In this document: positions 1 through 64,000 of the stretch, piece by piece | Position numbering within the stretch: position 1 is the first letter of the stretch | Layout of the letters: every line of letters starts with the position of its first letter | DNA from: Hormiphora californensis | Lineage: Eukaryota > Animalia > Ctenophora | DNA length: 64,000 nucleotides | Assembly: GCA_020137815.1 (NCBI GenBank) | Contig: CM035352.1 | Coordinates: forward strand, 5,208,001 to 5,272,000 | Direction: 5' to 3' | The notes under the pieces: generated by a model | The model's database searches: none | What the model was told of the DNA's origin: nothing | What the model saw: the letters and a program-made list of their open reading frames with translations, nothing else | Position numbers and translations under genes: made by a program

Positions 1-126
1 AGGGACGTTAGAATACCTATAATACCGGTAACATGTAGCGAATTAAGGTGCAAGTCAGGAAAATTAGGACATCGAAATATACCTCCGGTAGTGCTCAATT
101 TGTAAACGTATTATACGGTTTCTTAC

Positions 127-1316
127 CATTCGAAATAAAAGTAGTTGATGGATCGAAAGAAAAAGGGGAAGCTAGCGAAGACACCACCGTACAGGAAAAC
201 CAGGGAACAGATTAATATGGCCTGAAAAACAAATGGGTCGTTGAAGTTGTAAATGGTAATGAGTCGGTGAAGACAAAATCTTCGAAATGATGTTTTATCA
301 ACAAACCCCTGATCGAGATCAACTTACGAATGGTTTGGTGGTAACAAAAGAGCTGTCATGTGGATTGTACACTGCCCTAATCCGGAATATCCCGGAGAGG
401 CTAAGGAGCATGGGAGTTGTGACCATATTCCAGTTCCACAGCCAACCCGCCACAAAACACAAGGGCGTGTCAAAGGATTTAGGCCTTCCTGGAGGTGATG
501 GTATTTGGGTTACGAAATAGGAATATATTGAGCGGTAATTGATTGGGTTACGCAATAAAGTAATATGGTATAATTGCCATTGGTTTCAGAATGTGATTGT
601 TCAATCCGAGTTCCTGTCATTATATTAAACGTGTCGAGACAGCTCAACTTGACATAACTGCACTAGCATTGTGAGGTAAAAAGCTATAGTGGTAATAGTG
701 ACACTAAAACGGAGGGTCACATGTTCATTTAAATTGTGACAGGTTTCAGAATTTCCCCGCAATTACCTGTGACAAGAAATACCCCGGAGTAAACGGCCAC
801 CATGGAAGTGATGAGGTCGGTGAGGGTTTCAAATATTGCAATAACGTAGTATGGTTTAGTACGTCCTAGCCGGAGAAACACCACCAGAGCTATCATGTTG
901 AAGGAAAATCCGAGGATCCCCACAATCAAATGCAACTGAAATGAAGTGTGGTTCAAAGTACAAAGTACAAAAATGCAATCCTAACTCGAGCATGGTTCAA
1001 AGTCGAAATGGATTTCACCTCCCTTGGTCTTCCCCAGTAAAAACATGCTTTTACTCGACAACTAAAACATTCAAGTACTTACCACTCCCCAGACCATGTC
1101 CACGACACCAACACACATGTCCATGGAGACCATCGTGTAACATAACGTAGCGTTGGCTGCGTTGTCACAGTAATGAGCAGTACACTCCGAGTAGGCGTAT
1201 CCGTTGGTCTCCAAACTGGCCATCGCGTGACTCTCCTGTATGTTCATGTGCTGTGATATGTTGGCCCAACAGGATTCGATTGTGGCAAATGAGCCTTGAT
1301 CACATACTGGAGTCAT
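127..1316 (-). CDS. Rhodopsin-like (class A) GPCR, multi-exon, 3' part runs off the window start
   Basis: Phase-consistent GT-AG exons 1316-1083, 935-767, 488-328 and 221-127 give N-terminus+TM1 (VWGVLHLIVGILGFSFNMIALVVF), TM2, TM3 (CFVAGWLWNWNMVTTPMLLSLSGIFRIRAV) and TM4 (AILICSLVFLYGGVFASFPFF). The start ATG is tentative. Confidence 0.75.
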
Positions 1317-3513
1317 CTGAATGGGACCTGGGTAAAATAATAATGGGTTTACAATAGCTGCTCTGACTATCAATAAATGTCAAAACAACTGTCAATAAAT
1401 GCCAAAAAAACAAGAAACAACACTTTTCTGTTGTGCTTTTGAATATACTAATCCCATGAAACCTAGTTTACAAATATTCAGAGGGATATAAAAAGACATG
1501 GGTTGCAGCTTGCTCGACCCTGTTTCACCGCGTCCCGCACGTCGAAACAAATGTAGAAGAGGGTTATAACAAGATATGGGTTGGTGCAGGACTTCAGAGA
1601 ATCTTGCACACACGGGTGCAAGGGTCTGCGTGGAGGTCTCAACTCCGACATAGTTATTAGTCAACAACAACAACAATTTAATATGGCGCACAGAAGAAAA
1701 AGAAGAAGAAAGAAACAGATGGTGGCCATTGGCTCATATATATATATTCAGTGTGTCCCACTCGAAGTCAAACTTGTTGAGTAAGGGGGTGGAGTTATAG
1801 GGGGATGGTCAAACAAGGATCAACAATTGATGGAAAGCTCTGTGTGTGTGCATTGGGCTTGGTGTCAACTATTCTATTAGATTGAATTAGTTATGGCATC
1901 AGCTCATCCAGAGCTCGAGAGGGAACTAAAATAGTTTACACACTGTAACCCTGGGCCGAACGACTAGCTATAAAGCAATTACATCAAATCAAGATCTTCA
2001 CAGAATGCTGCTATTGCCAATAGTATTGCTAATTTCTATGCTTCAACAATGAAATTCTCAAGAAACTAATAAGATAACAAATGGAGAGCTAATATAATTG
2101 CTCTAAAGGAGTCAAGAATTTCGCCAACGATATGGTGTGTATGTTTAGCAGAAAATATGGCACACACTAGTTCTTGGTAGTAGCACTACTATAGACGCTA
2201 GTGCTGATGGGTACAGCTTTCTAATTGCATGCTCCTGTCAATATATTATATTCTCTAAAATATATTGCAGTACCAGCTGGGATAGAGCATGCTCTATAGT
2301 TGTGTCTGCTCTAACAAGACATTAGCTCACACGTCGGTGCGGTATATAATAGTTCCCAATGATTTGATGCAAATGAGGGACAGAGCGCGAGATATAATTA
2401 AATACACTTCACATCTCATCACCGATCACCCAATATAGATTGTGCAGGGTAACCATGAGAGAATGCAAATACAATTTGGGAATGAAGCTGTATAGCTCAT
2501 TGTGGAGATACAGTTGGGGTGAAGCCGACCCGCCCTCGATCTCACACGCTCAGAGAAGGGATCAGTTCTGATATTTACTAAATCTAGCTGGCCTGCAACT
2601 GGGGTTCTAAAACTACAAGCTATAGTGTTTGCGGAAATGTTTAAATAACACGTGTTTACACGTGTTTACTGTTTCCTAACACACATGTATCACGATGAGA
2701 AGATGACTACACAACAGTATATTCCTAGTACCTTGTGCTAGCAACAACAAGGACAAAAGCAAACAAAGGTGTAAATGGAAAACAATGAGTAATAGCACTC
2801 TATTCGGTTTAAAGCGAGAGAGTGAGAAAGTACAATGTGCAAAGGAGGGTCTTTAACTTAAACTAAATGGTCTAAACTGAAGGAGTGGTGCGAAAAGGGA
2901 CAGTTACACTCCAATCTGTCAGTCAGAGAAATTGGTTCAAGGGAGACTGGTATAATGACACTTTGAAATTAAAGCAGCGAGGTACTGGTGTAATTTGAAG
3001 AAGTAACCGTCTGTGCATGAAAAGGCCCTAATGATGTGGAAACTGGAAGTTGAAGTTACAGATCTCCTGATTATGTGGAGCAAGCAAAGTTACGGTATGA
3101 CAGTATGATAATAGCTTCTGTTTTAATAATATCTCCTTCCGGCTTCAATCAAGGCGGCTAAAAAAGCATCTTGATTCAAGCACGGGGATATATAACTGCC
3201 ATTTCCCAACAGTCTGCTAAAAAAAAGGGTGATTTCATTTTCAAGCGTCCTTTAAGGCCTTAAAGTTAAACTCAGCCTGCAACATTGTGAATGAGAGCAA
3301 GTAGAGAGAGTGCAATTGTTGACTATAGCAGCTGAGATAACGGGTGAGAGAGGTTTGGAGAGGGAGAGAGGACCATGTGTTATAGTAGGTTTGGTTGTGT
3401 GGGTGTGTTAACGAGATAATGGGTGAAGATCCTAGAGCTCTAAAAACATATTATATACTTGTGGCTCTAGTATCGCTGGCCAAGCTAGTAGTTGCACTTT
3501 CCTACTCCTAGAA

Positions 3514-3812
3514 TCTCTATTATAATTTGGAGATGAACGTCGAAGTGGTGGCCGTTCGTTCAGCGGTATCTAAGCGACAGTGCTCCTTCATAAAACACTT
3601 CATATGACGAAAGCTGTAAAGCTGTTATTCACACTTTCTGAAGTTCCAGTGGAAGTTTCTTAATATTTCGAATGACTTTTAACAGGCCATTCCCCATAGT
3701 TACCAATTCAGTTGCCATGGCAACCGTTGAAAGGGGCAAAAAGAACCACCCGGCGAAGCCGGGTGGGTTATCAAAAAGCCCTTACTTGAGGCGCACCCAA
3801 TGGGTGCGCTAG
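3514..3812 (+). mobile_element. Non-autonomous Helitron (~300 bp)
   Basis: A|TCTCTATTATA 5' end; 3' GC-rich hairpins (CCACCCGGCGAAGCCGGGTGG, GCGCACCCAATGGGTGCGC) ending CTAG|T; inserted between A and T with no TSD. Confidence 0.7.
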
Positions 3813-4251
3813 TGAACATAAACGTAGAAAGTGGTAAAGAAGTAAAGAAGTGATAAGGTAAAACCAAGCAACAACAGCCATCACTTCATACTTAGGTTTT
3901 TTTGAAATTTCTCATGGACATAGCTCCACCACCTGATAAGATAGATACTGAGCAGTGAGCGTATATTATGGATAATGGATATATTCTGCTGTGATATATC
4001 ACATGTGTGATATAAGCCTGATTGGAATACCGTACAATAACCTAGGCAACGGGACGTGTTCCCCAATTATGCTAATATTATCTCCGAGATAATAATGGGA
4101 GTGATGCACCTGCTGCTGCGGGGGCGGCTGTGTCTGAAGAGGCTCTCGATCTGGAAAACAAAGAATGGGCACGATAATGATCATTCGGGGAGAGAATTCG
4201 CCAGCTGGTGTCGGTACTAAGACGGAGGGAAACACAAGAAGAGAATGACAG

Positions 4252-4636
<385 letters not shown>

Positions 4637-5556
4637 GGTGATTCCCGTGTGTCATATGCTGTACAGGAATGATATTGCATGCTCCCAATCACACCTTCCT
4701 ACCGCACCACGCGAGAGGAGGGTCCCCCTCCCAGAAAGGAGGAGGAGTGTATTTTCAGTGATCACAGCTCAGAATACTGCTGGGGAGGCACTGCGGTTTA
4801 TATCACCATCATATGATAGCGTAAGATTGAGGGGGTGACAGTAGACTGAACTCTTGATCATATGTAGTAGCTTTTAGATTGAATGAAGGTGTACTATAGA
4901 AATGTGTTCTACTGTATACTACCGAAAAAAAGTCATCACAAAGCAGTTGCAGTTGGTAATGGTACTGCAAGAGCTTTCTGATGACTAGCATATATCACAT
5001 GTATATGTGACTATAGTACTACTTAGATAATGAATATGAATGATATCACTGAAACTGATGGTGTTGCACATGGCCACATATGACCCCTGTCATGACACTA
5101 CTTTAGTGTGAGAGAGAGGGGAAAGTATCAAACTTTGTAAGGATCAACACTTAGAGACGTCGTGGAGAAAGCCTAGCTCTTCACAGATCACTGATCCACG
5201 ATAGTCAAAATTGTAGTAAAATAGAAAACCTGCAGAATAACCAGATGGCCGTAGAAAGCTCTGTCAGGCCAATGAGAAAGCTAGGCTAAAACAAAATGAA
5301 ATTTACAGTTCATTGTGCACACATTCTCAGTTTCAGTAAATCAAACAATGGCATGTCACGAAAGAAAGGTTGTAGGCGTAGCCTATTCTTCTATCATGTC
5401 TATATGCTATATCGATCCGATAGAATAGAACTATTGTATTTCTTTAACATTCCTCAATCCCTGGCCCTTTTTTTCCACAGCTGGTTCCATTCGGAGAAAA
5501 AAGCGTTTATATAATCACAGTAAGCGGCACGGACAATGATAAGGGATGTCTAATGC

Positions 5557-6552
5557 GGTAGTATGGTAGTTAAGGTCGTGTGCACTTTTTGGCGCCACCT
5601 TGGCGCCACGCTGCGATATTTTAGCGCCAAAATTTGGCGACTGCGCAGTGCGCAGTCGCCAAATTTTTTCAAATGCCTAATTTAATTCAAAATTTCACTT
5701 GGTATCGGGTTAAATGAGCTCCTACGATCATTCTAAAACGTTTTATCACAAAGTTTTGGCTCTACCATGGCCCAATTACGTTGGCACGAGCTATGCCCAT
5801 ATATGGGCATATTCATTTCAAAAAGTCTGTTTTAGGGCGTGATTTCGAACAAAACACACATATAAATCGTCTCGTGACAACTTATACAACTGTTACTTTC
5901 AGTTTGAGTCTTCAGATATCCACTTTATGAACAAAAATAAAAAATTTTCTCCCTTTTTTTCTTGCTAATTTTACCAACTTGCAGAATCGTGGGGACGAAT
6001 TTTAATTTTTTTTTAGTTTTTTCTTGGTGGAAAGCAAATTTCGGTTGTAATCGACTAATTTTGGCCTGCGGAACACGATCCCGTTCATGAAAAAGCTCTC
6101 AAAATTTAAGAACATGTCCAAAATGAACATTTTTTGTCAAAAATGAACATTTTTTGTCAAAAATGAACATTTTTAGGTCAAAAATGAACTTTAGCATCAT
6201 TTAATGATGCATATCAATTCTTGTCAGTTTCGAGGTGCTGAACACGATCCTGAACATAAAAAGTTGATATCAAGAACATGTCAAAAACTGGTGAAAACCA
6301 CACATATTTCCCTGTTTTTACCATTTTTCGGTTAAAAACTACACTTTTTAAATCGCGATGCCAACGTAACTGACAAACACTATCCCGATTCTGTTTTGCT
6401 GATGTGATAGAGAATTGTCCATAGTTTCAAATTAGCTAGATACTGAATGGCCTAGTCGAAAAAAATTTGAAATAGCACACCCTACTGCGCACTGCCGCCA
6501 ATATCGCCATGTGGCGCCAAAAAGTGCGCACGACCTTAACTACCATACTACC
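5557..6552. mobile_element. Non-autonomous DNA transposon, 8-bp TSD, GG-start TIR (Merlin-like)
   Basis: TIR GGTAGTATGGTAGTTAAGGTCGTG...CACGACCTTAACTACCATACTACC; perfect TSD TCTAATGC at 5549-5556 and 6553-6560; internal ~21-bp tandem repeats near 6120-6190. Confidence 0.8.
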
Positions 6553-7163
6553 TCTAATGCTCGGCGATACAATAATACATCATAGTAGTATCGACACTGA
6601 GATTTGATATTGGGAATGAGGTAACTATAGATCCCGTAGTTTCAATCATTTAACTTCTCTCTCAGCCACTGACTGGTCCAATATAAACTTTTAAAAGAGA
6701 GTATAGTAGTTAAAGAGTATAATAAATTTGCCTAGCCGTGGTTTGATTAATCTGGCAACGGGGCACTGAAAAAGAAGTGACTTCCCTTTAAAGACGTATA
6801 ACCATTTTAAAGTAAAGTTACGCTATGCTCTCTTTCCACTAATTTAAATCTATCATTTTCACTACTTGATTTGCCAAGTGAATTCATTAGATCACGATAG
6901 AGTCATGATAGGGGAGATGGAGAGTGAGTGAGAGAGAGAAAAAGACTCACATAATTCAGCCTATAACGATGGTTAGTCTGTAAAAGGAGAATTTCAATTA
7001 CCAGCTGTATCCATAAAGAAGCGAGAAAGGGTCAGAGACGTGCGATGCCCGACAGCTCCCGCTCCTAGGTAGAAGAGACTCTGCGTAGGGGCGGGACAGC
7101 AGCTGCTTGATATTTTACTAAACAATTTTTTAGTCCCTAAGCATATCAGCAAGTCAAATTTAA

Positions 7164-7823
7164 AGTAAGGGTGGCACGCCGTGTTTTCTCACAAAACTTA
7201 GTGGATGAACGGGGAGTACCACCAGGACCATTGGTACGGTATCGAAAATTTCCAATTCTGTCTCGTTCATTAGTTATGACGTAATATGTTCATTATTTGA
7301 GCTTTCATAAAATTGCTTTTCAGAAAAATCCATGCATTGTGGATTGAAATGGATGCTTGCATCGTGTTCAGCGTCAAAAAATAGCCGGGGTACCAAATTT
7401 TGGTGTCTCTACCTTGTCTGTGACGCGAGATATCGACAATTATCAAAAACGACCAAAGTGAGAGAAAGAGAGTTTGTTACAGTTGGGTGGCGCGCACAAA
7501 CAACTAGCACCCAAAGATAACAAACTCTCTCTCACCCATTTTGGCTGTTTTTTATATTTGTCAATATCTCGCGTCACAGACAAGGTAGAAACACCAAAAT
7601 TTGGTACCCCGGCTATTTTTTGACGCTGAACACGATGCAACCATCCATTTCAATCCACGATGCACGGATTTTTCTGAAAAGCAATTTTATAAAAGTTGAA
7701 ATAATGAACATATTACGTCATAACTAATGAACGAGACAGAATTGGAAATTTTCGATACCGTACCAATGGTCCTGGTGGTACTCCCCGTTCATCCACTAAG
7801 TTTTGTGAGAAAACACTCTTACT
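7164..7823. mobile_element. Palindromic MITE with TTAA flanks (Kolobok-like)
   Basis: ~300-bp inverted arms (7181-7470 vs 7520-7816); ends TTAA|AGTAAG...CTTACT|TTAA. Confidence 0.7.
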
Positions 7824-7866
7824 TTAAGATTCCTGACCCAATTTCCCAAACCCCACCCTACTAATA

Positions 7867-8033
7867 CAGTCGGACCCCGATTTAGTGGCATCCTCGGGGG
7901 AAAAATCCTGCCACTAAATCGAGGTGCCATTAAATCGGGGTCAAATAATGTTAATTTCCTATATCGGGGGAAAAATCCTGCCACTAAATCGGGGTGCCAC
8001 TAAATCGGGGTGCCACTATATCGGGGTCCTACT
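7867..8033. mobile_element. Tc1/pogo-type MITE
   Basis: TA|CAGTCGGACCCCGATTTAGTGGCA start, internal TGCCACTAAATCGGGG repeats and a matching inverted end. A related half copy lies at about 25019-25110. Confidence 0.6.
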
Positions 8034-11000
8034 AACAGGTACCTTCAGGAAGGGTGAGGCCAGTATTTTACTAGCACCTGAGAGCTAGGCTCAAACCCCA
8101 TTAGTGATCATGTCGGCCATGTTTCATTGAAACTGTTTCAATTTGTTGAGTAAGGGGGACTTGAGTGAAACTCCCACTCTTCCCCCTTACTCAACAAGTT
8201 TCAATATATTCTGTTAAGTGCCATATGCCAGGCCAATGCTCTGTCAGAATATATTGCGATTAACCCGAAGTTCTTTCTGACAATATTCACTCTCTCTCAG
8301 CATGGTGAGTGGGTAGTACTGGGTGAGTGGGTAGTACTGGGTTGACCTGGTAGAGACTCTACTCAGTCTACCCAGTACCCAGTACCCACTCGCCAGTTCA
8401 CCACTGAGGGACTTAGAGACTCTTATACTCCTCACACTCTTGCATATATTGAGTGAGAGTCTGCACTGTTATGTAGAGTCGTAGACTCCTCAAATGGAAT
8501 TGAAACTTGTATGTGTATAACAACCATGTGTCATTTCTGATTTCTTTCATTCTCTAACTGAGCACACGAGAGTTGGCCATTACGGTGCCTAACATACACA
8601 CACCTAGCATGAAATATAACGCAGTCTTAAGAGAAAAATCTGGGTTGAGAAAAATCAGAAAAGAAATAAACGTGGATAGCAGATCTACACAACGATATAG
8701 TGATACTAAAACAATAAAACAAACACAAATAGCATAGGTCAATCAAGCTTGCTTGTCTTCTTACGGTATTTCATCAAAATAGTTTGTTGAATACCGTTTT
8801 TACTACTACAATCAGTCTTGTGATGACTTTCCTTACAGTATTGTCATATATAATAGGATTGATTACCGAGTTAATTGGTAGGAACACAACAGAGAGAAGC
8901 CCATACCACTCTGAAACGTCGACAAGCTCACTGGCGTGGAGGGCAGATATGACAATAAAGGGCGACCAGCACACGAAGTCAGACCCGATGATAAGCGCTA
9001 TCTTTCTCTGTAGAACCTGTCGTCTTCTCCGGAGTCTACCAGCCAAGTTCAAGTTTTCACCCTGCATCAAATTCCGTGTGGTTTCCCTGGTGACTGCATA
9101 GATGTTGATGTAGCTGATGGTGATGATAGGGAAACAGAGCAGGTTCAGTGCCAGGAGAGCCCACACGTACTCCTTTTGGGGGTCACCACGTTTTACCAGA
9201 TACTTAAACAAACACACCCCGTCGTTTCCATAGAAATGGGTCCTCCGGGTGGCGACAGGGTCTGTGAACATGTCTCCTATTAGCATTCTGAATGGTATTC
9301 CAACTCAAACCGTGATGGGTCTTCCCGTAGTGAGCCCGGAATCGTCATGACAGCCGTGTGTTTGTCTGTAGATCCCACAAACAAGGTTATCTACTTCCTT
9401 GGTCAAATACCAATCCGTTGACAAAAAAGTCTTCCAATGCTGGGAGAAGTGGCAGAATTGCCACTAAACCAATGACCATGAAGACTCCCAGGAACATACC
9501 AATTCCTATCCAGATTTTCCTCCTTGTCAGTGGTGGTTCGACATGTAGTCCCTGTCCGATCGAAATGCTCCTGACTACACCCTACAATAGTGATCGCCAG
9601 GAAGGTACAATTTGACCCAACTGTACTGATAACCCCGAGAATGGCACAGGGTTTCCCGCTCAACCAATACAACCTTGTACTGCAGAACGATGTCTCGCTG
9701 TCAGTGTACAGAATACTATCAAAAACTGCCAGCACAACCAGGTACAGTCCCACCAGAAAGTCCCCCGTTGTAATCAATAGGATGAGACCCTGGTTGAGGA
9801 AGGCTGACAAGGTCCGAGATGCTTTTGCGGTACTGTTTCCATGCCAACCTGCACAACACCATGAAGTTGAGGGAGACTCCGAGGAGACCGATAACCCAGG
9901 AAGCGGCCGTTATGAGACCAGATCCAAGGAGTCTCTTACCCTCAGAGCAGAGATCACTGCACTCATCTTCTGCATCCTTACAATCAATAACCCCATTACA
10001 CACCCTGTCCAGGGATATGAACTGGTTCGTTCCAGGACATTGGTAGTTGTTCTTGCAGGGAATCTCATCGCTTCCATCTCCACAGTCATCCACCACGTTG
10101 CATACCTTCTGGTACTCGACACACCTGTCGTTGTCACAGGGGAAGATGTCGTTATGGTAACCGGTGAGAGAGGGTAGGAGGAATGTCAGGAAGGTGTTGT
10201 TCGCCTGGGTGAACACCCTCTCCGGGTACTGGCCATGTGCAGCTTGAGTACAGGATAGGACGAGTTCATGGGGCAGGGTATTCCGGGGCATTTCCCCATA
10301 CAACTTGCCGCAATATACTCCTCTCCGTAGAGAAATGAACACACCTGTCCTGTCTGTCGTCGTCGTTATCACTGTCGTACTCCTTGTTTTTACCAAGAGT
10401 GGATATTCCTGGGAGAATCTGTAGTTCGGATTGCCTACACTCTGCCGGATATCCCATCTGTAGGCGCAGTTGCCTCCAACCCGGGTAGGCATACCGGGCT
10501 TATCATTGTGTCCGGTGCCTGCCTTATCATCCTCTCGCTCACTGTACCTTGCCCACGTGCCGCTGCACACACTTTACCCTCACTCTCACAGGAAGTCCCT
10601 GCCGTCACACAGGTCAGACAACCTCTCAAACCGGCTGTTACACCGGTACATGCCCTCGCAGGGCCGACCTGCCACTGCAAAGTACTCATGGCCGTTGTTT
10701 AGGAGGCACCGAGGCCAAGATCCAACCTGATCCTCATCCCTCCCTGACACACAGTCCTGGTCTCCATCCCCCAGCCAGGATATCGGGATCCCCATGGCTC
10801 TATCGTGGAGATACCTCCTCCAACAAGTCTCCTCAGTCATCTCCTGGCAGATTGGGTGACGTTCATCCGCACCGTCACCACAATCACTGACACCGTCACA
10901 AAGCTTGTGTTTGTGAACGCGACACCCGACACCCGTGTCAAGTTTCACACAGCGGGTGTCGAATTTATCATCACAGAGGGACACGATGCCCCTGCAAATC

Positions 11001-11843
11001 AGCCGAACTGAAACTGTGGAGGGATACCCAGTTGATGGTGCAGCTAAGTCCCTGGAGAGCCGGATCTGAGCAGTTCGTTTGGTCCATGTAGTCGACACAG
11101 TAGGGATCATATACAGTTGTGTACCCCTGAGTTTTCTCGAACGCACTGCATCTCGTGTAGTTCCAAAGAGGCGTAGGTTTGGGCACATTGTCAAATTGTC
11201 TGAGTCGTAGACACGTGAACTCTGCGTTTTTTGGATCTTCGCACCCCTCCTCGTCTTTCCAGTCCCAACAGTCAGGGAAAACCATCACAGATTTGGTCCG
11301 TTTTCACCAGGCCCGGGGTGGTAAACCCAAATCCTACTTCACAGGAAATTCCGTACTTGAAGCCGTTACACTCGTGTTCGTTGTCAACTCCGTTAAATTG
11401 GTTCATCTCTGGTGACCAGTAAATGATGCCATTACATGAAATGTTGTTGACAATCTTGCCGTAAAATGGGACACTTGTTGGGTTAATTTGAACACTCTCA
11501 CAATATCTCTCAAATATAGGCGAGTGTGCTTTGTACATCTTGGGCAACAGTTGTATCAACATGCATGCGATTTCTGAGAAAACTGCCGTTCCAATGGCAC
11601 GATTTCGATTCATTGTCAGTTAGCGTGGCAAAACCACAAAATGGTGCAAATTCAGATACATTGGACATGGTGGTTGTTGTTGTTGGTATAGGTATGTGAC
11701 CACAGACTTGGTAGTAGAAGGGGTCGTTAGAGCATTTTCTTGAGAACTTTGTAGTTTCATATTCACCGACAGCGTTCCAAACTCCTGAAAAATGTGGAAC
11801 TAGTATACACGGGTACCTGGACGTATGGTTACGCGTAATAGTA

Positions 11844-13305
11844 TTACCCTCTCCTACTATGTATTGGTGACCCACTTCTCTGGCCACTACAACTCTGGCT
11901 ACTACAACTCTGGCTACTACAATTCTGGCTAGTAGCCACAGTTGTATACAACTCTGGCTACTAGAGGTGCACCTCTATCTACCAAATGACCCCGCCTATA
12001 TATGAAATAGAACTCCGTATTACCGACTCATTAGGTGATAGGTAGTTAGGTACACGCATTAACACACACGAGTTAGGTTCGCTGGATATAGTACTGATAA
12101 GTTGAGAATATGTACCATGCTGCGAGACCAACCCCAGGAACCGAACCATTCTCCCCACAACACCAGCCTCCAAACCTATCTCCACCCGTCTCCACTCCTA
12201 ACAGCAACCTCCACACCTAACACCAAGAGATCTGAAACAGCGGAAAGATCGATATCCTCTGACCACTAAGATAGTAAACGTTGACACTCGCAAGAAACAG
12301 AGACCCAGATCGATCTCATCAGCCGTAAACCTGACACGGTTTCGTATGGGTACATGTATTGTGTACTACACAAGTTACAAAGTCAGGCGCCCTGGCAATC
12401 TCGATAATCTTAGACCACCGTTCGATGTATGGCCAGTTGCCCGGAATGAGTTATCGACTGGGGTCCCTCACTGCTGCCCCCGTTGACAGGTTTATGAACG
12501 TGAGGGCACACCCATCCAATACTACCACCACTTCACAGTTCAATGACTCAACTACTCCATTTTCCTGTACTTCCACTCCTTCTTCGCCGACAGGAAGTAG
12601 ATCCACGTGGAACAGTGAGCAGCCTCTCTTCCCGTATCCTTCACCAGCTTCCTCGGCCCCTACCTTTGAACCCTTGCCTGGAAGCTGCTTTAGTCAAGCT
12701 GTCCACTACCTGACCTCGAGCCCCAACCTCAACAGCCATGTTGAAACACTTCCAACCATTAACTTCACACTCAAGGTCGGTATACCGATCAAACTGGAGA
12801 GTAAGCTGAAAGCTCCCACCAGATCATCGTCTTTACCTCTCGCGAGAATACAATAAGATCAGTTCTGGTTTGGTCTCAGGATGAAGCCAACCATTCTCTA
12901 CCCCATATCGAAAAGGCTTATCCAACTGAACACCTGAATTCCATCGGGACCACATCACCTCTCCAGGCCAACCACATCCCATGAATCTCCAACTACATGG
13001 TCTGTACAGTTCTCTCTTGGTCTAACCTCTTACGCGTACGATCGATCGAGATCACAGCACCTCTCTTCTCGCTTTCCAACACCTTCTCCCAAGCCTACGT
13101 CCCTGACGGCGATATGATAACATGTGCAATACGGCGTTATACATATTTCTTCTATTATAGGCAGGACTTGGTAGTAGCCAGAGATACACCCCCAGTAGCC
13201 AGAGTTGTATACAACTGTGGCTACTAGCCAGAGTTGTAGTAGCCAGAGTTGTAGTGGCCAGAGAAGTGGGTAATCCTATGTATTACTAATAGTAGGAGCG
13301 GGTAA
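11844..13305. mobile_element. Inverted-repeat (foldback/MITE-like) element in GPCR intron, with internal retrotransposon fragment
   Basis: ~130-bp inverted repeats built from CTACAACTCTGGCTA units at about 11844-11975 and 13175-13305; no clear TSD. Confidence 0.6.
12580..13150 (-). mobile_element. Decayed 3' fragment of RLE-type (HERO/NeSL-like) non-LTR retrotransposon
   Basis: Minus-strand pieces read xNAVL...KPELILLYSRE..KTMIWWELS...YTDLECEVNGWKCFNMAVEVGARGQV...REAAHCSTWIYF. This matches the RHNxVL / PD..E / KY...GW...VEVGARG restriction-like endonuclease signature. Confidence 0.7.
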
Positions 13306-13522
13306 ATTGCCACGTGGTCACACGCCATGTCCGATTTGTGCATGCTCGTTATAGCTCTTTCATTTTGTGACATATCAACAATTCGACAGATCTTATCGAG
13401 ATCTACAAAAAAACCTGAATATCATTTTGATTCGATGCTAAATGAAGGAGTTTTGGTAACCTAAAATTCAGCCAGGGTGGCGTGGGACTTTTGCACGTGC
13501 TGACTGCTGATCTAACCGTGCC

Positions 13523-13744
13523 GGTAAGCGGACTCTAGTGCTAAAATCACGAAAAGCGAACTCGAGATTTCGGCCGTTAGGCCGGAAACGAGAGTTTGCT
13601 GTAACTCCATACTCATTTAGAAGTGTTAGGGCCGTTAATTAGGTTCGAGTTTAGGGGTTAGTGTAAAGGTTAGGGTTAGATATAGAGTCCTCCTTGGGTT
13701 TAGACTTTAGATATAGAGTCCGTTAGCACTAGAGTTCGCCTACC
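13523..13744. mobile_element. MITE with 22-bp TIR and 9-bp TSD
   Basis: TIR GGTAAGCGGACTCTAGTGCTAA / TTAGCACTAGAGTTCGCCTACC; TSD AACCGTGCC / AACCGTTCC; internal GGTTAGGGTTA-like tract. Confidence 0.7.
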
Positions 13745-14347
13745 AACCGTTCCTACTATAACCCTTTCCTAATTCAGTACACATATTGACATCTAAAGTG
13801 CGTTGACTGACCTGAGATTCCTGTCAGGCAAGGGACAGGTGGCTACCAAGCCTGGATGCCGCTAAATCTAGGCTGTCCCAGAGCTAGCTAGGGACAGTAC
13901 ACATATTGACATCTAGAAACGCACCTGGATTATTATTGTTGACAAAGTAGACCTCATCCGAGTTGGTACATTTATACACCACCCGTTTTGTACCAGGAAG
14001 CGCACACCTCAACTTCAGGAACCGATGCGGGGTGATGACAAGGGTACAGTTGCTTATTCCTGCGTGTGGAAGATTAGCTTTCATGAGAAGTGAGAACATA
14101 ATGAACATTGAACACTGACCAGTCTAGCAGTTTTCATTTGTCGGGGGAATGTGGTTTTTGGCACGGTAGACTGATAACCATATCAAAACTACATCATTGA
14201 GACGTTTAGTAAAAAATTGCTAAAAACTTATTTACTTGAAAAATGGTAACACAATTGATTTGATTTGACAAGATTACAAGAGCGGTTGTCATGGGCGTGA
14301 GCTTACCTTGTTAAACAAGGTAAGTTCACGCCAAAACAAAACAAGTT

Positions 14348-14389
14348 GTTTCAAACTTTTCAACACTACTTTAAACAAATTAATTTGAG
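14348..14389 (+). other. Retroposed copy of the ctenophore spliced-leader exon at the LINE 5' end
   Basis: GTTTCAAACTTTTCAACACTACTTTAAACAAATTAATTTGAG matches the pleurobrachiid SL as I recall it. It is followed by TTTGCC rather than a GT donor, so it is not an SL RNA gene. Confidence 0.8.
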
Positions 14390-14529
14390 TTTGCCGTCAA
14401 TCGATCCGATAACTGTGTTAGCATCTATTCTCTAATCTTTTAGATCTCTGTTAGGCCTACTTTAACTTAACTTACGAGTGATATCAGTGAAGAGTTTGTT
14501 GTTGGCCGGCGTGCAACGGGTGTTTTAGG

Positions 14530-16907
14530 ATGACCGTTACGAGTAATTATGACATATGTATCACTAAGAGTGATTTTGAAGACGTGTTAGCAGGAGAAGT
14601 ATTTAGTAATGATTATAAGGGTAGTGATTTGTTAGTGTGTCTAGAGAGAGGTGACGCTGTTTGTCCGTCGTCTGTCCATAAACCTCAGTTGTGGCACCTT
14701 CTCAAAGCCTGCTACAAAATGCTTCCGGCGATGGCACCGTTTTCTGTTCCTGGAGACCAAGCTGATCTGAGAGAATCGTTTGCAAAGTTACACAAAGATC
14801 TGGTCTCAACCATCTCTGCACTAGTAAAACCTGTGGAGAAAGGGAAAGATGATGTTGGTAATGGTGAGCCTGAGGAACCGGTTACACCTACGATGAAACA
14901 CTATGTGAACATTACCACTGGGAACAGCGGAGAAGGAGAATCAGCGTTCTGTGCTGATAAGTGGAAGAATGTGGTCAAACCAAAGGTGGAAAGTGCTTTG
15001 AAGACTATACCGGTAGTGAGATCCAGAGTAAACAGTGACCATACCCGATTATACTTCCCTAATGAGGACCAGATGAAGGAAGCAGAGAAAGTACTGACTC
15101 CTCTTGCACAGGATTGTTCAGTGTCATTTTTCTCAGAGGAAACCAAGAAGCTTGAACCAAAGGTGACGATAAATGACTTGGGCCCCGACCTACTTGAAAA
15201 GGAAGCTATCCTGGCGGCGATCTTGGACAAGAATGAGGATATCAGGAAGCTGTATCATGAGGATAAGAAGTTAAAAGTGGTGTTTGTGAACGAAAGAGAC
15301 AGGTATGCAGTGATCCAGATGGCTCCAGAGATCCGGCGGCTTTTGTCTAGCAGTGGGGATAGACTTAACTTGGGTCTTCGGCAACATTTTGTCAAAAACA
15401 GGTATCATGTGATTCAATGTTATCACTGCCAAGGATTTGGTCACATGGCGGGCTCTGTATATTGCCCTCAGGGGGGGGGTGACACGTAACACTTTGTAAC
15501 ACTTTGTAACATGTAACGTGCACAAAAAGTTTTCTGCACATGTTACAAAGTGTTACAAAGTGTTACAAAGTGTTACATAGTGTTACAAAGTGTTACATAG
15601 TGTTACATAGTGTTACAAAGTGTTACATAGTGTTACAAAGTGTTACATAGTGTTACAAAGTGTTACATAGTGTTACAAAGTGTTACATAGTGTTACAAAG
15701 TGTTACATAGTGTTACAAAGTGTTACATAGTGTTACAAAGTGTCACAAAGTGTTACATAGTGTCACAAAGTGTTACAAATTGTTACAAAGTGTTACAAAT
15801 TGTTACAAAATATTTACAAAATATATAAGACGGTTGGTGAATAAGTAATTTGAACGACTTTGGTGTCTTTTTAGAACACATCTAAAAGTTTTAAATCATT
15901 TCTAAGGTTAAAACATACACTTTTTTACTAATTTGCGGATGTTTTGAGCCTCCGATGTCATCGACTGTGGAAATCAGGGCTGAAATAGTCCATTTGGTAA
16001 AAAAATATGAACTTTAGACAACGGTAAAGTTTTTAGAGTGATATTAAAAGTATTGTGCCTCTCAGAGGCCCCCAATGTGCTGAGTCACCTGTGAGTTGTG
16101 ACCCAATCGACTTTTTTTCATTGGTAATCGATTCTTTGTACTTAATAAGATGATATACAACGTTTCTGTTGGAAAAAGAAATAAAATTTTTCCAAAATCA
16201 ATTTTTTGGTCAACGATTGAAAATTTGCTTCGCTACAAATCCTTGTGTGTTTGTAAATATTTTGTAACAATTTGTAACACTTTGTAACAATTTGTAACAC
16301 TTTGTGACACTATGTAACACTTTGTGACACTTTGTAACACTATGTAACACTTTGTAACACTTTGTAACACTTTGTAACACTTTGTAACACTATGTAACAC
16401 TTTGTAACACTATGTAACACTTTGTAACACTATGTAACACTTTGTAACACTTTGTAACACTTTGTAACACTATGTAACACTTTGTAACACTATGTAACAC
16501 TTAGTAACACTATGTAACACTTTGTAACATGTAACGTGCACAAAAAGTTTTCTGCACATGTTACAAAGTGTTACAAAGTGTTACGTGTCACCCCCCCCCC
16601 CCCTCAGAAGGATGATCCTGTATGCTGCTTTTGTGCTGGCACACATCAGACGAAGGATTGTAGAGCGAAGAAGAACAATGAAACAGGCAAGATGAAGTGT
16701 GTGAATTGTGAAGTTGGAGGATCACGAGAGGACAAGAAGTATGCGAAGACCCACACGGCTTCAAGTATGTGGTGCCCTTCGTACATTAACGAGCGAGCAC
16801 GGCTAATGGAGAGGACTTCAGGTGTGAGCAAAGAGGAAAAAAACATGTACTGGACGAGGACCAAAGAGGAACTACTCAGGAAAAGACTTGGAAGATTGGG
16901 ACACTAA
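14530..16907 (+). CDS. LINE ORF1 (gag-like, CCHC zinc knuckles), interrupted by a DNA element
   Basis: Removing 15472-16607 fuses ...QCYHCQGFGHMAGSVYCPQ to KDDPVCCFCAGTHQTKDC...KCVNC...HTASSMWCP in frame (about 413 aa). Confidence 0.85.
15472..16601. mobile_element. Non-autonomous DNA element with poly-G/poly-C termini and 10-bp subterminal arrays
   Basis: G-run+TGACACGTAAC ... GTTACGTGTCA+C-run; arrays of TGTTACA(A/T)AG in inverted orientation; TSD about CCTCAG (exact length blurred by the homopolymers). Confidence 0.85.
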
Positions 16908-19831
16908 ATGTTCGCTCTCTTGTTAATAAAACTGGAGGTGTTATTTCTCATCTGGAAGAAGAGGATTGTGATATCTGTCTCGTACAGGAAACCTTTTTGA
17001 AGTCTACGGATACTGGGAAACTCCAGGAGATTAGGGATAATGGATGGGATATTTTATCATGTCCACGAGGAGACAGAGGAGGTGGAGGAATAGGAATTCT
17101 TTTTCGGGACGGTATAGTCCTTCGACAGTGCCCAGTGAAGACAAAGTTTAAGTCTTTTCAAGTGCAGGAGGTTCTCATCAGTGACAGAGATCAACCAAAG
17201 AGACTCTGTAATGTTTATCGTCCACCATACACAACTAAGTCAAGACTCACAGAGGCTACATTCCTATCTGAGTTCGGAGACTATCTTTCAGAACTTGTTA
17301 TGAAGCAAGGTACTCCAATTATAGCAGGGGATCTGAACTTTCAGGTGCAGGACAAGAACAACTTCTACTCGAGGAAACTATTGGAGCTTCTAGATTCATT
17401 TGACCTTCAGCAAAGAGTACCACTATTGCCTACTCACCAACTTGGTGGAACCTTAGACCTGGTGATAACTACAAGGGAAACCAATCTAGGAGATTTAACA
17501 ATTTGTCCTAATGGTACTACTTCGGACCACTTCCTGGTACAGTTTGGGCTTGAAGTGAGACAGGACCTGTCAAACTCTTGTATGCGGAAATCAATGTTTC
17601 GAGAATACATGGACTACAAGTCAATGGACAAGGAAGGATTCAGAGAGGACCTCCAGAAAGCGGAATTTGAACCAGGCCGGGATCCAGAGGAGAGTATTGT
17701 AAACTTCTATCGTTGGTTGGAAAGTGTAGTGGAAAGGCGAGTTCCGAGGAAACGGGTGAGGACAGGGAAAAAGTTTAAACCGTGGAGAGATGAGGAACTA
17801 AGAGGAATACTACGTAAGAGGAGGAGTGCGGAACGATACTGGAGGAAGCATGGAACTGAGGAAGCGAAACGGAGATTCAATGATTTGAAGAAGCTCTATG
17901 GAAACATGGACAAGGAAAAGAGAGCAGCTTTTGTTAAAGAGGACTTGGATGCGGCAAAAGGGGACCCGAAGAAGCTACAAAGAAAGTTACAGAAACTCCT
18001 GGGAAAAGCGGAAACTATTCTTCCTGAGACTACCAACAACAAGAACCTGGCTGATGATTTTTCAAAGTTCTTTAGTTCAAAGGTGACCAAAATTCGGACC
18101 CAAGTCAATGAGGAGCAGCAGCAGGCTGGCGATTTTGTGGAATCTGGAAAATCCTGTCATACAACATGGAATGAATTCAAAGAGATATCTGAGGAGGAAC
18201 TTGTTTCATTAGTGAAATCGATGTCCAGCAAGCACTGTGACCTGGACCCGTTGCCCACTTGGGTGGTAAAGGAGTGTATAAGTGATCTGGCTCCTGCATT
18301 AACATCAATAGTCAATCAGTCTCTACATCAGTCTTCGGTCGCAGAATCTCTCCAGGAGGCACTTGTCTTTCCTACCATCAAGAATATGTATGGAGATCGT
18401 GAAGCTCTCAGCAACTATCGTCCTGTTTCGAACATCCCATTTCTGTCTAAGCTTCTTGAGAAGGTAGTTCTCACGCAACTCAATGACTACCTGGATCGCA
18501 ACTCTCTTTTGGGCAAACATCAGTCTGGCTATCGTGTTGGTCACAGTTGTGAAACGCTATTGGCAAGCATGTTCGATGACATTCTAGGGGAAATGGATAA
18601 AGGAAACGTAGTAGCTCTTATCTGTCTAGATATGAGTGCTGCTTTTGATACGGTTGACCATGGAAAGTTGTTGGAGGTGTTGCAGAAACGGTTTGGAGTG
18701 GATGGTGAACCTCTCCGATGGTTTAAAAGCTATTTGAGTTCCAGATCTTTTAGAGTTTCGGTCGGTGATTGCCTTTCGGAAACCCTTGCTTTACTTTGTG
18801 GAGTCCCTCAAGGGTCCCTCCTTGGTCCTATTTTGTTCCTACTCTACATCGAGGCTGTACAAGATATTGTGGAGCCATATGGACTCCGGATAAAGTTATA
18901 TGCAGATGATTCCCAGCTCTACGTGAGTCTGGTTCCTACGGATGCTGCTGGCTGGGTTGAGGCAAAGGTGGATATTGAGGAGTGTCTGGCGAAGGTGAAG
19001 AGGTGGATGGTAGGGCAGTGGTTGAAGTGTAATGAGGCCAAAACGGAATTCATCCTGCTTGGAAAGCGCAGTTCTCTAAGCAAAGTCTCTTTTGATCCAG
19101 TTATTAACTTTGGAGGAACGGAAATCTCCCCCAGTGAATGTAGTGGAACAGATGGTAAAACCCTGGGAATTCTCTTGGATCATAACCTTGGCCTTGAACG
19201 ACAGGTTAACAATGTGAGGAAACAGTGTGGACTGATGTTACGAAACCTTTGGCAACTGCACAGGTGTTTTGATATCCCAACAAAGATAATGTTGGTCAAA
19301 CAGTTGATTTTATCGAGGATAGACTACAGTAACATTCTGTATTGTGGACTTCCTGGTCGAGTTCTCAGTGGGCTCCAGAAGCTTCTCAATGCCTGTGTTC
19401 GTTTTGTATTTAACCTCCACGGACACCAGGACAACTACATGGAGTATTTCAGGCAATGTCATATTTTGCCGATCTCCTACAGGTTGGACTTCAAAGCATG
19501 TTTGATTGCCTACAAAATAGTCAATGGAACAGCCCCGTGTTATCTCCAGGATTTGGTGCCACGTGATGAGACTTGGGGAACCTCTAGGACAACGAGGATG
19601 ACTAATGTTCCGGATCCCTATAGGTTAAAACATCCAAAGATGACCAGTATCAATGCCAACTCTAAGTTGAGACGTAGGAGGTTATCAGTATTCCTGCCCT
19701 CTGTCTGGAATGAGCTTCCTCTTGAGCTCAGGTCAATCCCCAATGTGGATACTTTCAAAACCCGGCTGAAAACACATCTCTTCGTTGGTGCATTTGGAGT
19801 GGGTGATGGGGAACCCATGGCTGAGTTGTAA
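16835..19831 (+). CDS. LINE ORF2: apurinic-like endonuclease + reverse transcriptase, intact
   Basis: APE motifs GTLNVRS, QET, GDLN, TLDL, SDH; RT motifs NYRPVS, DMSAAFDTVDH, GVPQGSLLGP, YADD. The frame is open upstream into ORF1 with no ATG before the APE domain. Confidence 0.95.
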   Translation, partial: GKKHVLDEDQRGTTQEKTWKIGTLNVRSLVNKTGGVISHLEEEDCDICLVQETFLKSTDTGKLQEIRDNGWDILSCPRGDRGGGGIGILFRDGIVLRQCPVKTKFKSFQVQEVLISDRDQPKRLCNVYRPPYTTKSRLTEATFLSEFGDYLSELVMKQGTPIIAGDLNFQVQDKNNFYSRKLLELLDSFDLQQRVPLLPTHQLGGTLDLVITTRETNLGDLTICPNGTTSDHFLVQFGLEVRQDLSNSCMRKSMFREYMDYKSMDKEGFREDLQKAEFEPGRDPEESIVNFYRWLESVVERRVPRKRVRTGKKFKPWRDEELRGILRKRRSAERYWRKHGTEEAKRRFNDLKKLYGNMDKEKRAAFVKEDLDAAKGDPKKLQRKLQKLLGKAETILPETTNNKNLADDFSKFFSSKVTKIRTQVNEEQQQAGDFVESGKSCHTTWNEFKEISEEELVSLVKSMSSKHCDLDPLPTWVVKECISDLAPALTSIVNQSLHQSSVAESLQEALVFPTIKNMYGDREALSNYRPVSNIPFLSKLLEKVVLTQLNDYLDRNSLLGKHQSGYRVGHSCETLLASMFDDILGEMDKGNVVALICLDMSAAFDTVDHGKLLEVLQKRFGVDGEPLRWFKSYLSSRSFRVSVGDCLSETLALLCGVPQGSLLGPILFLLYIEAVQDIVEPYGLRIKLYADDSQLYVSLVPTDAAGWVEAKVDIEECLAKVKRWMVGQWLKCNEAKTEFILLGKRSSLSKVSFDPVINFGGTEISPSECSGTDGKTLGILLDHNLGLERQVNNVRKQCGLMLRNLWQLHRCFDIPTKIMLVKQLILSRIDYSNILYCGLPGRVLSGLQKLLNACVRFVFNLHGHQDNYMEYFRQCHILPISYRLDFKACLIAYKIVNGTAPCYLQDLVPRDETWGTSRTTRMTNVPDPYRLKHPKMTSINANSKLRRRRLSVFLPSVWNELPLELRSIPNVDTFKTRLKTHLFVGAFGVGDGEPMAEL

Positions 19832-20728
19832 TGTTTGTTGTAGTTGTGGGGCCTGCGGGCAATCAGTGTCATCCTCTCTCTAGCCATGTTATTAATTCAT
19901 TACCTAGTATCCTTTTTTCGAGCAGGTGTGAGTATAGTGTGTTTTAATTTATATCTACAGGATTATGGGACCAGTTATTCCCTCAGTTTTATAAGTCAAG
20001 TTTATTTAGTCGTCTATATATTGTTTTTCAACCAGAGCTGTTCGAGTGTGTCATATAAGTAGTCGAGGATATACCGCTCTGATGATTCGGCGGAACATCG
20101 TCAATATTTTGACATGTCTCTGTCGGGTATGGGCGGTATATAAGCGCGGAATATTATTATTATTATTATTATTGTTCAAACAGCTGGGGTGCGGGGAGAG
20201 AGTCGAGGGTCGAGCAAGGAAAAACTTACCATTATCGAGTTTGTCGCTCGTTGAATTTGTCCAGGAAGTTACCACTGCTATCCACAAAGTCAGAGGAAGG
20301 TAACGAATCATTTTGGAATTCCACAACTGTTTTCCAGTGTGGATGATTGCTTATTTAAAGAACTCGTAATTCCTTTGTCACAGCTCACTTGAACAACAGT
20401 ATGGGATAAAGTAAAGGAGCTCTAATATGCCTTAAACAAAGGGAACAGCAAGGACAAAGCAAGTGACAACTTTGTCATGGCAAAGTACTTTAGCGAATTT
20501 TAAATTTTAAAGCAATTAGAGTTCCTTTATACAAAACTTTTCATTGTATTTGTAAATAGTTGAATTTATTAAAATTAAATGTCCTAAATTAGAATGAATG
20601 TCTCTAGTATTTACAGCTCTGGGGCCATGTAAAACAATTTAGCATGGCACCCGTAATTATAAAGTACAACCCCAAGGGCCCTTTGTTTCACGAAATTGGT
20701 TCACGAAAAGTAGTCGGTAGAAATGTAA

Positions 20729-21066
20729 GGGCGGAGTCACACCAAGATCTTCGAAAGAATTGTTTCGACGCACCAAACTCAATCACACTGAAAAGTTTGG
20801 TTGGTTCTTCACAGCAGGCGTTCAGTTGTTGTGGACGCCTGCTGTGCGCGGCGCATTGGCACGTGCATCTTGGGCGCTGGCAGGCTTCTATATGTTACAA
20901 CATGTGAAAGCCTGCCAGCGCCCAAGATGCACGTGCCAATGCGCCGCGCACAGCAGGCGTTCACAACAACTGAACGCCTGCTGTGGAGAACCAACCATAC
21001 TTTTCAGTGTGATTGAGTTTGGTGCGTCGAAACAATTCTTTCGAAGATCTTGGTGTGATTCCGCCC
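20729..21066. mobile_element. Palindromic MITE, PIF/Harbinger (Tourist-like)
   Basis: ~160-bp near-perfect arms beginning GGGCGGAGTCACACCA; flanks TAA/TCA. Confidence 0.65.
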
Positions 21067-21093
21067 TCATAGTTCTTGTGAGACAAATGATAT

Positions 21094-21425
21094 TATATGA
21101 TTAGATGACTGGTTAAAATGGTCTATTACTTTTTAGTGCACGAGGCCGAAGGCCGAGTGTTCTAAATACAACAATAATGAACCGAGACCGACAGGTCGAG
21201 GTAGATCCTTTTACTTAGCTGCCGAGCCTGCGAGGCACGCTAAGTGTAACTACTGAGCGAGCCTGCGAGCTCTGTAGTTGTACTTTTGGGCCGAGCCTGC
21301 GAGGCCTAAAAGTGAAAGAATCTTTAACATTATTGTTGTGTAATAGAGCATGTAAAAGCAGTCATCTAATTTTATTAGATGATTTTGGAAACAAACTGAG
21401 TGAACGAGATATAGATTGAGCGAGT

Positions 21426-21493
<68 letters not shown>

Positions 21494-22283
21494 GAGAGAA
21501 AGAGAGATAGAGAATGTGTGTGAGAGAGATATAGGGAAAGAGAGAATCGAAGGCAGAGAGAGAAAGCAGATGCAGGCCGCTCATTGGGGTGGTGCCATCA
21601 CGTGACGATCACGTGACCTATAGTTGCAGAGGGGAAGAAAAGATAAGGGTTAGGGCGTGTGTGACGATCACGTGACCTAGAAGAGTTGCAACATGTCGCA
21701 GAGGGAAAGAAAAGATAAGCGTGTGCTGTTGCGTGTGCAGTAGTTAGGGCGTGTGTACTGTGTAGTGACGTAATGTTCACACTGTGTGCGTGTGACTAGA
21801 AAGTGTCTAATTTTTCACATACCACTGCAACGGTATTTTACTTTATAATTACTAGTGTTTTTGCAGTGGTCTAAGTTTTCACAGTACACTGTAACCGGTG
21901 GTCACAGTGTACTGTGAAAACTTAGATAACCGGTTAAAATTGTCTAATATATGATTAGATGACTGGTTAAAATGGTCTATTACTTTTTAGTGCACGAGGC
22001 CGAAGGCCGAGTGTTCTAAATACAACAATAATGAACCGAGACCGACAGGTCGAGGTAGATCCTTTTACTTAGCTGCCGAGCCTGCGAGGCACGCTAAGTG
22101 TAACTACTGAGCGAGCCTGCGAGCTCTGTAGTTGTACTTTTGGGCCGAGCCTGCGAGGCCTAAAAGTGAAAGAATCTTTAACATTATTGTTGTGTAATAG
22201 AGCATGTAAAAGCAGTCATCTAATTTTATTAGATGATTTTGGAAACAAACTGAGTGAACGAGATATAGATTGAGCGAGTGAGT

Positions 22284-22345
<62 letters not shown>

Positions 22346-22801
22346 GAGAGAAAGAGAGATAGAGAATGTGTGTGAGAGAGATATAGGGAAAGAGAGAATC
22401 GAAGGCAGAGAGAGAAAGCAGATGCAGGCCGCTCATTGGGGTGGTGCCATCACGTGACGATCACGTGACCTATAGTTGCAGAGGGGAAGAAAAGATAAGG
22501 GTTAGGGCGTGTGTGACGATCACGTGACCTAGAAGAGTTGCAACATGTCGCAGAGGGAAAGAAAAGATAAGCGTGTGCTGTTGCGTGTGCAGTAGTTAGG
22601 GCGTGTGTACTGTGTAGTGACGTAATGTTCACACTGTGTGCGTGTGACTAGAAAGTGTCTAATTTTTCACATACCACTGCAACGGTATTTTACTTTATAA
22701 TTACTAGTGTTTTTGCAGTGGTCTAAGTTTTCACAGTACACTGTAACCGGTGGTCACAGTGTACTGTGAAAACTTAGATAACCGGTTAAAATTGTCTAAT
22801 A
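21094..22801. mobile_element. Head-to-tail dimer of an ~853-bp non-coding element (Crypton-like)
   Basis: Two near-identical units (21094-21947, 21948-22801) with CGAGGCCGAAGGCCGAG-type hairpins, ATTAGATGAC / GTCATCTAAT inverted motifs and internal (GA)n; no TSD seen. Confidence 0.6.
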
Positions 22802-23257
22802 CAATTTGGTTGGTTGGAGCGGCTGGTGCTTATTATTACAATTTGTTGAGAATGCAAATGATCGATCCAGTCGTGAATCTGAAGGATCATGGAAGTTCCA
22901 TTGGAACTATTGTTAATAGTTCCAATGGAACTTCCATGATACTTCAGAGTCACGACTGCAACTCTGGAGTTATCATCATGGAAATTTTTTGGAAACTCAG
23001 GTTAAGCAACCTAACAAAGAATTTTACCTTGTATACCATCAAGCAAATTTTGTACTCTATTCGCTGTTCACAGGCAAGAAGTGTGATTTCATGCGAAGTT
23101 TTGTTACACCGCGTTTTCCTCTTTTCCCATAAATGTATCGTGTCGCACTGTTCTGAACTTTCTGTAGGTCGCTCGAGCCTCAGAATAATTCATCGCTTAG
23201 ATTTTCAATAGTTCCGGAAAAGTTTTGTCTTTGCTGCAGGCCCTTAGAACGGGTTAA

Positions 23258-24080
23258 GAGGATGGGTCCTCATGGCATAGTGCGCAAAATATTCTTGACT
23301 TTTCGAGTTTCGAAAAAAAAACCGCGCAACTTTTTCAGTTCGCGCCGTCACGATTCACTTTGAAGATTCTTCAGCGCGCGCAATTTCTGTCCAAAACAAG
23401 CGCGTTTGTATATTTGCGCGTCCGATTTTCTTAATTAAGCAATTAACGATTAATTAAACACTTTAGTTGGTCAAATTAGGTAAAATTATGTCGGAAAATG
23501 ATAAATGTATCAATCTTTTGAAAGTCAAAGTGTCCCAAAAAGTCCAATCACTGTTTGAAATCATCCAACTTTGAGAGTCGATTCCTCTGTCCAGAAATCG
23601 TTTCTGGCTTATCCACCTATACGTTGCACCAGTTCAAGGGATTCTCTACCTGAAAAAAAGATGGTTACTTAAAAGCTGCTTTTAGGGAAAGGGTCGGGGG
23701 AAGAGAGGTCAAATTATTCAAATGGCGTCAGTTGAAGACCAGAAGAATAGGAGACAAATCCTTCGACACGAAGGTGTCAAATTGTCTCTTCTACCATATC
23801 CCAGAATTTGGGATTTTATGGATATTCCGTTCTCCCGTAATTGCCAAAAAACCGATTTGAGCAAATCGGCGATTACGCCACGGTTTTTGAGAGTTTCAAA
23901 TCGAGACATGTTCGTTGCACTCGTTTAGAACATGGCCGATCAGAAAAACCAAAAATTAAAACGCTAACTAGCGCCGTTTGGCAGAACGAAGCATTCTACG
24001 AGTGCCCTAGTCGTGACTGTGCCCCCTATGTGAGGGGATCGCCCTACGGGCGCGCGAACATGGGGGGCGCGACGTGCCCA
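23258..24080 (+). mobile_element. Truncated DNA transposon (Sola3-like end)
   Basis: TTAA|GAGGATGGGTCCTCATGG start followed by TE-like internal sequence; other end not found. Confidence 0.3.
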
Positions 24081-24081
24081 A

Positions 24082-24329
24082 GGTAAAGTCAAACACTTTT
24101 TAGCACTGCAAATTTAGACGTTTTTTGAAAAAAATATGCGGAGTTATGGCACAAAATTCACGTTTTAACTTTTAAGGCTTTTTGCGCCATAGCTCCGCCA
24201 TTTCATCACCAATTTGCTAAAACTTGAGCTCGATGCCCTCTTTCCAACCAAGCGAAGACGAAGCAGTTTGGCGAAGAAATTATGACCAAAAACGTCTAAA
24301 TTTGGTGCTAAAAACTATGTGACTTTACC
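24082..24329. mobile_element. MITE with imperfect TIRs
   Basis: GGTAAAGTCAAACACTTTTTAGCAC ... GTGCTAAAAACTATGTGACTTTACC; no clear TSD. Confidence 0.5.
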
Positions 24330-26625
24330 GCTAACCTTGCTAATAAGTTTGCTTGAAGAGAGCTAGAGTTGATGCCAACTACGTCAAGCTCAGCTCTATC
24401 CACGTGCAGCGACGAAGCGTTGTTATCAACAGCAGCAGACCGCTCGCATGAGGAGAAGCCTTGACGTGGCGCAGCGGCTTACGGCTCCCAGTCTTGACTG
24501 GGAGTCGTCCGCTTCTCCTGGTCTGGACTGGGGGCTCAACGAATTCTCCTCAACCAAAGGGACTGCTTCTGATCTGGGATTTTCCAAGCTCCAAAACTCT
24601 GTCACGGCCCCTGGCCGGACAATTTCAGTGGAGGATGCAAGGAGTGTCAACCGACACCCTCGGACCAGGAGCGGTGGGGCTGGCGAGAGGTGCTATTTAA
24701 CCTCAGAACAACAACAACAACAACAGCAGCAGATCTGTCAGCACGTGTCTGCAATTATATAGTCATGTGATCATCTTCAAGCGGGCACACGTGTCTTCGA
24801 TCGGTTGAGTTTGAAACACTAATGGTTCATCTCCCGAGATGATCTTTGCCACCCTTACTCAACAGGGATAATAAGGAGTTAAAGAGAGAGCTTAACATCT
24901 CAGAGAAATTCTCCATAGCAACGAGTTACTTATCTTAAAACACTGATAAAGGTACCTCCCAAGAGGCTGGCTTGGTAAATATAATTGTAGGCGGCTGACG
25001 GAAAACATATATAAACATCGATTTACCGGCATGGGGGATGGGTTTTGTACGGTATATCGAGGTGCACGGTATATCGACAACCGGTATCCGTATATCGAAT
25101 TTTGACTATAATTGTAGGCAGGTGAGTTGTGGTTCTGATCTTTTGCCATGTAGTACTGAAAACAGTATGGGTAATGCAGGACTGAACAGATGACCCTCTA
25201 GTCTCTTGCATGATGATGATCATGACTTTCTTTCATGTGAAATAGTAGCATTGATCATGATGGCATTTGGAGAAATACTATAATACTCTTCTCCCTGCAG
25301 GTGTTCTCCAGTAGACAGAGTGTTGAGGGTGGAGGCAGTGAGAACTGAGAAATGGGCAATTTGATGATGGACAGGTAGTTACCATGACAATCAACAGCTT
25401 GGATGCTCAACCAATTTGAATTGAGGTACGATAATATATTTATTCTGCTCATTCTGCTCTGTGTGTATGTGTGAGACTGGTGTAACAGTGAACTTGAGTT
25501 GACAGCTAGGTTTTTAACCCTCAACCCACCCCTCCCAGTGTCACTACTCAATGACAATAGATAAAGATTAGATGGGAGTCTCCGAAGAGGTTGGATGAAT
25601 TGATGATAGAGAGCAAGTTGGTAAGAACTACCAGTATTAAACTGTTTAGTAAACGGGATGAGGACATTTTTTAAATGATTTTATTATTTAATGAAAGAAT
25701 GTCGATTGTCGGAATTAAAGGACTTCATCATCATGAAGAACTAAACAGGATAAAACACATTGACATAGAGTTAGACTGAGAAGAAATGATGGGATTGAGA
25801 AAGAGCGAACTACTAGACTTTCCATTTTCTCACGATATCAACGCTTCCTGATAAGTGATAAAATGATCTCACAGTCACTAATATTCTCAGTTCTGTGATA
25901 TAATTATTTTCAATTTGTTAGATTCTTTCTTTTTATTTGAACTTTGTTCTATTCGGTTTTCAAGGATGTGGGAATGAAACATGAGTTGTGTGACTCACAT
26001 CTGTGCAGTGAAGTGTGAGGGTTCAGACTTTGGTAGATCTAAATGGGAGGCGCGATGATGAAATTCCGTAAGATGGAAGGCGCAACGCTTTGTCAAATAT
26101 CCTGCAATGAAGCGGCGCGCATGAACTTACGCGCGGCGTAGGCTTTTCATCAACCGATTGATATTTTTATCAGCGCGAGCGAGTTTGACTTTTTTTACTT
26201 TTTTTTTCTTCGCCAAAATGGGACCAATCCGCAAATTGGCGTACTCAGTGCTCTGCATGCTCTGCAGACTGGCCCTCGACGCACAAAGACACCTTAGGCG
26301 GTGGACCAGATGCCCATATCCGTCCCTGCTCTGTCAACAGTGAAAAGTCCCCTAGTGCACAAGTTTTTATGGCCACTGACCGTCCCCTTTTTTTCAACAC
26401 AGATCATAGCTCTACCCCTGATAAGATAGGGACCCTAAGATAGACCTCCACACGAATTGTCACTTTGTGACCCTCTCCCTTGTCCTGAGCTGTCCGCTGT
26501 TGTTATGCATTGAAAGGCCGCACTGCCGTGTGAACCGCAGCTCATTCTTTTCCACATGTTTGGCTGGGCAGCGTTGGAAACCACACTGTTTTTGGTACAC
26601 TGACCAGTGACCATGCGGTGACATG

Positions 26626-26858
26626 TCGCATTGTTTTGAAATTTGAATGTACCACGCTAGTCACTAGTGTCCCTGAGCTAGGGGACTGGCCCCTTATTAA
26701 GTCGTGGCACTGTAGTTTAGCGGAGTCAAGAAACTTGTCACCGTGACAAGTTTCTTGACTCCGCTAAACTACAGTGCCACGACTTAATAAGGGGCCAGTC
26801 CCCTAGCTCAGGGACACTAGTGACTAGCGTGGTACATTCAAATTTCAAAACAATGCGA
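26626..26858. repeat. Perfect 233-bp palindrome (1-nt spacer) immediately upstream of CLP1
   Basis: 116-bp arms are exact reverse complements around position 26742. Confidence 0.95.
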
Positions 26859-26934
26859 ATCATCCGGGATGACTCGTCCCCCTGTATTTACACACATTTT
26901 TGCACATCCCCTACTAACTACTTGTTTGCAGGCC

Positions 26935-28216
26935 ATGCCTTACTACGACAGGAAAGATGACGACAAATGGATGACTCGAGTGATAACCAGCGAGAATGAG
27001 CTGCGTTTTGAGGTTGATACGGAGGAGGTCTCCCTGACATTGGTAGAAGGCCAGGCAGAGATATTCGGTACCGAGATACCCATTAACAAAATGTACACTT
27101 TTGTTCCAGGGCTCAGCGTGGCAGTGTTTTCCTGGCGGGGCTGTCGGCTAAAGATTTCCTCGCACTGTAAAACTGATTATGTCAGTAAACAGACGCCCAT
27201 GGTGGTGTACCTCCAGACCCATGGGGCCCTTCAACAGATGAGGAGTAACGCCGAGAGAGATGGGAAGGACGGACCTAGGAATTTTAGTAGTTGGGCCCCA
27301 GGATGTGGGGAAATCAACTCTCTGTAGACTGCTGTGTAACTACGCAGTGAGAATGAAACAACAGCCGGTGTATGTTGATCTAGATGTGGGTCAGGGTTCT
27401 ATTGGGGTGCCTGGGTCTGTTGGTGCACTGGTTTTAGAGAGACAGGCGGATGTGGAGGAAGGGTTCACTGAGCAACTCCCGATTATATATCACTTTGGTT
27501 ATAATGTACCCGATGCCAACTGGGATCTGTACAACGAGCTATCTAAACGGATAGCTGAGGACATTGACAAGAAGTTCGAATTTAGTGCCAAGGCCCGGTA
27601 CAGTGGTTTTGTGGTTAACACGTGTGGGTACGTGACAGGAGATGGGTACAGGTTTATCAAAGAAGCGGTGGATATTTTCAAGATTAACTGCATCTTGGTT
27701 ATCGATCATGAGAAGCTTTTCAACGATCTCCAGAGGGATATCCCAGAGTCTAAAGCCACGTCCATCCTACTACCTAAGAGTGGTGGTGTGGTAAAACGGA
27801 ACATGCCCTGTCGGAAACGAACCAGGGAAAATAGAATCCGGCAATATTTCTATGGCCTCCGACGGCCTCTAAACCCCTATGTTTTCAACCTCGGGTTTGA
27901 TGAGATCGAGATATACAAGATTGGGGGACAGGACGTGAATGCTGCTCTGCTGCCCATTAATAAAATCAGCGACCTAAAAAACAAGCTACACAGTGTCAGG
28001 GTAGAGATTGATAACGAGATTCTCCACTCAGTCCTGAGTCTAGTGTATGGTAAACCACCCGATCTGCTGTGTTCCACAGTGGCAGGATTTATTGTTGTCA
28101 AGGATGTTGATATGGAGAAGAGAGAGATAACGGTGCTCGCCCCCATTCCCCATCCCCTACCTCATAGGGTTGCACTTCTCGCTGACACCAAGTATAATGA
28201 TGATGGGGCGTCTTGA
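26935..28216 (+). CDS. CLP1: Polyribonucleotide 5'-hydroxyl kinase Clp1 (single apparent +1 indel near 27280)
   Basis: ENELRFEV...GQAEIFGTE...VAVFSWRGC, then P-loop VVGPQDVGKSTLCRLLCNYAVR, DLDVGQG, NTCG, LPKSGGVV. Intronless CDS; preceded by TACTAAC branch point and TGCAG acceptor. Confidence 0.93.
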
Positions 28217-28971
28217 AATGTGTAGTACTTATCTGGACTTGAGTGTTATCGAGAGTCGAGGGACAATACCTGGAACATTGGGTAACAAGGTTGTGGTTTT
28301 ATACCTGTTTTTGAAATGACAATAATATGTTGATGACACAGCCCCGTGCAGAGGGTTTTATTTGAGAGAAGATGAGAAATATTCAACTGAGCTGGTGTTT
28401 AATTATCCCAGATTTTCCACACCTGTAAAGACTAAATATCTGAGTGGGAGGGATAATATAATATGCAGTGTGTGTGTGTGAAAGAGGCCTATATATTGGT
28501 GACAGATACAACAATTATACCTTTAACTTTCGACCCCTCATCCACTCTCATCATTACTCCATTTCTTTGAGACTTCTCATCTCTTTAAATTTCTTTATCA
28601 GGGCCTTACATTGTCTATTCTTTATTGTCTTGTTACTGTGTATCTTCATCATTACCCCCTCCCTCCTTTTTACTCCCGCGACAGACAGACCATGTTATTT
28701 TTCTACCCCATTTGGTGTTAACTATCCTCCCCCTGTCCTCCTCAATTTGTCGAATCGAGAAGATCCTAAGAAGAGCAGCTCCTAGTCTGAATCGTATCAT
28801 TGTGCTTCCAAGAAAATGTTTTGTAATTTTATTGGTTTCAATTCTAACTGTCTGTGTTATACTAACACCTTCCTCTCTTTGTTACTCCCTCAGCCCCAAA
28901 TCATATTCCCCCGCTCCCTATATCCCTTCAATATTCATCATATTATACCCCTCTCTCTCTCTCTGTTAGCG

Positions 28972-31234
<2,263 letters not shown>

Positions 31235-31372
31235 AAGACTCTGAGACAGAGAGTGAACTACAAGGGACAGTGTAATTTTCGTAGCAAGGCTGATATAGCA
31301 CATGTCAGCCTTGCGAAGAGATTTATTTTAGCTGAAAAGTTTCACAATTTCTTGCGCCAGGAGGGCTGTGTA

Positions 31373-31524
31373 TAGTCCATTTTTTTTCAACTGTTCACCC
31401 CCCAAAGTCGTGCGCGGAATTGTTTTGCGCGTTTATCACATGTTAACGTGTAGCACGCGCAGCGTAAATTAAAATATCGCATGCGCACGAGTTGAGGGGT
31501 GAACAGTTGAATAAAAATGGACTT
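31373..31524. mobile_element. Small MITE
   Basis: TIR AGTCCATTTTT..TTCAACTGTTCACCCC / GGGGTGAACAGTTGAATAAAAATGGACT. Confidence 0.6.
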
Positions 31525-32557
31525 TATTGAAGATGTAGGAGAGAGAGGGGGAAACTGAAATGAGGAAGGCCAAGGAGTCCTATTTATGAGATGAGAGAAA
31601 GATATGAAAGAGAGGGAAAGAGAGAAAGAGATGCGTAAATACTAAATATGTGTTACACGCGAGAGAGAGAGGGGGTGTGAAATTTCATTGCTGACTGTTT
31701 GCTTGTTCCGGCTGAGGGAACTGTGCAGGGGGAGAGTTAGCAAGTTGTTTCTTGTCAATAAAGATTGTTTGTGTGTTCAATATATTCCTTAGTGAATACA
31801 CGAGAGTCGTTACCTTTGTTAATTAGTTGCACACTCAGTCACCAATACAAGAGAGAGAAGGGGGTTGATAAAGTAAGAATGAAAGGAAAATAAGAGAAAT
31901 TAAAAGAGAAGGTGGGGGTAAAACTAGTGCGTGTAAATCAGTGAGCGAGAGAGAGGGGGAGAAACATATAACCATGTATGGTGAGTCTGTTCTACAAATT
32001 ACCGAGCGTGGTACATAACACTGTACGCGCGCGGCCGACACACCATTCCGGAGAAGAGTGTCAGCATTGGTAAAGTAAACCTGCGCACGGTTCCATAATA
32101 TCGGATAGTGCGCGCGCATGTGTTGAAACAGCCTCCATGGTGGTCACGCGGTTGCAGTGGGTGATTGATGCCGATGGTTCATATTTATTCTTTCATAACC
32201 TCTGTCACATGTCAAACATGACCTTACCTCAATGTGTATTTTGATTTAGATATAATGAAATGATACGTGAGTCACGATCAATTGTTACAACAGGTCACGT
32301 GAGAAAGGATCCAGGATTTAAAAAGTGAAAAGTTTTTAAAAAAATAATTGACACTGAAAATAAGGGAGGGGGTTTTTTCCCAAAATTTTGAGCGAGATAT
32401 TTTTTTTTTTTCCCCCCCCCAAAAATTTTTCTCCCCTTTTTTTTTTTTTTCCCCTCCTTCTTTTTTTTCCCCCCCTTTTTTTTTTCCCTTTCTTTTTTTG
32501 CCCCCTCTCTTTTTTTCTTTCTCCTATCTCTCTTCCCCCTCTCTCCCCTCTCTCCCC

Positions 32558-32588
<31 letters not shown>

Positions 32589-32847
32589 TTCTCTCCTCCT
32601 TTTCTTTTCCCCTCTCTTTCTCTCTATTTTCCCCATTTTTCTTCTCTCTAGAGGTCAATTTGTAGTTTTTCAGAATTTGGTCTACGCCCCACTGACTCAC
32701 AAAAAAAGAAAAAAAATAGGAATGTTTCAAATTTGGGGTTTTAAAATTAAAAAAACGTCTTCCAAGAATCCAAAATCACAATTCTAAATGTCCTAAGTTT
32801 CCTATATGGTTCCTTCACTTTGGGACAAAAAAACCCCTCGCCAACTT

Positions 32848-42984
<10,137 letters not shown>

Positions 42985-45216
42985 CTGATCCCGTCATGTC
43001 AATGTATCAAGTAGCAACTGTACAACTATTGGTGTAGTAAAGTAGTAAACTAGTAGTAAACTAGTTTTTTAGTGTCAAGTAGTAAAACAAGGTGTGACAG
43101 CTCAACTAGTAGTAGTATAAAGAACAGCTAGTATAAAGAAAGGAAGAAGGGAAGTAAACCTACAGTAGAATTCAACTCGAAGTGTCAAACCACCAACGAG
43201 ATCTTTACACGCCAGAAAACTTCGAAAACGCGGAGGGAGGAATTGGCGGCAAGATGGAGAATGTCCCCATTGGACATGGTTGTTTTGTTGGACATGGTTG
43301 TTAATGTTTTGTTCAAACGGAGCTCGCGAAAAGAGGGTAGAGCTAGGCAAGATGGACACGGATATTGTTGGCAAAATCCTCCAAGGCAGGAAATTAGATT
43401 TAGAAAAAACACCGGTTATATGGTTCTGGGACAATTGTCACCCATTAATATTAGGACACCCACTAAGCAGTCTCGAAGGAAGAAAGAGCTTGAACTCTTT
43501 AATCATCACAGTGGTTATTTTACAATCATACCAAGAACAGTAATGTGAATGAACTATAAGAACAGTAATGTGAAGAAAGGGAACTATAAGAACAGTAATG
43601 TGAATGAAATATAAGAACATTCCACAATGTGGTTCTCGTGAAGAGCGATATATCATGACCTGTAGTTATACAAGCTCAATGTGTGTGTGTACAATTTGTA
43701 CATTTCGATGGAGCGCTTCTTCCGGCAATTCGTGCATGCAGCTTACACTAGATGATGTTTTCTATCGCTCTCTCGCTTTCTCTCTCTCTCTCTTTCCCTC
43801 CCTCCCTATCTCAGTTCTCTCTTCTCTCTCTCCCTCTCCAGCTCTGAAGCGGAATCAGAACAAGCACTACCTCCAGCCACTGCAGAGTGTGTGTGGGTAT
43901 AATAAGTAGTGCAGGCACTACTATAAAGCAAGTTACACACTACAAACACTACAGACAGTTGGCCGGGATATTAATTAGCTTGCAGGCTTGTTGTTAGTTT
44001 TAGTCGACACTTTGTTTACTTTCGTCTTCGACGTTAATTAAAGTAAACAACTTTTATCGATAAAAGTAACAACTGACATACAGATCAATATCCCGTGCTC
44101 CAACCCTCCCAACCCGGCCCTATAAAATTCCTAAATAGGTTCTAAAACCTACATTGAACGTGGAAAAAGATAACAAATAAAAGGAATATCTTCACCCAAT
44201 CCCCAAATATCTCCCCAAAAACATACTCGGTGGGAGATGTAGGAGAAACACCAGCCCGGCTACTGGTCCGAGTCACGTCCCTGGTAACGTCCCCTCCTTC
44301 AGAGACAGGGTTCTCAAACATTACACCTTCCTTCCTGGAGAAGAGAGATAGATATTAGAGATAGAGCGAGAGAGATAGATATTAGAGATAGAGCGAGAGA
44401 GATAGTTATTAGAGATAGAGCGAGAGAGATAGTTATTTCACAATTACATTAAGTTCATTCACAATGAAGTATACAACTTTTACATCTGGGTAAAATTTCA
44501 AAACCAATTCACAAGATTATACTCACATTTTTCCCTCCGTGTTTTGTCTCTTCTCCCTTCGTCATATTCAACTGTAGGGAAGAAGCAATATATTGTTAGA
44601 TCTTGTTGAGTAAGGGGTGGGAGTTTTAATTTCTCAAAAATTAGGAGCACCGACCCTGATAAAAAATCAACCCCATCGATTGGTTCTGCCGCTTTGTCAG
44701 ATACTAGCTCTGACTCCTCCATGCGGCAAGACAGGAAAACACGGAGATATTTCACCAATATTTGGCAACTTGCTCCCCCTCGGAGGGACCCTGTTACCGG
44801 ATACAAGGAATCTCGAAAAGGCAGCATCGCACTGATATCAAAAGGGAGGGTATAGGTCTAGGAGAACAATACATGTGCAAAATACACCTCTCCCAGCTAC
44901 ACTGGGAGAGGAAATGGTAAAGTAAACAAAAGTTGGAACATCACGTCGTAATGTCGTATACTAGTGGTTGCAGAAATGCTATCTCTCTCTCCCATAATAG
45001 TTATACACATATTTCTCCGGACTACATTTCCTCTATTCTCGTCACACAATTTTCTACAGTACGGTACTGTAGCTCCACACCTCAACACAGAGCTAGAGCG
45101 ATTGAGCTGCATTCAAGAATCGTACGAGAGAATCGGAGAAGCACGCAGGGTTTTAAAACAGGGAAATGTTATTATAAGCGGGTCCTACAATATGCGTAGG
45201 AGCCCCCTTCTATTTC

Positions 45217-45292
<76 letters not shown>

Positions 45293-46385
45293 TTGTTTCC
45301 GTTCTCTCTCTCTCTCTCTCTTATTTTCTTTTTTTCCATTTTCGACAATTTCTCACTATGCCTTGGCTTGAAACCAAAACAAATAAACTGAGAGCGAAAG
45401 GAACGGTACGACAGGAGCTATAGAGAGAGACCTCTGCGGTCATGCTACAAGATATACAAGTTCTGATAATTTATCATCTTCTTGCAGTTCCAAGATGATT
45501 ATAAAGTGAAGATTTGAGATTGAATATGTAATTTGGACCCATATAGCGAGGCTGTCACAGGACGGAGTAGGACGTTTAGATGACTCCCACGTGCAGGATA
45601 GGAGGCTCTGACTCAGAGTAAATCCTAGCTCTTTCATCTCAGAGTCTGAGAATCAGGATGCAACTGATAAAGAATATAGAAATGTGAGATGGAAGAGGGA
45701 GGATTTAGGAAACCATAGGATTCACACACGTACTATAAAAGTATGCATACACGGTATCCTGTTCAATCGGCCTTGAATTGTATAAAATTGCAGTGCAACG
45801 GAGAGCAATACCTATCTGACTGGCGGCGTGCAAGCCGGACCCGATCTAAATGCAGTTCGAGAATTAAAAAGGTGTGTAGTGGCGCCAGACAGGCGGTAAT
45901 CGCGCCAGACAGGCGGTAATCGTAGGGAAAATTATTTATAAATCCACCAATGTCAGTGAAAACCGACTCGACATACATACCTCTATAATACGGTGATGAC
46001 CAGAAGTTGTGGTTCAGTCAATTTCTTGTAACGCCGTGGAGAAGTTCTTCTATCAAGAAGGGATCCTCTCTTGAACAGATATGAAGGAGAGAGGAACATC
46101 CGGTCGCAAGCACAACGGTACAATTTGCACGTGCAGCTATCACCGATTGTCCCATTCTATTTCTTTATCTTGGTGACACCCGGAATATATGCTGTTATAA
46201 CACTGCATGCTACAGAGGTGAGGGGTTTGGTTGAGTAAACAAATTCAAGAATAATAATCTTTACGAGTGGGCTGATTAATAAAATTTATAAATTCCATTC
46301 AAAACGTGTTTCTTTCCTCTTGGTCAATCGTCATTACATACAAACACACACAAACTATAACAGCTTGTGAGGCATATATTACTTT

Positions 46386-49300
46386 CTATCTATAACTGTA
46401 AGTCCGGAATGGTTGGGGTCTACTGAATGCGTGCTCTGGAAATGAAATGTTTCGCTTGTAAATGTGAGTTTTGTCATTCATTTTCGTCCTAATCAGTTCA
46501 TTTCTCCACCGGTAATCAGCTGCTCCGCCATTACTCCCTTTGTTGGTGAAGGTTGGCGGTGCCCGTAGTACCGGGCTCCTAGCTGGCATGTTAGGCCACT
46601 GGTTTGGAGGTGTTTTCTGACTGATGGAGTATGCCGATGGACCCCTGTGTATATTGACTATGTTGGTTGATATCCTGCTATTTGCAGTACGACCCGATAC
46701 CGTTGAATGTGTTGATGAAGGAGTAGTGTTGCTATTAGTAACCGAATACCGAGTTTTCAGGATGGATGTATGTCTCCAATTAACCTTCCCATCTCTCTCA
46801 GGTTCCTTCTTCTGCACCAGTTTCTGCTTCATAGGTTCTGGTGTGACACCTGATCTACACGACACCACGCTCATCTTTCTACTCCCCGAGAACCCTGAAT
46901 CGTTAGTCGTCTCCCTGCTCACACACTCCGGTGCTGGCAAGGGACCTGATCTGAAGGCCTCCTTGGTTAGGACCTCTGGAGTTATGTTTTCTGTATCAGC
47001 TCGAGACTTGCTGGCCGAGTGTCGCCGGGCCGCTTTTTGGTCTTCCCCGCTGCTCGTTGTTCGCATGGCAATGGTGGCAGTTTTGGGGCGACGCCGCAGT
47101 ACTTTGGACCGTTTTGGAGAGGATACTGATGACTTCTTGGGAGGGGTAGAGCTTGTAGTTGCAGTTGTGGAAATAGAGGTTTTGGAAGCTTTGTCTTGGT
47201 CCGCTAGGTAACTGAAAAGGGTATAATGGTCATTAGGGTCAGTGGAGCCACTTTGTAGTTACCCAAAGACAAAGGGAGGAAACTAAATCGTCCTAATTAC
47301 ATAGTGATGTTTTAAAATGTCGCCCGGAGCATACTTTACCGTATTGTTTTGTTCAAACACGGGGAAATGCAAATGGGGTGGGGCAAGACAATTCCCGTAC
47401 TGAGGTCAATTTGAATATATAAATATAGCTCTTAAGTTAAGGGGTTACTCCACAAGCTCTTAAAAGCTTGTTAAGTAAGAGCTCTTACCGGTCGAATTTG
47501 CGGCAGAGATAGTGGTAGGTAGCGGTGTTGGAAGTGGTATTGTGGGTCAGGATATCCAGGGATAGAGAGTGGACATTGGCGTTGTGAAACTCAGACATAT
47601 ATCCCAGAACCTGAAAGGAATTTCTATTAATTCGGTCCTACTTTCCATTTGGTAGGAAATACTGGTCCCTGATTGGCTGATAACCAGTCACGTGACGTAA
47701 ATAACGAGTTATGATTGGTTGTTTACTTGTTTCGGTCCTACTTTCCATTTGTGGGACTATATTTCTAAACTTCTCTGTACTTGTTATGTGGGATTTGATC
47801 AATTTGAACACGACACTAAACACATTGACCCTATTTAAGGCTCCTCAACAAGGTCTCTCTCTGTACCTCTTGGTTCAGCTCGTCGGAAGTGGTCATGTTG
47901 GGAGACTCCACCAGGTTAACATTTCCTCCCATCCACTCATGGGCCACACAATCCCGGAGTGAGATCCGATCTTTTGGGTCAGGTTGCAGTAGTCGCTGTA
48001 ATACATCACGGGCTTCTGAAACAGGGAAATTTATGTGGTTAAAGTGTGTGATTTAGGCCGTATCTCAATCTGGAGACTGTGAAATTATCAATGCATGGAC
48101 AATGATTTGAGAGTTGAGACAATAAATTGGGGCCGTGTATCGACAGAATTAATTGCTGACAAAATCAATTTACTAATCACTTTACTGAGTTTAGTGTACC
48201 TGGACTAGTTCCATGTGGTAACGTCTCCATATCTCCTGTTATCATCTTTTGATACAGCTTCTTGAGGTTGAAGGGCCGCACTTTGAAGGGTAACTTACCC
48301 ACCAGCATAGCAAACATATTGATACCTCTGAAAATGTGATTGGTGGTGAGATACAGGGAGGGGGATACAGTAATTGTTGTACTTGTTCTTTTTGCAATTC
48401 TCATCGCACCCTGAACCCTCTAATAGTTCAAAACTGCATTCAGGGCTCTCAAATACTAAATCATTGAAGTTCGCCACTTTCACATCAAGGTACTTATACA
48501 TTGCCTAATTTTGCAAGTAAAACCAAATTTTCGAAAGTACTCACATTGCCCAGATGTCGACACGGAAATCATATCCCTTGTTTGCAAGTAGCTCGGGTGC
48601 GGCGTATGCAGGACTTCCACACTGTGTCCCCATACCACCCCTTGATTTCAATGCATTCAGTGTGTTGCTGAGACCGAAATCTATTATTTTCAGATCTCCC
48701 TGTCGGTCCAGCATTATATTCTCTACCTTGAGATCCCTGTGAACCACACCGGCACTGTGCAGGTGCCATACCGCACTAACCAGCTGCCTCACAAACCTAC
48801 AGGGGGAACAGTAAAGGAAAATTGGGGGTCTTTATGGGAACATTTTGTTCAATAGAGTCGCGTGATCAAGTCACGTAATCGTAGTGCTGTCTATAGTAAA
48901 ATATGTAACGCAAAACAGTAAATTTTACCATTGATTCAAACGGGAATGAAACAAAATAGGCAGGTTCCGTCCCAAAATATATGACTGTAACAACTATACC
49001 TCTTTGTTTGAGTCTCGGAGAGTCGCTCATTTTTTGAGATATGATCCTTCATCTCCCCTCCCCTGATCAACTCCAGGATCAGATAAAATGCAATCTCAGT
49101 TTCCAAACTTTCGTACAAGCGAACCTGAGTGGGATGACATATTGTACGTGTGCACTGTGTAAGATATAACTATTTAGCGCTGCTCTGAACATTTGTATGA
49201 GCTGCCAGTGGCAGTATGTGCTGGTTTGAAACGCCCGGTGACCAGTCTTTCTATAAATAATTCGTTCTCAGACGTTCTCAGACGTTCTCAGACGTGATCT

Positions 49301-52193
49301 TATATGAACCACAACGCGATCTGCGTTTCTTGCTATTTAATTTGCGGTTTGAATTTGCGAACTTTTGTGAACCAAGATTCAAGAAGTAGGTACAATATTG
49401 TTCTGAACTCGCTCGCACCTCACCATCACATGATAAAATTTAAATCGTTTATGATCTCAATCAAATTGCGGTGAACAACTTGGTTGAATTGTGTTCATAG
49501 CGCGAGTCAACAACTTGAAATTGAGATTATAAATAGAGTTGTAGTGCAAATTTAAATTATTTTCGTACTTACAACATTTGGATGACGAAGGCTTTGTAGC
49601 AGCTTCACCTCGCGCTTTAGATTCTTCCACAGATATGAGTCTTGACGTGCTTTAGACTTGTCTATAATCTTTATCGCAACCTAAAAACAGTGACGTGCTT
49701 TAGACTTGTCTATAATCTTTATCGCAACCTAAAAACAGTTGACGTGCTTTAGACTTGTCTATAATCTTTATCGCAACCTAAAAAACAGTTGATGTTATTG
49801 ATGCGAGCTTCAGCCTTGCCCTGTCTGGCGCCGCGACCCATCTGAGCGCACTGTCAAATGGGGTATGGCGCCGCCATACAGGCCTTGCCTTGCTCAAACC
49901 TGATCTCTCCTAGAAGGGTCTGAACAACACAATTTTCAAACAATTTCTTCTCTGTGTATGCACGATACAACAAGAAAGTCTTCTGATATTATACTCCCGT
50001 TTATTCATTCTTATATATCGTTTCTTTATACGTATGATATTGGTCGTACATTAAATTTAACAGCTCTGTAGCATGTAAAATGTGGTTAGTGGGAGGTCTA
50101 TCTCTCATACTGCTTCTTGCAGAACGCTCATCCACTGAGCGGGCCGTATACACAAAACAGGCCAATCATGTTGAGAGCAACCAGGCTGTAACGGCACAAC
50201 CCGCCGCTACGGGATCAGCCAATGATAGCAATGCTACGGGATCGGATGAGGAAAATTCAAAGAATGAGGATGATGGTGGTGATTCAGCGCATCCTGTCGT
50301 GTATAGGGACCCCTGGGAGTTACCACCCTGGCTGTCATGTTTTAAACCTGCCACCTACCTGGAAACCACCATGCGTACTGTGAAGACCTACACGGGAACT
50401 GATCTGACCCAATGTGCCGAGTACTGTATTGTGGATAACAAGTGTTCCTACGTCACGTTCCACCTACTGACAGGGAGGTGTGATATCAGGACCATGATGT
50501 GGTTTGTCAGCGAGATTGGGAAGGCGCTGGAGATACAGAAGGCGAGTGTATTAACCGCTAACCGGTTCTGTATCAAAGGCCGTCAGCCGACATGCACCCT
50601 GACAATCACTAAAATGGTTGCTGAGAGCCAAAAACGCAGCCTTAATCTGATGTACGAGGGGAGTATTGATAACCGCGGGCAGGTCATCCAGAAGTGCTTG
50701 AATCGAGATGAAGCCAACTCAACTGGTATCAAATGGGGCACCTGTGACAAGAATGCCGGGGTTTGGAAGTTCACCATTGTCGGCCCCGGGGAGTTAAACA
50801 ACACTCTTCACGATGCTACCTTACAGGCTCGTCTAGAAGGAACTGATCTCTGTATGGCACACATCATCAACCCCCAGTCAGAGGATGACACAGTGGTTAC
50901 CCTGGAAACCTGCCAGAATCCACCACCCAGGTCCCAGGAGTTCTTGGTCGAATCACATCACTGCCAGTTCACGTTTAACATATTACCCACTAACGTGACG
51001 GATATAAGTGGCCTGATCATGGAGGCACATGCTCCCTTATCTGGGAGCTTGGTGGTGATATCACCAGCTGTGGTGCGGGATGAGAGAAGACCATGCCCCG
51101 GGACCTTGGAGCCCCAGTACGGAGTGCTGCGGGGTAATGTTAGCGCTGTGGACACCATCATGGCGGGTATGACAGTGGAGATAGAATGCCCGGGAAGGGA
51201 ATTCATCTACATGAGCAGGTGTAATGATACCATTCTGACACCCCTTATTGAATGTAATGATACGGGTGTTGTTCTAGAGGTAGAACAAGGAGATAATATC
51301 TCAGATATACCGGTGTATATCGTTTACACCTCGTTTGGCCTCAGTTGTCTCTTCGTGGTTGGTTTGCCGGTAATTGGCGCAGTTGTTCTCGGTAAAATCA
51401 TTGCGGAGCGGAAAATCTCGGCAACAACCCCATAAACTAAACTCTACAGCGTTGTTGAGTATTACCCCTCAACTACTGCAGTGTGGTAGAAAAACAGTAG
51501 AAATAACATGAAACAAAAATCAGGACTCTTGTCTCGTATTTGAAAGACAAATCGAACACGATCAGTGACGGATATAATATATATCTTACATGTTTCATTC
51601 ACTAAATTGCTGGTTCAATAATAATATGTTGCTTGATCAATTACCTTTTCCCCTGTTAGAACATGAAGTCCCTCCTTGACCTTAGCAAATGCTCCCTCAC
51701 CTATAGTTTTTCCAATCAGATAGTTCCCAATCCTCTTCTTGCTGAAACATTGGAATCATTATTGGTGGGGAGGAGAGTGTATTATAGGGGTTGGTATAAG
51801 TTGATCTACCGAACCCACACAGTGGAGAGAAGAAAACAACAAAACCAAAGATAAGTGGAGAGAAAAAACAACCAAACCAAAGATAAAGAGTGGGTAGTGG
51901 GTAGGTTCGAGGAAGAGACAATCAAATAGAGACCGACAAGACCAGAAACTGTTGTTCTAAGACAGCTTGTTATTTGTACACCCACTACAGTTGCATGCTC
52001 AGTACGCCTGCAGCTGGGGGCCACCACTGCCACTCTCAAGTTTAACATGCCTGTTATAGGAGAGGACCACCTCCCTCGGTATCTTGTAGACAGCATTGGG
52101 CACTGTTTCCACTGCAGTCTGGGTTGACACCCCAGTATTAGCTAGAGGGCCCGGGGGTACCACGGGGGTGGAGGTTTGGGTAGCAACTACCAT
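46386..52193 (-). CDS. HUNK: HUNK-like (AMPK/SNF1-related) Ser/Thr kinase
   Basis: Exons 52193-52051, 51741-51645, 49680-49573, 49124-49000, 48796-48545, 48327-48200, ~48015-47867, ~47610-47489 and ~47212-46386: [35 protein letters not shown]...HRDLKVEN...DFG...TQCGSPAYAAPELL...LPFKVRPFNLKKLYQKM. Confidence 0.85.
49821..49881. mobile_element. 61-bp MITE with perfect 8-bp TSD
   Basis: TSD GCCTTGCC at 49813-49820 and 49882-49889; imperfect TIR CTGTCTGGCGCCGC / GCGCCGCCATACAG. Confidence 0.75.
50080..51435 (+). CDS. Intronless type I membrane protein (signal peptide, PAN/apple-like, ricin-B-like, sushi-like, TM), nested antisense in HUNK intron 2
   Basis: 451-aa ORF with an N-terminal hydrophobic signal; CAEYC..DNKCSYVTF..GRC (PAN-like); KCL..WKF..LCM..VTLETC..SQEF (ricin-B-like); C-terminal TM. 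Domain names come from motif pattern only. Confidence 0.8.
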   Translation: MWLVGGLSLILLLAERSSTERAVYTKQANHVESNQAVTAQPAATGSANDSNATGSDEENSKNEDDGGDSAHPVVYRDPWELPPWLSCFKPATYLETTMRTVKTYTGTDLTQCAEYCIVDNKCSYVTFHLLTGRCDIRTMMWFVSEIGKALEIQKASVLTANRFCIKGRQPTCTLTITKMVAESQKRSLNLMYEGSIDNRGQVIQKCLNRDEANSTGIKWGTCDKNAGVWKFTIVGPGELNNTLHDATLQARLEGTDLCMAHIINPQSEDDTVVTLETCQNPPPRSQEFLVESHHCQFTFNILPTNVTDISGLIMEAHAPLSGSLVVISPAVVRDERRPCPGTLEPQYGVLRGNVSAVDTIMAGMTVEIECPGREFIYMSRCNDTILTPLIECNDTGVVLEVEQGDNISDIPVYIVYTSFGLSCLFVVGLPVIGAVVLGKIIAERKISATTP

Positions 52194-52425
52194 ATGTTTT
52201 GCAAGATGCCAGAACGCGACAAGCAGAGAGCGAGGATTGCAAATATTTTAGTATCAATCAAAGGAGAGATGACAAGTAGTACAGAGGACCTGTGCTCAGG
52301 TCACGTGATCCCTCTAAAGTGCTTGATACACGAGTACACCTGATAAACACGTGTGGCTCTATTGTCTTGTGGCTTTTAAATTGCTTGTGCTGCTCCTCCG
52401 CAGGTGGAGTGGGATCTGACGGGTG

Positions 52426-52427
<2 letters not shown>

Positions 52428-52519
<92 letters not shown>

Positions 52520-52523
52520 AGAG

Positions 52524-52603
<80 letters not shown>

Positions 52604-52618
52604 CTCTCTCTCTCTCGC

Positions 52619-52658
<40 letters not shown>

Positions 52659-52720
52659 GCTCTTAGCTTCTCCCTCTCTCTCTTCTTCTCAGTTCTCCGC
52701 TTCTCTTCTCTCTCCCTCTT
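52428..52720. repeat. Abutting (GA)n/(CT)n tracts
   Basis: GA tract switches directly to CT tract at 52600/52601. Confidence 0.9.
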
Positions 52721-53269
52721 TGGCCGAGCGAAGAGAGGCAGATTACACTGACATAGAACGATATTCCCATGTGGGTTCTCTGTACCTCCTCTTCTCATGT
52801 GTCCCCCCTTTGTCAGTCTTTTTCTCGGTTTTAGATACAGAGAGACGGCCTTTCTGTAAACAGACTGTATCAATCATTCCATACAGCTGTATAAGTGCGT
52901 GTTAAGATAGAGATAGGAGATAGAGAATGAAACATCTAAAGATAGAGAATTGTGTGTTTTAACAAAACAAACCTACTTGACGCGGCTGAGCTGGTCTCTT
53001 AATGAAGGAAGATCAGAGAGATGACATCACTATCTCTTGATAATGGTACATTGTATCCACTTTAGCATGTTCTACATCAGCTCTATACGATCTGGAAGCA
53101 GTGTTTATCGTGGATTCCGTCACTCAGTTGTCACCTGCAGTAGAAGTGAGATTTAGGAGGGTATTGTGCTGTTGAACAATACAAGGAGGGTAATGCTAGG
53201 TGTAAGAGATGATAAATCGGTAGGGAGATGATAAACCCACTAATTGACCGGTTATGTGTTATGTTTATG

Positions 53270-53766
53270 ATAAGTCATGGAAATGTTGTCAAAAACAGCC
53301 CGAACCTAGAAATCATTAAGGGCAAGCTAATTTTTGCACAATCCGATAGTCAATAGGCCCCTGAACCACCAAAAAAAGTCCCAAGCCCAACTCCTGGGGG
53401 AAGTGCCCCTAATTGGCCCTAATTGATTACAGTGTGTTTGTAACCATCAATTAAATCGTAAATCGTCTTAGGAAAGGAGTAGAGGGAAAACCGAGAGCAC
53501 TAAAGTGCTCAGCGTCCTCGAATTAGTGGGGGTAGGTGATGGAATTAAGTCTCTATCGCATCTGGTTAATTAGATAATTGGATAATTAGTTCCGCACATA
53601 GCCGTTTTTGGCCATATGGCTATAGCCACTTGGGAATGGTTAAGAGACTGTTCACTGGTGCCATTTTGTAGGCAATGGCTAAGTTATGGGGGGTCGTGGT
53701 CGGACTTTTAAACTCTATCTCCAACCGTTTAGCCGTTATTTGGATTCAAAGGTGCTGAAAATGAGA
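53270..53766 (+). mobile_element. Interspersed repeat copy B
   Basis: High-identity reverse complement of 33867-34367. Confidence 0.75.
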
Positions 53767-54020
53767 GAGAGATTTTGATTTTCTTGAAGTATGGTGAAGT
53801 TGAACAATAATAATTGTTTCCTCTCACCCAATCTCTTTCTTTAAAATAAATTTCCCTGCGTAGGTATTTAATCAACGAAAATCTAGAATGAGTCCTTGAT
53901 ATTGATACCCCACTAAAGCAAGTGTCCTTCAAAAATTGTTCTGTATGACACCCCGGCATGACCCATTATATTCTTGGTAAAATCCTGGCCAGGATTCCAA
54001 AGTGATCCAGCAGGGCCTCC

Positions 54021-62993
<8,973 letters not shown>

Positions 62994-64000
62994 CTAGGAG
63001 GGAGGGAATTGAAATGTTCAATGATGATTGGTTGAAATCTACCAATATTATATCATTCGATATACCAATCAAGTATACCAATTTGTCATAAAGAAAAGAA
63101 AGAGCGAGAGAGAAGGAATATTCCTTGAGAAAGATCTCGAGAGAGAGAGGGAGAGAGAATGGGAGAAAAATGTGTGACGGGCGATTGCCTCTGGGAAAGG
63201 AGCAATATTTCCAATTTTCAGCGACTATTGCTAGTGGACAAAACCACTATAAATGCCATGGTCATACTTAAAAATATAGGGCAAGAGAGCTGAGAGAGAA
63301 AGAGAGAGGGGGGAATGGAAGGTGACAGAAGACGGGGAAGAAAGTTTTGCTATATAATCGGTGATCCGATCACCCCAATTTGATAGTGTCTTAAATGGTC
63401 ATCCATATCAATAGATTTATAGCCTCACTTTATAACTCTATTCCAACAATTTTCTAATCCGGAAACCCCCAGTCTAAGTTTCAACGGGGCGTCTAACAAG
63501 TAGTTTTCTTGACAGATATTTAACAGCAGTTTGTCTCCCACCCTCAGCTCTGTCAAAGCTTCAACTCAGTAGACGTCTTGTAAATATCTGATGATCATGA
63601 TGCATATTATAAAAGCAGAATGAATTGAGAGCCCATTGAGAGATATAAGTAGCTTATCTGTCTCTGCTTAACTATTTCAATCTCTCTATACTATCCCCCT
63701 CTCTCTCGTAGGTGCCAACTAGAAAGTGAATCTTGAATAATATCCCACTTTTTTCTGATCTAGCGAATCCAACAGCGTGATAGCTTGTACTTAGAAATAC
63801 AGAATAGAGGGGATATATATGCGTTGTCACGCGTTGTCAGCGATTTTATAAAAAGAGACATTGGTTATTGGTTATGGCTATGTGGCACCTCTCCCTACGA
63901 GTTTATTATGTTTGTGAGAAATTTTAGCTTACTTTGCCAAATATCCCTTACATCTCGTCCGCTATGCGAAAGGATAAAATATTGTATGTTTCAAAGTGTA

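Follow-up and report, generated by a model that had tools for sequence, protein, structure and literature searches.

A LINE headed by the host spliced leader in Hormiphora californensis, and the depth of its leader/UTR junction in public sequencing runs

Structure of the LINE copy and its insertion site

The analysed DNA, a window of 64,000 nt from Hormiphora californensis (GCA_020137815.1, contig CM035352.1, positions 5,208,001-5,272,000 of the forward strand), contains a LINE copy that begins with the host spliced leader (SL; Table 1). The initial annotation had proposed that the 42 nt at the start of the LINE are the ctenophore SL, and comparison with the H. californensis leader printed in the genome paper (PMC8527503) bears this out, with 42/42 identical positions and a chance probability of about 1e-19. 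The last 25 nt of this leader have a single occurrence in the window, and none of 100 shuffles contains them. As had also been proposed, the leader directly abuts the 5' UTR of the LINE (TTTGCC) with no GT donor or intron between them. Such a 5'-terminal host SL exon, devoid of donor and intron and enclosed by the TSD, is what characterizes an SL-tagged retro-sequence. No second, decayed SL was detected in the LINE UTR, where the best match of 9 nt was reached by 3.6% of 500 shuffles, and the tandem SL with relic SL of dinoflagellate-type SL recycling is not seen in this DNA copy.

Table 1. Features of the SL-headed LINE copy and its target site (window coordinates)
Feature	Position	Strand	Description
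SL-headed LINE copy	14348-20173	+	SL, 5' UTR, ORF1, ORF2, 3' UTR and (ATT)7 tail
Left TSD copy TTGTT	14346-14350	+	its final 3 nt coincide with the start of the retained SL (microhomology)
Spliced leader (SL)	14348-14389	+	nt 3-44 of the published H. californensis SL; ends TTTGAG
LINE 5' UTR	14390-14529	+	without upstream ATG
ORF1, 5' part	14530-15470	+	ends in the first CCHC knuckle (CYHC..H..C)
MITE-like inverted-repeat insertion	15471-16603	.	non-autonomous, 1133 bp, breaks ORF1
ORF1, 3' part	16607-16907	+	two further Cys/His knuckles; overlaps ORF2 in the -1 frame
ORF2 frame	16790-19831	+	1013 aa stop to stop; APE endonuclease and reverse transcriptase
LINE 3' UTR	19832-20152	+	
(ATT)7 tail	20153-20173	+	
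Right TSD copy TTGTT	20172-20176	+	followed by CAAAC, resembling the SL 5' end

The first ATG after the SL is the start of ORF1, a nucleic-acid-binding protein upstream of ORF2 with three Cys/His knuckles recognized by eye (Pfam zf-CCHC_6, E=0.002, below the curated cut-off). The element had been described as intact, which does not hold, ORF1 being split by an inserted element within which its 5' frame meets a stop at 15489. This insertion has long terminal inverted repeats (283-nt arms at 96%), with G/C-run termini and arms of about 350 bp built of 10-bp tandem arrays. TCA is duplicated around it (15468-15470 and 16604-16606), and the G/C runs leave room for a duplication of up to 7 bp. Because of the MITE-like insert, the copy in the window is not an autonomous source.

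ORF2 contains the Exo_endo_phos (E=1.9e-10) and RVT_1 (E=1.9e-26) domains and has no in-frame ATG before 17300, which lies inside the APE domain; its reverse transcriptase motifs are presumably L2/Crack-like. The order of APE and reverse transcriptase, the simple-repeat 3' tail, the TSD and the absence of LTRs identify an APE-type two-ORF LINE. The CR1/L2 group of the Jockey superfamily is described as having a type I ORF1 with three CCHC knuckles (PMC4120745), and the Hormiphora LINE is similar to it in its three knuckles, APE-RT ORF2, simple-repeat tail and short TSD, a resemblance by features rather than by reverse transcriptase phylogeny; it differs in having the host SL as its 5' end.

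The TTGTT duplication is exact and overlaps SL nucleotides 3-5. In addition, TTCAAAC at 14350 is found again at 20175, and the two junctions agree over 10 nt save for one extra T on the left, in accordance with the TSD or microhomology suspected earlier. The 5' flank is single-copy in sequencing contigs. In run X5, a 1160-nt contig follows this flank to 14351 and then continues for 583 nt that are unlike either SL or LINE, and the insertion looks polymorphic. The copy probably lies antisense within a host intron; a host-exon homology search around it found nothing.

The leader/UTR junction in sequencing runs

The stretch 14378-14475, comprising the last 12 SL letters and UTR sequence, was compared with contigs of three DNA runs: X1 and X5, two samples of one organism, and X9, from a second organism (B). 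Contigs built from 31-mers are unable to link flank, whole SL and UTR. The high-depth junction contigs extend 12-26 letters on the SL side, and under a bridging rule of 31 letters on each side only record 1 of X1 spans the SL/UTR junction. In X1, an 83-nt contig covers 14378-14446 with 0 differences at a depth of 1228, compared with 35-39 for single-locus-like contigs (31-35x). Two contigs of X5 over 14378-14417 have depths of 1815 and 1969, compared with 309 for the flank (12-25x). Three contigs of X9 over 14378-14431/32, with changes in the UTR, have depths of 2489, 1650 and 351, and no depth step is seen at 14390 in this run. The depth at the junction in X1 is 1267, lower than the 1801 just downstream, for which coverage bias or filtered contigs are possible causes.

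Sequences other than the SL were almost absent from the loose ends at this junction (0/4 contigs in X1, 0/32 in X9 and 2/36 in X5). One of the two X5 ends we take to be an Illumina adapter; the other has a depth of about 4.6 by subtraction and no AG. Record 1 of X1 represents a copy whose UTR has 2 substitutions and 2 inserted nucleotides and which retains the 12 SL letters, and a diverged LINE copy has an SL-like relic (TCAACACTAC AAATT) at most 30 nt from its aligned part (chance of the 10-mer about 7e-4). The junction is thus found at about 12-35 times single-locus depth in X1 and X5 and also in the second organism, which indicates that it is common to tens of copies of the LINE family, a depth-based estimate for the last 12 SL letters only. 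Judged by depth in two organisms, other copies carry the 3' end of the SL at the same junction, as far as these 12 letters, the part of the leader that was compared. Neither a mismatch to the host SL, nor SL-gene flanks, nor copies lacking the SL were found, the other copies being compared over the same 12 letters. The sequence that comes after genomic SLs differs from contig to contig, the agreement being 0.5 over 35 contigs in X2 and 0.42 over 21 in X5, a pattern in keeping with SL-capped RNA being copied routinely.

Origin and maintenance of the leader

The end of the copied SL is GAG rather than YAG, and GAG is a weaker type of splice acceptor. The tract before it has 6/11 pyrimidines, and the branch-like TTAAT is just some 6 nt away on the upstream side. 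Acceptor-like sites in the LINE UTR end at 14421, 14443, 14454, 14487 and 14528, and the one at 14443 (TAG, 9/11 pyrimidines, branch-like CTAAT at 14432) looks stronger than the SL's own end. Among 9 loose ends in the three DNA runs, no copy had the SL joined at 14422, 14444 or 14455. At the RNA level, X16 gave no contigs over the SL/UTR junction, and X7 (presumed RNA) had nothing across 14392-14979, with SL pieces and ORF1 pieces present at depth 3-4. An X7 contig resembling a tandem SL more likely reflects folding back at the palindromic end of the leader. The Rfam search of the window yielded 0 ribozyme or RNA family matches at gathering score and 12 weak ones near the 5' junction, all below it, and the fold of SL plus UTR is no better than that of shuffles (-32.6 versus -36.7 +/- 4.0 kcal/mol).

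That the LINE family was copied from SL-capped RNA is well supported. On balance, we lean towards a family that is SL-headed at a fixed junction, whose reverse transcription template was likely SL-capped and whose copied AG probably serves as the next acceptor. What is observed is an SL joined to the LINE 5' UTR with no intron in between, at a depth of tens of copies and in the second organism too. Full-length target-primed reverse transcription would copy the leader along with the LINE, and the 5' end of the leader may anneal to a look-alike target end via GTT/CAAAC microhomology, which would be why SL nucleotides 1-2 are missing here. A sense Pol II transcript running into such a copy could be cleaved at TTTGAG and receive a new capped SL, and this re-addition would regenerate the same LINE 5' end without stacking leaders. 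Re-splicing at the copied TTTGAG in each cycle is a proposal that is only slightly favoured. The weak GAG, the TAG at 14443 with no SL-joined copies, the absence of RNA contigs over the junction, the probable antisense intronic position of the copy and its broken ORF1 are points against re-splicing and against a promoterless element fed by host read-through. A broader and more tentative proposal, to which we give somewhat less than even weight, is that the LINE has no promoter and uses the SL as a self-regenerating 5' end, kept in at least two pleurobrachiid lineages and accounting for part of the approximately 700 ctenophore SLs; the terminal AG of the leader would then release and cap the next RNA from any passing transcript.

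A different history, possible but rather doubtful, is a single capture of the SL from an ancestral trans-spliced RNA, followed by inheritance in DNA form. The SL, the 140-nt UTR or both would act as an internal promoter starting at or near SL +1, the usual arrangement at LINE 5' ends, and no re-splicing would be needed. The SL exon of Ascaris is reported to act as a promoter element. A single capture accounts for why there is one fixed junction, why leaders are not found in tandem and why no copies are spliced at the stronger TAG sites downstream. A parallel is provided by trypanosome LINEs, which in a trans-splicing host are reported to have a 77-nt internal promoter that binds TBP/SNAP50 and to produce unspliced transcripts (PMC8190864). 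Against a single capture, the window copy is identical to the published mRNA leader at all 42 positions and its terminal AG is positioned for splicing; the 12 SL letters also look unchanged in UTR-variant copies from two organisms, although 12 nt are too few to separate a refreshed SL from an inherited one. It is improbable that all the RNA comes from one or a few unspliced masters equipped with a promoter, an outron and an acceptor of their own, and that the SL-headed copies are dead-end offspring. A master of this kind is the simplest route for the LINE RNA to first gain an SL, and a single-copy one could be missed, some contigs having been dropped by the Logan filter. Nevertheless, an AG-ending non-SL sequence before 14390, as expected of an acceptor-bearing unspliced copy, was found in 0 of 72 contigs of the three DNA runs, which show presence rather than absence, while single-locus contigs were seen (depth 35-39 in X1 and 93-150 in X5); moreover, several UTR variants each have the SL, pointing to SL-headed sources.

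The hundreds of SL copies in the genome (718 in H. californensis, PMC8527503), together with the chimeric assembly raised by the S. mansoni authors for similar cases (PMC5832876), could suggest that an SL or SL retrocopy was joined to the LINE at this one locus only, as a one-off chimera or an assembly artefact. This is very improbable, since the junction reaches 12-35 times the depth of a single locus in two samples and recurs in a second organism, and one TSD encloses SL and LINE together. The least probable explanation, to which we attach almost no weight, is site-specific insertion into SL RNA genes in the manner of NeSL, CRE or SLACS, with the SL as target DNA. The target end GTTCAAAC does resemble the SL 5' end, but neither a GT donor nor an SL intron is present in the 3' flank, the single-copy 5' flank continues in the X5 contig into sequence unlike SL or LINE, the endonuclease is APE and not RLE, and the SL lies inside the TSD. 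Insertion into an SL RNA gene at this locus is contradicted by these observations, and the single-copy flank and apparent polymorphism argue against insertion into SL gene arrays.

Comparison with known systems and significance

SL-tagged retroelements have been suggested in flatworms, with 597 SL-tagged LTR/LINE loci of parasitic species read as integrated trans-spliced TE transcripts (PMC12582326) and six SL-tagged retrotransposon loci in S. mansoni (PMC5832876). These loci, like the Hormiphora LINE, have a genomic SL attached to a retrotransposon. In the accessible text of these reports the leaders are partial and sit in loci that were discarded, chimeric assembly is a possibility, and no family junction, TSD or cycle is analysed, whereas the Hormiphora LINE has a near-full SL within a TSD and a junction that is family-wide by depth. 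In dinoflagellates, SL-capped RNA is described as being reverse-transcribed and the genomic leader as being re-spliced later (PMC12014239). There, host genes are mobilised in trans and truncated relics are stacked behind a new SL, in contrast to Hormiphora, where the retrotransposon itself has a single leader and no stacked relic. Animal transposon RNAs also use the host trans-splicing machinery in Hydra, where SL-bearing TE transcripts have been shown and about 30% of TE transcripts are SL-capped (PMC12220107), and in C. elegans, where the Cer1 mRNA is SL1-spliced and the 8-kb gag-pol RNA is not (PMC3315495). Both cases are at the RNA level, and the accessible text of these two papers does not report the SL as a heritable 5' end of genomic copies. 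Likewise, that of PMC2566580, PMC12460157, PMC7986045 and PMC3795323 contains nothing on SL-headed LINEs. New here is the family-wide leader/UTR junction, obtained from public sequencing runs.

NeSL, CRE and SLACS share with the Hormiphora LINE the arrangement of a LINE beside an SL exon in a trans-splicing host. SLACS and CZAR are SL-gene-specific elements, and there is an outron model for NeSL-1. NeSL and CRE are likewise described as SL-gene-specific RLE retrotransposons (PMC3636483). Elements of this type have a restriction-like endonuclease and one ORF and reside in SL gene arrays with the SL as target DNA, in contrast to the APE, two ORFs, single-copy non-SL flank and TSD-enclosed SL of the Hormiphora LINE; membership in this group was rejected, since there is no RLE or single ORF and no SL-gene flank or GT donor after the element.

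In known cases a LINE keeps its 5' end through an internal promoter, as with L1 and Pr77, or through a ribozyme, as with R2, which an HDV-like ribozyme releases from co-transcripts with host rRNA. Co-transcription of R2 with host rRNA is noted in PMC3636483. If the favoured explanation holds, R2 would be a functional analogue, a promoterless element whose defined 5' end arises when it is cut out of a host transcript; the proposed cutter for the Hormiphora LINE would be the host spliceosome with SL RNA and, unlike in R2, no ribozyme was found.

A metagenome scan used an ORF2 alignment of 36 sequences (the window ORF2 and 35 of 120 listed homologues) and covered 2 of 64 parts. It yielded 80 loci, all distant (26-45% in the best segment), of which none exceeded the shuffled null in its SL match (best 29, null maxima 25-31); these are mostly LINEs of other hosts and are uninformative on the SL-headed family. 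The SL pattern had 0 matches in viral contigs.

If true, a heritable SL re-created via the host spliceosome would add a third way of keeping a complete, expressible LINE 5' end, and convergence would be predicted wherever SL trans-splicing exists. The genome paper counted 718 SL copies in H. californensis and left them unclassified in its accessible text (PMC8527503). The SL-headed LINE gives a testable account of these copies and warns that not all of them are SL RNA genes; together with other SL-capped retrocopies, such LINEs would, if the proposal is true, explain part of the approximately 700 ctenophore SL copies.

The spliced leader and the body of the LINE

According to the initial annotation, an intact LINE was headed by the host spliced leader (SL). 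The 42 letters at 14348-14389 are present as described, and by sequence comparison they equal nt 3-44 of the Hormiphora californensis leader as given in PMC8527503; SL nt 1-2 are missing from this copy. The window contains the last 25 SL letters just once, none of 100 shuffles contains them, and no GT directly follows the leader. The SL-headed LINE is a real feature. The same source text gives 718 copies of the leader in the H. californensis genome and its presence on 56% of Iso-Seq reads.

The resemblance between the two flanks, put down in the initial annotation to a target-site duplication (TSD) or microhomology, proved exact over TTGTT at both ends. The description of the element as intact was wrong: ORF1 is broken just past the first zinc knuckle by a MITE-like insert whose arms of about 350 bp consist of a 10-bp unit repeated about 27 times. 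This insert, no second copy of which was found within the window, we take from its termini to be PIF/Harbinger- or Zator-like.

Features of the LINE and its surroundings
Feature	Coordinates	Strand	Description
LDLa-repeat 7TM receptor gene	about 8.8-11.3 kb	-	across several frames
Near-perfect hairpin	14294-14332		19-bp arms, 14 nt ahead of insertion; donor-like GTAAG on both strands
LINE 5' UTR	to ORF1 at 14530	+	140 nt; no ATG inside
MITE-like element	15471-16603		1133 bp; G/C-run termini, inverted arms, TCA duplication
ORF2 frame	16790-19831	+	1013 aa; APE and RT domains
(ATT)7 tail	20153-20173	+	element 3' end
TTGTT exact duplication	14346-14350 and 20172-20176		TSD; match extends imperfectly to 10 nt
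Palindrome	20719-21076		358 nt, arms of 178 nt at 94%; likely a further foldback element
Tandem duplication	21091-22800		about 850 bp; GA microsatellite inside
Inverted repeat	about 26660-26830		just upstream of Clp1 gene (by eye)
Clp1 gene	26824-28216		Pfam CLP1_P, Clp1

At 94% identity, the ORF2 product matches a protein that shares a 90% cluster with a gene model of Pleurobrachia bachei, so the host is probably a pleurobrachiid ctenophore. ORF2 has no ATG ahead of the APE motif. Its overlap with ORF1 is in the -1 frame (16790-16907), where a slippery-type heptamer, A AAA AAC, lies in ORF1 phase (16838-16844); no stable structure was found downstream of the heptamer (-13.9 vs -14.6 +/- 3.1). 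Most examined members of the closest protein cluster likewise begin within the APE motif, and in several relatives at about 58% a Met is found 14 residues further upstream. Expression of ORF2 via a -1 frameshift or a non-AUG start is possible. The 5' UTR also holds textbook-looking 3' splice sites at 14432-14443 and 14523-14530, the second of them ending just 1 nt ahead of the start codon of ORF1. Such sites could yield translation isoforms that are SL-spliced but do not enter retrotransposition.

The SL junction in other copies of the LINE

The stretch 14378-14475, which contains only the last 12 SL letters, was compared with assembled contigs of four public sequencing runs (X1, X5, X9, and the RNA run X16); 20 of the 72 contigs, with all nine loose ends, were listed. 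Depth was read as a rough copy number, and the 31-mer contigs, which cannot connect the flank through the whole SL to the UTR, prove presence, not absence. Of the 4 contigs in X1, one of 83 nt spans 14378-14446 with 0 differences at depth 1228, which is 31-35 times that of the single-locus-like contigs (34.7 and 39.1). Two of the 36 X5 contigs cross 14378-14417 with a total depth of 3785, or 12x the flank and 25x a half-depth locus. In X9 (32 contigs), which carries a second organism label, the UTR has substitutions and indels; contigs from 14378 to 14431/14432 reach depths of 2489, 1650, and 351, and summed depth is level across 14378-14393.

Non-SL sequence precedes the junction in 0/4 contigs of X1, 0/32 of X9, and 2/36 of X5; one of the latter two is adapter, and the other has a depth of about 4.6 (by subtraction) and lacks an AG. 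The 12 SL letters persist in a variant copy that has three changes in its UTR and is the sole contig with at least 31 letters on each side of the junction. In a single-copy relative that has diverged further, an SL-like relic lies directly upstream of the aligned part. No unspliced master copy was seen in the 72 contigs of X1, X5, and X9, which prove presence, not absence. In keeping with the core idea of the initial annotation, other copies carry the last 12 SL letters at the same junction, at 12-35x single-locus depth in X1 and X5, and also in X9. Within the limits of depth and 31-mer contigs, the SL junction is a trait of the LINE family.

Loose ends before 14348 occur in 29 contigs of the run X2 and 15 of X5. 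Behind 14389, the consensus is GTAAG in X2 (35 contigs, 0.5 agreement) and non-GT in X5 (21 contigs, 0.42 agreement). The varied SL neighbours (24 of 225 loose-end rows listed) fit the presence of SL RNA genes alongside retro-sequences headed by the SL. Many genomic SL copies in both runs continue into non-GT sequence, which suggests more SL-headed elements or mRNA retrocopies in the genome.

The insertion locus

Six of 22 listed public runs were used for the whole study, and for the locus the stretch 14000-15465 was compared with contigs of public runs. The 5' flank is single-copy, with one contig in X2 (depth 18) and one in X5 (depth 309), these being different samples under the same organism label. 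The X2 contig stops at 14351; in X5, a contig of 1160 nt tracks the flank to 14351 and continues with 583 letters unlike SL or LINE. From these contigs we infer that the insertion is probably absent from the X5 sample and heterozygous in the X2 sample, in which case the 583 letters would be the 3' flank. The X5 contig diverges 1 base past the point expected for a simple TTGTT duplication, an offset that may be a SNP. The flanks differ from SL RNA gene sequence, and insertion into SL gene arrays was rejected because the 5' flank is single-copy, neither a donor nor an SL intron was found in the 3' flank, and the endonuclease is of the APE type. Together with the SL match and the shared junction, all three checks set by the initial annotation came out in favour of its core idea.

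On the minus strand, a candidate first exon (20311-20230; ATG, hydrophobic N-terminus, GTAAGT donor) joins in frame with a candidate second exon (14059-13925), which is preceded by a branch-like site, pyrimidines, and CAG before its start at 14059. The LINE copy would therefore lie antisense inside a candidate 344-nt intron, upstream of the LDLa/7TM gene, of a candidate host gene with a secreted or membrane product; a homology search with the second exon gave no match.

Origin and maintenance of the junction

Target-primed reverse transcription (TPRT) and SL trans-splicing are established processes. That the fusion falls exactly at the 3' end of the SL, and within the TSD, points to reverse transcription of an SL-capped LINE RNA, whose leader would be included in the new copy. 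The target end resembles the SL 5' end, which suggests second-strand priming by microhomology, and such priming would account for the missing SL nt 1-2. The next RNA could then be made by re-splicing at the copied terminal AG, a route we consider somewhat probable. The main rival, which we consider less probable, is that the SL was captured once and has since been passed on at the DNA level, with transcription from an internal promoter of the kind that trypanosome LINEs have in Pr77 (PMC8190864).

Re-splicing is favoured by the constancy of the tested SL letters while the UTR drifts, and by negative searches for a second SL in the UTR, that is, for stacked leaders, and for a ribozyme. It is also favoured by Hydra, another trans-splicing animal, where TE transcripts are commonly SL-capped (about 30%; PMC12220107). 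Several observations count against it: the copied terminal site is GAG with 6/11 pyrimidines; no SL-joined copy from the better-looking TAG acceptor at 14443 (9/11 pyrimidines, branch-like CTAAT) was found with the stretch 14378-14475 in public-run contigs; no RNA contig over the junction was found; and the copy has a candidate antisense position in an intron.

In flatworms, partial leaders occur at 597 LTR/LINE loci (PMC12582326) and 6 SL-TE loci (PMC5832876), and the authors of both suggest that trans-spliced transcripts integrated. In Caenorhabditis elegans Cer1, a short mRNA is SL1-spliced and the 8-kb RNA is unspliced (PMC3315495). NeSL and CRE target SL genes (PMC3636483), whereas the flank of the Hormiphora LINE is not an SL array and its endonuclease is APE. 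Dinoflagellate retrogenes stack SL relics (PMC12014239), unlike the Hormiphora LINE with its single SL. In the open literature searched, no paper was found to describe a LINE family of ctenophores whose fixed 5' end is the SL. We hypothesize that this LINE is trans-splicing-dependent, as the initial annotation proposed: re-splicing at the copied AG would regenerate one leader without stacking.
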